Origin: Candidatus Poribacteria bacterium
Lineage (GTDB): Bacteria; Poribacteria; WGA-4E; WGA-3G
Direction: 5' to 3'
DNA length: 64,000 bases
Assembly: GCA_965214095.1 (NCBI GenBank)
Contig: OZ243938.1
Location: forward strand, 4,736,001-4,800,000
Within the stretch, counting starts at the first letter, position 1; the number at the start of each line of letters is the position of its first letter. This document shows positions 1-64,000 of the stretch, in pieces. The notes under the pieces were generated by a model that made no database searches, was not told where the DNA came from, and worked only from the letters and a program-made list of their open reading frames with translations. Both the position numbers and the translations under genes were made by a program.

Positions 1-2
1 AC

Positions 3-1862
3 ATCTTCTATCCGATAATAGTAGACAGTATTCGGTTTAGCGGTGGTATCTGTCCACGTATATTCGTTGCGTTCAGCTGTGGTGCCTGCACCTTGTATCA
101 TGCTCGGATTGACAACTTTGAACTCACCGCCTTTTGTTTCACTGTGATATATGTAAAATCCTGCGTTATCTACTTCGGATTCTGTTGTCCATTTGATGAC
201 AACACCAACATCGGTGAGTTCTGCATGGAAATGGGATAGAGTGACAGGTAGCACCTTGGTGCGACCATTTTTGTCGGAAAGATATATTTTTACATCCGGA
301 TTCTTTTGCAAGAGTTCAAGGAGCGGTTTTCTGTTCTTAATTGGGTTTCCTACAAGGTTTAATTCATTAAGATTAGAAAGACCTGCGAGAGGAGTCACAT
401 CACTAATTTGGTTATTTGAAAGATATAAATGTCTTAAATTCGTTAGTTCAGTGAGCAGATTGATGTTGCTGATTTGATTGTTCGTCAACTCTAATGATCT
501 TAATAGATTCATTCCTTTGAGGGAAGAGATGTTGCTGATTTGATTGTTCGTAAAGTCTATGTACTTCAATTTTGTTAAAGTATTGAGTGGTGAGATATTT
601 TGTACCAGATTTCCTCTAAGGAATAAAAATCTTAAATTCGCGGCATATTGAAGGCCTTCAAGGGACGTTATTTGTTGTTCGTTAGCCGATAGATTCCTCA
701 ACCGAAGCATATCTATTTGTGTAAGGATAATGTTTGGTTGTAATTTGAGATTCTTTCGCACTTCCATTGCTAAATTGGTATCGGGTATTGATACAACTTC
801 GGAGGAAGGTTGTAGTTCAATTTCAAACGTCCAAAGTTTAAAGTTACCGAGTGCATCTATGACCTTAAGATATACTTTATTGAGTCTTGCACTATCAGTA
901 GCATTTGATGGTATCTCCTGTGATGATAACTCATTTGTAACAAATTCGACAGTATCTCTATTGTCATTTAAGGATTTACATTCCAGTAGTGCCTTACTTC
1001 CTCTACTATCACGTTCATCAAAATCGTTCTTAAGTAATTGTGCTTGATGGAGTCCATCAGGGTCTGTTATCTCGAATTGTAAACGGATAGTACCAGGTGG
1101 AGTGCCAAGATTTGGTTTCAGCATTTTAATGTCTGTGTTTTCGTTGCTTGTGCCGTCAACGTCATTGAAATAGATATGGGCATCTAACCATTCAGCAGCA
1201 CAAGCCGACAGTTTCTCCGTGATAGAGTCTGGTCCATAAGACATAATGTAGGAATCGTCTCGAAAATCATGGCTCAAGCCAAAAGCGTGTCCGAGTTCGT
1301 GTACCAAAACGTACCACAAACGAGAGAAATATGGATACGATAAATCCTCATTGTCAATGTTTGTCAATATGATTGATACTCCCCCACGAACTGTTTCCCC
1401 GTATCCTGAGCCTCCTACGCTCGGTCCAGTGTCAGGATTAGACTGGTCTATCCACCTCAGATAAATTAGTTTCTTAGATATGTCTAACTGTTCACTTATT
1501 TCTTGAGATGGATAGATATTTTTGTTAATTGGAGGGGTTAAAGCTTCATTATACTGTGCATTGGAGTACTTTCCTTTAATAATGCGTGGCGGTACTAAAT
1601 TTCCTGTTTCATCTGTTTCAAGCCTAAATGTTTTTCTCTCAAACCCGTGTGCTTTCATCTGGTCAGCGTAAAACTGTTGAACGTCCTTTATTAAAGTGTT
1701 TAATCTTGCGATCCTGTCTTCCTGCGGTTCAATGTCGCTCGGATGAAAGTATATTGTGCTAACGACATATTCTGCTGATGCACATTGTGGGAGATTGTTC
1801 AACACAATAACTATGGTTACAAAAGTGAGGAGAGTTAGTGTAAAACGCATTATTGGTTTCAT
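3..1862 (-). CDS. Secreted metzincin-type zinc metallopeptidase with LRRs and a conserved C-terminal domain (3' end runs off the window)
   Basis: Not in the ORF track because it has no stop in the window. ATG at 1862 with AAGGA RBS and a signal peptide (MKPIMRFTLTLLTFV...). HELGHAFGLSH motif (HExxHxxGxxH) near 1270-1302, then a YIMSYG Met-turn, internalin-like LRRs, and LPVTLSHF...WTTESEVDNAGF...YYYRIEDV. Confidence 0.85.
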   Translation of the reverse strand, partial: MKPIMRFTLTLLTFVTIVIVLNNLPQCASAEYVVSTIYFHPSDIEPQEDRIARLNTLIKDVQQFYADQMKAHGFERKTFRLETDETGNLVPPRIIKGKYSNAQYNEALTPPINKNIYPSQEISEQLDISKKLIYLRWIDQSNPDTGPSVGGSGYGETVRGGVSIILTNIDNEDLSYPYFSRLWYVLVHELGHAFGLSHDFRDDSYIMSYGPDSITEKLSACAAEWLDAHIYFNDVDGTSNENTDIKMLKPNLGTPPGTIRLQFEITDPDGLHQAQLLKNDFDERDSRGSKALLECKSLNDNRDTVEFVTNELSSQEIPSNATDSARLNKVYLKVIDALGNFKLWTFEIELQPSSEVVSIPDTNLAMEVRKNLKLQPNIILTQIDMLRLRNLSANEQQITSLEGLQYAANLRFLFLRGNLVQNISPLNTLTKLKYIDFTNNQISNISSLKGMNLLRSLELTNNQISNINLLTELTNLRHLYLSNNQISDVTPLAGLSNLNELNLVGNPIKNRKPLLELLQKNPDVKIYLSDKNGRTKVLPVTLSHFHAELTDVGVVIKWTTESEVDNAGFYIYHSETKGGEFKVVNPSMIQGAGTTAERNEYTWTDTTAKPNTVYYYRIED

Positions 1863-2128
1863 GTGTGGTTTTCCTTTGATATAGGATAGTGGTGGGAGGC
1901 ATACAACCGTATCAGTTACATCATCAAGTTTTGTGTTTATGTCTTCCGAGCATCCGAAAGCTAAAATAACCGGAGTTGCTACCTATGTGGCACAAACTTT
2001 TTGTCTGTGCATACAAGGACACAAACTGAAAGTTTGCGCTACAATACTTTGTGAATAATCAGCGTTTCTCTATTAGAAACGGTATATCCGTGCTAAATAT
2101 CTTGTAAGTAACAACTTGGATTAAGATT

Positions 2129-2157
2129 ATTATAATATATAGTCATATAAAAGTCAA
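2129..2157 (-). promoter_or_regulatory. Sigma70 promoter upstream of the metzincin-LRR gene
   Basis: Minus strand TTGACT-17 bp-TATAAT. A near-identical copy lies at 30172-30200. Confidence 0.7.
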
Positions 2158-2310
2158 TATAAAAATTAAGTGTTTTATCATAGTATATTGGTTTAATATG
2201 ACATTTATTGTATTGTAAAATGTGATATATTGAATGTGCTTGTTGTGAACATGTGCGTCAGTTAGGGAAACGCCTCAATATCAGTTCAGGGTTATTTAGT
2301 TTTAGAGTTC

Positions 2311-2420
2311 TTGTCTGGATCAGGATTTTCAGGATTATGAGTTTGGCTCTCTAAAGTTCCTATTCCCAGGTTGACGTTTATTTTCTGGATGGCACTTTGA
2401 TGTTTCAGACGCTTATCCCA
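2311..2420. repeat. Partial copy of MITE-like repeat family B
   Basis: caggattttcaggattatgagtttggctct.. aaagttcctatt...tctggatggcactttgatg is shared with 47599-47742. Confidence 0.75.
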
Positions 2421-2630
2421 GTGAATGCCATAGGCGCATTCATACCCGGGGAACGCCTAATGAAGATTAGGAAACAAATAGGGTAATTTGAGATCAAAGT
2501 CCAGCACTCTTACGTGGGGATTAATTTATTCTTTAGGTATTTTTATAGACTTTTTAGATGCGATTAGGAAAATGTCTTCTGCGTCACTTGAACCTGTGTT
2601 ATGGACGAAAAGGTGCTGGCATTTGAAGAC

Positions 2631-2755
2631 AGCAGCACCAACGGTGCGAAAGGTGTATCCCTAATTCCATGTACAGACACCTGTCGCCCCTCTGGGGCTT
2701 GTGTGATGGATAGGTGTCGCCTTCCTATACACCTTTCGTCCCGCTGGGACTGAAA
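2631..2755. repeat. REP-like palindromic repeat family C
   Basis: gtcgcccctctggggctt...ctatacacctttcg is shared with 51013-51083; several short hairpins. Confidence 0.65.
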
Positions 2756-3037
2756 TACACGCATGAAAATGAGTTGATCCTCTAGAATGATGGTTTTGGT
2801 GTGGTTAGGCAACCGGACCTGAGGGAATCGGGATTACCCAATTAATAAATTAATCTTCATAATTGCGCGACTACAAACGCGTTTTTCTAAATGTAAAGTG
2901 TATGTTAATTTCACATTTCATTATAAAGAACCCTGCTAAATAAACTTTTCTTGATTGGTAAACGTTTTTATGTCATAATTGTTGTCAATATTAAAACCAT
3001 AATTCAATGGTTGGCACATGATGGTTGAAGGATAAGC

Positions 3038-6000
3038 ATGTATTTCAATAATAATTCAGACGATACTGTCCCTCCCTCTAAATCCCACCAAGACAAACGG
3101 TTATTCCTTTCTACGATAATACCTGCCTTGCTACTAATGACGTTGTTCCAGACTGTCGGATGCGGACCATTAGGTATCACAGACCCGGAATCCGATACAC
3201 CATTCGGTACGTCTCGGAATGAATCCAAACCCAAAAAGAATTGGAAAATAAAACGCACACTGATTAGCAACGAAGTGAACTGTATTGCTGCAGATCCAGA
3301 TAATGTGTGGATTGCCACAGCAAAAGGAGTCTCTCGTTGGCAACACAGTGAGGATACGTGGTCACATTACACAATGGAGGATGGGTTAGCAAATGATATG
3401 GTAAACGCTGTCGCGATTGATGGAAAATGGGTTTGGTTCGCTACAGATGAAGGCGTTAGTCGTTATGATTCTGAGACTAATACATTTACAACCTATCGTA
3501 GCATTGATGGACTGGCAAGTGATGAGGTTTCTTCTGTCGCAGTAGACGGGAACTATGTCTGGTTTGGTACTTCAAACGGTCTAAACAGATATGATAAAAC
3601 GATTGACAGTTGGGCAGTACGGTCTCGTAAAGATGGCTTAGTAAGCAGAATCGTAACTACAATTGCTGTAGAACCAGAATATGTATGGGTTGGAACTGAT
3701 AGAGAGATTAATCCTGATCCACACGGATGGGATGAGGATCCGAGATTCAGCAAAGGCGGAGTGAGTCGCTATCATCGAGACACAGATTCTTGGAATAACT
3801 ATACAAAGTCGGACGGTTTGATTGACAATGAGATCGCTACGATCGCAGTAGATGACGGCAGCGTCTGGTTTGGCACACAACACAGAGGCGTGAGTCAATA
3901 CAATCAAGTTGATCAGACATTTGTCAAGACATATACCAAAACAGATTTATTAAAAAGCAATGTGATTAGTTGTATCCGATCCGACGGTTTTCAGGTGTGG
4001 TTTGGAACTGCTAATGCTGGTGTCCACCGTTTCATCAAACCTGTCAATACATGGGTGCATTATACCGTTGCAGATGGATTAGCGAGTAACAATGTAAGTT
4101 GGATTACAACGCAAGGGAATGATGTTTGGTTTGCAAGTAAAGAAGATGGAATTAGTCGTTTTGATAAGGTGACTGGTGAGTGGACGATTTATACACAAGC
4201 TGATTTCCTTGCTGATAACGATGTTCGTGACATCACGCAGGATGATACGGGGAAACTCTGGATTGCAACTGTATCTGGACTGTCAGTTTATTCTCCAGAT
4301 GAACGTACTTGGGAAGTAATCTCTAAAGAAGATGGTCTCCCAACCAACTATGTGATGTCGGTAAATGTCACCTCACCACCTTCAACGCTGAGTGCGAAAG
4401 AACTTGGTAATAAACAAGATAGACAACCGAATAGTGCTGCAATATGGATCGGTACGGCACGAGGACTCGGTTCATGCACACACCTTGGAGGGAAATGGCA
4501 CATTTTTCGTCCAACGCAAGGAGAGGCATTTGTAACTGTGGTAGCAACTGCAGAAATAGACCAAGACGTGCCATATAACCCAAAGCAGATTTGGCTAGGG
4601 ACAAATCTGGGTCCGGCGATGTATGACTTAGACATGAAAAAATGGACTCAACTTAAACTTCCAGACGAACCAGAAAACCCACTTATCACATCTGTTCTTA
4701 TTTGGAATGGAAATGTCTGGTTTGCTGGCGTGAAAGGTATTTGGCAATATTCAATAACTGAAAAACAAATGCAGAACAAGTCAGATGGACTCAAAAACAG
4801 ATCTATAAATACAATCCTTGTCAGTGGCAATACGCTGTGGGTTGGAACACAGGAGGGACTCGCAAGATTTGATAACGCTAAGCAACAATGGATTCCTATA
4901 TCTTATGAAAATACATCTGGAACTGAATTGGGATCATCAAGCATCACAGCACTTTCATCTCATGATGGTGTACTATGGGTTGGAACACCACAGGGTTTGG
5001 GAAAGTATACGATAGCAACTGAAAAGTGGGAGTCCTGCAAAATTACACACAATATTCGTGATATTATATGTGATAAGGGAGAGAAACTTTGGTTAGCGAC
5101 ATCAATCGGTCTTGTTGAATACGATATTGCAGATGGTAAAGAGGTATTTCACCAATCCCGTCCGGTGCGACAACCTTTGGTTGAAACACAAGTATCACAT
5201 ATAATGTTTGATGAAGATTACATTTGGTTTTCTAACTGGAAGTCCTCACGAAATGGCGGTATTTTACGTTACCACCGTCCGACACAAACTTGGCAACGTT
5301 ACACCCGTTTTGATATCTTTAAGTCTACTCTGAAGAAAACAATGACAGTGTTGCGTTGGACTTATGTTGATAAGGATGCAGTTTGGTTCACTTCAGATTA
5401 CGGTGTTTTAAGATACGATAAAGTGAAAGGTTTTTGGCAACACTTTACAATGAAAGATGGTCTTTCTGTAGATGATATGGACAAGATCGCAGTTAGTGAA
5501 AATAGTGTGTGGATTCTACCTATGGTGGGTATGGAGTTGAACCGATATGATAAAACGACTGGAACATGGGAAATAGTCAAACAACCGGATAGACATGAAG
5601 AACACGAAAGATTAAGAGCACTTGCCGTTGATGGACCTGAAGTTTGGTATGCATCCGGACATTCTGTCACCCGATATAATGAAAAAACAAAGGAATGGAA
5701 AGAATTCAAACCTACAGATGGTCTGGCAGGGAGAGGGGCAGAATGGATAACAATAGATAAAGACTTTATCTGGATCGCTCGTTCAGAATATGATAGAGGA
5801 AGTAATCGTCCGTTATCCCGATATGATAAAAAGACTAAAAAATGGTCTACCTTTTCCACCAATGATGTCCTTGCAGCGAAAACTATAAGAAGAGTGATTG
5901 CTACAGATACCGACGTATGGATTCTTTACAGACCTTGGGATAATGTAGTCACTCGTTATGACCGAATGAACAAAGAGTGGACGACAATATCGTCAGGAAG

Positions 6001-7267
6001 AGGCACACTTGAACTCGCTGCAGATGATGACTATCTTTGGTTAGCAGCACCGAATGAAGGTCTACGACGGTTTCACTTTGCATCTGGCACTTGGTCAACT
6101 TTTAGAAATATCAAAGGGTTGTTACATAACCACGTTGGTGAATATGGTTTAGCAGTAGATGAGCGATATGTTTGGGTTGGAACTATACGTGGTCTTTCTC
6201 GGTATGACAAACTGCGTGAATCTTGGACTCCTTTACCACAATTACCAACACTTTCTGGTAGAACCGTACGCACAGTGGATACTGATGAAAGGTTTGTGTG
6301 GGTGGGAACGGATAATGGTTTATCGCGATATGATAAAGAGTTCGGCACATGGAAAAATTATAGACAGACTGGTGGTTCTGAGGAAATAGCAACACATAAC
6401 GGACATTGGCACAGACATAGACCAAAATCACGGGGTATGCTATCAGATAATGCTGTTAGTTCAATAGTGGTTGATCAACAATATGTCTGGGTAGGCACCC
6501 GAGACGGTGCGAATAGGTTTGATAAGATCGCGCTTCGCTGGGACCAATACAAAACTGAACATGGGTTACCAGCCAATAATGTAACATCGGTAAGTACAGA
6601 TGGTAACAATATATGGGTTGGCACGAATTCTGGGATCGGAAAATATCCGAGAACTGCTGACGACCTTAACGCATGGATTGCATATACTTCTGGTACTGAA
6701 ATCCAACCATCTGCGGTGTCTAAGGAGTTTGCTGAGTCATTAGTCACTGATGAAATATGGTGCATCACTGCAAGTAGGAAACATGTATGGGTTGGTACAC
6801 GTAGGGGTATAAGTAAGTACGATATTGGTCGGGACATTTGGAAGACGATTACAGAAGCGGATGGACTTGCCAGTAACGAAATCAGTTGCATTGCAATAGA
6901 TGGAAATCGTGTATGGTTTGGTAGCGATCAAGGTGTGACAGTTTACAATGAACTAACAGAAGAGTGGAGAGTCTATACGACTGAAGACGGTCTTGCAAGC
7001 GATAAAATTACCACTATTGGTGTTGATGGGACTGATATGTGGGTTGGTACTTACAATGCTGGAATCTGTCGGTATGACCAATTGAATGACACTTGGACAA
7101 CCTACACGCGGACAGATGGTTTAGCACACAACGGGATATTATCTATGGCAATTGGAAATAAGTATGTATGGTTTGGCACATATCGCGGATTGAGTCGTTT
7201 TGATAAAAACACAGGAATCTGGACTACTTTTACAGAGGCTTATGGTCCGGAAGATATTATTAGATAA
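3038..7267 (+). CDS. Large multi-beta-propeller lipoprotein (Reg_prop-like repeats, no kinase domain)
   Basis: 1409 aa; lipobox-like TVGC; many WxGTxxGxSRYD and DGLASN/D blade repeats along the whole length. Confidence 0.8.
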   Translation: MYFNNNSDDTVPPSKSHQDKRLFLSTIIPALLLMTLFQTVGCGPLGITDPESDTPFGTSRNESKPKKNWKIKRTLISNEVNCIAADPDNVWIATAKGVSRWQHSEDTWSHYTMEDGLANDMVNAVAIDGKWVWFATDEGVSRYDSETNTFTTYRSIDGLASDEVSSVAVDGNYVWFGTSNGLNRYDKTIDSWAVRSRKDGLVSRIVTTIAVEPEYVWVGTDREINPDPHGWDEDPRFSKGGVSRYHRDTDSWNNYTKSDGLIDNEIATIAVDDGSVWFGTQHRGVSQYNQVDQTFVKTYTKTDLLKSNVISCIRSDGFQVWFGTANAGVHRFIKPVNTWVHYTVADGLASNNVSWITTQGNDVWFASKEDGISRFDKVTGEWTIYTQADFLADNDVRDITQDDTGKLWIATVSGLSVYSPDERTWEVISKEDGLPTNYVMSVNVTSPPSTLSAKELGNKQDRQPNSAAIWIGTARGLGSCTHLGGKWHIFRPTQGEAFVTVVATAEIDQDVPYNPKQIWLGTNLGPAMYDLDMKKWTQLKLPDEPENPLITSVLIWNGNVWFAGVKGIWQYSITEKQMQNKSDGLKNRSINTILVSGNTLWVGTQEGLARFDNAKQQWIPISYENTSGTELGSSSITALSSHDGVLWVGTPQGLGKYTIATEKWESCKITHNIRDIICDKGEKLWLATSIGLVEYDIADGKEVFHQSRPVRQPLVETQVSHIMFDEDYIWFSNWKSSRNGGILRYHRPTQTWQRYTRFDIFKSTLKKTMTVLRWTYVDKDAVWFTSDYGVLRYDKVKGFWQHFTMKDGLSVDDMDKIAVSENSVWILPMVGMELNRYDKTTGTWEIVKQPDRHEEHERLRALAVDGPEVWYASGHSVTRYNEKTKEWKEFKPTDGLAGRGAEWITIDKDFIWIARSEYDRGSNRPLSRYDKKTKKWSTFSTNDVLAAKTIRRVIATDTDVWILYRPWDNVVTRYDRMNKEWTTISSGRGTLELAADDDYLWLAAPNEGLRRFHFASGTWSTFRNIKGLLHNHVGEYGLAVDERYVWVGTIRGLSRYDKLRESWTPLPQLPTLSGRTVRTVDTDERFVWVGTDNGLSRYDKEFGTWKNYRQTGGSEEIATHNGHWHRHRPKSRGMLSDNAVSSIVVDQQYVWVGTRDGANRFDKIALRWDQYKTEHGLPANNVTSVSTDGNNIWVGTNSGIGKYPRTADDLNAWIAYTSGTEIQPSAVSKEFAESLVTDEIWCITASRKHVWVGTRRGISKYDIGRDIWKTITEADGLASNEISCIAIDGNRVWFGSDQGVTVYNELTEEWRVYTTEDGLASDKITTIGVDGTDMWVGTYNAGICRYDQLNDTWTTYTRTDGLAHNGILSMAIGNKYVWFGTYRGLSRFDKNTGIWTTFTEAYGPEDIIR

Positions 7268-7271
7268 TTAT

Positions 7272-7409
7272 TATAGTAAAAACCATAATTATTTACACAC
7301 TACGGTAGGTTTGGTTTCCTAACCGAACCGGTGTTTGTTCAGTGTTATAGATGCGGTTAGGAAACCGCATCTACTGTGGAATGTGCACATATTTTTACAT
7401 TTCACTATA
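7272..7409 (+). repeat. MITE-like repeat family A, copy 1
   Basis: TATAGT...ACTATA termini; internal GGTTTCCTAACC and GGTTAGGAAACC hairpins; near-identical to 17629-17766. Confidence 0.85.
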
Positions 7410-7487
7410 AGAGTAGACAAAATAGCGATTATTGGATCAGACAATAAATGCTCACAATATCTTTCTGATCTATAAAGATGTATTCTT

Positions 7488-9467
7488 ATGGATATTAACA
7501 ACGACTGTAGAAAGCACCGAATTACAAATCATCTCGGTGTTAAAGGTTGCCTTCACCTCTTAATTATCCTCATTTGCTTTACTATTACACCACGGATACA
7601 TGCGGAGGATGTATATAGTCTTTTCGGTAAGTTATTCCTATCCGGACGCGTAGAATATGACTTTACAAATAGACGGAATTTCCTTGCTGATACTGAAGAG
7701 GAACGAGTCAGACAAGACAATTTTGATTTTGACAGACTCTTTCGTCGCGGATTCCATAGTGTGTTAGTGATTGAGGAGACCGCTGGTAGTGTCAAAAACA
7801 TTCTCAGTCTGGGTGAAGTTCCTACCACTTTTACAAAGTTCACATTTGATCAGATTGATCTCAACGGTGTCCGTTGGGAAGTCCGTTCCCCCTATACCGA
7901 TTGGACAATCTTAATGGTTCCTGGCACACTCAACAGACTAAACGGTCAAGAGGGAAATATTGATGGTTCTGGTATCGGTTTGCGAGAAGTGACGAAATTC
8001 GGCAGATCCCAAATTGGTTTCTCTTGGTATTTCAGGAAAGCACCAGTCTATGCGGTGGATATGGAGACAAATTTTACAAATTATGGGTTGAAGGCAGAGG
8101 TTGCAATAACACCTAAGAGTTCCTTACGGAAAGACTTGGGATCCCGTTTTGAAGCGACTACTACCGTATTTAAAGCATTCCGTACCGTTGGAGACACCCT
8201 TTTTCAAGCAGAAGCATTTCGTGTCGGTCCGCGTTTTGACGCATCGCGTTCTGTAGGTGACAACGATGACCAAGATAGATACTCAGACAATACATTTCCT
8301 GACCCTCCATCACTGATAATTCCCGGTGATTTGGACAAAAATAACAACGGTTCCTTTGACTATGAAGACGACATTTTACTCTTTGATGTTGATGAAGATT
8401 TCCTTGATGAAACCGATAGGAATAATAACGGGGTTCGTGACGAGGAGGAAAATGATAAAGACCCAAATTACGAATTTGACATAGGTCTACAAGGCATACG
8501 ATTGTTCATGAATCAACAAATAACTCAGCAAAAGAGCATCATTGATCTGGATATTGGGGTGCAATATGAGAAGAATCTTAGACACCGCAATCAACCCACT
8601 TCAAGAAAAGCGTATGCTAACATAATATATCAAAAAGAACTCGCGCACGCCTCTTCATTGATTATTGAGAATGAAATCAAAGTAGTAGAAGACAATATAC
8701 CTGATGAAACTTGGTATTATGCCGGCTTTTTAACTTCGCAAGATGAAAATCTCTATCGTAGACAACCCGAAGTGCAGGAGAAGTTGTCTGATGAAAGCAT
8801 AGAGTTTTTCTATATAGATGGTGGTTCAGAACTTGAAAAACGGAGAAAAGACCCTTTATTGATGCAGAATGATCTGATTAACACTGCAAAATTCACATGG
8901 GAATATAAAGGGATTGATCGAATGATTACCACTGCACGGGGAAAGCTGCAATATGATATCGATTTCGACGGTGATAATGAACATTATGAAGTAGGCATTT
9001 TTAAATCTCTGTATCGCTTCCGACCATCAAAATCACTTGAAATCAGTCCGATGTTTAAATATACGATCCGCAACGGCTTCCGTATGGCAGAAGACCGGCT
9101 TGAATATCTCAATCTTCAAGGAAGGATTGATGAGAGAGATGTAACACGAGAAATCAGATTACGTCAATTTGACCAGGCACATGTGCGTGATATGACTCCT
9201 GCCCTTATTCTCAAAGTCGTTTATCAGTTCACAAAGACGATCAAATTAACAGGTGGTGGTCAGATCTTGTTATTCAACGACATGTTGGAAGATGACAACG
9301 ATTATGTACGTCAGGCATTATTGGCTGAAATGGAGAAGAGTTTTTTTGCTTATCGTAAGCAGCTTTTTTTACATATCGGGGCGCGATACATAGACCAACG
9401 TGCGATTGGGGATGTAAACGATCAAAACTTCATGGAAATATTTGTGCGGGTTTTCGGAAAATTTTAA
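7488..9467 (+). CDS. Putative outer-membrane beta-barrel protein with an acidic Ca-binding loop
   Basis: Signal peptide; amphipathic strands; C-terminal Phe (VRVFGKF); Dx[DN]xNG-type motifs (DLDKNNNG, DRNNNG). Confidence 0.6.
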   Translation: MDINNDCRKHRITNHLGVKGCLHLLIILICFTITPRIHAEDVYSLFGKLFLSGRVEYDFTNRRNFLADTEEERVRQDNFDFDRLFRRGFHSVLVIEETAGSVKNILSLGEVPTTFTKFTFDQIDLNGVRWEVRSPYTDWTILMVPGTLNRLNGQEGNIDGSGIGLREVTKFGRSQIGFSWYFRKAPVYAVDMETNFTNYGLKAEVAITPKSSLRKDLGSRFEATTTVFKAFRTVGDTLFQAEAFRVGPRFDASRSVGDNDDQDRYSDNTFPDPPSLIIPGDLDKNNNGSFDYEDDILLFDVDEDFLDETDRNNNGVRDEEENDKDPNYEFDIGLQGIRLFMNQQITQQKSIIDLDIGVQYEKNLRHRNQPTSRKAYANIIYQKELAHASSLIIENEIKVVEDNIPDETWYYAGFLTSQDENLYRRQPEVQEKLSDESIEFFYIDGGSELEKRRKDPLLMQNDLINTAKFTWEYKGIDRMITTARGKLQYDIDFDGDNEHYEVGIFKSLYRFRPSKSLEISPMFKYTIRNGFRMAEDRLEYLNLQGRIDERDVTREIRLRQFDQAHVRDMTPALILKVVYQFTKTIKLTGGGQILLFNDMLEDDNDYVRQALLAEMEKSFFAYRKQLFLHIGARYIDQRAIGDVNDQNFMEIFVRVFGKF

Positions 9468-9510
9468 CTTAGAACATTTGCGTTGATGTTTTGTCATATT
9501 AGATATATAT

Positions 9511-12486
9511 TTGTTAATGAGGAAAAAACAGATGAATATGAATGAATTACTTAATTTAAAATATACGATACCAGTATTGTTTTCTCGAACCACTTCCACA
9601 ATTACCTATAATAATAGCCGAGTATTGCGATTGATGTCCTGTTTGATAATTTTGGCAGTGCTCCTAATTGTCTATTGTTTACCTCAGCATGCTCATGCTA
9701 AGTTGTCACCATTTATTTTTTTTCATGGGACTCTTTTCAGTCAAACACCAAAGGATTCTGAAATAGCAGATAAGAAAATTGCTGAACAGAAAAAATCCGC
9801 TAAAATGAAGGATGAGAAAGAATACAAGGAAAACAAATCTATAAAGGTTTTGGACCCATCAGCATTTTATGGATCACAGGAAAACCGTTTGTTCTCCGGA
9901 CCACAAACTGGTGAAATGCTCCCACCGTTCCAAGTTAAAGGAATTGATGGTAAGAGATTTGATATAGCTACCCACACAGATGGAAAACCTATCGTTTTAT
10001 TCCTGCAAGATGCCAATGGTGTCGGCATAAAAGGTCTTGCAAATGCGATCCGCATGTTACAATATATTGATAGAATTCATAAACGACAAGAGACAACTAA
10101 TGCGGAACAATCTAATCGAGGACTACAGATAGGTGTTGTCATCCTCGCAGATGATATAGATGAATTGCCTGAATGGGCGCGGAATATGTATAAAAATGAA
10201 ATTCCAAATTTCGTATTAAGAGGAATATCTCAAGATGGACGTGAAGGACCAGGAAGCTATGGATTGAACCGTAATGTAGCACAGACCGTCATTGTGGCAA
10301 AAGATGGAAAAGTCTTGCACAATTTGGCTTTCACACAACCGATGCTCTATACAGACCCATACCTCCTTGGTGCCATCGCACAAGCGATTGAAGTAGAACC
10401 CGTTACACTGGAGAAGTGGCTGAATGAAGCGTCAGCGAAACGGTATAAGGAAGACGATTTGGACAAGAAGACAATCGCTTCTAAGTTTGCCGAACTTCAA
10501 ATAGCCATCAGGAATGGAAAAATACCAAGATCGGAGGTGGCAGAACATCTCAAAAAACTGGGAATCACTTGGGAAGAAGGTGAACAACTTCTCAAGAAGG
10601 CAGAAGGTGATACTCAGATGATGCACGGAGAACGCCGATACGAAAATCGTCGTCAAGTAGAAGTTGCTGACCCAGCAGATTTTGGCACGTCAGATGAAAA
10701 ACAGATATTTTCTGGACCGCAACCCGGTGAGAAACTTCCACCATTGAAGGCAACTGGGATACGCGGTGCAGCAAAAGGTAAAACATTCGATTTTATTGCC
10801 AAAACTGATGGACAACCGCTTGTCCTCCTCTTGCAAGACGAGAGTGGCGTTGGGTTGCGTGGGTTGTATGATATTGCAGGTGTTGTTGATAAAATATCCA
10901 ACAAATCCGACAAAGACTTGCACATCAGCGTTGTATTTTTCAGCGATGATTCCGCTGCGTTGAAACAAATCACACAGCATGTGCCGAAGAACGTTTCATT
11001 AGTCGGTATTTCTCCTGATGGTCGTGAAGGACCGGGGAACTACGGATTGAACCGTAATGTGGCACAGACAGTTATCATCGCAAAGGATGGAAAAGTGCTT
11101 CATAACTTCGCTTTCACACAACCTTTGCTCTATGCTGACCCACATGTCATCGGTGCCATAGCGCAGACAATTGGAGCGGATCCGTCATCAGTAGAGAAAT
11201 GGTTGAATGAAGCATCTGCTGAAGATGCACGTCCGGAACGCGGCGGAGGACAAATGGAGGATAAAAGCAGCCGCACGGAAGAGATACGCAAAGAACTCAA
11301 TAGACTTCGTGAAAAGTTGCAGCGCACAAAAGAAAGCCTCTCCGCAGCAATGACGAAGAGTAAAAAGGATAGACTTGCTCAATTGGGAGAACTGAGCGGA
11401 CAGCTCAAAGCGGATATGAAAGTATTGCGGCATCTAATTGAAACCGTCTCCGCAGCAAAGCGGGAGGGTAAAAAGATTGAGGTTGATCATCACTTGGAAG
11501 AACTGGTCAAACAGGTTGACGAAATGGCCAGCGGAATATCGCGGCATCTAACTGAAACCTTCTCCGCAGCAGAGCGGGAGAGCAAAAACCGATATAGTAG
11601 AGGTAACGTTGAAGTTAAGAATCCCGCTGAGTTCAAGAAGGTACAAGGCGCAACGCTCTTCTCTGGTCCACAACCCAGTGAAAAACTGCCACAATTGATG
11701 GTTAAGGGGCTCAATGGTGACGTTAAGGACAAAACTTACGATGTCATCGCCAAGGCAGATGGAGAACCACTCGTTCTTTTCCTTCAAGACGAAAGTGGTC
11801 TCGGTTTGCGTGGGTTAGCTGGTGTTTCTCGTCTACTCGCTCAAATCAACGAGAAGTCTAAACAGAAAATGCATATCAGTGCTGTGTTCTTAGGGGACAC
11901 ACCCGATACCTTGGAGAATCAAGCCAGTAAGTTAGTCCCACATATTCCTAATGGTGTCTTACTTGGTATCTCTCAGGACGGTCGGGAAGGTCCAGGCAGC
12001 TACGGGTTAAATCGTAATGTAGCGCAAACGGTTATCATCGCCAAAGATGGAAAAGTGCTTTACAACTTTGCTTTCGCACAACCGATGCTCCGTCCCGACC
12101 CTTATGTGCTTGGTGCTATCGGAGAAGCAATTGATGTCAAACCTGCTATGCTTGAAAGATGGTTGAACGTAAAAAATCCAATTATCAAAATCAAAAATCC
12201 CGCAGAGGGTGAAGAAGCTGGTAAAATGCTCTTAACCGGAACTCTTGTATTAAACGGATCAGTTGTACACTTAGATGGAACCGTTGTACAGTTTGATGAA
12301 TTGATTACATTCCTCCGTAACTTACCTGAAAAACAAAAATCTATGCTTATTATTCAATCAGAACAAGATGTACTTCATGAACAGATTGTCAAAGTGATGG
12401 ATATAGCAAAAGAGGCGGGTATTAAAGAAATTGGATTCGGACTTAATAATGTTAACAATAAGCGTATGGAAAGCGGCAGTGAATAA
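9511..12486 (+). CDS. Exported protein with three Cys-less redoxin-like repeats and a C-terminal ExbD/TolR-like domain
   Basis: Three copies of SGPQxGExLP...EGPGxYGLNRNVAQTVIxAKDGKVL; C-terminus IIQSEQDVLHEQIVKVMDIAKEAGIKEIGF is ExbD-like. Start codon uncertain. Confidence 0.7.
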   Translation: MLMRKKQMNMNELLNLKYTIPVLFSRTTSTITYNNSRVLRLMSCLIILAVLLIVYCLPQHAHAKLSPFIFFHGTLFSQTPKDSEIADKKIAEQKKSAKMKDEKEYKENKSIKVLDPSAFYGSQENRLFSGPQTGEMLPPFQVKGIDGKRFDIATHTDGKPIVLFLQDANGVGIKGLANAIRMLQYIDRIHKRQETTNAEQSNRGLQIGVVILADDIDELPEWARNMYKNEIPNFVLRGISQDGREGPGSYGLNRNVAQTVIVAKDGKVLHNLAFTQPMLYTDPYLLGAIAQAIEVEPVTLEKWLNEASAKRYKEDDLDKKTIASKFAELQIAIRNGKIPRSEVAEHLKKLGITWEEGEQLLKKAEGDTQMMHGERRYENRRQVEVADPADFGTSDEKQIFSGPQPGEKLPPLKATGIRGAAKGKTFDFIAKTDGQPLVLLLQDESGVGLRGLYDIAGVVDKISNKSDKDLHISVVFFSDDSAALKQITQHVPKNVSLVGISPDGREGPGNYGLNRNVAQTVIIAKDGKVLHNFAFTQPLLYADPHVIGAIAQTIGADPSSVEKWLNEASAEDARPERGGGQMEDKSSRTEEIRKELNRLREKLQRTKESLSAAMTKSKKDRLAQLGELSGQLKADMKVLRHLIETVSAAKREGKKIEVDHHLEELVKQVDEMASGISRHLTETFSAAERESKNRYSRGNVEVKNPAEFKKVQGATLFSGPQPSEKLPQLMVKGLNGDVKDKTYDVIAKADGEPLVLFLQDESGLGLRGLAGVSRLLAQINEKSKQKMHISAVFLGDTPDTLENQASKLVPHIPNGVLLGISQDGREGPGSYGLNRNVAQTVIIAKDGKVLYNFAFAQPMLRPDPYVLGAIGEAIDVKPAMLERWLNVKNPIIKIKNPAEGEEAGKMLLTGTLVLNGSVVHLDGTVVQFDELITFLRNLPEKQKSMLIIQSEQDVLHEQIVKVMDIAKEAGIKEIGFGLNNVNNKRMESGSE

Positions 12487-12500
12487 ATGCGCGATGCAAA

Positions 12501-12567
12501 GTAGTAGGCACACTCCGTGTGCCGTAATCATTTCGCTTGTGGACGACACGCGGAGTGTGCCTACTAC
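12501..12567. repeat. REP doublet (GTAG-type)
   Basis: GTAGTAGGCACACTCCGTGTGCCGT and an inverted copy ending CGGAGTGTGCCTACTAC; single copies at 22112-22136 and 52281-52305. Confidence 0.75.
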
Positions 12568-12667
12568 CATGTCCAAATGATTCTCAAGGTTGAAAACCCG
12601 CCAAATTGCCAAAGCGCATTTGACGTTGATTCAAAAAACAAAGCAGGTGTGATATGAGGAGAAACAA

Positions 12668-14029
12668 ATGAACGCAGTAAAACGATGTGATGGAGTCAGT
12701 CGTCGAGACTTCTTACGGGTTGGTGGATTAGCAGCACTTGGTTTAGGATTAGGTGACTTTTTTCACTTACAACGCGTCTTTGCAGACAATAATATCATCA
12801 CAGCAAAGGCAAAATCCTGTATCCTAATATGGTTGGATGGAGGTCCCAGTCATCTGGAAACCTTTGATCCGAAACCTGATGCTCCACAAGAGGTTCGAGG
12901 ACCACTGAAAACCATTCCTACAAATGTTACGGGAATACAAATTAGTGAATGCCTGGAACAAACAGCGAGTATAATGGATAAATTCGCGATCATTCGTTCA
13001 ATGACATCACCGCTTGGTGAACACAACCTTGGCACCCAATACTTGATGACAGGCTACAAACCTACACCTGCGTTGGAGTATCCGACTTTTGGATCAACGA
13101 TCGCCTATATCAGATCACAAAATGCTCAGAAGTCTGATGGTGATGCATTATCTGCTTTACCACCTAACATCGCAGTTCCAAACTTCACTGGTGAATTATC
13201 AGGAAACGGATACCTACCAAGTGCAACTCGCCCGTTTTCTGTTGGTGGTGAGTCCAAAGACAGTGATTTTAAGGTGCGCGACCTTGACTTTTATGAAGGG
13301 ATTGATTTGACGCGTCTTTCACGCCGTAAACAGTTTGTCAATGCACTCAATGAATTTAGTAATGCAAAAGACGCAGATGGCACTACAAAAACGGATCCGG
13401 ATTTAGAACGTGCCTACAATCTGATTACATCTCCTGAAGCAAAAGCTGCTTTTTCACTCTCAGAAGAACCGCGGGATATACGTCAACGTTATGGACAAGG
13501 CGGCGTGAACGGTATCGGACATGCATGTCTACTTGCACGAAGGTTAGTGGAACGAGGAGTTCCATTTGTGACAGTCAATCATGCTGGATGGGACACACAT
13601 CAAGATATATTCACACTCAAGGAACGTTATCCAACAGACAGAAATGCCCATCTGCCATCTCTTGATCGCGCATTGAGCGCGCTGATTCAAGACCTTACGG
13701 ACAGGCGTATGTTGGATGAAACGCTCGTTGTTGTCATGGGTGAGTTCGGTCGCACACCAAAAATTAACTCGCAAGGTGGACGGGATCATTGGCCTAATGT
13801 GTTCAGTGTGATGTTGGCTGGCGGCGGTGTGCAGGGAGGACAGATTATAGGGAGCAGCGATGCACTCGGTGAATTTCCAAAAGAACGTCTCGTGACACCA
13901 TCGGATCTCTCAGCTACAATCTACACGCTACTCGGCATTGACCCGAGTCTTGAACTTCATACCAGCGACGGGAGACCCGTACGCGTTGCCCCGGACGGTG
14001 CTAAGGTCGTTTCCGAATTATTTGCGTAA
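12668..14029 (+). CDS. DUF1501 family protein with Tat signal
   Basis: SRRDFL Tat motif; GGPSHLETFDPKP, GWDTH, GEFGRTP and GRDHW motifs. Confidence 0.92.
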   Translation: MNAVKRCDGVSRRDFLRVGGLAALGLGLGDFFHLQRVFADNNIITAKAKSCILIWLDGGPSHLETFDPKPDAPQEVRGPLKTIPTNVTGIQISECLEQTASIMDKFAIIRSMTSPLGEHNLGTQYLMTGYKPTPALEYPTFGSTIAYIRSQNAQKSDGDALSALPPNIAVPNFTGELSGNGYLPSATRPFSVGGESKDSDFKVRDLDFYEGIDLTRLSRRKQFVNALNEFSNAKDADGTTKTDPDLERAYNLITSPEAKAAFSLSEEPRDIRQRYGQGGVNGIGHACLLARRLVERGVPFVTVNHAGWDTHQDIFTLKERYPTDRNAHLPSLDRALSALIQDLTDRRMLDETLVVVMGEFGRTPKINSQGGRDHWPNVFSVMLAGGGVQGGQIIGSSDALGEFPKERLVTPSDLSATIYTLLGIDPSLELHTSDGRPVRVAPDGAKVVSELFA

Positions 14030-14043
14030 GTACGAGGTGAATA

Positions 14044-16260
14044 ATGAAGGTAATCAAGATAATCCTAATCACATCGGTACTAACTTTGTGTGGATATTTG
14101 GTTCAAACTGTAACGTATGCCAATGAATACCAAACACCTAATCAATCCTCAGTTACGAATGATTTTGTTGATTTCGAGAATGACTTGATACCGATCTTTA
14201 CAAAGTTTGGGTGTAATGCTGGAGCATGTCATGGCTCAGCCGCAGGTAGAGGTGAGTTCAAGTTATCGCTCTTTGGCGGCAATCCACAAGCGGACTATAA
14301 GTCAATTGTTCGACAACTCGCGGGCAGACGTATCAACCTAATGCATCCTGAGCAAAGCCTTGTCATTCTAAAACCGACAGCACAAATCAGCCATGGAGGC
14401 GGTCAGGTCTTGGACGAAAATGGAGAAGCTGCGCGAATACTCCGCAACTGGATCCAACAAGGTGCCTCCTACGAAACGTTACGTCAATTAGAACGTATTG
14501 AAATATCACCACAAAAACAAGTGATAACAAATCTTGAAAGTCCAATTCAACTGCAAGCAAAGGCATTTTTTTCTGATGCTACATCGGAAGATGTTACTCG
14601 ATGGACTGTTTTTACGCCAGAGGATACATCCGCAATTGAAATTGATGAATCAACTGCGATAGCAAAATTGAATCGTCCAGGTCGGCAAATCATTCTTGCT
14701 CGTTACCTAACGGAAGTTGTACCGATAGAACTTATTGCACCTCTAAACAATGCAAAAATACAGAACAATCAAAATACAGTAGAAGAATCCCAACCTACAA
14801 CATCAGCTGACACAATCATTGATAACGAAGTTCATAAATTACTTTCTATTTTGAAATTGCCTACTTCTGACACTATAGATGATGTAACCTTTTTGCGGAG
14901 GGTGACACTTGATCTCACTGGACGTATTCCCACTACGGATGCGGTCAAAGCATATACAGCAGATGCCAGTAGAAAGAAAAGAGAGAATTTGGTTGATAAA
15001 TTGCTTGAGTCAAACGAATTCAACGAGTATTGGACTCTGCAATTTGCTAAACTGCTACGGATTGGTGCTAAGGAAAGAAACACACAAGGTGCGGATGTCT
15101 ACCACCAATGGCTTTCAAATCAGATTAGAAAAGGTGTTGGATATGACAAGATTGCGCGTTCTGTAATTTTGGCTACGGGTGATTCACATGAGATTGGTCC
15201 AGCGAATTTTTACCGAACTGTGAATGGTCCGCGTGAACAAGCGGAATTTATGAGTGAACTCTTCATGGGTGTCCGGTTGCGGTGTGCAAATTGTCATAAT
15301 CACCCACTCGACAAGTGGACACAGGACGATTATCACGGATTAACTGCAATCTTCGCAAAAATTGAAGATGAACAAGTCGTCAAAGTAAAACCTTCTGCTG
15401 AAGTTATTCATCCAGCAACACGAGAAAAGGCAATTCCACGTATTCCCGGTGAAGAGTACTTACCTTTAGATATCTCTGATGGTCGGGGTGAATTAGTTGA
15501 ATGGCTTACAAATACAGATAATCCATATTTTGCAAAAGCCATTGTGAATCGACTATGGAAAGCAATGATGGGTCGAGGTTTAGTTGAACCTGTTGATGAT
15601 TTTCGTTCAACCAATCCCGCCACACATCCTGAATTATTGACTGCTTTAGCAGAGGACTTTGTAAAACATGGATATGAAATGAGGCGAACACTACGACTCA
15701 TTGCCCTAAGTGACGCTTATGCACGCAGTTCCTATGCCCTACCGGAAAACAGATCAGATGATCGCTTCTACTCTCATACAGTAAAGAAACCACTATCACC
15801 AGAGGTGTTAGCTGATGCAATTTCTGATGTTCTTGGCGTGCCAGATTCGTATGGCAACGAACCGATAGGCACACGCGCTATCTCACTTGTTAATCCAAAT
15901 ACAGAATCTGACGCACTTGACATACTCGGTAGATGTTCACGTGAAACTTCATGCGAGAATTCGGATGAAGCAATCGACGGTCTTCAACGAAAACTTCATC
16001 TATTCAACGGTGACCTTCTCAATGCGCGAATCGGTGTTAAAGACAGTAGATTGGATAAACTGCTTACTCAAAATAAATCCGCGAGGGATATTGTTACAGA
16101 TTTCTACATTGCTGCATTAAGTCGGTATCCAACGGATAGTGATATAGCATTCTGGGAACAACACATTGATTTCAATACGTCTGCAGAATCACAACAGGCA
16201 GTTCTTGAGGATATGGTGTGGAGTCTCCTGACATGCAATGAATTTGTGATGAATCATTAA
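14044..16260 (+). CDS. DUF1549/DUF1553 (PSCyt2/PSD1) domain protein
   Basis: GCNAGACHG, FLRRVTLDLTGRIPT, CANCHNHP (CxxCH) and AIVNRLWKAMMGRGLVEPVDD motifs. Confidence 0.9.
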   Translation: MKVIKIILITSVLTLCGYLVQTVTYANEYQTPNQSSVTNDFVDFENDLIPIFTKFGCNAGACHGSAAGRGEFKLSLFGGNPQADYKSIVRQLAGRRINLMHPEQSLVILKPTAQISHGGGQVLDENGEAARILRNWIQQGASYETLRQLERIEISPQKQVITNLESPIQLQAKAFFSDATSEDVTRWTVFTPEDTSAIEIDESTAIAKLNRPGRQIILARYLTEVVPIELIAPLNNAKIQNNQNTVEESQPTTSADTIIDNEVHKLLSILKLPTSDTIDDVTFLRRVTLDLTGRIPTTDAVKAYTADASRKKRENLVDKLLESNEFNEYWTLQFAKLLRIGAKERNTQGADVYHQWLSNQIRKGVGYDKIARSVILATGDSHEIGPANFYRTVNGPREQAEFMSELFMGVRLRCANCHNHPLDKWTQDDYHGLTAIFAKIEDEQVVKVKPSAEVIHPATREKAIPRIPGEEYLPLDISDGRGELVEWLTNTDNPYFAKAIVNRLWKAMMGRGLVEPVDDFRSTNPATHPELLTALAEDFVKHGYEMRRTLRLIALSDAYARSSYALPENRSDDRFYSHTVKKPLSPEVLADAISDVLGVPDSYGNEPIGTRAISLVNPNTESDALDILGRCSRETSCENSDEAIDGLQRKLHLFNGDLLNARIGVKDSRLDKLLTQNKSARDIVTDFYIAALSRYPTDSDIAFWEQHIDFNTSAESQQAVLEDMVWSLLTCNEFVMNH

Positions 16261-16277
16261 CAAACCAAGAAATAAGT

Positions 16278-17621
16278 ATGTACCATAAAGACATTCTGGC
16301 AATCATAACAATAATATCTCTTCTTCTTCTTTTCATACCTTCTACTTCAGACCTATCTGCTAACCCTCAAACTGAAGTGGATTTTGAAAAGTCAATCTTA
16401 CCTATCTTACAGAACCGATGTTTCAAATGCCATAGTGCATCTAATATAGATCCAAACGGTAACGTCACCAAACCGAAGGGTGGTGTTCAACTGGACAGTG
16501 TGATGGGTATTCGGGAGAGTCTGCATGGTAAAGTTATAGTCGCAGGTGAACCTGATGATAGCCTTCTTTATCATCGTATTACATTACCAGAAGGCGAAAC
16601 AGGTATTATGCCACCAACAGAAGATAGCACTCCACTAACAAAACAGGAAACGGATCAATTTGAAGAGTGGATTAAGCAAGGTGCAGACTTTGGTGACTGG
16701 GAAGGGAATCAATCACAACACAATCCATCAAAATCAAACATACATCAACCTACCGTCATGCCGCCAATTACCTCACTTGTGTTTTCTCCAGATGGTAAAT
16801 CTGTGATTGCATGTTCACAAGCGGGATTGCATATTTACGATTATCCATCACTTAACCAAACAAAGTTGATGGAAGTGAAAGCATACAATATCCATGATGT
16901 CGCATTTTCACCCAATGGTGACCGGTTAGCAGTAGGCGGCGGCAATCCAGCAACTGCGGGTATTATAGAGATATTCTCATGGAATGAGTTAAAGTCACTC
17001 CGCTTCCTTAAACAACATAAAGATTCTGTTATGGCTGTATCTTGGCAGGATAATAATACTCTCGCCTCAGCAAGTTTGGACAGAAGTATCATCTTGTGGG
17101 ACCTATCAACAGGAAAACCGATTAAGCAGTTTGAAGGACATTCGCGAGGTGTATCATCTCTCTGTTTTCTCAATGACAATCAACTTCTTGTGAGTACTGG
17201 AATAGACCAAAACATTCGAGTTTGGGACTTAAATTCCGGTGAGTTACTACGAAGTATGAACAATCACACGCTTCCTGTACACGATCTTGCCTTACGTCCA
17301 AATGATTCTGGCCTACCTATGCTCGTTTCTGTAGGTGATGACAAAACCGTTCGATTCTGGCAACCGACAATCGGTAGAATGGTAAAGTTTGCTCGTTTGA
17401 AGGGAACACCGTTGGACGTATCGTGGATGCAAAACGGCACTCAAGTCATAACTGCCTGTGATGATGGTATGATACGTATTGTTGATCCAGAATCAGTGGA
17501 AATTACTGCCGAGATTCAAGGAATATCAGGTTGGATTTATGCCCTTGCGGTACATCCTACCGATGGTAGTATCACAATCGGCGGTGTAAACGGTCAAGTG
17601 AAACGGGTTATACCGAAGTAA
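16278..17621 (+). CDS. Planctomycete cytochrome c domain plus WD40 repeat protein
   Basis: VDFEKSILPILQNRCFKCH...MPP...WIKQGA, followed by GH..WD repeats. Confidence 0.88.
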   Translation: MYHKDILAIITIISLLLLFIPSTSDLSANPQTEVDFEKSILPILQNRCFKCHSASNIDPNGNVTKPKGGVQLDSVMGIRESLHGKVIVAGEPDDSLLYHRITLPEGETGIMPPTEDSTPLTKQETDQFEEWIKQGADFGDWEGNQSQHNPSKSNIHQPTVMPPITSLVFSPDGKSVIACSQAGLHIYDYPSLNQTKLMEVKAYNIHDVAFSPNGDRLAVGGGNPATAGIIEIFSWNELKSLRFLKQHKDSVMAVSWQDNNTLASASLDRSIILWDLSTGKPIKQFEGHSRGVSSLCFLNDNQLLVSTGIDQNIRVWDLNSGELLRSMNNHTLPVHDLALRPNDSGLPMLVSVGDDKTVRFWQPTIGRMVKFARLKGTPLDVSWMQNGTQVITACDDGMIRIVDPESVEITAEIQGISGWIYALAVHPTDGSITIGGVNGQVKRVIPK

Positions 17622-17628
17622 CGTCTAT

Positions 17629-17766
17629 TATAGTAAAAACCATAATTATTTATACACTACGGTAGGTTCGGTTTCCTAACCGAACCGATGTTTGTTCAGT
17701 TTCATAGATGCGGTTAGGAAACCGCATCTACTGGGGAGTGTGCCCGTGTTTTTACATATCACTATA
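17629..17766 (+). repeat. MITE-like repeat family A, copy 2
   Basis: 138 bp, TATAGT...ACTATA termini, near-identical to 7272-7409. Confidence 0.85.
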
Positions 17767-17828
17767 TAATAAAGACGTAGTCAGAACTTCAATTTGTGGA
17801 ATTTATATTAAACTTAAGGAAATCATTA

Positions 17829-18653
17829 ATGCAGAAATACCATTGTTTAGCCGCGATATTCACTGTTTGTTGTATAGTGTCATTTGTGGGTTGTGCGAAA
17901 ATACAGGAAGAGCCAAATTCCGTTGAAACCAATGCATCAATGGAAGAACCCGCTGATAAACCAAAAGATGTTTTAATTTATATAGGAAGCACATCATGGA
18001 TTACTATTGAACTTGCAGCAGTTGAAGCAAACACGACAAAAAACCTATTGGAATCCAAAGGAATTCAAGCAGCGATTACAGAGAGTGTAGATACGGTAAG
18101 TGAATGGATGATTGAAACAACTGCAAACGGAAAAGCGAATGTATGTATACTCTACGGTGTGATACCTGCAACTATTTATGCTGCAGGAAATACACAGCCT
18201 GAGGGGTCTATTGCAGAAAACTGGATTGAATCTACGGATGGTGATACGTTGCTGAACCACGGTGATTATTTTGGTTACTACAGTTCAGATGAAACACCTA
18301 ACAGCAAAGCAACGCTACAAAATCTGATGGACCTTCCTCATCTTGATATTAATGTAGAGCATTTTGAAGAACTACAGATGCTAATCACTGATAGCGGAAG
18401 AACTTTAACCTCGAGTTTAGTTAGTTTTCAATCAGACAGACCTTTCCCATTGGAACAACTGGACGCTGAATGGTACGCAGAAAAGATATTTGCAAGTGAA
18501 TCTGGAGATGATGAACCAATAGGTGCAGATCCTATTATTCTAAGAGATGGTGATCGTGGTAGAATTGCGATGGTACATCAAACGCATCATGGGAAGAATC
18601 CGAAAGGGGCAGTTGCGGCAGAGATTATCATCAATTATTTAATAACTGAATAG
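17829..18653 (+). CDS. Hypothetical lipoprotein (paralog of 31540-32358)
   Basis: ATG at 17829 after AAGGA; lipobox FVGC; shares WIESTDGDTLLN..DYFGY and PIIxRDGDRGRIA with the paralog. Confidence 0.75.
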   Translation: MQKYHCLAAIFTVCCIVSFVGCAKIQEEPNSVETNASMEEPADKPKDVLIYIGSTSWITIELAAVEANTTKNLLESKGIQAAITESVDTVSEWMIETTANGKANVCILYGVIPATIYAAGNTQPEGSIAENWIESTDGDTLLNHGDYFGYYSSDETPNSKATLQNLMDLPHLDINVEHFEELQMLITDSGRTLTSSLVSFQSDRPFPLEQLDAEWYAEKIFASESGDDEPIGADPIILRDGDRGRIAMVHQTHHGKNPKGAVAAEIIINYLITE

Positions 18654-19568
18654 GATTAAAAGTTACTCTCAACCAAATCGAACAATCTGTCCTAACAACT
18701 ACGACCTTCATTCAATACAATTCTAATGCTGTTGCCTTCCCAACAGTCCAAAACATCATATAAAAATGTACCATAGAAGATTGGAGCAGACCACTTACTG
18801 CGACAATTTCAAATCCGCCCACGAAGTGGTAAGTTTGCCGCTTGCCGATACAAGTCCTTTTATTCGAACGGTTGCTAACTGCTCTCGTTCTCCCGCGTAT
18901 GATACATCTTCAATCCGATAATAGTAGACAGTATTCGGTTTAGCAGTGTTGTCTGTCCAGGTGTATTCATTGCGTTCAGCTGTTGTGCCAGCACCTTGTA
19001 CCATAGTCGGGTTGACAACCTTGAATTCTCCATCTTTTGTTTGACTACGGTAGATGAAGAATCCCGCATTGTCTACCTCTGATTCGGTTGTCCATTTGAT
19101 AACAACACCTTCCGCAGTCTGTTCAGCTTGGAAACTGGACAGGGAAACAGGCAACACACCGCCAAGTGTATAGCCAGGGTTTCCTACGTCTGTCCGATCT
19201 CCGTAGTAGGTAGACTTACCAAGTTTCGCATCCGTTGCACTTCGCCAACTTGATATTTCAGTGCCTGCAAGAGGGTTACGTGTTTGATGATGATAACGTC
19301 GGAGCATAGAAGTGCGCGCACCATTCTCAGTGGTCCCAGAAGGCAATTCCCATAGTGGTGTATCCTGCGTGTCACTATCACCATCAAGATTGCCAACTGT
19401 GTCTATTATTGCACCATTTCGTGACGATAGTCGTACGAAGAAACCATCTGAAGCGAGAAAAGATTGTCCTCTTACAGAAACCTGAAAATCTCCAAAACGA
19501 AAAGCAAAAAGGTCATAGACACGTCTGTCTGGAATGTTTTGCTTTGATTCTAATGTTTCACTTACTAT

Positions 19569-20568
19569 GAACTCATATTGAGTAAAACATAATAATGCTA
19601 TATAATAGGGAAACACAAGAGTTTATTTATGTCCTATTCTTTCACTTCATATATCTATAACTTATTGAAAGGTGTTGTTATGGCAGACAAGGTTCAAGAG
19701 CCCCTCAGATACAATGGTATTCCGAAGCAGGTTTCACGTAAGGATTTTAATCGTTATATCAAACCTCATCTAAAGAAACGCATAAAAGGTCCCAAACCGA
19801 AACTGTCTTTCTATAAGATATTCAACTATATCCTCTATGTTTTACATACCGGTATTCAATGGGATCAACTCCGCACACGGCGTAATGAACTCCATTGGTC
19901 TAACGTCTATAAATGGCATAATCGTTGGTCAAAAGATGGTTCTTATGAGAAACTTTTTGAAGCATCTGTCATACATCTTCATGATAGTGATCAACTTGAC
20001 ACCTCTTGTTTACATGGTGATGGTTCAAACACTGTTGTAAAAAAAGGGGTGACACCATAGGGTATTCAGGTCATAAACATCAAAAAGGTGAAAAAGAGGT
20101 GGCTATCACCGACAATAAAGGTTTTATCATTGGTCCAATAACCCTCAAACCAGTGAACCAACATGATACAACGATTTTGCCCGAGGCATTGACCGAACTC
20201 ATCTCCTTCAGCAATCGGATTGGCATGGCACTTGATGGTTCCGCGCTAACGCTGGATTCTGGTTTTGATTCCAAGGTGAATCATAAGATTATTAAAGAAC
20301 AAGGACTGATCCCAGTGATCTACCCTAACAAACGAAACACTAAAGAACCTATCGCTATCGCTCGCAAGTTCCGGTGGTTTAGAAAAGATATATACAAAGA
20401 CCGGTATAAAGTAGAGCGAACTTTCGGGTGGCAAGATACTTACCGAAGACTCGTTCTAAGTTATGATAAACTCAAAGAAACACGTTTAGGTTTTCGTAAT
20501 TTAGCATATTCAATGATAAATTTTCGAGCAACTTTCAACGATGCTTAGATGTTACTCGCTATGAGTTC
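19569..20568 (+). mobile_element. Complete IS5-family insertion sequence (IS427-like, frameshifted transposase)
   Basis: 17-bp TIRs GAACTCATATTGAGTAA / GAACTCATAGCGAGTAA (2 mismatches); 3-bp TAT target duplication at 19566-68 and 20569-71. Confidence 0.92.
19680..20548 (+). CDS. IS5-family transposase expressed through a -1 frameshift
   Basis: OrfA (ILYVLHTGIQW, HGDGS) and OrfB (LDSGFD, RYKVERTFGW) join at A7G4 (20039-20049); the -1 frame is open from the slippery site to 20548. Confidence 0.88.
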
Positions 20569-22142
20569 TATAACAACTGTCTGTTTCGGGAAAATAACTA
20601 AACTCTGAAGTTCTTTTTCATCGGATTTATTTTGTCTACCGTCTCGGTATTCATAAGCAAGTTTCCAGCCATTGAGATTGACTGCTTCTGTCCGTGAGTT
20701 GTTGTAGAGTTCAATCCACTGTGGTACATCTCGATTACCGATTTTGTTCGTGAACATGACCTCGCTAATGCTTATTTGTCCACGACGGAAATCTGTTGAT
20801 ATTGTACTGTTATGGTATCCCGGGGTGCCGGGGCTTGTGTCTTTCGGTGCAGTGGGTTGATATCCGATGCCACCTTGATATCTGCTTTCACCCCACGCCT
20901 CAATTGCATAGCCAACATGAGAGATAGCTGACCGTTCCCATGCAGTGTCTTGTGTCAAGGGTTGATCAGCGGTCAACTTGTCGTGGAAATACGTTCCTGC
21001 GACATCTTCAATGTCCTCCAGTGTGTCGTTGCTATTGCGTGCACTCCGCAGATACAGCAGATAGTGGGCGTTCGGCAATATTAGTTCTTCCGAGACGAGA
21101 TAGTGATGTTGCGCGCCTGTCCTGATATCTGGTGTTCTGATATTCAGTCCTCGCAGGAGTGTCGTCTCACTCGGATCGGTATTGGTAATCAGCAGAACAC
21201 CATCAGCAGGTAACGTGTAATCAGGAAATTCTACGATCTCGGTTTCCTCATTGTCAGTGCCATCTTCACGGGTGAGGATGCTAATCTCCCAATCGTTGAG
21301 AGGAATATCGTTCCCGCTGATGTTTCTGAGTTCTATCCAATCATTTTTATCATCAGCAGCGTTACGAATTTCATTGAAAAGCACATTTGTCTGGGCAACT
21401 TGGGATTCGTGAGGTACAGGTGAATCAAACTCAACATCTACTCCAGAAGTAATCAATTGATGGACTTGCGTAACATCTGCAATCGGATTATCCGATATGT
21501 CTAAAACTTCTAAGTTCGTCAATGCTGCGAGTTGATTAATATTTTCAATCCGATTTTCTCTGAGATATAATTCTTCCAGTTCTACCAAGTTCCGAAGCGG
21601 TGTTATGATCTTTATATCATTATATTCGAGGTGTAACTCCACGAGTTTCGTTAACTTGGAAAGTGGCACCAGCCTTTGGATATTATTCTCATTGAGCCTT
21701 AACGTTGTAAGGTTTGTTAGTCCTTCGAGTGGTTTGAGGTTGCTGATTTCGTTGGAATTGAGGGATAGACTTACTAATTTTGTTAAGCCTGCAAGCGGTA
21801 ATAGGTCGCTGATGTTGTTTGTGTTCAGACTCAATCTTGTCAGGTTCGTTGCGTGTTCTAAGCCTGTTAGGTCGGTGATTTCTGCTTCTCTGGCGTTCAG
21901 GGTTATTAATTCCTGCTGTAGTAGTTGTTGTGTGATGGTTGTTTCTTGTGGTATCTCAAGCGTCCTTCGAATTACCGATTCTAAATTGGTGTCGGTAAAT
22001 GCTACCTCTTGTGCGGTGGTAACTTGGTTTAAACTGATGAGAACAATGAGGACACAAAATATAGTGTGCATTCGTTTTATCATATTTTCTCCTTTTCATA
22101 TTGAATAGCGGACGGCACACGGAGTGTGCCTGCTACTGTCAC

Positions 22143-25100
22143 CTATTTCCTAATCAACATTTTCCTTGTTTTCGTATAATTACCTGCTTTGAATTTGACG
22201 AAATAGACACCTGTTGACACCTTCTCTCCGAGATTGTTTTTTCCATCCCAATGCGCAGCACGAGTTCGGGTATAATAGACTCCTGCTGCCCGATGTCCCA
22301 ATGCTAAGTCCCTGACGACGACACCTTGCACATTGTAGAAGGTTAGTATGATGTCTGAAGGTTTTGACAGCTGATACGGTATCCACGTTTCTGGGTTGAA
22401 GGGGTTAGGGTAGTTGGGGAGTAGGGATGTTTGAGTGGGATTTGAAATCGCAGGAGCAGCAGTAGGAATTCTAATGTCAAGAATTAAACGTGCACCATCA
22501 GCTTCTATTGCAGCGACGAGTGTGCGGAGAGGTCCGTAATCTGTGATTGAATTTCCTGAAAGAAATAAGTTTCTTAGTGATGTCAAATCTTCAAGAGCAG
22601 AGACATCGCTGATGGAATTGTTAGACAGATCGAGCCTTGTCAAGGAAGTCAACCCTGATACTGCTGATATATCGCTGATGGAATTGTCATACAGCCAGAG
22701 CCTTGTCAAGGAAGTCAACCCTGATACTGCTGATATATTGCTGATGGAATTGTCACCCAGATCGAGCACTGTCAGTGCAGTCAACCCAGAAAGTGCTGAT
22801 AGATCGCTGGCGGAATTGCCACTCAGATAGAGCTCTGTCAGTGCAGTCAACCCAGAAAGCACTGATATATCGCTGATGGAATTGTAATCCAGATAGAGCT
22901 TTGTCAGTGCAGTCAACCCAGAAACCGCTGATATATCGCTGATGGAATTCTCATCCAGACGGAGTTCTGTCAGTGAAGTCAATCCAGAAAGTACTGATAT
23001 ATCGCTGATCGAATTGCTACTCAGACGGAGTGATGTGAGAGCAGTGAGACCATCAAAATCACTAGATTTCAAGGAGGAAATTGACTTACCACTTAGATTA
23101 AGTGCCGTGATTGCCGCAAGGTGTGTCGCTGTTATGTCGTCTGCAGAATCTATACCATCAACAGTTGCCACAATAGCGTCCTGCACTTGTTGAGTGCGTT
23201 CATTGACTGGGGTTATGGTAACAGGAGGAATTTTAATGTCAAGATTTAAACTTCCACCATCAACTTCTATTGCAGCGACAAGTCGGCGGAGAGGTCCGTA
23301 ATCTGTGATTGAATTTCCTGAAAGAAATAAGTTTCTTAGTGATGTCAAATCTTCAAGAGCAGAGACATCGCTGATGGAATTGTTAGACAGATCGAGCCTT
23401 GTCAACGAAGTCAACCCAGAAAGCACTGATATATCGCTGATGGAATTGTCATACAGCCAGAGCCTTGTCAATGAAGTCAACCCTGATATTGTTGATATAT
23501 CGCTGATGGAATTGTCACCCAGATCGAGTATTGTCAACGTCGTCAACCCAGAAACCGCTGATATATCGCTGGCGGAATTGCCATTCAGATAGAGCGTTGT
23601 CAGTGCAGTCAACCCCGAAAGCACCGATATATCGCTGATGGAATTGTTATCCAGATAGAGCGTTGTCAGTGCAGTCAACCCAGAAAGCACTGATATATCG
23701 CTGATGGAATTGTCATCCAGACGGAGCGATGTCAGTGAAGTCAATCCAGAAAGTACTGATATATCGCTGAGCGAATTTTCACTCAGACGGAGTGATGTGA
23801 GAGCAGTGAGACCATCAAAATCACTAGATTTCAAGGAGGAAATTGACTTACCACTTAGATTAAGTGCCGTGATTGCCGCAAGGTGTGTCGCTGTTATATC
23901 GTCTGCAGAATCTATACCATCAACAGTTGCCACAATAGCGTCCTGTACTTGTTGAGTGCGTTCATTGACTAGGGTTATGGTAGGAGTTGCTGCTTCTACA
24001 GTCACAGAGATAGTCTGCGTTGCAGACAAACTCCCATCACTAGCGGTTACGGTGATAATTGCGCTTCCTACGCTCACAGGTGTAATGGTCACTATGGCAC
24101 CGGATGCACTTGCAGTTGCTACATTATTATTGTTAGAACTCGCAGTATAGGTCAATGTATCATTATCTGGGTCACTGAAGTTACTGGATACGTTCACAGT
24201 TGTTGCCGACTCGTCTACTGTTAGGGTTTGGGATGATATTGCTCCTGCAGTAAAGGGTGCGCGATTTGGAATCGGTGCAGCAGTGACAGTCACAGAAATG
24301 GTCTGTGTTGTAGTCAACTCCCCATCACTTGCTGTCACCGTAATGGTCGCACTCCCAGCACCTACTGGGGTAATCGTGATTTGAGAACCGGACACGGTTG
24401 CCGTTGCTACACTATCATTATTAGAATTTGCTGAATAGGTGAGGGTATCACCATCTGGGTCACTGAAGTTTGCAAACACATTTATGACAATAGCAGCATC
24501 CCTGACAGTCAGCGTCCGTGCAGAAATAGAGCCGATTGCCTCAGGTGAACGATTGCCAACCTGAGCAGCGATGACGGTAACAGAAACTGTTTGCGTTGCT
24601 GTCAAACTTCCATCACTTGCTGTCACCGTGATAGTCGCATTCCCAGCAGCGATAGGCGTAATCGTGATTTGAGAACCCAATGCGCTTGCGGTTGCTACAC
24701 CGTCATCATCTGAATTTGCTGAATAGGTGAGTGTATCACTATCCGGGTCTTGGAAGTTGCTGGAAACATCTATCTGAATAGCAGGCTCACCGACCGTCAG
24801 CGTCCGAGAAGATATTGCTCCGACGGTGATAGGTGCGCGGTTCGCAACGGAGGCAGCAGTCACCGTGACAGAGATAGTCTGCGTAGCAGTCAAATCATTA
24901 TCACTTGCTGTCACCGTGATAGTCGCACTCCCAGCAGCGACAGGCGTAATCGTGATTTGAGAACCGGACACGGTTGCCGTTGCTACATTCGTATTATTGG
25001 AGGTTGCTGTATAGGTGAGAGTATCACCATCTGGGTCACTGAAGTTGCTGGCAACATCGATTTGGATAGCAGAATCACCTATGGTTAGTGTTTGCGAGGA

Positions 25101-28100
25101 TATTGCTCCGACTGTAAATGGTGCGCTGTTCGCAACTGCAACAGCGGTGATGGTAACAGAAATGGTTTGTGTTGTAGTCAGCTCCCCATCACTTGCGGTA
25201 ACCGTGATGGTTGCACTTCCTGTCCCCACTGGCGTGATGGTGACCGTTGAACCTGATGTGCTTGTAGTTGCCACATTGTCGTCATTTGAGCTTGCTGAAT
25301 AGGTGAGCGTGTCATTATCTGGGTCACTGAAGTTGCTGGAGACATCGATTTGGATAGCAGAATCACCTATGGTTAGTGTTTGCGAGGATATTGCTCCGAC
25401 TGTAAATGGTGCGCTGTTCGCAACTGCAACAGCGGTGATGGTAACAGAAATGGTTTGTGTTGTAGTCAGCTCCCCATCACTTGCGGTAACCGTGATTGTC
25501 GCACTTCCTGTCCCTACTGGCGTGATGGTGACCGTTGAACCTGATGTGCTTGTAGTTGCCACATTGTCGTCATTTGAGCTTGCTGAATAGGTGAGCGTGT
25601 CATTATCTGGGTCACTGAAGTTGCTGGAGACATCGATTTGAATCGCAGAATCCCCGACGGTCAACGTCCTGTCAGAAATTGTGCCAACTGCCACCGGTGT
25701 CCGATTTGGATCCACAACGGATACAGAAATGGTTTGTGTAGCAAAAAGCTTCCCATCGCTTGCCGCTACCGAGATAGTTGCATTTCCTGCACTCACGGGG
25801 ATAATTGTTACTTGGGAATCAGACACGTTCGCAGTTGCAATACTTGTGTTGCTGGAACTTGCCGAATAGGTGAGCGTGTCATTATCCGGATCACTAAACT
25901 TGTCAGAGACATTTACCGATACTGACGATCCGCCACCTATCAGTGCCTGTGCGGAAATCGTGCCGACAGTGGTAGGCGCGCGATTCGCTGCTATCACAGA
26001 TACAGAGACAGTCTGTGTTGCTGTCAACTTTCCATCGGTTGCCGTTACTGTGATTGTTGCGTTTCCAACGCTTTTCGGTGTGATTGTCAGTTTGGCCTCT
26101 ATCATGGTTGCCGTTGCTACAATCGTGTTATTAGAGTTTGTGGTGTATTTGAGATTGTCATTGTCTGGATCACGAAATTTACTTGACACATCAATCTCTT
26201 CAGGTGCATCTCCGACGGTTAACGTCAACGCAGAAATCGTCCCGACTGCCAATGGTGCTTGATTTGGGTCTATTACAAAAACCGAGACAGTCTGTGTTAC
26301 TGTAAGGGTGCCATCGTTTGCGGTAACCGTAATGGTCGTGCTGCCTGCTTTTTTCGGTGTGAGTGTCACTTGGGATTCAACTACGGTAACCATTGCAATG
26401 TTGTCATCACTAGAACTTGCCTGATACGTTAATGTGTCGTGGTTATCATCAATGAAGTAATTAGACACTCCCAAAGACTTTGGTGCACCGATATTCAAGG
26501 TCTGTGTTGGAATTCGACCACGTCTACGAGGCGATACATTATTTATAGTTATCTGAATAGGTTCTGAGCTGTTGTTGTCTGTGTTTGTTTCATTAGAGAG
26601 ACCGTCTACATAGACAAAGCAGTAGAATTTACCGGATGTAAAAGGAGTGCGGATCTTTGAAAACTGTATAGTAGTTGACCTACTTGTATTTAGACTGCTT
26701 ATGTCGGCAATTTGAACTTCAGAATCATCATATTCCGAAAAGGTTTGATCTGCGGAGATATAAATCCGTGCCGTTGTTGACGCTGCACTGTCCGTCCCCT
26801 TATTTCTGAGGGTTGCATTCAATGTAAACTCACCTTTGGGATTGATACCAGTTGTTTGTCCTAATAAGTCGACTGATACCGATTCCACAACTAAGTCCGA
26901 CCCGCGCACATTGATTAAGATGCAGTTTGAGCAGTTATTACCCGTGTCATCTTCACCTGTAACGCTGTCAACACAGGCAAAGTAATAATATTGTCCGGGT
27001 TGACTTGGTGCTCGGACACCAAGTTCTTCTTTGTCTGAATCCCCTTGAGTGAGATGTCTCACAGAACCTGTCGCGAGTAATTGATCATTTGATGAAACTG
27101 TCGTATCCGAGGAGAGATAATACCGGACTGTTGTTGAATTTAATGTATCTGCTTTTCCTTGATTGTGGATATTCGCTGTCAAATTAATGTATTCATTTGG
27201 ATCAACCCAATTGCTGTTTGATGAAAGTGTAACAACCAAGTCTGGCGACACCGCAACTTCAACGGGTGTTATCACATTTCCCACAGTGATTGCGATTGCC
27301 CCAGAACAATTGTTGTCTCTATTACTCTCATTTCTTACATCCGACACACATGCCCCGTAATAATAGACACCCGGCTTAGAGGGTGCGATTAAACGAATGG
27401 ATTCATCACTAGTTTCATTTGCGCCTAATCTGGACACAGTTTCATCATCAAGCCATTTGTCACTTGTGGAAATACGTGCATCGGAAGAGCGGTAATAATC
27501 CAACGTGGCTGAGGATGAAGGTTCACCGAATCCGATATTACGGACAGTGGTTCTCAACGTAAACGAGTCGCCTGGGGCAAAAGTCGTTCTATTTCCAGAA
27601 AGCAAAATGGAGTCAACGATATAGTCGGGGGTTCCGACAACTCGGACGCGTTCCTCCTTCGCTAAGTTATTACGTATTGCATCTTCATCAAGATGATCCG
27701 TATTATCAGATGCGTGTATATTACTTGGTAGAAGTGCACCATAGTAATAAGAATCAATTGCTGTAGGAACATCTACTCTGTAGGTTAATGTTTCAGTTCT
27801 ACCTTCGCTAATAGATGGGACACTCAGTCTCCATCCACCACGCAAATCACTATCATCTGCTAAGTCCTCAAGGTCAGAATGTCGATTCTCTGAGTAATAA
27901 ATGTAGACATCTGTTTGCGCAGACGCACCGGGACCGTTGTTTTGTATTTCAATTTCTAATTCAATTTTCTCACCTGGAGCTACCTCATTATCACTTACAT
28001 TAAGGTTTCGGATTTCCAGATCTGGTGGACGACGAAATAGTAACTGATACCCACCGACAACTTCTGTGCTCCAACCATCCAATCCCTCAGTATTCCAGTC

Positions 28101-30011
28101 TATTTTCCACCAAGTAAAACCGTTAACATCGCGTGGACCATCTGTGATGAGTCCGTAGTCACCATTTGTGACATCTCCTATATCTTGATAGGTTGTTCCT
28201 GCACCATCTCTTACATTGAGAACATTTCCTGATGCCAGTCCATTGACAATCACAGAGGCACCTACCCGTAGTCCCTTAGCACCTAGGTTGCTGATGGCAA
28301 TAGGTCTCCATATCGGATCAGTGTTTGTGGGACGCGAAATCACTGCATCTGTTTGTTGAACTAAAACAGGTATCGTCTGTATCGCGGTTAAACTTGTGTT
28401 TAAGGCACCTCGTGCAGTGACTATCACTGTCGCAGAACCTGGTGATATAGGTATGATTGTGACTCGTGAACCAGAAATAGATGCGCTTACGATGTTACTG
28501 GGATTTATTTCTACTTCATAGGTCAGCCTGTTTTGGGCTAAAAAGTGTTGGGCAACGTCAACAGTGACAGGAAAACCGCCGAGTGTCAATGACTGTATAG
28601 GAATTGCATCTTGTGGTAGCAAAAGAATATCTTCACCCTCATCAATAATAAGTATAAATGCTTCTTTATAAATGTGATCCTCTATATCAGGGGGACCGTA
28701 CCCTGTGACTGTATACTTGGGGGATGCAATCTCATTTTGAGTGTCTTCGTCATTTGCTGCATTGATTCTCACAGTTTGATGTATATACCAATTATCGGGT
28801 GTGAAAGTTAGCAACTCTGGAGAAAAAGTAATGTCTGGATTATCATCACTTAAAGCCAACACTGCTGTGGACTCTGGTGCAGATTTCAGAACAATAGTGT
28901 AAGTAATACTTTCACCTTCATTTATTGAGCGAGGAAAAGTTGTAGATACGCTAGGGTAACAGAATCCGTGCAATTTTAAATCAAAATCAGCATCTTTATA
29001 AATCAGTTCTATATTCCGATAGAGGGTTCCATATATAGAACCATCTAATCGAGTATTAAGACGTTCTAAAGCAATTTCATCGGTCGTAAAATCAATAAAA
29101 TTCCCAATAGAACTCAAGAAAGAGCCAATTCCTAATACATCCGAAGCTATATCCGAGGCATCAGGATTTTCACCTAAGACCTTACCAATTTCGGCAGCCC
29201 TTGCTGCGTATTCTTGGTAAACTTGAGCTAAGAGTTGAAGATGCAATGGATCAAACAATCCTGTTTCATCAGAATAATCAGCTAATCTACCTTCTAGTCT
29301 AATAGGAAAATCCAGAACTTCACCAGCATTGATTGCATCCCATAATCGTGGGGCGTGGTGATTTGCTAATTTCTGTAAATGTTGTGCAATTGTTGCGTAT
29401 CTGGAAGCTAATGAATAAGCATAAAGCACACGTCTGAGTTTTATCTCAATTTCGCCAAAACTCGTAACAAGGGAGACAGATTTTATAAGGAATGATGGCG
29501 CACCCGTTAGGATAGAAACAACATTTAAATTTTCAAGGGCAGTATCCGTTATCAATAGATCAACAACGGCATCAATAGACTGATCAGCTATTGTATTAAC
29601 GCCCAAGTTTCTTACAGATTGCTCCAAGTCTGCGGCGAGTTCTGATGTATCAAGAATTGGAACATGTCGCTCCGTTTTTGCTATAGCACGGGCTGCAGTA
29701 TATAGTTCCCAAGTTATATTATCTTGGGTTGATGGACATAATTTCACCTGACCTGTTTCATCGTATACAGAAAAGTCGTCTATAAAGTCTCCTTTATCGT
29801 ATGTCAAATTTCCTATTTCGTAATTATTCTTCGGATCTATATTGCGAAATCGAATTTGATAGACAACTCCATCACTTGCTCGAATTAGAGCGGTTTGTTG
29901 TGCTTCAACCGTTCCTGTCAAAACAAGTATTAACAAGAGCAGGTTTAGCACTCCAAAAACGTTTTTTGTTTTTGACTTCCAAACTTGTGATAGAACAGAA
30001 CAAACATGCAT
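22143..30011 (-). CDS. Giant 2622-aa surface protein/adhesin: SH3b, 4 CARDB-like, about 9 cadherin/Ig-like repeats, 2 LRR blocks, C-terminal FlgD-Ig/T9SS-like domain
   Basis: Signal peptide; LNVRDGAG..WWKIDW; xDLxV repeats; NxAP..FSDPDxDTLTY repeats; LxxLxLxxNSISDIS LRRs; LLPNYPNPFNPETWIPYQL tail. Confidence 0.88.
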   Translation of the reverse strand: MHVCSVLSQVWKSKTKNVFGVLNLLLLILVLTGTVEAQQTALIRASDGVVYQIRFRNIDPKNNYEIGNLTYDKGDFIDDFSVYDETGQVKLCPSTQDNITWELYTAARAIAKTERHVPILDTSELAADLEQSVRNLGVNTIADQSIDAVVDLLITDTALENLNVVSILTGAPSFLIKSVSLVTSFGEIEIKLRRVLYAYSLASRYATIAQHLQKLANHHAPRLWDAINAGEVLDFPIRLEGRLADYSDETGLFDPLHLQLLAQVYQEYAARAAEIGKVLGENPDASDIASDVLGIGSFLSSIGNFIDFTTDEIALERLNTRLDGSIYGTLYRNIELIYKDADFDLKLHGFCYPSVSTTFPRSINEGESITYTIVLKSAPESTAVLALSDDNPDITFSPELLTFTPDNWYIHQTVRINAANDEDTQNEIASPKYTVTGYGPPDIEDHIYKEAFILIIDEGEDILLLPQDAIPIQSLTLGGFPVTVDVAQHFLAQNRLTYEVEINPSNIVSASISGSRVTIIPISPGSATVIVTARGALNTSLTAIQTIPVLVQQTDAVISRPTNTDPIWRPIAISNLGAKGLRVGASVIVNGLASGNVLNVRDGAGTTYQDIGDVTNGDYGLITDGPRDVNGFTWWKIDWNTEGLDGWSTEVVGGYQLLFRRPPDLEIRNLNVSDNEVAPGEKIELEIEIQNNGPGASAQTDVYIYYSENRHSDLEDLADDSDLRGGWRLSVPSISEGRTETLTYRVDVPTAIDSYYYGALLPSNIHASDNTDHLDEDAIRNNLAKEERVRVVGTPDYIVDSILLSGNRTTFAPGDSFTLRTTVRNIGFGEPSSSATLDYYRSSDARISTSDKWLDDETVSRLGANETSDESIRLIAPSKPGVYYYGACVSDVRNESNRDNNCSGAIAITVGNVITPVEVAVSPDLVVTLSSNSNWVDPNEYINLTANIHNQGKADTLNSTTVRYYLSSDTTVSSNDQLLATGSVRHLTQGDSDKEELGVRAPSQPGQYYYFACVDSVTGEDDTGNNCSNCILINVRGSDLVVESVSVDLLGQTTGINPKGEFTLNATLRNKGTDSAASTTARIYISADQTFSEYDDSEVQIADISSLNTSRSTTIQFSKIRTPFTSGKFYCFVYVDGLSNETNTDNNSSEPIQITINNVSPRRRGRIPTQTLNIGAPKSLGVSNYFIDDNHDTLTYQASSSDDNIAMVTVVESQVTLTPKKAGSTTITVTANDGTLTVTQTVSVFVIDPNQAPLAVGTISALTLTVGDAPEEIDVSSKFRDPDNDNLKYTTNSNNTIVATATMIEAKLTITPKSVGNATITVTATDGKLTATQTVSVSVIAANRAPTTVGTISAQALIGGGSSVSVNVSDKFSDPDNDTLTYSASSSNTSIATANVSDSQVTIIPVSAGNATISVAASDGKLFATQTISVSVVDPNRTPVAVGTISDRTLTVGDSAIQIDVSSNFSDPDNDTLTYSASSNDDNVATTSTSGSTVTITPVGTGSATITVTASDGELTTTQTISVTITAVAVANSAPFTVGAISSQTLTIGDSAIQIDVSSNFSDPDNDTLTYSASSNDDNVATTSTSGSTVTITPVGTGSATITVTASDGELTTTQTISVTITAVAVANSAPFTVGAISSQTLTIGDSAIQIDVASNFSDPDGDTLTYTATSNNTNVATATVSGSQITITPVAAGSATITVTASDNDLTATQTISVTVTAASVANRAPITVGAISSRTLTVGEPAIQIDVSSNFQDPDSDTLTYSANSDDDGVATASALGSQITITPIAAGNATITVTASDGSLTATQTVSVTVIAAQVGNRSPEAIGSISARTLTVRDAAIVINVFANFSDPDGDTLTYSANSNNDSVATATVSGSQITITPVGAGSATITVTASDGELTTTQTISVTVTAAPIPNRAPFTAGAISSQTLTVDESATTVNVSSNFSDPDNDTLTYTASSNNNNVATASASGAIVTITPVSVGSAIITVTASDGSLSATQTISVTVEAATPTITLVNERTQQVQDAIVATVDGIDSADDITATHLAAITALNLSGKSISSLKSSDFDGLTALTSLRLSENSLSDISVLSGLTSLTSLRLDDNSISDISVLSGLTALTTLYLDNNSISDISVLSGLTALTTLYLNGNSASDISAVSGLTTLTILDLGDNSISDISTISGLTSLTRLWLYDNSISDISVLSGLTSLTRLDLSNNSISDVSALEDLTSLRNLFLSGNSITDYGPLRRLVAAIEVDGGSLNLDIKIPPVTITPVNERTQQVQDAIVATVDGIDSADDITATHLAAITALNLSGKSISSLKSSDFDGLTALTSLRLSSNSISDISVLSGLTSLTELRLDENSISDISAVSGLTALTKLYLDYNSISDISVLSGLTALTELYLSGNSASDLSALSGLTALTVLDLGDNSISNISAVSGLTSLTRLWLYDNSISDISAVSGLTSLTRLDLSNNSISDVSALEDLTSLRNLFLSGNSITDYGPLRTLVAAIEADGARLILDIRIPTAAPAISNPTQTSLLPNYPNPFNPETWIPYQLSKPSDIILTFYNVQGVVVRDLALGHRAAGVYYTRTRAAHWDGKNNLGEKVSTGVYFVKFKAGNYTKTRKMLIRK
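22465..23982. repeat. 762-bp tandem duplication of an LRR module inside the adhesin
   Basis: 22465-23220 matches 23227-23982 at a constant offset of 762 bp. Confidence 0.9.
25015..25640. repeat. Near-identical 288-bp tandem cadherin-like repeat units
   Basis: Sequence repeats at an offset of 288 (25015/25303/25591) with few substitutions. Confidence 0.9.
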
Positions 30012-30171
30012 AGAGAGATCTCCTTGAGCTTAGCGGTTCTTTGCCGTCAAGACAGCGTAGCTTTAACTAATTGATGTAGACGGCATTATTGTTTCTGTAT
30101 TGCATTAGCAGTACTACATAGTGTTAAGCATTACTACAGTTACCTATGTTTAGTCCGATTGGATTAAGATT

Positions 30172-30200
30172 ATTATAATATATAGTCATATAACAGTCAA
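30172..30200 (-). promoter_or_regulatory. Sigma70 promoter upstream of the adhesin
   Basis: Minus strand TTGACT-17 bp-TATAAT; copy of 2129-2157. Confidence 0.7.
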
Positions 30201-30307
30201 TATAAATTAATATTATATTATTATGTTATTATAACCTGACATGACTTATATAGCATTGTAAAATGGGATATATTGAATGGAGGGTTTTCGCTTTAATAAT
30301 ATACAAT

Positions 30308-30508
30308 CTGAGGGGTCAATCGCAGAAAATTGAATCTACGGATGGTGATAGGGGTAGAATTGCGATGGTACATCAAACGCATCATGGAAAGAATCCGAAA
30401 GGGGCAGTTGCGGCGGAGATTATCATCAATTATTTAATCACTGAATAGGATTAAGCGACTCTCAACCAAACGAACAATCTGTCCTAACAACTACGACCTT
30501 CATTCAAT
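30308..30508 (+). pseudogene. Internally deleted remnant of the 17829-18653 lipoprotein gene with its 3' flank
   Basis: Matches 18199-18245, then 18546-18716, joined at GATGGTGAT. Confidence 0.85.
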
Positions 30509-30514
30509 GCTATG

Positions 30515-31249
30515 CTAATTCTGTTTAGCCTCCAAACAATCCAAAACATCATATAGATTTGTAATCAGATAGTCTGGTTGTCCATCTGCTATATTTGTAA
30601 TTGATAGATTCGATTTTCGGTCAATCAAAATGCTCGTCATTCCTGCTCGGTTTGCACCAACGATGTCATTTTGTATAGAATCTCCCACGAGTGCTGCCTC
30701 TTTCAACGGGACATTCGCTTTTTTGCAAGCCACTGCAAAAATATCAAATTTTGGTTTCCTCACACCGATTTCATCAGAAATTGTCAATGACTGAATGCGG
30801 TCGCTAAGTCCCAAATGTCTTACTTTAGAAAGTTGACTGTCTTTGTGTTCATCGTACGCACCGTTTGTAATGATACCGACATGATATTCGTTGAGTTCCT
30901 CAAGCACAGTGACATCTTCGTATAGACACAGACTTGTGACATATTGGTTACTGAGAAAATCGTTGAGTTCCTCTGCCATTTTACCTGATGTCAGATTTAG
31001 TTCTTTGAATAAAGCAGTGAAACGATGATCTCTTACTTCTGCCATCGAACATTTCCCAGCATCAAGTTGCTGAAATAGTTTCAAATGAACTTTCGTCCAC
31101 GTCTTTGTTAGCACTTCTATAGATACCTTTGGTTCATGCGAACATAATAGTTGAAATGTTTCCTCAACCGCTGAGTTCCAAGCAGTATCGGAGTCACAGA
31201 GGGTGTTATCAAGGTCGAAGAAAACTGCATTAATCATATTTTCTTGCAT
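30515..31249 (-). CDS. HAD-superfamily hydrolase (YjjG/YigB-like)
   Basis: FFDLDNTL, ITNG, RKP and VGDSIQNDIVGA motifs. Confidence 0.9.
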   Translation of the reverse strand: MQENMINAVFFDLDNTLCDSDTAWNSAVEETFQLLCSHEPKVSIEVLTKTWTKVHLKLFQQLDAGKCSMAEVRDHRFTALFKELNLTSGKMAEELNDFLSNQYVTSLCLYEDVTVLEELNEYHVGIITNGAYDEHKDSQLSKVRHLGLSDRIQSLTISDEIGVRKPKFDIFAVACKKANVPLKEAALVGDSIQNDIVGANRAGMTSILIDRKSNLSITNIADGQPDYLITNLYDVLDCLEAKQN

Positions 31250-31539
31250 AATAATTCGTAATGATTTGTCAAAATAATCGTTTAAGTACTAAGTTCGTTA
31301 CTATATGACATGTAGATGTTACAAGGCAAACCGTACTTTTCTCAAATAGTCTTTACTATTGTCTGAAAGGCAGATTGTAATTATCTACCTATTAATGTTT
31401 AAGTTAAACCATTTCTATTAATTTTTGTCTCATTACTGGTATTTAGAAATGAAACGAAGGACAGCACAAACTTGCAGTTTGTGCTACAAAAATGAGATAA
31501 TATATTAGGAATGGTAATACTATTCAAGGAAAGGTATTA

Positions 31540-32358
31540 ATGCGAAAAAACCAAGGATTAGTTAATTTTGTCTTTATTATATGCATCTTTTCATTACTCA
31601 GTTGCAATAAAACACAGCAAATGGAGGTAGCGGTTTCAGAGCCCATTGAAATAGTGGTGGATGAATCTCCTGTTGATGTATTGATTTATGTAGGTAAAAC
31701 CTTGTGGATACGGCCTGAAAATGCGAAAATTGAAGCAGAAATAACGAGAAACTTATTGGAACCGAAAGGAATACAAGTCGACATTACCGGAAGTGAGGAC
31801 TCACTTAGACACTGGATGCTTCAAACAACAGCCAACAGTTCCGTGAATGTCTGTATCCTTTACGGCACTTTACCTCACAGCATTTATCCCTCTGGAAATG
31901 CTCAACCCAATGATTCAGTTCTTGAAAAATGGATTGAATCAACGGATGGTGATACGCTTTTGAATCAGGCAGATTATTTTGGCTATAACAGTTCTGAAGG
32001 TAAAAAAGCAAACGAGCGCGGCGCGTTACAAAACCTAATGGATATTCCTGATATTGAGCTTGATGTTTATACACACAACACAAGAATGATTGTTACAGAA
32101 GAAGGTAAAACGCTAACACCCAGTTTGAATAATTTTGCATCTGACAGAACGTTTCCTCTGGATCAGCTTGAAGGTGAATGGTTTGCTGAAAAGATTTTAG
32201 CGACTGATACCGGCGGCTTGAATGCAACCTTTGCTGACCCCATTATTGTTCGAGATGGGGATCGTGGCAGAATAGCAGTTGTGTTTCATACACAGTATAA
32301 AGATAATCCAAAAGGTGAAGTTGCAGCCGAGATAATCCAATATCTATTGTCTGAATAA
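31540..32358 (+). CDS. Hypothetical lipoprotein (paralog of 17829-18653)
   Basis: Lipobox LLSC; motifs shared with the paralog. Confidence 0.75.
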   Translation: MRKNQGLVNFVFIICIFSLLSCNKTQQMEVAVSEPIEIVVDESPVDVLIYVGKTLWIRPENAKIEAEITRNLLEPKGIQVDITGSEDSLRHWMLQTTANSSVNVCILYGTLPHSIYPSGNAQPNDSVLEKWIESTDGDTLLNQADYFGYNSSEGKKANERGALQNLMDIPDIELDVYTHNTRMIVTEEGKTLTPSLNNFASDRTFPLDQLEGEWFAEKILATDTGGLNATFADPIIVRDGDRGRIAVVFHTQYKDNPKGEVAAEIIQYLLSE

Positions 32359-32372
32359 GACAGATCTGCAAA

Positions 32373-33341
32373 TTATTGTGTTATATCAATGACGGCACCC
32401 AAACCTTTTTCTTCTGCCTCTGACAGAACAACTGATGCAGCGACGGCATCCTGCACTGCAACGCCTACAGACTTGAAGAAAGTGATTTCGTCATCAGATT
32501 GTCGTCCAAGTTTGTTGCCATTGATAATTTCCCCTATTTCCGCATCAATTTGAGCATTTGGAATAATAAGGTCACCCGCTTCCTCTAAACAATCCTCTCG
32601 TGAATCCACTGCAATAAGGTCTGCACGGCGTATAGTGGTAGTATCAACTTCGCGCTTCTCTGGTATGAAAGTGCCGACTGCAGTGATATGTGTCCCCTGT
32701 TGAAGGTCATTCCCATCAAAAAGTGGTGTCGCAGAAGTTGTGGCACATAAGACAATATCGGCACCTACAACGACCTGTTTTGAGTGAGAAACGATGTTTA
32801 CTTCTGGTGCATCTGTCCACTCCGATATCTCAGCTGCAAGCCGTTCTGCAGAAGTCTGTGTACGACTCATGAGATTAACTCGCTTTATTGTCCTTACCGC
32901 CATGACGGCTTGCAGCTGCACTCTTGCTTGAACACCCGCTCCGAAAAGACCAACTGTTGATGCATTCGGACGTGCCAGCAAATCAGCTGCAATACCCCCT
33001 CCTGCACCTGTTCGAATTGCTGTGAGACTTGCACCATCCATGATTGCTTTTGGTTCACCTGTTGTTGGATCAAGAACTAACACTGTTGCTGTGATTCGAG
33101 GTAGATTCTGCTTTGGGTTTTCATCATATACTGATACGACTTTAATGCCAAATTCATTTCCTTCAGGAAGGTATGCAGGCATTATTAGTGTCACACCATT
33201 GTCTGTGGATATATGTTGGCGGGAGGGCATGGTTACTTTATCCGCTGAAAGTTGACTGTATGCATGACGCATAGCATCAATTGCCTTCGGCATAGGCAGT
33301 GCAGCTGTTACATCTGAAGCAGTAAGGATTCTTATTGCCAT
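32373..33341 (-). CDS. Ornithine cyclodeaminase/mu-crystallin family, likely pyrroline-2-carboxylate reductase
   Basis: LTAIRTGAG, GAGVQA and FKSVGVAVQD motifs; ATG at 33341; directly downstream of the c3LHyp dehydratase-like gene. Confidence 0.82.
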   Translation of the reverse strand: MAIRILTASDVTAALPMPKAIDAMRHAYSQLSADKVTMPSRQHISTDNGVTLIMPAYLPEGNEFGIKVVSVYDENPKQNLPRITATVLVLDPTTGEPKAIMDGASLTAIRTGAGGGIAADLLARPNASTVGLFGAGVQARVQLQAVMAVRTIKRVNLMSRTQTSAERLAAEISEWTDAPEVNIVSHSKQVVVGADIVLCATTSATPLFDGNDLQQGTHITAVGTFIPEKREVDTTTIRRADLIAVDSREDCLEEAGDLIIPNAQIDAEIGEIINGNKLGRQSDDEITFFKSVGVAVQDAVAASVVLSEAEEKGLGAVIDITQ

Positions 33342-33345
33342 AGCA

Positions 33346-34449
33346 TTATTCCACATTCACAACCACATCACCTAACACTTCCATCCGCGGTTTTATACCT
33401 AAACCCGGTTCGGTTGAGGCAGCCATTCTTCCGTTTTTTCTTTGTGGTGCTCCATCCGCGGTGCTGACAGAGACATAACTATTGAAATCTGTTGCTGTGA
33501 ATAAAAACTCAGTAGGTGTACTATGCGCGAGATGAGCAATTGCTGCTGTTGTAATATCTCCTCCCCAACTATCTTCAATCGTCATGGCGATGCCGAGTTC
33601 AACACACAGGTCTCTTGCTAATTTTGCCTTAGTAAGACCACCGAATTTGCTAATCTTAATGTTGACGACATCCATTGCTCTATCTGCATGTCCACGTAAC
33701 AAAGTATGGATGCTGTCAATTGTTTCGTCAAGCACAAACGGATGATCTGTGCGTTCGCGTATTGCCAAACATTCTTCATAAGACAAACACGGTTGTTCAA
33801 TATATACATCCACACCACTCACACCTCGGACGACTCTGGCAGCTTGATGCATTAACCATCCAGTGTTTGCATCTGCAATCAGAACATCACCGGGCTGCAG
33901 GAGTTGAGAGACGGCGTGGATACGTTCTATATCGGTGTTTGGATCACCACCCACTTTCAACTGGAATTTGCGATAACCTTCTGCACGGTAGGTTGCTACT
34001 TTCTTCGCCATCTCATCAGGAGATTGCTGTGAAATTGCACGATAGAGCATGAAATCATCACCATATCTACCACCAAGAAGTGTGCAGACCGGTTGTTCTG
34101 AGACCTTGCCCAAAATATCCCAACACGCGATGTCAATCCCAGACTTCACATAAGGATGTCCCTTGATAGCAATATCCATACGTTGATTCAACGGTAGCAG
34201 TTGCGTTGGATCTTCACCGATGAGATGCGGTGCAAGTTCAGCAATACCAGTACGTGTGCCTTCTGCATAAGCAGGTAAGTAGAATGGTCCCAAAGGACAG
34301 ACCTCTCCATAACCTGTTATACCTTCATCCGTTTCAACAGCGACGATTGTGCTATCAAACACGGATACAGATTTTCCTCCTGACCAGTTGTAACTGCCTT
34401 CGTGTAGCGGAAGATCAACTTGATAAGCTTTGATAGATTGTATTTTCAA
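33346..34449 (-). CDS. Enolase-superfamily (MLE subgroup) cis-3-hydroxy-L-proline dehydratase-like protein
   Basis: [51 protein letters not shown] and EDSWGGD motifs. Confidence 0.8.
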
Positions 34450-34958
34450 TATTACTCCAAACGATTTAGATGATGTTTAAATCCTGATAATACAGGTTTA
34501 GTCTGACAAAATCGGGGTTAGAAACCCTCCTACAATGCGGATGGCAGACACCAAATCAAGAAATTAAGAAATCAATGGTATGAATGCCATTGAGGCATTC
34601 TCCGGGTTTTTAGTAGCAGGATAGCCGTTCTCTATTCACCTATCAGTCCTCTGGGAATTTCTACATTATTCTTACAGGTTTGTTGACTAATATAATAGGT
34701 TATTTTGGCGAAGGTATTGTTATAAGATGATACCTTTTCAATACCACGCTCACTCAGGGTTATATATCATCAAATTTATCTAATAGCGTTGTGAATTCAT
34801 TGGTAAGTGTCCTGAAGTGTTGGTGCCTCTGTCATCGTTGGCCTGGTAGTGGAACGTATGATTCAAGGACAATCGGAATAACACACCCTAAAAAAGATAT
34901 GAAATACGTTTGGTACTGATCTGAAGTCTTAGGGTTATTATTGTGATTGTTATTCCTT

Positions 34959-35741
34959 TCAGGGATTGTGCACACAACGAAAACCGCCAAAAGCACTTGC
35001 ATAATTTGGGATTCCAGCATCACGGTTATCCACCCGTAAAAAAATGATGTTATCTGACCAACTACCGCCTCGGAAGACGCGAGAAGTCTTTCTATTCTTG
35101 AAATTATCTATCACATCTGTTATAGAATCCTTGTTGAAGGGATTCTGGTTCTTAGATTTCACATAAAACTCATTATCATATTCATCTAAACACCATTCCC
35201 ACACATTGCCAGCCATATCGTATAATCCGTATCCGTTGGGATCATACTGTCCAACAAGTTCGGTATCATTGACATACCTTGCATGGTTAGCCTGCTCAGG
35301 ATCCGTATCATCACCCCATGGATATGCCATACCGACCAGACCACCACGAGCCGCTTTTTCCCATTCCGCTTCTGTCGGTAATCGTTTTCTTGCCCATTGT
35401 GCGTAAGCCATAGCGGCATACCAGCTGACATAAATAACTGGATGATTACCTTTTCCCGTGGGGTAGTTGTTCTTATCCCATAACCTTAGATATGTGCTAT
35501 CATGGAACCGATCAGCAATGTTTTCTTTTTGCCATTCTGGATTAGCATCAATGAACTCTTTGAATTGTTCGTTCGTTACTTCGTAGATGTCCATGTAAAA
35601 ATCATCAACGTAAACGACATGTCTCGGACTTTCATCTGTGGGACCATCGTTACGGCCCATTTCAAACTCACCTGCAGGTATAAACACCATACCTTCAGGT
35701 ACAACAATTGCGTGCGAAATACAGCTTAGAAGCACACACAA
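34959..35741 (-). CDS. FGE-sulfatase (SUMF1) domain protein, C-type lectin fold; start uncertain
   Basis: RLPTEAEWEKAARGG, NGYGLYDMAGNVWEW, RGGSW and GFRC motifs. Confidence 0.88.
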   Translation of the reverse strand: MCVLLSCISHAIVVPEGMVFIPAGEFEMGRNDGPTDESPRHVVYVDDFYMDIYEVTNEQFKEFIDANPEWQKENIADRFHDSTYLRLWDKNNYPTGKGNHPVIYVSWYAAMAYAQWARKRLPTEAEWEKAARGGLVGMAYPWGDDTDPEQANHARYVNDTELVGQYDPNGYGLYDMAGNVWEWCLDEYDNEFYVKSKNQNPFNKDSITDVIDNFKNRKTSRVFRGGSWSDNIIFLRVDNRDAGIPNYASAFGGFRCVHNP

Positions 35742-36193
35742 AAAAAAGTTGAAATATTCTTCCTTTAATCATAACTCTTTAAAATAAGCACGCAAAGGAG
35801 TAAAAATGAATTTCATTTATCACCTCCATAATATTCTTTATGTATGAGTTTTACCTCAAATTAGTTTGTGTGTATGAAACAATCAACTTCTTTCCGTGCT
35901 AAAATCCTTCCTGATTTTGAAACGGCACTTATACTGTAGAAAACGCCGTTTATCCTGTAAAACCTTTTTTTGTAATTCTTTCTATGAGATACTGCCATTT
36001 CAATATCCCTTCAATGTCTTCCTTGTTGGTCTGATGGCGATTCTCGTATTAGAGATCAATTATTCTACATTCCTCATCACTTGATTCTATTCATGTCATC
36101 TCCTTGCTTATTGTAACGTGAGTTTGATAATTAAATCTAATATCCGTTATAGGTTAGGTTGAGGAACGAAACCTATAGGTCTCAATTTAAATA

Positions 36194-36931
36194 TCAACCA
36201 CTTGGAACTTGCTCAATAATTCGGTCAGCCAACTTGGAAAATGGTAAACTCTGTAGATATACGGTGCCAGTACCTTGTAATGTAGCAAGGAACAGTCCTT
36301 CACCACCGAAGAACATAGACTTCAGTCCCTTAACCCTTTCAATACTATAATTGATACCTGGGGTAAAAGCGACAAGACATCCAGTATCAAGTCGAATAGC
36401 CTCGTTATTCAGTTCCTTTTTTATAACTGTACCGCCAGCATGTACAAAAGCCATTCCATCACCGCGTAGTAGTTGGAGGATAAAACCTTCTCCTCCGAAG
36501 AAACCTGCTCCCAATTTTTGTGTAAAGGCAATAGTAAGCTCAGTTCCATGTGCAGCACAAAGAAATGCATCCTTCTGACAAGTCAGTTCTCCACCGACTT
36601 CACTCAGATCTATAGGTATAATATGTCCAGGATATGGTGCTGCAAATGCAACACGTCTTTTGTTATTGCCTGTGTTGGTGAAGTGAGTCATAAACAGTGA
36701 TTCCCCAGTGAGAGCACGTTTTCCGGCACTGAAGAGTTTTCCGACCAATCCGTCACCACCACTGGTGCCATCACCCATCTTGGCTTCAAACTCAATATCA
36801 TCATCCATCCAGTTCATTGCACCGGCTTCCGCGACGATTGTTTCACCTAAATCCAGTTCTACTTCAACGACTTGCATATCGTTTCCAAAAATTTCGTAAT
36901 CTATTTCATGGCTACGCATTTGTTCCTCCAA
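36194..36931 (-). CDS. TIGR00266/AIM24 family protein
   Basis: [27 protein letters not shown] and LQSLPFS motifs. Confidence 0.9.
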
Positions 36932-37219
36932 CAGATATTGGGAAAAATTAGTATATGTTAGTTCAATTTGGTTTGATTGTTGGGACAGATAACTACGAAA
37001 TGTCCTTAATAATTTAAATTAATAATAACATAATTCCATCTTGATACTCAAGGTATATTTAGTTTATAGGACAACACGGTCTTGTATAGAATACCGTCAA
37101 CTTTTCTTCAACCTTTTACCAAAAAACACGTTAAATAAAGATACCATATTAGTTTACAACACTTTCATATACACATCAGGAGTACCAATTATATAAATTA
37201 CTTCTATGAGGTTTGATTT

Positions 37220-39718
37220 ATGCACGGACCATCATCGGGTTCAAGACGCGGTAGATCGCATCGGATGGGAATGGGATCATTTGGTAGTAAACCACGCAAT
37301 AGAAAAAAAGGTGATAATGAATTAACGACCAAGGAAGAAATCCCGGAAATCCTTGAAAAACGTGCCCAAGAACTGCTTGATAATGGAGAAGAAATAAAGG
37401 TTGCCGTTTCAACCGATTTACAGTTTGATGGCACTTATGGTAAAGATTGGCTATTAGCAACAGATAAAAGACTTATTGCGTTCAATCAGAACGGTGCACT
37501 TGGTCACGACATACAAGAAGTGTCTCTCACTGCAGTAGAAGATATTGAAATCCTTGAAATGTACGGCAATAACATTCTCAAGGTTACCACTTCCGAAAGT
37601 GCTGTTGAGTTGGCGCGATATTCTAAGCGGTTAACTCCAAAATTCAACATGACAGTCGCTGAATTAGAGACCTTGTCTTCATCAAAAGGTTCCGTTCTTT
37701 CAGAAAAGCGTGGCCGTAGAAGACCTGGACTAGGTGGACGTGGTGGTCCTCCCGGTTTTCGAAGCGGCGGAGATAGATCACGATGTGAGAAATGTGGTGA
37801 ACCCATCCCAAGTTGGTCAGGTGTCTGTATCAACTGTGTCCAAAAAAGCAAACTCATTTTCCGTCTATTCAAATATGCCCTTCCATTCCTATATGTCATT
37901 ATTCCTGCCTTCCTAATGATGTTAGTGATCCGATTTATTGATGTGTATCCTGGTAAACTTAGCAGAGAATTGGTGGATAATATCCTGGTACCTGCTGGCA
38001 ATGTTTTTGCAGTTGCAAATGCCGATGGACAAGCAATTCCTGAGCAGCTACCAGAGACATCTTGGGGACACCTTGAGGGTCTCAGTAATACATTAAGCAG
38101 TTGGTTTGGGAGCATGCCGCTTGCCGGTAGTTTCGGGCATTTCCTAACCATTATCCTTATTATGGTTGGTCTTAGTGTCTTTAATATGGGTTTATCCTCA
38201 GTACGCGGCTATATGATGGCTTGGGTAGGTCAGAACATTACAAGGCGGCTGCAAAATCAGACTTATGAACATCTGAATACGCTTTCTATTGATTTTTTCC
38301 ATGATCGTGACACTGGCAATCTGATGTCCAGAATTACGCACGATGTGTCAAGGCTTAGAGATTTCATTGCAAACGGACTTCAAGATATTATCGGTGATTC
38401 ACTCACACTGATATTTATGTGTGCTTTAATGTTCGCTGCAAGTTGGAAGCTTGCGTTATGGGTTCTAATTCCGATTCCTTGTCTCATCTTTTTTACAATT
38501 TTATTTGGTAAACAGATGAGTAAAGTATATCAGGTTTTGTGGAAACGTTATGCGAATATCAGTACAATTCTGGCAAGTGTAATTCCCGGTGTTCGTGTTG
38601 TCAAAGCCTTTGCAAGAGAACGATATGAGATAAATAGATTCAGTGAACTGACATATCAAGTGTTTTCTGGTGAATTGAACGCAGCAAAACTAGGGTCACT
38701 TTACCGACCCATCATGCAGTTTATAACCTACTCAGCTTCAATAATCATCTGGTTAGTGGGTGGATGGCAGATACTTCAAGGAGAATTGACACTTGGTATA
38801 CTATTTGAGTTTCAATATTATATGGTGCGTTTCTTTGGTCCTGTAAGGACTCTCTGTGAAATGAATGAAAGATTTATCCGAGCGGGTACTTCCGCAGAAC
38901 GCGTCTTTGAGATATTAGACACGCCTCCTACCGTCTCAGATAGAGATGATGCACAAACAATTGACAACATTAAAGGTGACATTGAATTTAGAGAGGTATT
39001 CTTCACTTACGATAACGAGAAGAATGCTATAAATGGTGTGAGTTTCCAAGTTGAGGCAGGTGAGATGATCGGCTTGGTCGGACACAGTGGTGCAGGAAAA
39101 AGCACTCTCGTCAATCTCATTACGCGGTTCTATGACCCAATGCAAGGGTCAATCGTTATTGATGGACATGATAGCAAAGACATACGCGTTAAATCATTGC
39201 GTCAACAGATTGGTGTTGTCCTGCAAGACCCTTTCCTCTTTGATGGAACAATCGCAGAAAATATCGGTTATTCAAAACCAGGTGCATCTCGGATAGAGAT
39301 CATTGCATCAGCGAAAGCTGCAAATGCACATGATTTTATAGTCAAATTTCCTGATGGATATGATACTATGGTCGGTGAAAGAGGCGCACGCGTTTCTGGT
39401 GGTGAAAGACAAAGAATTTCCATCGCTCGTGCCATTTTGAAGAATCCACGTATCTTGATCCTTGACGAAGCCACATCTTCTATTGACACTGAAACAGAAT
39501 CTAAAATCCAAGAAGCGTTGGAACGACTTGTCAGAGGGAGAACAGTGTTTGCAATTGCACATAGACTCTCAACGCTAAAATATGCAGATCGTCTCGTCGT
39601 TTTGAAAGATGGTGAAGTGGATGAGATTGGCACACATGAGCAATTGATTGCACAAGACGGCACTTATGCTAATCTGTGTCAGAAACAGACTGAATTATCA
39701 AGAATCCGTGCATGGTAA
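37220..39718 (+). CDS. ABC exporter (fused TMD-NBD) with N-terminal PH-like domain and Zn ribbon
   Basis: GHSGAGKS, VSGGERQR and ILDEATSS motifs; CEKC...CINC. Confidence 0.92.
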   Translation: MHGPSSGSRRGRSHRMGMGSFGSKPRNRKKGDNELTTKEEIPEILEKRAQELLDNGEEIKVAVSTDLQFDGTYGKDWLLATDKRLIAFNQNGALGHDIQEVSLTAVEDIEILEMYGNNILKVTTSESAVELARYSKRLTPKFNMTVAELETLSSSKGSVLSEKRGRRRPGLGGRGGPPGFRSGGDRSRCEKCGEPIPSWSGVCINCVQKSKLIFRLFKYALPFLYVIIPAFLMMLVIRFIDVYPGKLSRELVDNILVPAGNVFAVANADGQAIPEQLPETSWGHLEGLSNTLSSWFGSMPLAGSFGHFLTIILIMVGLSVFNMGLSSVRGYMMAWVGQNITRRLQNQTYEHLNTLSIDFFHDRDTGNLMSRITHDVSRLRDFIANGLQDIIGDSLTLIFMCALMFAASWKLALWVLIPIPCLIFFTILFGKQMSKVYQVLWKRYANISTILASVIPGVRVVKAFARERYEINRFSELTYQVFSGELNAAKLGSLYRPIMQFITYSASIIIWLVGGWQILQGELTLGILFEFQYYMVRFFGPVRTLCEMNERFIRAGTSAERVFEILDTPPTVSDRDDAQTIDNIKGDIEFREVFFTYDNEKNAINGVSFQVEAGEMIGLVGHSGAGKSTLVNLITRFYDPMQGSIVIDGHDSKDIRVKSLRQQIGVVLQDPFLFDGTIAENIGYSKPGASRIEIIASAKAANAHDFIVKFPDGYDTMVGERGARVSGGERQRISIARAILKNPRILILDEATSSIDTETESKIQEALERLVRGRTVFAIAHRLSTLKYADRLVVLKDGEVDEIGTHEQLIAQDGTYANLCQKQTELSRIRAW

Positions 39719-39749
39719 CAGTAATCAGTGGGTTGTAGGAGAAAACTTG

Positions 39750-40259
39750 ATGCATGAAGCAATTAAAGTTACAGACGAATTAGAATTCCTTGATGTCAAT
39801 AGCATGAGTATCAGTCGCAATGCATTTGCAGAACTTGTTGTGGACTTTTCCGATGGAACAACATATACAAGAATTGAACCTGCACGTAGTTTTCCTATTA
39901 GTGATACGATGCGTTATATCACTCTATTTGATAGTGATGGTAATGAAATTGGGGTAGTTGAAGATGTGAATAAACTTTCATCCAATTCTCGTGATGTTCT
40001 CATAGAAGAACTGCAAAAAAGATATTTTATGCCGAAGATTACTAAGATTAACTCACTTTATGGACAATTCGGTGTCACGACGTGGCAGGTTGAAACATCA
40101 CAAGGAGATGTAGAATTCGGTGTCCGCACACGATACGATATAGTTACCCTTGAAAATGGTCGTGTTTTAATTAAAGATGCTGATGGTAACCGATACGAAA
40201 TTGAGGACTATAAAAAATTAGACACAAAAAGCTACAATCTCTTACAGACTCAATTGTAA
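39750..40259 (+). CDS. DUF1854 domain protein
   Basis: ATG at 39750 after AGGAG; RSFPIS, EIG, RYFMPKI, WQVET and DADGNRYEI motifs; usual partner of this ABC subfamily. Confidence 0.82.
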   Translation: MHEAIKVTDELEFLDVNSMSISRNAFAELVVDFSDGTTYTRIEPARSFPISDTMRYITLFDSDGNEIGVVEDVNKLSSNSRDVLIEELQKRYFMPKITKINSLYGQFGVTTWQVETSQGDVEFGVRTRYDIVTLENGRVLIKDADGNRYEIEDYKKLDTKSYNLLQTQL

Positions 40260-40275
40260 TTGATATGGAATTTAT

Positions 40276-40441
40276 TATAGTGAAATGTAAAAATACATGC
40301 ACACTCCCCGGAAGATGCGGTTTCCTAACCAATGCAGAATGCCATACGCGCATTCTGTCTAACTATGAGACTGAACAAACACCGGTTCGATTAGGAAACC
40401 GAACCTACCGTAGTGTGTAAATAATTATGGTTTTTACTATA
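40276..40441 (-). repeat. MITE-like repeat family A, long variant, inverted
   Basis: TATAGT...ACTATA termini; reverse complement of 42378-42533. Confidence 0.85.
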
Positions 40442-40453
40442 AGGAGAGTAAAT

Positions 40454-41578
40454 TTGGATAACGTCAAAATAGAACGTATTGAATGGGGACGGTTGACAGG
40501 AGAACGTCCGCGTAAAGCAGGATGCAATTCACGTCTTGGTGAACACGGTTTACACGTACGACCTGCATTCGCAAGACTCACTACCACTGAAGGTGTCTGT
40601 GGTATAGGCACTTCATCAATATCTCGTGAAAAAGCTGAATCTATCATTGGTTTCAACCTATCAGATGTTTTTGATAGTGAAAACGGTGTAAATGAAGATT
40701 ATCAATTCATGGAATATCCGATATGGGATTTAGTTGGACAGTTGGAACAAAAACCTGTCTACTCAATGTTATCAGGTAAAAATGGAGACTTCAAAGCACC
40801 TTGTTATGATACTTCTCTTTACATTGATGACTTGCACATTGATGATAATGCTGAAGCTGCTGCCCTCATTGCCTCTGAAGCACTTGAAGGTAAGGCACGC
40901 GGACATAATGCATATAAAATCAAGGTTGGTCGTGGCGCGATGCACATGTCACTTGAAAAGGGAACACAACGTGATATTGATGTTATCAAAGCCGTGCGTG
41001 AAGCTGTGGGGTCCGATGCCACTATCCTTATTGACGCAAACAACGGATACAATCTCAACATTACAAAACAGGTTTTAGGTGGTGCAGCTGAAGCAAATGT
41101 CTATTGGATGGAAGAAGCATTTCATGAAGATGCACGTGTTTATGGCATATTAAAGGAATGGTTAGACACTGAAGGTATAAAAACTAAAATCGCTGATGGT
41201 GAAGGCGGTGCTTCTCCAAACCTGATTAATTGGGCAAAAAATGGACTTATAGACATTGTGCAATACGACATATTCCATCCCGGTTTCACAAGATGGCTTG
41301 AATTGGGACCTGAATTAGATGCAGTCAACGTTGGCACAGCACCGCATCACTATGGAGGATATTACGGAAACTTTGTAACAGGTCATTTGGCTGCGAAGAT
41401 TGAGAAATTTGAGTTTGTTGAATGGGATCATGCTGATACACCTGGTATAGACGATTCCAATTATTCTATTTCAAACGGCTATGTAAATATACCAAATCTT
41501 CCCGGCTTTGGATTGAGTATTGAAGAAGATGCATATCAAAAAGTCGTTAAAGAAAACGGGTTTATTGTTACTTCATAA
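40454..41578 (+). CDS. Mandelate racemase/MLE enolase-superfamily protein
   Basis: TTG at 40454 after AAGGAG; YKIKVG, IDANNG, WMEEAF and ADGE motifs. Confidence 0.85.
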   Translation: MDNVKIERIEWGRLTGERPRKAGCNSRLGEHGLHVRPAFARLTTTEGVCGIGTSSISREKAESIIGFNLSDVFDSENGVNEDYQFMEYPIWDLVGQLEQKPVYSMLSGKNGDFKAPCYDTSLYIDDLHIDDNAEAAALIASEALEGKARGHNAYKIKVGRGAMHMSLEKGTQRDIDVIKAVREAVGSDATILIDANNGYNLNITKQVLGGAAEANVYWMEEAFHEDARVYGILKEWLDTEGIKTKIADGEGGASPNLINWAKNGLIDIVQYDIFHPGFTRWLELGPELDAVNVGTAPHHYGGYYGNFVTGHLAAKIEKFEFVEWDHADTPGIDDSNYSISNGYVNIPNLPGFGLSIEEDAYQKVVKENGFIVTS

Positions 41579-41598
41579 TAATTGAGGAATACAAATCT

Positions 41599-42336
41599 AT
41601 GGCTTATCTAACAGACGCAGACAAAGAGTTCTTCAAAGAGAACGGATATCTGGTTGTACGGGGTGCACTTGATCAGAATGAAATTGATGCTGCACTGGAT
41701 AGAGTATGGGAATCTTTAGACGAAGATAGAAATGATCCTGAATCCTGGATTCAGAAAGGATATCGTACTGCTCCTATTGGTGGCGAAGATGTTATCAAGG
41801 GAACAATCTACGGAAATAAAGTATTTGATATGGCTGAGGAAATGGTTGGTAAAGATAAACTTCATACAGGTGGAGGGGCAGGTCCACACATCAATTTTCC
41901 TGATCCTGACAGAGAATTTCGCGAACCACTCGGTCATCTTGATGGGTACCATACACCGTCAAACGGTGTTCCCAAAGGTGTCGTTGGCGCATTTACGCTC
42001 GGTGCATCTGTATATTTGGATACTGTGGAAAAACACGGCGGCGGGTTTACGATATGGCCTGGAAGTCATCGTATCTGGGCAGAATACTTCAGGCATCACG
42101 ACTTGGATAGCCTACCTGGCGGCGTTGCTCCGTTTGATTTGGGAGCCAGCTATGAATTCACAGGTGAAGGCGGGGATGTATGTTTCTGGCATCATCAGAT
42201 GAGTCATACAGCAGGACCAAATTGTGGACGTAATGTCAGAATCGCTCTTATCGGCAGATACCGTAGGAAAGACCTTGATGAGATTAAGTTTGACACCCCT
42301 GAAGATATGTGGAGGTATTGGGATGGTTTAGCATAG
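41599..42336 (+). CDS. Phytanoyl-CoA dioxygenase (PhyH) family Fe(II)/2OG oxygenase
   Basis: FFKENGYLVV, HLDG, WPGSH and GDVCFWHHQMSH motifs. Confidence 0.85.
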   Translation: MAYLTDADKEFFKENGYLVVRGALDQNEIDAALDRVWESLDEDRNDPESWIQKGYRTAPIGGEDVIKGTIYGNKVFDMAEEMVGKDKLHTGGGAGPHINFPDPDREFREPLGHLDGYHTPSNGVPKGVVGAFTLGASVYLDTVEKHGGGFTIWPGSHRIWAEYFRHHDLDSLPGGVAPFDLGASYEFTGEGGDVCFWHHQMSHTAGPNCGRNVRIALIGRYRRKDLDEIKFDTPEDMWRYWDGLA

Positions 42337-42377
42337 AATCATTTGGATAACCATGTGAAGTGCCATCGATTTTTTAG

Positions 42378-42533
42378 ACCATAATTATTTACACACTACG
42401 GTAGGTTCGGTTTCCTAACCGAACCGGTGTTTGTTCAGTCTCATAGTTAGGCAGAATGCGCGTATGGCATTCTGCATTGGTTAGGAAACCGCATCTACCG
42501 GAGAGTGTGCACGTATTTTTGCATTTCACTATA
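42378..42533 (+). repeat. MITE-like repeat family A, long variant with eroded left end
   Basis: Shares the extra CAGAATGCGCGTATGGCATTCTG hairpin with 40276-40441. Confidence 0.85.
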
Positions 42534-42584
42534 AATAAATTAATTACAATAATTGACATAATTCAATAGAAAGTTAGGAGTTTC

Positions 42585-44198
42585 TTGATGTTGAAAAAAA
42601 TCGTAAATTTGTATCTGTTTCTTGTGCTTATGTTGACTGTATCTTCAGCTGTGTTTGGACACAGCGATTCCCCTACTTTGTTAGAGGATGTAAACAAGGA
42701 CGGGGTGGTAAATATTCAAGATTTAGTACTTGTCGCTGCTGCTTTTGGACAGCCGCGGGATCGCACGGCTCTACATGACCCTGATGTCAATCGCGATGGT
42801 ATTATCAACATACTTGATCTTGTTCGCGTCAGCAATCGTTTTGGCGAAACATTACCGGAGGAGCATTCAACTTATCACGCTATTCAAGAGTATATTTTTG
42901 ATAAAAGCTGCGTGAATAGTGCGTGCCATGCGGCACCGACAAATGTTGCAAGTTTGGACCTCAGCTATACGGCTTCTTATGAGGAGCTAATTGGACAAGC
43001 CCCAGAGAACCCGTCGGCATCGGATTCGGGTATGAAACTTGTTGATCCAGGCAATCCTGAAAATAGTTTCCTGTTGACGAAACTGATTACCCCTATATCA
43101 CAGGAGCATGGACAAATAATGCCCCTTAGTAGTGGTGTGCTTCACGACGGCAAAATAGATGCTATTCGGAAATGGATTGCTGCTGGTGCGCCACAGACAG
43201 GTAAAATAGAAGGGGTTGGTGATCTTGGTTTGCTACGAGACCCCGAAGAAAGATTTGTGCCACCGGCAGCACCGCTACCTGGGCAGGGGTATCAGTTGCA
43301 TTTACCGCCTTACACAATTGAACCGGGTACCGAACGCGAGGTCTTTTACGCAACACAGATCCGAGATGAAAATGGTGATCTGATAGAAGGCGATATATTC
43401 ATCAGTGGATTCGAGATATTCTACCCGACAGGTAGTCATCACTTTATCTTATACAGACTCACCGATGCAGCAATAGAAGAAGACATTCTGCAAGCGGGTG
43501 TCACGCCGGGAATAGGCGTTGACCCGAACCACGTTTTTCGTGAACTGGATCCAGAGGATCCGCAAGCATTTGGAAATATAGGGATTCACCGGTTCTTTGT
43601 TGGCGGGACACAATCTAAGGATCTCTCCTTTGAGTTTCCTGAAGGTGTTGCGCTGCGTCTCCCTGGTGACACGCTGTTCGACTTAAACTCTCACTACATC
43701 AACTTATTAGGCACAGAAACACTCGTCGGTGAGGTTTATATAAATATTTACACGGTTCCGCCTGAAGAAGTCAAGCATGAGGCGAAAGAGATTTTCGTTT
43801 CCAATACGAATCTTAACATTCCACCGGGTCTCACCCGTATAGCAAAAATGGACTGGTATGTTGAAGATGAACTTGATCGACGCGGTGTCCCTTCCGATGC
43901 CATCATGAATATAATGACACTGTCATCTCACATGCATAGACATGGTGAGTTGTTTGAAATTACGCGGATGTCAACGAATGAATTGCTTCACAGGAGTATC
44001 GTCTATGATAACGCACCGATCACGTTCTATAACCCACCGCTAATGCTTGATGCGACCGATGGACTAAGTTTTCAGTGCACCCATAACAACTACGATCGCG
44101 ATGTGTCGATTGAGTTCGGATTTACATCTGAGGACGAGATGTGTATAATCGTCGGGTATTATTATCTTTCAACGGAAGCGGAGATGACCGAAGACTGA
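42585..44198 (+). CDS. Secreted dockerin-like + cytochrome-like + PHM/DBH-type copper monooxygenase
   Basis: DVNKDGVVNIQDL and DVNRDGIINILDL repeats; CVNSACH; SHHFIL, SHY, SHMHRHG and EDEMC motifs. Confidence 0.75.
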   Translation: MMLKKIVNLYLFLVLMLTVSSAVFGHSDSPTLLEDVNKDGVVNIQDLVLVAAAFGQPRDRTALHDPDVNRDGIINILDLVRVSNRFGETLPEEHSTYHAIQEYIFDKSCVNSACHAAPTNVASLDLSYTASYEELIGQAPENPSASDSGMKLVDPGNPENSFLLTKLITPISQEHGQIMPLSSGVLHDGKIDAIRKWIAAGAPQTGKIEGVGDLGLLRDPEERFVPPAAPLPGQGYQLHLPPYTIEPGTEREVFYATQIRDENGDLIEGDIFISGFEIFYPTGSHHFILYRLTDAAIEEDILQAGVTPGIGVDPNHVFRELDPEDPQAFGNIGIHRFFVGGTQSKDLSFEFPEGVALRLPGDTLFDLNSHYINLLGTETLVGEVYINIYTVPPEEVKHEAKEIFVSNTNLNIPPGLTRIAKMDWYVEDELDRRGVPSDAIMNIMTLSSHMHRHGELFEITRMSTNELLHRSIVYDNAPITFYNPPLMLDATDGLSFQCTHNNYDRDVSIEFGFTSEDEMCIIVGYYYLSTEAEMTED

Positions 44199-44254
44199 CA
44201 ACGAAACGCCTATTTCAATATGATTAACTCACAACCTAACAGTGTTATATAACG

Positions 44255-47200
44255 CTATTCTTCTGGTAATGCATATACGCCGCGGCGTATTCTGACGATT
44301 TCATTTGACTCTACGAGTCGTGTGAGTTCATGTTGTATCGCTTCTGGATGTCCGTCGATGGCTGCGGTGATTTCGGCAGTTTTTTTCTCGCCGTCCGTGA
44401 GGAGAGAAAGGATTTGCTCTTTGAAGGTTTTACGTGGTATATTTCCGCCTCTAAGTCTTTGCAAGACGCGGTTTGCTTGTCTTTGAGAACACCCTAATAC
44501 GCGTTGCACTTCTTCTCTGCTGGAGTCTGCGGTTAGGTTTTCGCGCTCCTGTTCAAATCGTTCGCGTATGGCGATTATCTCCGGGAGTTTATCTAATCCG
44601 CCTGCGATTTCAAAATCTTCCCAGTCAAAGATTGCAGTTTCTGGTCTGTTGGTAATGTTGGGAAGTGGTACGCCTGCTATCAACACAATCCGTCTGTCAG
44701 TCAATCTGTCGAGTTCAGCCTGTACAATAATCTGCGTGAGTGAATAAATAGCCTGTTCCTCGTAAATACTTTGGAGTCGTGGGTCTTTGTATGTGCTGGA
44801 TTCCATTTCGTATTCATAAGAGAGCTGTTTTTCATCGTTTCCGAACAACATTTGTGCGCGTCGCCAAATGGCATTCGTTGTGCGTTGTGGTGTTCCAATG
44901 ACCCATATAACATCTGCCTCTTCAGGAAGAGTATCTGTCATTCTGCTTTTCTGGAAGTGATCTACGAAGCATACATTCCTATTCTTTGCGATGTCGTGCA
45001 ACCGTCTGGCAATATCTTGATTGGTTATGATTCCGTGTTTGACGTTCAAATTGCTTTCAATTTCAGTTTGAATGCCGCGTAGGAATCGTTGTCCAGTTTC
45101 TGAGAGTCTGACATGGCTCCAGTTGTCGTAATCGAGGATAGCTTCTGATGGATATGTGCCTGTGCGCACCTGAAAGACTCGGCTTCCGTGGCTCCATGGT
45201 ATGGGTTCCGTCCAATGTGTCTGTAGGTTTTGATTGGCGAACACTCTGTGTAGATGTTCATCAGAAAAGACGGAGGATACCAATAGGAGTCGTTTGACGT
45301 TGGGGTGAAGGACTGGTGGTACCCAAAATCGTAGGACTTCGCCATCCCATCGGATCGGTGCGTCCGTGTTTCTTTCATAATGTGTGAAGAATTGTTTGAG
45401 TTGGTGCCAATATGTCCAGTCTTGCTGCCGACACACGGTTGGGAATTGTTGAATGTTGTCAACAGTATCTGTATTCAAGATACCTGATTCAATAGCCTGT
45501 GTCAAAGACATTGGCACATCTGTTTCTACTGCGTTTGTGTGTGTGATGACTTGACACATCTGTTGGATAAGTTTTTCTTCTTGCCATTCAAAGGTTTGGA
45601 TGACTGCGCGGACACCTTTAACAGCGTCCCCGTAGTGTTTGTCTTTAATATCCAATGCGCTGAGGAGTGTTTTGGCGAAGTTGCCTAATTCGGTGCCTTG
45701 CCAGATCGTAGTCCATTCCTCCATAACGTTTTTTGTGAGTCTACATTCAAGGAAAAACTTATGTGTTCGTTGTTGGTTGATGACAATCAGTCGTTCGGTT
45801 CCGTCTTCTCGTTGTAGTATCTGTTCAACTAATTCGTTGTATTGTGGGTCAAGAAAGAGTTGTGGGATTGTCAAGAGTTGCACTGTTGCGTTTTGTGCTG
45901 CGTTGAATTGGGATAGGTATCCGCTTTGCTGACACTCGGTATAGACGGGACAGTGTGGACAGATGCTTTCGTTTGGGTTTCCGCCTTTTTCTTCAAGTGC
46001 GGTGCATCTATCTGCGTCTTCACAGACGTTTCCATTTTGAAATGGGGTTTTCATCCGTTCTTGTTGTGGAATATCTTTTACTTCTTCCCATCGGTGTGTT
46101 CGTAGTTTCCAGTAGAGAACGCCAGGTATGTTCTGTTCTTGAAAGTGTTTTTCTGCGCCTTCTGCGAACATTTTATCTGGCGTATTCACAGTAATTGCCC
46201 CACCGCTATGGAAATATGTTTCTTCTGCTTGTTCGTCCCACGGACCTATGCCAGTAATGATTCCGAGTATGCGTACACCTCTGTTGAACACGTCTTCAAT
46301 TTGAAACACATCTCTTTGGAGTATGTCATCTTTTTCGGTGTTATCGTCTTGTCCTAAGACGGGTGGTGGTCGTTTTATCGCTAATGGACTGAGTTGATCT
46401 TGTCGGACTTGGTTGATTTTGCCGCGAATAGGTAGTTTCGCATTATCTATTATGAAGGAGATGCCTGTATCGTCCCACACATCTGTGATTGGTGTTGGTT
46501 TGGTTGGGAGTCCACTGTTTGACGTGGCTGCGCGGATCCATACGACTCCGTCTCTTTCAAATAGTGAGACTTCATCCGTGTGTTCTGTTTCTTGGGATTG
46601 CGTCCAGCGGTGGATATCGTCCTCTTGTCGGACATAGGCAAATCCGCGTTGTAGGAATGCTTCTTTTGCGAGGTCAAGGTTTTCTGAACCGAGAGATTGG
46701 GGAACACGGGTGACAATTTGTTTGACTTCTGTGTTATCAGGTGCGGGTTCGTGAAGTTTTGCGCGGAGGACATCGATGGGTGCAAATAATACGTCTTTGT
46801 CAACGACTGGTGGGTCTAATAGGTTTCCGGTGAGGATTTCATAGCGTGCATCCCAACGTATATGTCCTTCGTCGCCATATATCTCAAGATATACGTCGCG
46901 CTGATAGGTGTTTTCTGCTTTCGGTGTGTCTTTGTATATATAGTATTTGGCAGTTTCTGTGTTGGGATGTAGATAATCTTGGACTCTACATGAGAAGCGG
47001 AGTCCACCGGATTTTCCTAATGTTAGGAGCGGGTTGTAGACGATATTGGTCAGTGCTTCAATACAATCGGCAACAGCGTCTGGTGCTGCACAGATTGCTT
47101 CATATTTGAAGTGCAGATTGTGCCATTGTGCGCCTTTGCGTTCTGATGGCGTGCCTGTGTATATTTTTATGCCCCACGATGTATGCCACTGTGATATATC

Positions 47201-47485
47201 CCAATCAGTTATTCTTTGGCGTTTTAAGAATCGTTTTCCTTTGAAATCTTCTGGACCTTGATCATTCCACGGGGCGCGTCCTATAGGCATGAATGAGATC
47301 TGTGCTTGTTCTAAGTCGCGAAGCATCAATGGGTGGCGGTGTGCACAGTATACGGTGTATTGGTGCGGGTGATCCTTTGTGTACATCGCAGGTGTTGCCT
47401 CTGTTTTGCGTTGACGTAGCGGCTTCTGATGTCGTTGATGACATTGCTGGATTATCCTATTTAGAGTCTTCATTGTTGTTGGCAA
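44255..47485 (-). CDS. Large hypothetical protein resembling a degenerate primase-polymerase/helicase, with a Cys cluster and C-terminal wHTH
   Basis: WGIKIYTG and LTLGKSGGLRF (PrimPol-like); CEDADRC..CPHCPVYTEC; VIGTP; RLVESNEIVRIRRGVYAL. Confidence 0.6.
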   Translation of the reverse strand: MPTTMKTLNRIIQQCHQRHQKPLRQRKTEATPAMYTKDHPHQYTVYCAHRHPLMLRDLEQAQISFMPIGRAPWNDQGPEDFKGKRFLKRQRITDWDISQWHTSWGIKIYTGTPSERKGAQWHNLHFKYEAICAAPDAVADCIEALTNIVYNPLLTLGKSGGLRFSCRVQDYLHPNTETAKYYIYKDTPKAENTYQRDVYLEIYGDEGHIRWDARYEILTGNLLDPPVVDKDVLFAPIDVLRAKLHEPAPDNTEVKQIVTRVPQSLGSENLDLAKEAFLQRGFAYVRQEDDIHRWTQSQETEHTDEVSLFERDGVVWIRAATSNSGLPTKPTPITDVWDDTGISFIIDNAKLPIRGKINQVRQDQLSPLAIKRPPPVLGQDDNTEKDDILQRDVFQIEDVFNRGVRILGIITGIGPWDEQAEETYFHSGGAITVNTPDKMFAEGAEKHFQEQNIPGVLYWKLRTHRWEEVKDIPQQERMKTPFQNGNVCEDADRCTALEEKGGNPNESICPHCPVYTECQQSGYLSQFNAAQNATVQLLTIPQLFLDPQYNELVEQILQREDGTERLIVINQQRTHKFFLECRLTKNVMEEWTTIWQGTELGNFAKTLLSALDIKDKHYGDAVKGVRAVIQTFEWQEEKLIQQMCQVITHTNAVETDVPMSLTQAIESGILNTDTVDNIQQFPTVCRQQDWTYWHQLKQFFTHYERNTDAPIRWDGEVLRFWVPPVLHPNVKRLLLVSSVFSDEHLHRVFANQNLQTHWTEPIPWSHGSRVFQVRTGTYPSEAILDYDNWSHVRLSETGQRFLRGIQTEIESNLNVKHGIITNQDIARRLHDIAKNRNVCFVDHFQKSRMTDTLPEEADVIWVIGTPQRTTNAIWRRAQMLFGNDEKQLSYEYEMESSTYKDPRLQSIYEEQAIYSLTQIIVQAELDRLTDRRIVLIAGVPLPNITNRPETAIFDWEDFEIAGGLDKLPEIIAIRERFEQERENLTADSSREEVQRVLGCSQRQANRVLQRLRGGNIPRKTFKEQILSLLTDGEKKTAEITAAIDGHPEAIQHELTRLVESNEIVRIRRGVYALPEE

Positions 47486-47598
47486 CCCCCTATTGATATG
47501 GAACGTTAAATTATATTATACAGGGTTTTTTTATTTAATTCAAGTGTTGTTGTGAATCGGGGGTTTTTGTTTGTGATGGCGCGGAAATGTAAGGGGAG

Positions 47599-47742
47599 TG
47601 TCTGAACCAGGATTTTCAGGATTATGAGTTTGGCTCTCCAAAGTTCCTATTTGCAGGTTGATATTTGTTCTCTGGATGGCACTTTGATGCACCAATGTCT
47701 TATCCTGGAAATCTGGAAATCCTGTGAATCCTGGTTCAGACA
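47599..47742. mobile_element. MITE-like element family B, full length
   Basis: Perfect 16-bp TIR TGTCTGAACCAGGATT / AATCCTGGTTCAGACA; non-coding. Confidence 0.75.
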
Positions 47743-47760
47743 ATCGCGGTTGGAAACCGC

Positions 47761-50700
47761 TCATACAAGGGATGGTAAAATGTCGTCTATTGTATCCATT
47801 ATTCGTATGGTTTCGGCTATGGCGACGAGTATTTTGCGGTATTGGTTGAGGTCGTCTGTGGTTAAGCGTCTGTCCTTCCTGTCTTTTAGCCACTTATGGC
47901 AGACTTGATATGCTCCGATCTCATATTCCCAGACTTCTTGGGGGATATCGGCGAAGTGTTGGGTGGTGTTTATCCAGACTTTGTTATCGATATAGCGGAC
48001 GCGTTCTACTATGCCATCGCCTTCTCCTTCAAAGCGATGGGTGGGTTGTGGGACGTTTTTCAGGAGGTGTAGGTCAATTAGTTCTTGTCCTAACTCTGCG
48101 AGGGTGTGGAAGTGGTCTGTGTTCTGTGGTAATGGGATGCGGGGGAAGTCGTATCGGAGGAATTCGTAGTATCTGTTGCGATAGGTGGGACTGTATAGCA
48201 CGGCGTAGATGTAGGCGAGGATTTGTTCGGGTGTGATGCCGTCTGGGAGTCGGTGGGGGTCGGTTTGAGGGAGTCCTAACGACTCTGCAAGTGCAGTGAG
48301 GTATTCGAGTTTAAAGTTGAGTTTGATTCCTGTTTCCAGTAAACCATCGGGCTCGGGGTATAGGTAGAGTGGAAATAGATGTGTAGCTTCACTTCCTCTA
48401 TTTGAAACATAACTCTTTTCAGTTATGTTTTCTGTTATCAAAACATGGTTCCATGCAGCACTTGTAACAATTCTACACACAGAGAGCACTATATTTTCAA
48501 CGTCATGCAAATGTCGTATAATACTATAGTTTGGACGAGAATGAAAACCTGTTTGTCCAGTATAATATGTCCATCGTATGTCAAATGGACGGTAGCGAAT
48601 TGCCGTTAAGTGCTTTTCAACATCTGGGTTATTGCGGAGATCTGTTTGGGCGCGAGGTATTTGCCAATGATGCGTATCCTTTCCCAAGTTAAACCTTTCA
48701 CGGGCTTCCTCAGGATCAAGTGATACAAAGTCAGTTACCGTTTGCTTTACATCTTCAGCTGTCCAATGAATTGTCAATTTATCCCGTCCTGTAGCCATCC
48801 CTACTGACTCCGTATGAAAGATGTCACTTATTCTCCAACCTTTTGTATATTGAACTTGGAAATCTGTTTCATGTATGACAAACAAATAATAAGGTGATTC
48901 AGGGAGGATCTCAGACCAGTTTGTAGTCCGAACATTAGTTTCTGAGAGTTCGTGGTATTTTTCTTGACGTGTTCCCCACACATCCTCATATAAAACGTTT
49001 GCTTGTGTTCGGTTATCCCTTTCTTTAACACACAATAAAATACAAACACCTTGTGAAATGTCAAACACATTTTCGTTTTTCTCACCATCAGGGACTCTTT
49101 CTTGTATTCTTATGCTTCCGTGTAAATTGAGTATGTAGATTGAGTTGAAACTATCTAACAAACTTTTCCGCATCCCGCGAAAGCCAGGTCCGTTAAGGAA
49201 ACTATTGTTCACAATATAGCCAATAACACCTTCACCGTTTTCATCAATTCGCCACTGCGCCCACCGTGTAAATTTGACATAATCTGATTGGAGCATTTTC
49301 AAGTTTCTATCATTGAGTCGTTCCCCATTTATCTGTTTGTAATCCTCAATAAGTCTACCAATGAAAGTTAAATCGCCATTACTATCACGACTTGGGTTAG
49401 CGGAATCTTCAGGATATGGAGGATTGCCGATGATGGCGAGGATGGGTTCGTCGCGTTTTACGGAGAGGGCAGCGTTCACCTCGTCTGATATAAACGCTGC
49501 AAATGGGATGGATTCCACCATCTCTGCGGGTTGTTCCAATGTGTTGGTGAGATAGATGCGCAGGTTTTCATTGGATTGCCAACCTTGTGTCTGTAGGAAT
49601 AGACTCAACTTGAGATGCGCGATGGTATATGGGGCAACGAGCAATTCAAATCCGATGATGCGATTGACTAACTTTTCATTGACATATTGATGCCAAGTGC
49701 CTGTGCCGTCTGTCGTTGAGACATAATCACGTATGTTGTTAAGCACAGAGAGTAGGAATCCACCTGTTCCGGTTGCGGGGTCAAGGATGAGCGTGTTTTC
49801 ATCTGCGAGTCCGCTGGGTTTGTTGAGTTCTGTTTTGAGCAGGCTATCCACAGATCGCACGATGTAGGATATAACCTGTGGCGGTGTGTAGTAGACACCC
49901 CGATCAATGCGCCTTTGCGGGTCGTATTGAGCGAGGAAGGTTTCGTAGAAGTGGATCACCGGGTCTTCAAGGTGGTTTCTGGGTGTGAAAGCAGTGCGGA
50001 GCATCTCGGTCGGGACGTTCTGGAGTAGCGTTACGATGTCGTCAAGGATGTATGTGACGTTCTGTTCGGATGACATGCCTGCAACGTGACGGAAAAGTCG
50101 TTTCAGAAACCGATTGGATTGTGGTAGCGATTCGGTTGCGGTGAGTCGTGAGAAATGGGTAGCGTTTGGGAGTGTGCATCGTGCGGCGAACAATCCGTAA
50201 GAGAGCGTTTGTGCATACATATCCGAGAAGTCGGCTTTTGTGAGTGTAAGAAGGAGCGTTTCTCTGAATGCTTCGTATATGCCGAAGGTTTCGGTGGTCT
50301 CATCGGTGAGTGTGGTTGCTATCTGTGTTTTGAGTTCGCGTGTGCGTCTTGCGAGGTATCCTGCGAGTGCTTCTGGTGTGCCGATTTGGATGGCGTGATC
50401 CAGAAATCGTTGTATGAGTGCCCTGAGATCGTCTGTGTTGTCGGTAATTCGTGCGGTGTTGATTCGTTGTCCGTCTTTATACAACTCAAAATCTATGAAG
50501 TTGGTGAGGATGAAGTTGTCAAGGTTTTCCTTGAATCTGTCGTTTTGCTCTTCTGCGTGTCCTGTGAGATTGTCAAGGTCTGTGTCGGGTGCTTCTGCTT
50601 CAATGTATCCGATGGGTAGCAGACCGTCTTTGGCGATGATGTCGGGTCGTCCGATTTCGCTTATGTTTCTGGGTTCCAGTGTGTATCGGACGTTGGGGTT

Positions 50701-50838
50701 GTTGAGGCATTCAGCGGTGACGTTTTCAAGGAGTGTTTTTAGGTCTGGATGGAGTGATAGTTCTGCGGTGGCTTCGTCTGTGGCGCGGGTTTGGTCTATC
50801 TGTTGTAGGTAGTGGTTGCAGTGTGATTGGAATGGCAT
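47761..50838 (-). CDS. Single-polypeptide restriction-modification enzyme (type ISP/IIG-like, N6-adenine MTase)
   Basis: GVYYTP, ILDPATGTGGF and GNPPY motifs; C-terminal TRD with YRPFD, DFPRIP and IGAYQVCHKWLKDR; N-terminal PD..IEAE. Confidence 0.88.
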   Translation of the reverse strand: MPFQSHCNHYLQQIDQTRATDEATAELSLHPDLKTLLENVTAECLNNPNVRYTLEPRNISEIGRPDIIAKDGLLPIGYIEAEAPDTDLDNLTGHAEEQNDRFKENLDNFILTNFIDFELYKDGQRINTARITDNTDDLRALIQRFLDHAIQIGTPEALAGYLARRTRELKTQIATTLTDETTETFGIYEAFRETLLLTLTKADFSDMYAQTLSYGLFAARCTLPNATHFSRLTATESLPQSNRFLKRLFRHVAGMSSEQNVTYILDDIVTLLQNVPTEMLRTAFTPRNHLEDPVIHFYETFLAQYDPQRRIDRGVYYTPPQVISYIVRSVDSLLKTELNKPSGLADENTLILDPATGTGGFLLSVLNNIRDYVSTTDGTGTWHQYVNEKLVNRIIGFELLVAPYTIAHLKLSLFLQTQGWQSNENLRIYLTNTLEQPAEMVESIPFAAFISDEVNAALSVKRDEPILAIIGNPPYPEDSANPSRDSNGDLTFIGRLIEDYKQINGERLNDRNLKMLQSDYVKFTRWAQWRIDENGEGVIGYIVNNSFLNGPGFRGMRKSLLDSFNSIYILNLHGSIRIQERVPDGEKNENVFDISQGVCILLCVKERDNRTQANVLYEDVWGTRQEKYHELSETNVRTTNWSEILPESPYYLFVIHETDFQVQYTKGWRISDIFHTESVGMATGRDKLTIHWTAEDVKQTVTDFVSLDPEEARERFNLGKDTHHWQIPRAQTDLRNNPDVEKHLTAIRYRPFDIRWTYYTGQTGFHSRPNYSIIRHLHDVENIVLSVCRIVTSAAWNHVLITENITEKSYVSNRGSEATHLFPLYLYPEPDGLLETGIKLNFKLEYLTALAESLGLPQTDPHRLPDGITPEQILAYIYAVLYSPTYRNRYYEFLRYDFPRIPLPQNTDHFHTLAELGQELIDLHLLKNVPQPTHRFEGEGDGIVERVRYIDNKVWINTTQHFADIPQEVWEYEIGAYQVCHKWLKDRKDRRLTTDDLNQYRKILVAIAETIRIMDTIDDILPSLV

Positions 50839-51012
50839 AGTTTTAGTGTTTGTGCCTTCGTTCAGTTTGTGGCGTTAGTTCTATGGTTATTTATTATATG
50901 ATTCTTGGGTTTTTTGTCAAGTGTTTGTTTGTGAGTTGTGCTTGCACGTTGGCTGTGTTTGTTTGTGAGCAGTGCGGACATGTAAGTGGTGGCATGTCCG
51001 CATTTTTTGTGT

Positions 51013-51083
51013 GTCGCCCCTCTGGGGCTTATTTGATGGTGGAGCATTTGATCTATACACCTTTCGCACCTCTGGTGCTGAAG
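51013..51083. repeat. REP-like repeat family C copy
   Basis: Matches 2683-2755. Confidence 0.65.
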
Positions 51084-51205
51084 ATTGCGGGGCACGGAGA
51101 CCCCGTACTACAATGGATGGTATGGTGGCTTTAATCGCGGTTAGAAACCGCTCCAACAATGAAGATCAAATGGGTGAGGGAAGTGATGGGTTTGTTTTGG
51201 GTTGG

Positions 51206-51607
51206 TTAGGATTGCATTATTTCTAGCGTGTCGGTTTTGTGGTCTGTATCTCGGTGGTCTTCGGTTAGTGTTGGTGCTTTTTGATAGTCTGATTCAATAC
51301 CGTCTAATGGGACTATTGATAGACGACATCCAATTGCTTTGAGGACGGTTGTTAGCGTGTCGATGTGTAGGGATTCTTTGTTTGTTAGGACATCGGAAAG
51401 GATTTGTGGGTCAATGTCTGTTTGCTTTGCGACTTCGGCGATTCCACCCTTCGCTTCAATGATACTTTCTAAGGAAATCTGAATGATGGCGGCATTCCCA
51501 TGGCTTTCGTATTCTTCCATTACGGCAGAAAGGAAACTGCTCATATCTTCCTCTTCGGCAAGTTGTTCAATCAGGAACTTGTCCCAAGTTCCAAGTTTTT
51601 TAGTCAT
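51206..51607 (-). CDS. Addiction-module antitoxin (HI1420-like HTH)
   Basis: AKGGIAEVAKQT...TLTTVLKAIGCRL; overlaps the toxin stop. Confidence 0.78.
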   Translation of the reverse strand: MTKKLGTWDKFLIEQLAEEEDMSSFLSAVMEEYESHGNAAIIQISLESIIEAKGGIAEVAKQTDIDPQILSDVLTNKESLHIDTLTTVLKAIGCRLSIVPLDGIESDYQKAPTLTEDHRDTDHKTDTLEIMQS

Positions 51608-51941
51608 TTATCCTCTCCTTGTATTCTGTCCAATAGTTTTTTGCACGTTCAATATCTCTATTCTGTGAAGATTTGCCTCCACCACAAAGCAGGAGAACGA
51701 TTGTTTGGTCAACTTGAGCATAATAGACACGATAACCTGTACCAACATCAATCTTTAACTCCCAAACGCCATCACCAACAAATTTATGTTCACCAAGGTT
51801 GCCAAGCTTAACAGATTGTAGTCGTGCTCGAATCCGTTCTTTTGCTCTTGTATCTCGAATTGAATTGAACCATTCGGTGAAAGGATCATTTCCGTTTGGA
51901 AGTTGATAAGTATCAATTGTCCGTGGTTGGGCATCTCGCAT
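51600..51941 (-). CDS. RelE/HigB-like addiction-module toxin (HI1419-like)
   Basis: GNLGEHKFVGDGVWELKIDVGTGYRVYY..LLLCGGGKSSQ. Confidence 0.9.
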   Translation of the reverse strand: MRDAQPRTIDTYQLPNGNDPFTEWFNSIRDTRAKERIRARLQSVKLGNLGEHKFVGDGVWELKIDVGTGYRVYYAQVDQTIVLLLCGGGKSSQNRDIERAKNYWTEYKERIND

Positions 51942-52019
51942 TTACAAATTTCACATGTGAATAAGCAACAATTATCAATTCAGTATTATGTTAAACAGGA
52001 TCAAAACAAACTTTAGATA

Positions 52020-52122
52020 TATAGTAGATTTTAAAATTACTTGAACACTTTGCATCGGCGAGGTTAGGAAACCTCGCATACCATGGGACGAAAGTGTCAA
52101 CTTATATTTATAATTCACTATA
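52020..52122. repeat. Short family-A-related element
   Basis: TATAGT...ACTATA termini around a GCGAGGTTAGGAAACCTCGC hairpin. Confidence 0.65.
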
Positions 52123-52846
52123 TAGTATCATGTTTCCTATCCAAAGTCAAGATTCAGATTTTATGGTAAATTATTGAATTAATTCTACACATTGTTGAGG
52201 CGAGGTGGGGAAACCTTGCATACCGATGGGAAGGGATGTCTGTATCGGGGGTTTGCACGGATGGCGCGGAGAATATAAGAATGGCACATGGAGTGTGCCT
52301 ACTACTATGAAGAGACGCAATGATTGCGCGTCTACGAAGGGCGAAGTTGGGAATGCGCGAAGATGAAAGGTGTGTAGGTGAGTTTTTTGCACTTTAATTT
52401 GACTTATCAATTAAGGTAAAGTATAATTTACTGATATTAAGACGGTACATTATGTAGTATAGTTTGCATATTTTATGTCCTTATATTAGTTTTTAACTTT
52501 GCCTTGTTGTGATATAGCATCTTTCTGAGTATTTCGCTCAAGACACTATTTGTCAATTGATTGTAATCAAAGGAAACATTATATGATCTATGCTTTCATC
52601 AACTTTTCAATAACATACGATATCTTATCTCAAATTGATCTGTATGTTAATGTTACAGACTCCTTTCCTTGAAAACAACCTAATCTGGTGCCCTGACCAG
52701 TTGATACCAAACAACCTTTAAAAGTTAGGATTTATGATAATTGTTACATTATCATCTGTAAAGATGGATTTTCTAATTTATATACATTCTTGCTCAGGCA
52801 GGGGAGGACTCTTGAGATTTTCGCTTGAGGGTCGGACACATACATT

Positions 52847-53197
52847 ATGATCATCAAAGTATCTAAGAAAGAAGAAATCGTTATCTTTAGACTGAAGGGA
52901 CGTTTTATCACACCGAATAACCGTAAGGTTTTGGAAACTGTGGAGCGAACTATCTGTGGACGCATACCCTATCCAAAACTTGTGTTTGATTTTAAAGAGG
53001 TTACGCTCATAGATTGCGCTGGACTCGGTACACTTATGAAAATATCTACCGACATCCTGCGACGTGGTGGGAGACTCGCAATAATTAATATGAACGAACA
53101 CATTAAAAAGATTACTGTTATGACTCATTTATCTACGGTTTTTGAATGCTTTAATTGCGAAAATGATGCTGTTACTACATTGTTAGAGCAGTCCTAA
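52847..53197 (+). CDS. STAS-domain anti-anti-sigma factor
   Basis: LVFDFKEVTLIDCAGLGTL (Cys-Ala in place of the usual Ser-Ser/Thr). Confidence 0.8.
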   Translation: MIIKVSKKEEIVIFRLKGRFITPNNRKVLETVERTICGRIPYPKLVFDFKEVTLIDCAGLGTLMKISTDILRRGGRLAIINMNEHIKKITVMTHLSTVFECFNCENDAVTTLLEQS

Positions 53198-53205
53198 CAT
53201 GAGTT

Positions 53206-53360
53206 TAAACCAGGATTTTCAGGATTCAAGGATTTTCAGGATAAGAGTTGTCACGCTGAAGTTCGCATCTAAAAGATGATACTTACCTCTTGAGTGGCAC
53301 TTAGAAACACCAAGGAGTTATCTTGGTCACCCTTGTATCCTGTCCATCCTGGTTCAGACA
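53206..53360. repeat. Diverged MITE family B copy
   Basis: aaccaggattttcaggatt ... atcctggttcagaca ends. Confidence 0.65.
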
Positions 53361-53384
53361 ATATAGGTGTATAGGAGTTTCCTA

Positions 53385-53816
53385 ATGAAAAATCAACTAA
53401 ATCTGCCACTCCTTTTTGTTGTTGTCGTCGTTATCGGATGCGGTAAACCCGTAGCACACTATGAAATAGATACTTTCTCTGCACCAGCAGTTGATAAGAT
53501 AGAAAGAGAACAAATCCGATTACAAGCACGCCAGCATGCAGCCGAAGATCACAAACAAAAACGCAAAAGCAAAAAACAGGACATCACTGTTCACCCACCC
53601 ATGACCCCTCCTTCTGGAGGAAGTATCAGAATTCCATCCCATAGATTAACAACATATAGTATAAAGAAAGACTCAGCGCGCGCTCTTATCTATTATAGGG
53701 AATATGCAACAGAAATCAGACGACTGGAAAAGTTCGCAACCCAACCGCGTGTTATAGCACTTGTATGCCTTGCGTGCCTTGCCATTGCCGCTATCATTGT
53801 ATCAGAAACTCGGTAA
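53385..53816 (+). CDS. Hypothetical lipoprotein with C-terminal TM helix
   Basis: ATG after AGGAG; VIGC lipobox; hydrophobic C-terminus. Confidence 0.6.
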   Translation: MKNQLNLPLLFVVVVVIGCGKPVAHYEIDTFSAPAVDKIEREQIRLQARQHAAEDHKQKRKSKKQDITVHPPMTPPSGGSIRIPSHRLTTYSIKKDSARALIYYREYATEIRRLEKFATQPRVIALVCLACLAIAAIIVSETR

Positions 53817-54068
53817 TAAACCTGGACATCACCATAGGTGTCAATTTAGGAGGAAGGACGCTATAATCCCAGGACGCTAAATTGATGCCTATGGTAAACC
53901 GCACTATCGCACCACGCAACCAGTAAGATATTTGGTTTACTTGTGCTCCTCTTCTTTTTAGATATGGGTAAGACCAGGACAATGATGGTCTTTGGCAAAT
54001 CCTTCATTTTTCTTGACATTTTACACTGAACATTGTAATATAAATCAACTCACCAAGGGAACAGAAAT

Positions 54069-54932
54069 GTGGATAATTTATTTGATCAATTCTATACGAA
54101 ACCTGAAGTCGCAGCTAATTGTTGGGAACACTTCCTTGAAGAACTTTCATCAGTAAACCGTTCTGTCAATGACATATTTTTTATTGAACCATCTGCAGGA
54201 ACTGGGACATTTTTTAAGCTCTTGCCTCCTCAGCAGCGATTGGGTATAGACATCAACCCAAAATGTATAGATGTAAATCAGCAAGACTTCTTTTCCATAA
54301 TTGATCTACCTAATTCTCCAGAAAACACTGCAATTATTGGGAATCCGCCATTCGGGAAACGTGGAAAGATGGCAATTGCTTTTTTCAATCATGCTGCTGT
54401 TTTAGCAGATATAGTTGCGTTTATCGTTCCTGTCAACTTTAGGAAATATATCGTGCATAAGCAACTTGATGAAAGTATGCGATTTATTAGTAGATTAGGA
54501 CTCCAAAGAGATGCTTTCTACCTTGATTCAGGTAAATCTTATTCTGTAAATACAGAATTTCAGATTTGGACACGTTTACCAAGCAACCATCAAGACATGA
54601 GACAATATACCTCTTTACCTATCAGGCATGATGATTTTCAGTTATGGCAATATAACAATACAGTTGATGCTCAAAAAGTATTTCAAAATAAGTTTGATTT
54701 CGCTGTTCCCTGTCAAGGTTGGCAAGATTATTCACGCAAAGAGACAGATGAGAAAAAATGTGAACGAAATAAACAGTGGATACTGATTAAAGCCAACAGT
54801 AGTGAAATATTATCTCGGTTAAAACAACTTGACTATGCTGGTTTAGCTAATGAATGTGGTACCGCAGTTCCAGGTTTTCGCAAAGGTGATCTTGTGAAAG
54901 AATATACAAAGCATTTTGATTATCAGTCTTAA
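54069..54932 (+). CDS. Orphan SAM-dependent amino-methyltransferase, probably DNA N6-adenine
   Basis: DQFYT, FIEPSAGTG and GNPPF motifs; promoter TTGACA-17-TAATAT at 54013-54041. Confidence 0.75.
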   Translation: MDNLFDQFYTKPEVAANCWEHFLEELSSVNRSVNDIFFIEPSAGTGTFFKLLPPQQRLGIDINPKCIDVNQQDFFSIIDLPNSPENTAIIGNPPFGKRGKMAIAFFNHAAVLADIVAFIVPVNFRKYIVHKQLDESMRFISRLGLQRDAFYLDSGKSYSVNTEFQIWTRLPSNHQDMRQYTSLPIRHDDFQLWQYNNTVDAQKVFQNKFDFAVPCQGWQDYSRKETDEKKCERNKQWILIKANSSEILSRLKQLDYAGLANECGTAVPGFRKGDLVKEYTKHFDYQS

Positions 54933-55932
54933 CGGTAGGGTGATTTTGACTAAGACGCGACTTCAGAAAATTGCCAGATTTGTTATTCCGACTGTATTAG
55001 CAGTTATAATCTCATATTTCTTACTAAAAGAGATTGACCTAAGAAAGATACCAGAGACCCTCAGTGGAATACCAATTCATGCGTTAATAGTTGGGTTTAT
55101 ATGTTATTGTCTATTGGTGATTGCAAAGACGCTACGATTTAGAACTTTATTGGGTTTGAAGTCCAGTGTACTTCAAATATTTCCTATTCTGGCAATGCAC
55201 ACATTTTGGGGTAATATCCTCCCAATGCGGACAGGAGACATTTCCTATGTCTATCTAATGCAAAAGCGACAAAATGTAGATGCTACACAGGGAATTGCAT
55301 CACTCTTGATGGCAAGTCTTATTGATTTAGTGTTGTTAATAGCATTGATGGTTTTTTCTGCAACGCTCCTATTGCCAAAATTGAGTAATCAATTTACTTG
55401 GTCTGTGTTATTTTTGATGCCATTAATTGTGGGAATAGGTTTGTTGTTTGTAATGGTTTTGGCGTGTATAGCACCAGACTTCTGTACATCGGTAGCATTG
55501 AGATGTGCAAGACCACTATTGAAATTGGATAAGTCGTCAATTACATGGATTGTCAACAAATTACTCAGTATACTTGATCAGATAACGGCGTTCCGACTGA
55601 ACCTACAACTTTTGAAGGTGTGGGGTTATTCACTCCTATGTCTTACAATCCGTTTCGGATTTCAGTGTTATCTTGTTTCAAAGATGGGTGTGAGTATTCC
55701 CTTGTCGGAAGTGTTGTTTGCACTTGCATTTACTAACGGGTTCAATCTACTGCCAATACAAACAGTAGGTAACTTTGGAACAACCGAATTGCCATTTGCT
55801 TGGTTCTTAAACTATTTTGGCACTTCAATGGAAAATGCGATCGTTACAGGATTTAGCCTGCGTATCCTAATTCTCCTTTACTGTCTGCCATTAGGAGTAT
55901 ATGGATATTTAAGAAAACCTAAGGAGAATTAA
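54916..55932 (+). CDS. Lysylphosphatidylglycerol synthase TM / UPF0104 flippase-like membrane protein
   Basis: Multiple TM helices; NILPMRTGD and GNFGTTE motifs. Confidence 0.8.
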   Translation: MIISLNGRVILTKTRLQKIARFVIPTVLAVIISYFLLKEIDLRKIPETLSGIPIHALIVGFICYCLLVIAKTLRFRTLLGLKSSVLQIFPILAMHTFWGNILPMRTGDISYVYLMQKRQNVDATQGIASLLMASLIDLVLLIALMVFSATLLLPKLSNQFTWSVLFLMPLIVGIGLLFVMVLACIAPDFCTSVALRCARPLLKLDKSSITWIVNKLLSILDQITAFRLNLQLLKVWGYSLLCLTIRFGFQCYLVSKMGVSIPLSEVLFALAFTNGFNLLPIQTVGNFGTTELPFAWFLNYFGTSMENAIVTGFSLRILILLYCLPLGVYGYLRKPKEN

Positions 55933-55933
55933 T

Positions 55934-56746
55934 ATGAGAATAATTGATCCGCATGTTCACGTGTGGAAAAACGACCCAAAGTTTCCGTGGGCACGGGAAA
56001 GAAATCATCCTGCTGATGATGCTACTCCAGAAATGTTGTTGGAACTAATGGAAGCAAACGGTGTTGAAAAGACTGTGCTTGTTCAGGTTATCCATTATCT
56101 GTGGGATAATAGTTTCGCTGCTGATGCGATGAAAAGATACCCAGACAAATTTATGGGTGTGTGTAGAATTAATCCTGAAGATTCGGATGCTCCTAATCAT
56201 CTAACTTACTGGACTGAGGAACATGGATTTCACGGTGTTCGTTTAAGTCCATCTGTTGGTGCTGATGGAGATTGGTTTAAAGGTCCATTGATGCCGCCTA
56301 TCTTCAGTCGTGCGGAGTCATTAGGTGTGCCGATGTTAATTCTAACGAGGGCAGAGAGATTGGTTGACTTGGTACCACTGTTAGAGCAGCATCCTGATCT
56401 TGATGTGGTGATTGACCACATGGCAGACTGTTCACCGGAGGAACCAGAGAAGCTGCAATTGTTGTTAGATTTAGCAAGATATCCTCGTGTTTATGTGAAG
56501 ATAAGTCATACTTGGTCTATTTCAAAAGCAAGTTATCCATGGACAGATACATACGAACAGGTGAAGAAAGTGTATCAAGCATTTGGCGCAGACCGTATTA
56601 TGTGGGGAACTGATTGGCCTGTCTGTTTAAGTCGTGCCACCTATTCAGAGACTTTGTCGGTTGTTCGTGATGAGATGGAATTCTTTACACCTGGCGATTT
56701 AGAATGGGTTTTAGGCAAAACAGCACTTAGTCTATGGCAATTTTAG
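55934..56746 (+). CDS. Amidohydrolase_2 family protein (lactonase-like)
   Basis: IIDPHVH, VIDHMA, YVKIS and MWGTDWP motifs. Confidence 0.88.
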   Translation: MRIIDPHVHVWKNDPKFPWARERNHPADDATPEMLLELMEANGVEKTVLVQVIHYLWDNSFAADAMKRYPDKFMGVCRINPEDSDAPNHLTYWTEEHGFHGVRLSPSVGADGDWFKGPLMPPIFSRAESLGVPMLILTRAERLVDLVPLLEQHPDLDVVIDHMADCSPEEPEKLQLLLDLARYPRVYVKISHTWSISKASYPWTDTYEQVKKVYQAFGADRIMWGTDWPVCLSRATYSETLSVVRDEMEFFTPGDLEWVLGKTALSLWQF

Positions 56747-56757
56747 CGCAATAAAGA

Positions 56758-56818
56758 ACATAAGAATTACATTGACATAAGAATTACATTGACATAAGAA
56801 GAATTAAAATGTTAATAT
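56758..56818 (+). promoter_or_regulatory. Promoter with a 17-bp tandem repeat carrying duplicated TTGACA
   Basis: ACATAAGAATTACATTG x2.5; TTGACA at 56772 and 56789; TGnTAATAT at 56810-56818. Confidence 0.6.
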
Positions 56819-56936
56819 TTAGACAAAATAAGTCTGAATCTGGTCACAACACGTTGTCAACAATAGAGGTTGATGTTAACACATATTCAATATACATAGC
56901 AAAAAATACAATCAGATTGTATTAAAGGGAACTAAA

Positions 56937-57992
56937 ATGAAACATCTGCTTTTGATGATATTATCTATCCAATTCATATTTCTACCCCTCGGTTTTGCAC
57001 AAGAGAGCTGAGGCGCGTGAAGTAATCCCACTATCCCTCAGGGAGGTGGAAGTGAAGTTAGTTTAACTTCAGAGAATAAGAGATTTCAAATTAGTCTTGG
57101 TACACGGACATTCAACGCCGAGGGTGGACATATTGAATACAATGGATTGTCTCAGGTTGGCAGCCTTCCTGAACAAGTTCCAGAACATAGACATGAAGTT
57201 AAGTTGAACGTTGTTCGGTTTGATATTGGGTTTAAATATCAAATCAGTAGACAGTTTCAGTTGGACGCAATGTTGCCTTATGAAATAAAAGATCAAGATG
57301 CAAATGTTGGTGGACTTGATAAAATAGATAATGAAGAGATGAGAAGAAAAATCTTACTCTATCAAGAAATCCATCATCGCGACGAAACATATCGCGGTTT
57401 TTCAGATATGGATCTTTTATTGGGTTATCAAAGACATGGGATCTTTCTGAATCATGACATGCTATCAGCAAAATTCGGCACAACAATCCCATTGGGAAAA
57501 ATTGAAGATAATCCGTGGACACTTGGAGAAATGGGGATGGAGCATCTCCATATTCAATTCGGTACTGGCACGTTTAATCCAATTGCAGATTTGCGCTACA
57601 GTTTTCCGATACTTAGTGGGTTGAGAGCGAATGCAAGTATCCGTGGTAAGTATCCTTTCTATGAGAATAGGAAAGAATATCTCGGTTCAAAGGACATTAC
57701 CTATACTGCAGGTCTGAATTATCGGGCTGCTGATTGGCTGTCGTTTCAGACAAGTTATCTTGGATTATATCAATCCTACGCGCATTGGGCAGGAGAAATA
57801 GATATCAATACGGGGCTGCGGTTTAGTATGGTATCATTCGGAACATCTATAGCCACTCCATACAATGTTCCTCTTTCTATAACGTTTATGCTGCCAATTC
57901 AACAGGAAACTCTATATGATGATAGTGCATCTGGGAACGATGCATTCAAGTTGGGATCGTTAGTATCCGTTAGGGCTTTGTATTCCTTTTGA
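56937..57992 (+). CDS. Candidate UxxU selenoprotein; outer-membrane beta-barrel (MetA-pathway/transporter-like)
   Basis: ATG at 56937 with AAGGGA RBS; signal peptide MKHLLLMILSIQFIFLPLGFA; QES-U-G-A-U (TGA at 57009 and 57018); otherwise stop-free and in frame with ORF 57147-57992; ends ALYSF. Confidence 0.75.
57028..57049 (+). other. Candidate bacterial SECIS hairpin
   Basis: CCAC-U-A-UCCC-UCA-GGGA-G-GUGG stem-loop starting 7 nt after the second UGA. Confidence 0.55.
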
Positions 57993-58092
57993 GTAGAATT
58001 CCGGGATTTGGTGAGCTGCGAAAATAGTCAGTTGGAGTTCCTCATCAAATAATTCATAGACAGGTGGTTTGCCGCTTAGTTCTTCGCTTTCG

Positions 58093-58332
58093 TTATTGTG
58101 TATCCTTAATTTTAACGATTAAGTATAAACTTGCAAAAATGAAGAATGTTCCTGTTAATAAATAACTACAACCCTTAATTTCATTTGTATAGTTCATAAA
58201 TGGATTACCAGCAAAAACATTCCATTCTCTATTATTTGGACTTTCGTATTCGTAAATTCCAGCAATTATGAATACGATACCCGCAATTATCAATAGTGCT
58301 AATATACTTTGTGAGAAAATTTTGTTGATCAT
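58093..58332 (-). CDS. Small two-TM membrane protein
   Basis: 79 aa, two hydrophobic helices, CAGGA RBS. Confidence 0.6.
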   Translation of the reverse strand: MINKIFSQSILALLIIAGIVFIIAGIYEYESPNNREWNVFAGNPFMNYTNEIKGCSYLLTGTFFIFASLYLIVKIKDTQ

Positions 58333-58508
58333 AAGTGTTTCCTGATTTGAATGTTCATGGTCAAATAGTCATCTAAAATAGAAATATATTAGTTGTTAGA
58401 TCATTGCTGAGGGAAAGACACGCTTAGATGTCATACTTACCATGAAGATGTGATTTCAATTATGTGTCAAATTGCTTGTATTACCTAATTTCATGCTATT
58501 TTGGACTT

Positions 58509-59189
58509 TCATGCCAGCGTTTCAATCCATTCACTTAGTACACGCGCCATTTCAACAAAGACATCCTCGTCAGATTTACGCGAACGTTTTAGGGTTTTAA
58601 ATCCGTGGTCTGCGGTGTCCAACAAATGTAAGGTTGCTATGTCACCAAGATTTTCACAGACCGGTTCCAACAACTCCAATTTTGCCAACTTATCTCGTGT
58701 ACCAGAGAGAAATAACATCGGTATAGTTACATCCGCAAGGTGTTCTGCGCGTTCTATACCTTCTTTCCCAGATGGATGTAGTGGAAATGCGAAGAATACA
58801 AGACCCTTTACATTCTCAATCGGTTCCTTTGCAGCCGACATTGAGGACATTCGTCCGCTATAGGAGTGTCCACCGACAAGTATGAATAAGTCGCTTGCTG
58901 CCTCGTGTGCTGCTGCGGCAGCAGAGCGGACAGTTTGTAGTGCGACTGCCTCGGATTCTCTACCACCACCGCCACGTTCCATATATGGAAACTGATAACG
59001 GAACGTTGCGATATTTATATCTGCAAGTCTTTCTGCGATGGTCTGTAGCGTGGAAGAACGCATATTCGTTCCCGAGCCATGCCCAAGTACCAGAAGCCAT
59101 CTTGCGTTCTCTGGTTTGATAAGAAGTGAGGATACTTCTCCTTTTTCTGCGGTTGCGATAAACTTAGATTCTATTGCTTCATAATTCAT
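58509..59189 (-). CDS. Alpha/beta hydrolase (KANL3/Tex30-like)
   Basis: HGSG, GGHSYSGR, FPLHP, SGTRD and ADHGF motifs. Confidence 0.85.
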   Translation of the reverse strand: MNYEAIESKFIATAEKGEVSSLLIKPENARWLLVLGHGSGTNMRSSTLQTIAERLADINIATFRYQFPYMERGGGGRESEAVALQTVRSAAAAAHEAASDLFILVGGHSYSGRMSSMSAAKEPIENVKGLVFFAFPLHPSGKEGIERAEHLADVTIPMLFLSGTRDKLAKLELLEPVCENLGDIATLHLLDTADHGFKTLKRSRKSDEDVFVEMARVLSEWIETLA

Positions 59190-59231
59190 GTTTTCTCTCC
59201 TGTAATGCCATGCCTCATATAAATGTATAGA

Positions 59232-59792
59232 CTATTTTAGACACTGTTGTACGATTTCTTTATAAGTTTCTAACCCAGCAGTTTCTTGTCCTTTTACTTT
59301 AGCCTGATCGTCCCATCTGCGCAATGTCAATGCATCCTGATAGTGGGGAATATCTTCAAATTCATTGCATGCGTCGTCTGACATGATACCACCTTGCAGT
59401 TTCAGACTTCGTTTAGATGCATCCGATAGTCCATCATAATAAGATGCATCAACCGTGCATAAGTATCTTTTCGCAGGCACATGTAGACGAATCGGTGTTG
59501 TGACTGCCTCTGGGAAAAATGGTTGCAGATACTTTGCTCCAATCTCTTCATGGTTTAGATCTGTGTCCAGAAACGATACCTCCGCATTGTGTTCGTCCAT
59601 AACAAAATGCCCAATGTCGTGAAGGAGCGCGCTTGTAATCAGTGTCTTGCTTGCACTGTGCTGTATGGCAAGCGCAGCACACTGAAGTGCGTGTTCCAAC
59701 TGTGTAATTGCCTCATCGTAAAAAGTCTGTCCTTGATGTAGCATGTAGCTGAATAGTTCGTCAACCTTTTGTTGAGGGTTGGCATTACTCAT
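59232..59792 (-). CDS. phnZ: HD-domain diiron oxygenase, PhnZ/TmpB-like
   Basis: QLEHALQCA, ALLHDIGH, HEEIGA, HVPAKRYL and LRRWDDQAK motifs; ATG at 59792 is coupled to the upstream stop (alternative start 59828). Confidence 0.78.
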   Translation of the reverse strand: MSNANPQQKVDELFSYMLHQGQTFYDEAITQLEHALQCAALAIQHSASKTLITSALLHDIGHFVMDEHNAEVSFLDTDLNHEEIGAKYLQPFFPEAVTTPIRLHVPAKRYLCTVDASYYDGLSDASKRSLKLQGGIMSDDACNEFEDIPHYQDALTLRRWDDQAKVKGQETAGLETYKEIVQQCLK

Positions 59793-60603
59793 CTTCTGAG
59801 TTAAGGTGTGGTCTATCAAATTCTGCATGTTTTATGGCTTTTCCTTGAAAATGTGCGATTTTACTTATTTGAGCATCTCGATTGGAACCGTCTTTTGCAT
59901 ATTGTGCAAAGGCTTTTCGTTTGTCTGCATAATACTTCTCACGCCAGTCACCTTGTGATTTTGCATTATAAGTAAGATAAATAATTCGTCTCGGTTCATG
60001 CGATAGGTTAAGTGGACTCTTGTGTGGGATATATGAACCGAAAAGTAGGATGTCTCCAGGTTCAGTTGGAACTGCAACCCAATTCATTGTTTTCGCAACA
60101 TTAGGGGAAATGCATCCTTGTTCATCAAGTGCGATGAAACCTTCCCGGTGTCTCCCAGGTGAAAAATAGAGACACCCACTTTCTGATGTAGCAACATCAA
60201 CTGAAATAAGACAAGTAACATGATAATCAATGAATTCATAAGCGGGTGCGTCTTGATGCGCTGCATACCCGCCTCCACCTGGGTACTTGTAGTTTATTTT
60301 TTCTTTATAAAGTATTGCCGGTTCAGACATCAATTCAGACACAACCTCAATGACTTTTCCGCTGGTTACGATGTTCTTTAAGTGAATATGGTAAGGAACG
60401 AAATTTTCTGAACGGGAGAGTCGTATTCCATCTTCAGTAGATTCGTGATGATGCATCCACTTGTCTTCTGTCGGTTGCCACGATGAGATTTCTGATACCC
60501 ATGTTTGAATTGATTTGACTTCCTTTTCGTTAAAGAATGCCGGTAGTTTTAGAAAACCGTTGAGTTGCCAATCATTGTGTTGTCTCAAATTTAGGTGTGC
60601 CAT
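59785..60603 (-). CDS. phnY: PhnY-like Fe(II)/2OG phosphonate hydroxylase (PhyH family)
   Basis: KEKINYKYPGGGGYAAHQD and PHKS..RRIIYLTYN motifs; upstream of the PhnZ-like gene. Confidence 0.72.
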   Translation of the reverse strand: MAHLNLRQHNDWQLNGFLKLPAFFNEKEVKSIQTWVSEISSWQPTEDKWMHHHESTEDGIRLSRSENFVPYHIHLKNIVTSGKVIEVVSELMSEPAILYKEKINYKYPGGGGYAAHQDAPAYEFIDYHVTCLISVDVATSESGCLYFSPGRHREGFIALDEQGCISPNVAKTMNWVAVPTEPGDILLFGSYIPHKSPLNLSHEPRRIIYLTYNAKSQGDWREKYYADKRKAFAQYAKDGSNRDAQISKIAHFQGKAIKHAEFDRPHLNSEDE

Positions 60604-60686
60604 GATTCCATCCTTGAGGAAAACCTGATAATATTAATATAACTTGAATTTCTTATTTTGTCAAACAATAGTCTGTACTTTCTATC

Positions 60687-60752
60687 AACGGTAGGCGAGG
60701 TTTCCTAACCTCGTCTGATCAATGTGTAGAATTAATTGAATAATTTACCATA
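60687..60752. repeat. Family-A-related palindromic element (inverted relative of 52162-52229)
   Basis: ggtaggcgaggtttcctaacctcg...aatgtgtagaattaattgaataatttaccata. Confidence 0.65.
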
Positions 60753-60845
60753 GTTCTAAATGTGATTGAACACAAGACCTGAATATGTTAACATATAGAT
60801 AGTAAGGAGATTGTCTATATACAGAATCATATTCAGGAGAATACA

Positions 60846-62354
60846 ATGCAAGCCAAATACAATGAACTCAAAAGTCGTTTGATTGAAGTAAATGACATTA
60901 ATTCAGCCGCAGGATTGCTTCATTGGGATCAATCCACATATATGCCAACTGGAGGTGCAGCAGCACGTGCACGTCAATCTGCGACACTTAGACGTTTAGC
61001 ACATGAGAAGTTCACGGATCCAACCATAGGAAAACTGCTCGATGCATTGGTGCCTTATGAGCAAAGTTTGGATTACGGTTCTGATGAAGCAGGTCTACTA
61101 CGAGTCACGCGAAGACAATATGAACGTGCTATAAAAATACCCGCAAATTTCATGGCAGAAGTAACTACCCATACATCAGAATCATATCAAGTATGGACAG
61201 AAGCGCGACCAGCGAATGACTTTGAGAGAGTTCGTCCTTATCTTGAAAAAACACTTGAATATAGTCGTAAATGTGCTAATTTTTTTCCTGGATATGACCA
61301 TATCGCTGATCCAATGATTGAACCGAGAGATTACGGGTTGAAGGCTGCAGATGTCAGTCGTGTTTTTTCTGCGCTGCGAAAAGAACTTGTTCCAATAGCT
61401 GCTGCAATTACATCACAACCTACAGCTGATGATTCATGTCTTCATAAACATTTTCCTGAAGAACAGCAGTTAGAATTTGGTATGGAGGTTGCCAAGAAGT
61501 TTGGCTATGACCTCAACCGTGGACGACAAGATAAAACGCACCACCCATTCATGACTAAGTTCTCTCTCGGTGATGTCCGTATCACAACACGTTCAAAAGA
61601 AGATAGTCTTGGAGAGGCACTTTTCTGCACAATGCATGAAACAGGTCATGCACTCTATGAACAAGGTATCCGTATGGATTTTGAGGGCACACCTCTTGCA
61701 CGAGGAACATCTGCTGGTGTTCATGAAAGTCAATCGCGTCTATGGGAGAATATCGTTGGTCGGAGTAAAGGTTTCTGGAAATGCTTTTATCCGCAATTAC
61801 AAGATATCTTTCCAGATCAACTTGGTTCTGTTGAACTTGATACATTCCATCGTGCAATAAATAAGGTAGAACGTTCACTGATACGGACAGAAGCAGATGA
61901 GGTAACATATAACTTACACGTCATGCTGCGTTTTGATTTTGAGTTGGCACTGCTTGAAGGAGAGATGAAAATAAAAGATTTGCCAAATGCTTGGCGTGAA
62001 AGATTTCAAGAGGATTTTGGTATTATTCCACCCGATGACAAAGATGGTGTATTACAAGACGTGCACTGGTATTTTGGACTTATCGGGGGTTCTTTTCAAG
62101 GATACACATTGGGCAATATCTTAGGGGCACAATTCTACACGAGTGCGTTGGAAACGCATCCGGAAATACCAAGCGAGATAGAAGCAGGTGAATTCAACAC
62201 ACTACATAATTGGTTAAAAGACAATGTATATCAACACGGATCAAAATACACAGCACCTGAGATCATAGAACGTGCAACAGGTAAATCTATGACAATCGAA
62301 CCATATATCAACTATTTACGCACAAAATATGGTGAATTGTATTCACTAAACTAA
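60846..62354 (+). CDS. Carboxypeptidase M32 (Taq-type)
   Basis: HPF, HETGH, HESQ, IRTEADE and QDVHW motifs. Confidence 0.95.
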   Translation: MQAKYNELKSRLIEVNDINSAAGLLHWDQSTYMPTGGAAARARQSATLRRLAHEKFTDPTIGKLLDALVPYEQSLDYGSDEAGLLRVTRRQYERAIKIPANFMAEVTTHTSESYQVWTEARPANDFERVRPYLEKTLEYSRKCANFFPGYDHIADPMIEPRDYGLKAADVSRVFSALRKELVPIAAAITSQPTADDSCLHKHFPEEQQLEFGMEVAKKFGYDLNRGRQDKTHHPFMTKFSLGDVRITTRSKEDSLGEALFCTMHETGHALYEQGIRMDFEGTPLARGTSAGVHESQSRLWENIVGRSKGFWKCFYPQLQDIFPDQLGSVELDTFHRAINKVERSLIRTEADEVTYNLHVMLRFDFELALLEGEMKIKDLPNAWRERFQEDFGIIPPDDKDGVLQDVHWYFGLIGGSFQGYTLGNILGAQFYTSALETHPEIPSEIEAGEFNTLHNWLKDNVYQHGSKYTAPEIIERATGKSMTIEPYINYLRTKYGELYSLN

Positions 62355-62363
62355 AACAGGAAT

Positions 62364-62882
62364 TTGGTTTTGGACAATAGTAAGCTAATAACTCTTTTCA
62401 CATTATCCGTTTGTCTATTAGGATGTGGGGTCGTAAAATTGGTTGATATTCAGAAAAGTACTACTGAACTTCAACTCACAAGTAATCAAAGACAGACGAT
62501 TGAACCCAAGCTGAAACTTATTCGCGACATTGTTGATGATTACGAGTTTGAAAGAAAACAGTTGGAAGGAGACCTCCGCGAATATCGGACGCTTGCAAAC
62601 GATAGAGGACTGTACAGATATGATGGAGGATTGAGCACACAACAAAGAAGGCGCGGACTAACAGAAATAAGGACAAAAGTACGAAAGTTTATTACGCATC
62701 GGAATATATTATTGAAAGAAATTGAAGATCTGTTACGAGAAATTCAGATTGAACTTACAGATGAACAACGTGTTAAATTCGCCAAACTTAAAATGCCCGA
62801 ATTAGATATTCCCCGTTCTCTTAAACCGGACCCGCATGCTGACCTAAGACATATACCTTCACACTTGATTGGGGTGCAGTAG
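62364..62882 (+). CDS. Hypothetical helical lipoprotein
   Basis: LLGC lipobox; LTxxQ motifs as in Spy/CpxP-like proteins. Confidence 0.6.
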   Translation: MVLDNSKLITLFTLSVCLLGCGVVKLVDIQKSTTELQLTSNQRQTIEPKLKLIRDIVDDYEFERKQLEGDLREYRTLANDRGLYRYDGGLSTQQRRRGLTEIRTKVRKFITHRNILLKEIEDLLREIQIELTDEQRVKFAKLKMPELDIPRSLKPDPHADLRHIPSHLIGVQ

Positions 62883-62888
62883 TCGAAT

Positions 62889-63854
62889 TTAACTTAGAAG
62901 CCGTTCAAAAAAGTGCTCTAAAAACTTGTCTGAATCTACATTGATACAAATATTTGCATTTGGTGTCGCGTTCACACGATCACTACGTAAGTCTGCAACA
63001 GTCATCCCACTCGTTAGATTACCTTCGGTTTCGACCTGTACAAAAGCAGCTACGTTTTCGAATAGATGAGGATACGCCAATATACCGATAGGTAATGCAT
63101 CATGGACATGTAAACCGTAGAAACCAACATTTTCATGGTAAAATTCCATGCACGCTTGTGTGGATTCTATTAGGAAATTGGTTAGTTTATAGTCGTGTCC
63201 TTCAGTTTCTGCAATCAATCGTTCGCCTGTCAAAACTACCTGATGGGTTACATCTAACGGGACAATGTGAATTGGTACACCTGAATTGAATACTTCATGT
63301 GCAGCATGAGGATCAACATAGACATTGAACTCCGCAGTTGTTGTAACATTACCATATTCACTGAAGACTCCACCCATCATGATGATGCTTTTAAGTTTCC
63401 GCATGCATTCAGGATCCTTTTGGATTGCAACTGATATGTTCGTCAAAGGACCCAAAGCAACGATGACTAATTCATTAGAAAAACGGTTAACCATCTCAAG
63501 AATTAAGTCTACACCAGAAATCTTTTCAATTTCACAGTTTGCTAAAGGATAACGAGGACTGCTGTCCGGATTTTGGAGTTCGCTAATGTTTCCTAATCCA
63601 TCTTTTCCATGAACGTCTTCAGCCTTTACAAGTGGTTTTACCAAGGGTTGTGCTTCGCCTTTCGCAATAATCGGATATTCAGATAATTCAAGGAGTTTTA
63701 AGATTCTCAATAGGTTTTGGGTCGCTTGGTCAACATGGACGTTTCCACTCACAGTCGTTATTGCTTCAATACGTAATTCTGGAGATTTTAATGCAAGTAG
63801 CAGTGCAAGTGCGTCATCTACACCAGGATCCGTATCTATCAGTATTCGATTCAT
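62889..63854 (-). CDS. Inosine-uridine nucleoside hydrolase family
   Basis: DTDPGVDD, HGKDGLG, GPLTN, AEFN and HD motifs. Confidence 0.93.
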   Translation of the reverse strand: MNRILIDTDPGVDDALALLLALKSPELRIEAITTVSGNVHVDQATQNLLRILKLLELSEYPIIAKGEAQPLVKPLVKAEDVHGKDGLGNISELQNPDSSPRYPLANCEIEKISGVDLILEMVNRFSNELVIVALGPLTNISVAIQKDPECMRKLKSIIMMGGVFSEYGNVTTTAEFNVYVDPHAAHEVFNSGVPIHIVPLDVTHQVVLTGERLIAETEGHDYKLTNFLIESTQACMEFYHENVGFYGLHVHDALPIGILAYPHLFENVAAFVQVETEGNLTSGMTVADLRSDRVNATPNANICINVDSDKFLEHFFERLLS

Positions 63855-63877
63855 GATTTCATAACCATATCATCTTA

Positions 63878-64000
63878 ACGTGAGTTGATAATTAAAAACT
63901 AGCAAATAGAGAGCACCTTTGTTATTATGAGATATTACAATACATACAAAGGAGTTCTCTGATGGATATCATAACACTTTTCTATGAAATTGACGACTTT
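63878..64000 (+). mobile_element. Left end of an IS982-family element (transposase start at 63962, truncated by the window)
   Basis: ACGTGAGTTGATAA terminus; AAGGAG RBS; MDIITLFYEIDDF resembles IS982 transposase N-termini. Confidence 0.65.

What the first reader, a model, noticed from the sequence alone, without database searches (positions are those of the whole stretch)
56937..57992. Hidden exported UxxU double-selenocysteine outer-membrane barrel
Seen: the annotated ORF (TTG at 57147) has no signal peptide. The same frame continues upstream to an RBS-backed ATG at 56937 encoding a typical signal peptide. The only interruptions are two TGA codons, at positions 25 and 28 (Q-E-S-U-G-A-U-S-N-P), just after the predicted cleavage site (GFA|Q). 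Read through, it is a 351-aa protein with His-rich patches (EHRHE, IHHRD, EHLH) and a C-terminal Phe. Two random nonsense mutations giving exact xxC-style spacing, both UGA, are unlikely. TGG is used for Trp and TGA is a normal stop elsewhere (44196, 57990), so this is not a reassigned code. Known: UxxU diselenide motifs occur in thioredoxin-fold selenoprotein L; I recall related barrel 'transporter' families often carrying N-terminal CxxC. Inference: a selenium-based redox or metal gate (Cu, Hg, Ag) on an outer-membrane channel, a class I do not recognise as described.
Basis: partly seen in the sequence, partly recalled or inferred. Interest (0 to 1): 0.9.

Follow-up and report, generated by a model that had tools for sequence, protein, structure and literature searches.

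The report
Double-selenocysteine outer-membrane barrel protein
The gene is a real, mis-annotated protein with two selenium-containing amino acids at the tip of an outer-membrane barrel, a selenoprotein family that appears to be undescribed and probably handles metals or redox chemistry at the cell surface.

Summary
ATG 56937 opens a 351-codon frame whose only interruptions are TGA codons 25 and 28.

Both TGAs are conserved. Of the 150 relatives listed in a search of 176 genomes of the phylum, 141 carry two in-frame TGAs, 8 carry one, 1 carries three and none carries zero. One-TGA relatives read CxxU. Distant full-length relatives read CxxC at the same place.

The genome has selA, selB, selD and tRNA-Sec, and TGA is a normal stop there. 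Two hairpins follow the TGAs. They covary, sit in a stretch of depressed synonymous change, and are absent from the CxxC genes.

AlphaFold2 gives a 12-strand barrel (pLDDT 90.7) that resembles FapF and COG4313 channels. Five His are invariant across the whole family.

Function is inferred, not shown. Distant relatives are fused to thioredoxin, cupredoxin or HMA domains, or sit directly after a thioredoxin lipoprotein gene. This points to a redox-active, soft-metal-binding N-terminal hook.

No Pfam or NCBIfam model fits the barrel. A 2026 inventory of 119 prokaryotic selenoprotein families does not list it. I read it as a new selenoprotein family.

The parts
56789..56818 (+). Promoter-like site: TTGACA, 18-nt spacer, TAATAT, with TG before the second hexamer. 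It lies about 119 nt upstream of the ATG.
   Evidence: This is a consensus match only (10 of 12) and is not evidence of function.
56924..56929 (+). Purine-rich Shine-Dalgarno-like AAAGGG, 7 nt before the ATG.
   Evidence: read from the sequence.
56937..57992 (+). Full coding sequence of the selenoprotein: 351 codons plus the TGA stop, with two in-frame UGA (Sec) codons.
   Evidence: Full-length matches over query residues 1-351 with 2 TGAs inside occur in relatives.
56937..56999 (+). Signal peptide, codons 1-21. The predicted cleavage is GFA|Q, so Gln22 would be the mature N-terminus.
   Evidence: Read from the sequence. The hydrophobic N-terminus is conserved in relatives. No predictor was run.
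57009..57011 (+). UGA codon 25, the first Sec of UxxU.
   Evidence: In CxxU relatives this codon is TGC or TGT.
57018..57020 (+). UGA codon 28, the second Sec of UxxU.
   Evidence: It is TGA in all 57 relatives read from this phylum and Cys in distant relatives.
57028..57049 (+). Hairpin 1. The outer helix pairs 57028-57032 with 57045-57049. The inner helix pairs 57034-57037 with 57041-57044. The loop is 57038-57040. It starts 7 nt after UGA2.
   Evidence: Searches give the MFE and centroid folds. A hairpin at this place covaries across relatives (pair 24-49 is CG in 26 and UA in 21 sequences; pair 28-42 is AU in 24 and GC in 16). The register in the window's own subgroup differs from the consensus.
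57053..57071 (+). Hairpin 2. Eight pairs join 57053-57060 with 57064-57071, with a GUU loop at 57061-57063. It is the candidate SelB-binding apex and starts 32 nt after UGA2.
   Evidence: 98.7% of cells are paired and 5 of 7 pairs show double changes (pair 60-66 is UA in 30 and CG in 25 sequences). The loop G is invariant and the next U is at least 90% conserved. Codon 42 is AGT in 47 of 47 sequences and codon 44 is ACT in 43 of 44.
57000..57083 (+). Mature N-terminal tail, residues 22-49: QESUGAUSNPxIP plus a linker. U25, U28, N30 and P31 are invariant across the family.
   Evidence: AlphaFold2 confidence for this tail is only 62-70.
57084..57989 (+). 12-strand beta-barrel, residues 50-351, ending in Phe.
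   Evidence: AlphaFold2. Foldseek matches FapF and COG4313.
57129..57551 (+). Span holding the conserved His codons. H65 (57129), H86 (57192), H146-H147 (57372-57377) and H203/H205 (57543, 57549) are invariant across the whole family, along with R148 and D157. H84 (57186) is invariant within this phylum only.
   Evidence: Alignments A2, A3, A6 and A7.
57147..57992 (+). The truncated table-11 ORF (TTG start, 281 aa), which is how gene callers see this gene.
   Evidence: It is identical to database protein P0002.

Best explanation
SHOWN BY COMPUTATION. The region 56937-57992 is one gene for an exported protein of 351 residues in which UGA codons 25 and 28 stand where relatives have Cys. The mature protein begins QES-U-G-A-U-SNP. 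After a short linker it forms a 12-strand outer-membrane beta-barrel of the FapF/COG4313 fold class. The pair of UGAs is followed by two conserved, covarying hairpins that exist only in the UGA-bearing members of the family.

INFERRED, DECODING. SelB with Sec-tRNA reads both UGAs, directed by this two-hairpin element. Hairpin 2, with its invariant G-U loop, is the likeliest SelB-binding apex. Hairpin 1 may act as a spacer or pausing element, or as a second binding site.

INFERRED, FUNCTION (about even odds). The UxxU is the selenium version of a family-wide CxxC hook at the extreme N-terminus.
- As in COG4313 channels, the N-terminal segment probably reaches into the barrel from the periplasmic side.
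- There the two selenols, together with the invariant His cluster (H65, H86, H146/147, H203/205), would bind or relay a soft metal of Cu(I) type, or act as a redox gate.
- In CxxC relatives a dedicated thioredoxin, either a lipoprotein encoded next door or a fused domain, would keep the pair reduced.
- The lineage of the window lacks that partner and uses Sec instead.
For: Real Sec codons:
- 141 of 150 listed matches have 2 TGAs, 8 have 1, 1 has 3 and none has 0, over 140 of 176 genomes.
- The pair persists down to 36% identity in three further taxonomic families of the order.
- The first U is Cys (TGC or TGT) in 6 of the 57 relatives I read. The second is always TGA.
- 12 of 14 fetched distant full-length proteins have CxxC there. 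The other 2 show W, i.e. TGA translated by a pipeline.
- 39 of 39 barrel ORFs from Myxococcota and Fibrobacteria that met my motif, strand and length filter (42 ORFs in the cluster) read C-x-x-C-x-N-P straight after an Ala or Gly at position -1.

Decoding machinery:
- selB, selA, selD (itself with 1 TGA) and tRNA-Sec are present.
- selB scores above its cut-off in 167 of 176 genomes of the phylum.
- TGA ends 259 of 1367 long open frames.

RNA element:
- 90.7% of 782 cells are paired, against 84.9% in shuffles and 26-52% when partners are slid.
- 8 of 14 pairs show double changes, and 0 of 500 shuffles reach the observed values.
- RNAalifold finds hairpin 2 on its own.
- Synonymous entropy is 0.47 in codons 26-47 against 0.77 elsewhere, p = 5e-5.
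- 33 CxxC genes give 0 consensus pairs in the same region.

Fold:
- AlphaFold2 gives pLDDT 90.7 and pTM 0.87.
- Foldseek matches FapF at E = 3e-12 and COG4313 at E = 3e-10.
- The ESM Atlas places a CxxC relative among PF13557 clusters.
- The COG4313 crystal structure has its N-terminal ~14 residues inside the lumen (PMC4493636, passages seen).

Function:
- Distant relatives are fused to HMA (P0143), to thioredoxin (P0194, P0232, P0263), and to thioredoxin plus cupredoxin (P0206, P0240), with His-rich linkers.
- In 27 of 47 loci the same-strand upstream gene belongs to one cluster. All 6 members scanned carry a thioredoxin domain, and the printed members show a lipobox-like N-terminus.
Against: - No selenium incorporation, protein or transcript has been observed directly. 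Contigs from RNA libraries cover the TGA region, but they do not prove transcription.
- The RNA geometry is not the textbook one. The G-U loop of hairpin 2 lies about 40 nt after UGA2 and about 49 nt after UGA1. Hairpin 1 starts only 5-7 nt after UGA2. The shape of hairpin 1 varies between subgroups. No Rfam family matches. How one element serves two UGAs 9 nt apart is unknown.
- The N-terminal tail is modelled with only moderate confidence (62-70). I could not read model coordinates, so contact between the Sec pair and the His cluster is untested.
- The functional evidence comes from relatives at roughly 20-35% identity in other phyla.
- In this phylum the neighbours are ordinary metabolic genes: aldo/keto reductase, GFO/IDH/MocA oxidoreductase, cupin, hydantoinase and amidohydrolase.
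- The thioredoxin lipoprotein's Cys/His module has no match in this genome.
- COG4313 relatives are thought to carry hydrophobic compounds, not metals (PMC4493636).
Confidence: 0.65

Rival explanations
1. It is a genuine UxxU selenoprotein barrel, but it works like other COG4313/FadL-type channels for hydrophobic small molecules. The Sec/Cys pair would only staple or regulate the N-terminal plug through a diselenide or disulfide and would bind no metal.
For: - The fold and the ESM look-alikes are PF13557/COG4313.
- COG4313 has an N-terminal plug and is thought to carry hydrophobic substrates (PMC4493636).
- A thioredoxin partner fits a redox-switched plug as well as it fits a metal site.
Against: - Five invariant His plus Asp and Arg suggest a polar, metal-type site rather than a hydrophobic path.
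- HMA and cupredoxin fusions and His-rich linkers occur in relatives.
- The Pfam PF13557 model scores below its threshold (12.6 bits against 22).
Confidence: 0.2
2. It is a genuine selenoprotein, but the barrel is an outer-membrane enzyme. A His-bound metal centre would use the Sec pair as a redox relay, for example as a reductase acting on an extracellular or periplasmic substrate, rather than forming a channel or gate.
For: - Many residues are invariant: H, D, R, E, and the HxHxQFGTGT motif.
- Thioredoxin and cupredoxin, an electron-transfer fold, are fused in relatives.
Against: - No similarity to any known enzyme.
- No substrate clue from the neighbours.
Confidence: 0.1
3. The TGAs are stops. 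The real gene is the 281-aa ORF from TTG 57147, or the gene is a pseudogene, and the upstream frame is a conserved leader or a coincidence.
For: Gene callers annotate it this way here and in every relative returned in the first listing.
Against: - The frame, the signal peptide and the TGA pair are conserved in 150 of 150 listed matches.
- The short ORF lacks a signal peptide, strand 1 and the invariant H65.
- Cys occupies the same positions in relatives.
- A 12-strand barrel cannot form without strand 1.
Confidence: 0.03
4. The UGAs are read as another amino acid, such as Trp or Gly, through a reassigned code or near-cognate read-through, and not as Sec.
For: Two database entries translate these TGAs as W (P0170, P0182), presumably through pipelines that use another code.
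Against: - TGA ends 259 of 1367 long frames in this genome.
- The positions alternate with Cys, never with Trp or Gly codons, in the relatives read.
- The complete Sec machinery is present.
- Hairpins specific to the UGA-bearing genes follow the codons.
Confidence: 0.02

Closest known systems
COG4313 / Pfam PF13557 (Phenol_MetA_deg) outer-membrane channels, e.g. Pput2725 (PDB 4rl8)
   Same: Both are 12-strand barrels. In the crystal structure an N-terminal segment before strand 1 occupies the lumen. Foldseek gives E about 3e-10 and TM 0.53-0.69. The ESM Atlas puts a CxxC relative among PF13557 clusters.
   Different: The Pfam model scores below its threshold (12.6 bits against 22). The paper's text has 0 occurrences of 'cysteine', and I did not check that family's sequences for a CxxC/UxxU-NP tip or a His cluster. 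The presumed substrates of COG4313 are hydrophobic compounds.
FapF amyloid secretion channel (PDB 5o65, 5o67)
   Same: It is the best structural match: a 12-strand barrel with E about 1e-12 and TM 0.54-0.74.
   Different: Sequence identity is 11-12%. The neighbours I annotated with Pfam include no Fap proteins. FapF's N-terminal coiled coil and its trimer (recalled) were not tested.
NF041115 'UxxU_metal_bind' HMA-type metal-binding (seleno)protein
   Same: A UxxU pair stands where the family has a metal-binding CxxC (review table). The HMA domain fused to relative P0143 hits this model weakly.
   Different: It is a small soluble HMA fold, not a barrel. It gives no hit to the window's protein.
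Predicted outer-membrane selenoproteins: GSU2204 family (MtrB/PioB barrel, NF041027) and TonB-dependent receptor of the FCYXU motif type (NF049945)
   Same: Both are outer-membrane beta-barrels predicted to contain Sec (review PMC13188914, Table 1).
   Different: They are different barrel families with one Sec each. The NCBIfam scan of the window's protein found no family at all.
Selenoprotein L
   Same: The UxxU motif.
   Different: Selenoprotein L is a eukaryotic thioredoxin-fold protein. Here there is no thioredoxin fold.

Membership tests
Bacterial selenoprotein genes (UGA decoded as Sec) | In-frame UGA conserved among orthologues | tested here: met
   141 of 150 listed matches have 2 TGAs, 8 have 1, 1 has 3 and none has 0. 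extend this to three further taxonomic families of the order.
Bacterial selenoprotein genes (UGA decoded as Sec) | Homologues carry Cys at the Sec position | tested here: met
   CxxU occurs in 6 of the 57 relatives read. CxxC occurs in 12 of 14 fetched distant proteins and in 39 of 39 filtered barrel ORFs.
Bacterial selenoprotein genes (UGA decoded as Sec) | SECIS stem-loop just downstream of the UGA | tested here: inconclusive
   Two covarying hairpins are specific to the UGA-bearing genes. Their spacing differs from the classical model as I recall it, there is no Rfam hit, and SelB binding is untested.
Bacterial selenoprotein genes (UGA decoded as Sec) | selA, selB, selD and tRNA-Sec in the genome | tested here: met
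Bacterial selenoprotein genes (UGA decoded as Sec) | Selenium found in the protein | not testable with these tools
   This needs mass spectrometry or 75Se labelling.
COG4313 / PF13557 channels | Pfam model above its gathering score | tested here: not met
   12.6 bits against a cut-off of 22. Distant CxxC relatives also give no Pfam hit on the barrel.
COG4313 / PF13557 channels | 12-strand barrel | tested here: met
   AlphaFold2 and Foldseek against 4rl8.
COG4313 / PF13557 channels | N-terminal segment inside the lumen | tested here: inconclusive
   The tail has pLDDT 62-70. Model coordinates are not readable with these tools.
FapF | Fap operon context | tested here: not met
   The neighbours annotated with Pfam (5 conserved neighbours of the own-genome paralogue, 5 neighbours in the window, and 6 upstream genes in Myxococcota loci) are metabolic enzymes or thioredoxin proteins. 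No Fap family was searched for directly.
NF041115 UxxU HMA metal-binding selenoprotein | HMA fold or model hit | tested here: not met
   no NCBIfam family at E up to 1.

The most novel reading that the evidence does not exclude
This would be a previously unrecognised class of outer-membrane protein. A diselenol (or dithiol) hook at the very N-terminus plugs into a His-lined 12-strand barrel and forms a Se2/His metal or redox centre that gates or drives passage of a soft metal across the outer membrane. In this sponge-associated lineage, selenium would have replaced both the cysteines and the need for the dedicated thioredoxin partner. Two UGAs only 9 nt apart would be decoded through a tandem two-hairpin SECIS of a kind not yet described.
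Probability: 0.3. Interest if true: 0.85.

Novelty: new variant of a known kind. Interest (0 to 1): 0.72.

Why it matters
- It appears to add a selenoprotein family that I did not find in Pfam, NCBIfam or a 2026 inventory of 119 prokaryotic selenoprotein families.
- The family is mis-annotated as a truncated 'hypothetical protein' in every database entry I saw.
- By the inventory's table, few predicted selenoproteins sit in the outer membrane and few carry a UxxU pair.
- It offers a natural test case for how bacterial SelB/SECIS decoding copes with two UGAs three codons apart.
- It exposes a wider uncharacterised barrel family with a CxxC-NP tip, an invariant His cluster, and thioredoxin, cupredoxin or HMA partners, found in Myxococcota, Fibrobacteria and other phyla. 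Its chemistry at the cell surface is unknown.
- The Cys-to-Sec switch, together with loss of the thioredoxin partner, may show what selenium buys a cell in an oxidising compartment.

Tried and rejected
- Rfam scan of 56900-57200 at E up to 10: only noise, and no SECIS family.
- selD's own UGA context in this genome gave no simple hairpin from which to derive a lineage SECIS consensus.
- Covariance model R1, built from the 56 sequences, found only the two paralogues in the own genome. Two further hits at E 0.28 and 0.50 were not examined. It therefore reveals no other gene with this element.
- Neighbourhoods in the phylum (18 loci plus the window, about 17 kb each) showed conserved neighbours only within one taxonomic family. 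These are metabolic enzymes and are probably synteny by descent.
- A search of the own genome with the thioredoxin-lipoprotein profile hit only generic thioredoxin domains.
- Sequence search of the PDB with the family profile found nothing relevant. The partner profile found only thioredoxins.
- Complex prediction on a Myxococcota barrel with its thioredoxin-lipoprotein neighbour gave no answer (score 0.00, controls not run). This is evidence neither for nor against binding.
- Sequencing runs: four runs of one study hold the whole stretch and may be its source. Contigs of three RNA libraries from two studies, 80-95% alike, cover the start and the TGA region (X21 record 12: 56926-57340; X22 record 20: 56988-57790; X15 record 5: 56973-57342). 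Among the differences shown, only 57014 C>T (synonymous) falls between the two TGAs, and 183 further differences were not shown. Contigs cannot prove transcription or show RNA ends.
- The tree is a quick tree only. The careful search did not finish.
- Supplementary files of papers were closed. Supplements of the selenoprotein surveys may list further candidate families that I could not see.
Full report
OBSERVATION.

- ATG is at 56937, 7 nt after AAAGGG.
- The hydrophobic N-terminus MKHLLLMILSIQFIFLPLGFA is followed by QES-TGA-GGC-GCG-TGA-AGT-AAT-CCC.
- The TGAs are at 57009-57011 and 57018-57020. No other stop occurs before TGA 57990-57992.
- The read-through product has 351 residues, contains EHRHE, IHHRD and EHLH, and ends in Phe.
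- Table 11 gives only a 281-aa ORF from TTG 57147.
- A promoter-like TTGACA-18-TAATAT site lies at 56789-56818, upstream of the long frame. This is a consensus match only.

IS IT MORE THAN CHANCE?

Database proteins related to the gene are all truncated. One search found 444 hits, and none of the 120 listed covers more than 89% of the query. The 14 I read begin just after the TGA pair. Two of them are named Candidatus Poribacteria by NCBI, so the window is probably from that phylum. I did not verify this for the window itself.

I then searched whole genomes in six frames with stops read through.
- 140 of 176 genomes of the phylum have a match.
- By taxonomic family the counts are f1 111/111, f2 11/11, f4 7/7, f3 10/29 and the other families 0/17.
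- Of the 150 matches listed, 141 carry two in-frame TGAs, 8 carry one, 1 carries three and none carries zero. A further 99 matches were not listed.
- The own genome holds a second copy at C1:2762443-2763525 (52% identity), also with two TGAs.
- In ten genomes of families f2-f4 the pair persists down to 36% identity.

I read 57 relatives at the DNA level.
- The motif is Q-[ED]-S-U-G-A-U-S-N-P-x-[IVL]-P with little variation.
- 51 read UxxU and 6 read CxxU, the Cys codon being TGC or TGT. The second position is always TGA.
- I chose these loci partly by hand, so the ratio is not a random sample.
- One relative (G119) has a third TGA where all others have Trp. This is probably an error or a broken copy.

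DISTANT RELATIVES.

An exhaustive profile-free search found 371 proteins at E up to 0.001. Fourteen of the listed hits reach the query's N-terminus.
- Twelve have CxxC exactly there, for example C-P-A-C-S-N-P and C-A-G-C-R-N-P.
- Two show W where the DNA must have TGA, which is a translation artefact.

A scan of one genome per species found 47 loci in Myxococcota (Polyangiaceae, Bradymonadia), Fibrobacteria and other MAGs.
- Of the 42 barrel ORFs in that cluster, 39 met my filter (motif present, + strand, at least 300 aa). All 39 read C-[AP]-[AG]-C-[RQG]-N-P.
- The residue before the first Cys is Ala in 38 and Gly in 1.
- The first Cys is therefore probably residue 1 of the mature protein. This is an inference from the AxA rule; no predictor was run.

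A quick tree puts all 56 Sec-bearing rows in one clade (SH-aLRT 99) next to the CxxC forms. CxxU arose at least three times within that clade (quick tree, midpoint root).

SEC MACHINERY AND GENETIC CODE.

- The genome encodes selB, selA, a selD that has its own in-frame TGA, and a tRNA-Sec (anticodon tca) about 150 nt after selB.
- selB scores above its curated cut-off in 167 of 176 genomes of the phylum. The nine without an above-cut-off match include several that are under 90% complete.
- TGA ends 259 of 1367 open frames of at least 400 codons, so it is a normal stop. The TGA at 44196 is one example.

RNA ELEMENT.

Two hairpins follow the UGA pair. In the window they are 57028-57049 (two helices with a 1-nt bulge and a UCA loop) and 57053-57071 (8 bp with a GUU loop).

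Results across 56 distinct sequences:
- RNAalifold recovers hairpin 2 by itself. For example, one pair is UA in 30 sequences and CG in 25.
- For a two-hairpin structure that I specified, 90.7% of 782 cells pair. Shuffles give 84.9% and slid partners give 26-52%.
- 8 of 14 pairs show changes on both sides, and 0 of 500 shuffles reach the observed values. The sequences are related, so the shuffle count is not a probability.
- The loop G is invariant and the following U is at least 90% conserved.

Synonymous variation is depressed in this stretch.
- Normalised codon entropy is 0.47 over 14 conserved columns of codons 26-47, against 0.77 over 151 columns elsewhere (Mann-Whitney p = 5e-5).
- Ser42 is AGT in 47 of 47 sequences and Thr44 is ACT in 43 of 44.

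As a control, the same region of 33 CxxC genes gives no consensus pair at all. The peptide encoded by hairpin 2 (EVSLTSE and variants) is also missing from the CxxC proteins.

The geometry is unusual.
- Hairpin 1 starts 5-7 nt after UGA2 and 14-16 nt after UGA1.
- The G-U loop of hairpin 2 lies about 40 nt after UGA2 and about 49 nt after UGA1.
- As I recall it, the classical bacterial model places the loop roughly 16-37 nt from the UGA.
- In the CxxU paralogue group of genus g6, hairpin 1 is replaced by a 4-5-bp hairpin that starts about 15 nt after the single UGA.

Which hairpin binds SelB, and how two UGAs 9 nt apart are served, remains open.

THE PROTEIN.

- With 58 aligned relatives, AlphaFold2 models the mature chain at pLDDT 90.7 and pTM 0.87. 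The first run, with 39 sequences, gave 80.9 and 0.79.
- The model is a 12-strand barrel with helices in two long loops. The N-terminal 30 residues score 62-70, with a helical turn at the U-G-A-U.
- Foldseek finds FapF (E about 1e-12) and the COG4313 channel 4rl8 (E about 3e-10), then the FadL/TodX channels.
- Pfam gives only sub-threshold hits to Omptin, DUF3187 and PF13557. NCBIfam gives none. The barrel of the distant relatives also has no model.
- The ESM Atlas places a CxxC relative among PF13557 clusters.
- In the COG4313 crystal structure the first ~14 residues fold into the lumen from the periplasmic side (PMC4493636, passages seen). This is the precedent for placing the UxxU tip inside or at the mouth of the barrel. 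I could not test this, because model coordinates are not readable here.
- Across the whole family (58 rows, down to about 20% identity) the invariant residues are U/C25, U/C28, N30, P31, H65, H86, H146, H147, R148, D157, H203, H205 and a few Gly, Pro and Trp.

CLUES TO FUNCTION.

Around the gene and its paralogue in this phylum the neighbours are ordinary metabolic enzymes, and no partner is evident.

In the CxxC relatives the picture is different.
- In 27 of 47 loci the same-strand gene immediately upstream, often overlapping the start, falls in one cluster.
- All six members scanned carry a C-terminal thioredoxin domain.
- In the printed sequences and the 16-row alignment this partner shows a lipobox-like N-terminus, a duplicated Cys/His module (C-x-H-x-V-P-x-E-x-C-x-x-C-[HN]-P) and a thioredoxin W-C-x-x-C motif.
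- In nine more loci only an antisense ORF was called at that spot. I did not resolve these.
- In another branch the barrel itself is fused, through His-rich linkers, to thioredoxin (P0194, P0232, P0263; by eye also P0205, P0213, P0244 and P0269) or to thioredoxin plus a cupredoxin-like domain (P0206, P0240). One protein ends in an HMA domain of the CopZ/MerP type (P0143).

A fusion together with a conserved adjacent gene argues strongly that the barrel works with a periplasmic thiol-disulfide oxidoreductase. The HMA and cupredoxin domains and the His-rich linkers point to a soft metal such as copper.

The own genome has no match to the partner's Cys/His module.

My reading is that the N-terminal pair is a redox-active, metal-binding hook working with the His cluster, and that selenium has replaced cysteine in this lineage. 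I give this about even odds. A purely redox-switched plug in a channel for hydrophobic compounds, or an enzymatic barrel, remain open.

WHAT IS KNOWN.

I read Table 1 of a 2026 review (PMC13188914, section 7, parts 1 and 2).
- It lists 119 prokaryotic selenoprotein families, and none is this barrel.
- The nearest entries are a GSU2204/MtrB-PioB outer-membrane barrel and a TonB-dependent receptor, each with one Sec.
- UxxU appears in three families: Prx-like, NF041115 HMA-type metal-binding, and FmdB.

Full-text searches gave nothing on such a protein. The term sets were selenoprotein + Poribacteria; UXXU + selenoprotein + bacteria; selenocysteine / sponge symbiont / selenoproteome; and selenoprotein / outer membrane / beta-barrel / diselenide. 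For all papers other than the two named here I saw search listings only. Supplements were closed, and the scan's own earlier findings could not be consulted.

VERDICT.

The gene is a real double-Sec gene, and I am very confident of that. It appears to be a new selenoprotein family within an uncharacterised branch of 12-strand outer-membrane barrels. Its function is inferred only. The main statement as a whole, including the hook function, gets 0.65. That the two UGAs encode Sec I put at about 0.95.

Noticed in passing
own genome, G000:C1:2762443-2763525 (-), outside the window: A second copy of the barrel gene (52% identity), also with two in-frame TGAs and the same two hairpins. In family f1 it lies after an aldo/keto reductase gene and a GFO/IDH/MocA oxidoreductase gene.
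   Followed up: yes
L067 (G055:C1:6235495-6239088): A CxxU copy and a UxxU copy of the gene lie in tandem about 1.5 kb apart in one genome.
   Followed up: partly
L055 (G119:C5:4400-5467): One relative has a third in-frame TGA where all others have a conserved Trp (MMRWFD). It is probably a sequencing error or a broken copy rather than a third Sec.
   Followed up: partly
L085-L127, gene just upstream of the CxxC barrels: A lipoprotein with a duplicated Cys/His module (C-x-H-x-VP-x-E-x-C-x-x-C-[HN]-P), which has no Pfam or NCBIfam model, followed by a thioredoxin domain. It may be an undescribed metal-binding module.
   Followed up: partly
proteins P0170 and P0182 (database entries): Public gene calls translate the TGAs of this family as Trp, presumably because a pipeline applied another genetic code to these contigs.
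   Followed up: no
own genome, C1:1272212-1273138, C1:4987445-4989340 and C1:4989496-4989589: selD is itself a selenoprotein (one in-frame TGA, in the context K-C-A-G-U-A-S-K). The tRNA-Sec gene sits about 150 nt after selB.
   Followed up: partly
own genome, contig C2 (32,066 bases): GC content is 64%, against 41% for the main contig. It may be foreign DNA or a binning contaminant.
   Followed up: no
window 47761-50838 (-) and 54069-54932 (+): A 1025-aa ORF contains GNPPY and a 287-aa ORF contains GNPPF. From memory these look like N6-adenine DNA methyltransferase motifs, possibly parts of restriction-modification systems. I did not search them.
   Followed up: no
window 51206-51941 (-): Two small overlapping ORFs of 113 and 133 aa have the layout of a toxin-antitoxin pair. 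I did not search them.
   Followed up: no
window 56982-57028: In contigs of sponge and coral metagenome and metatranscriptome runs, several different contigs pile up on this short stretch alone. This shows that the nucleotide sequence around the UGA pair is shared by many paralogues and species.
   Followed up: partly
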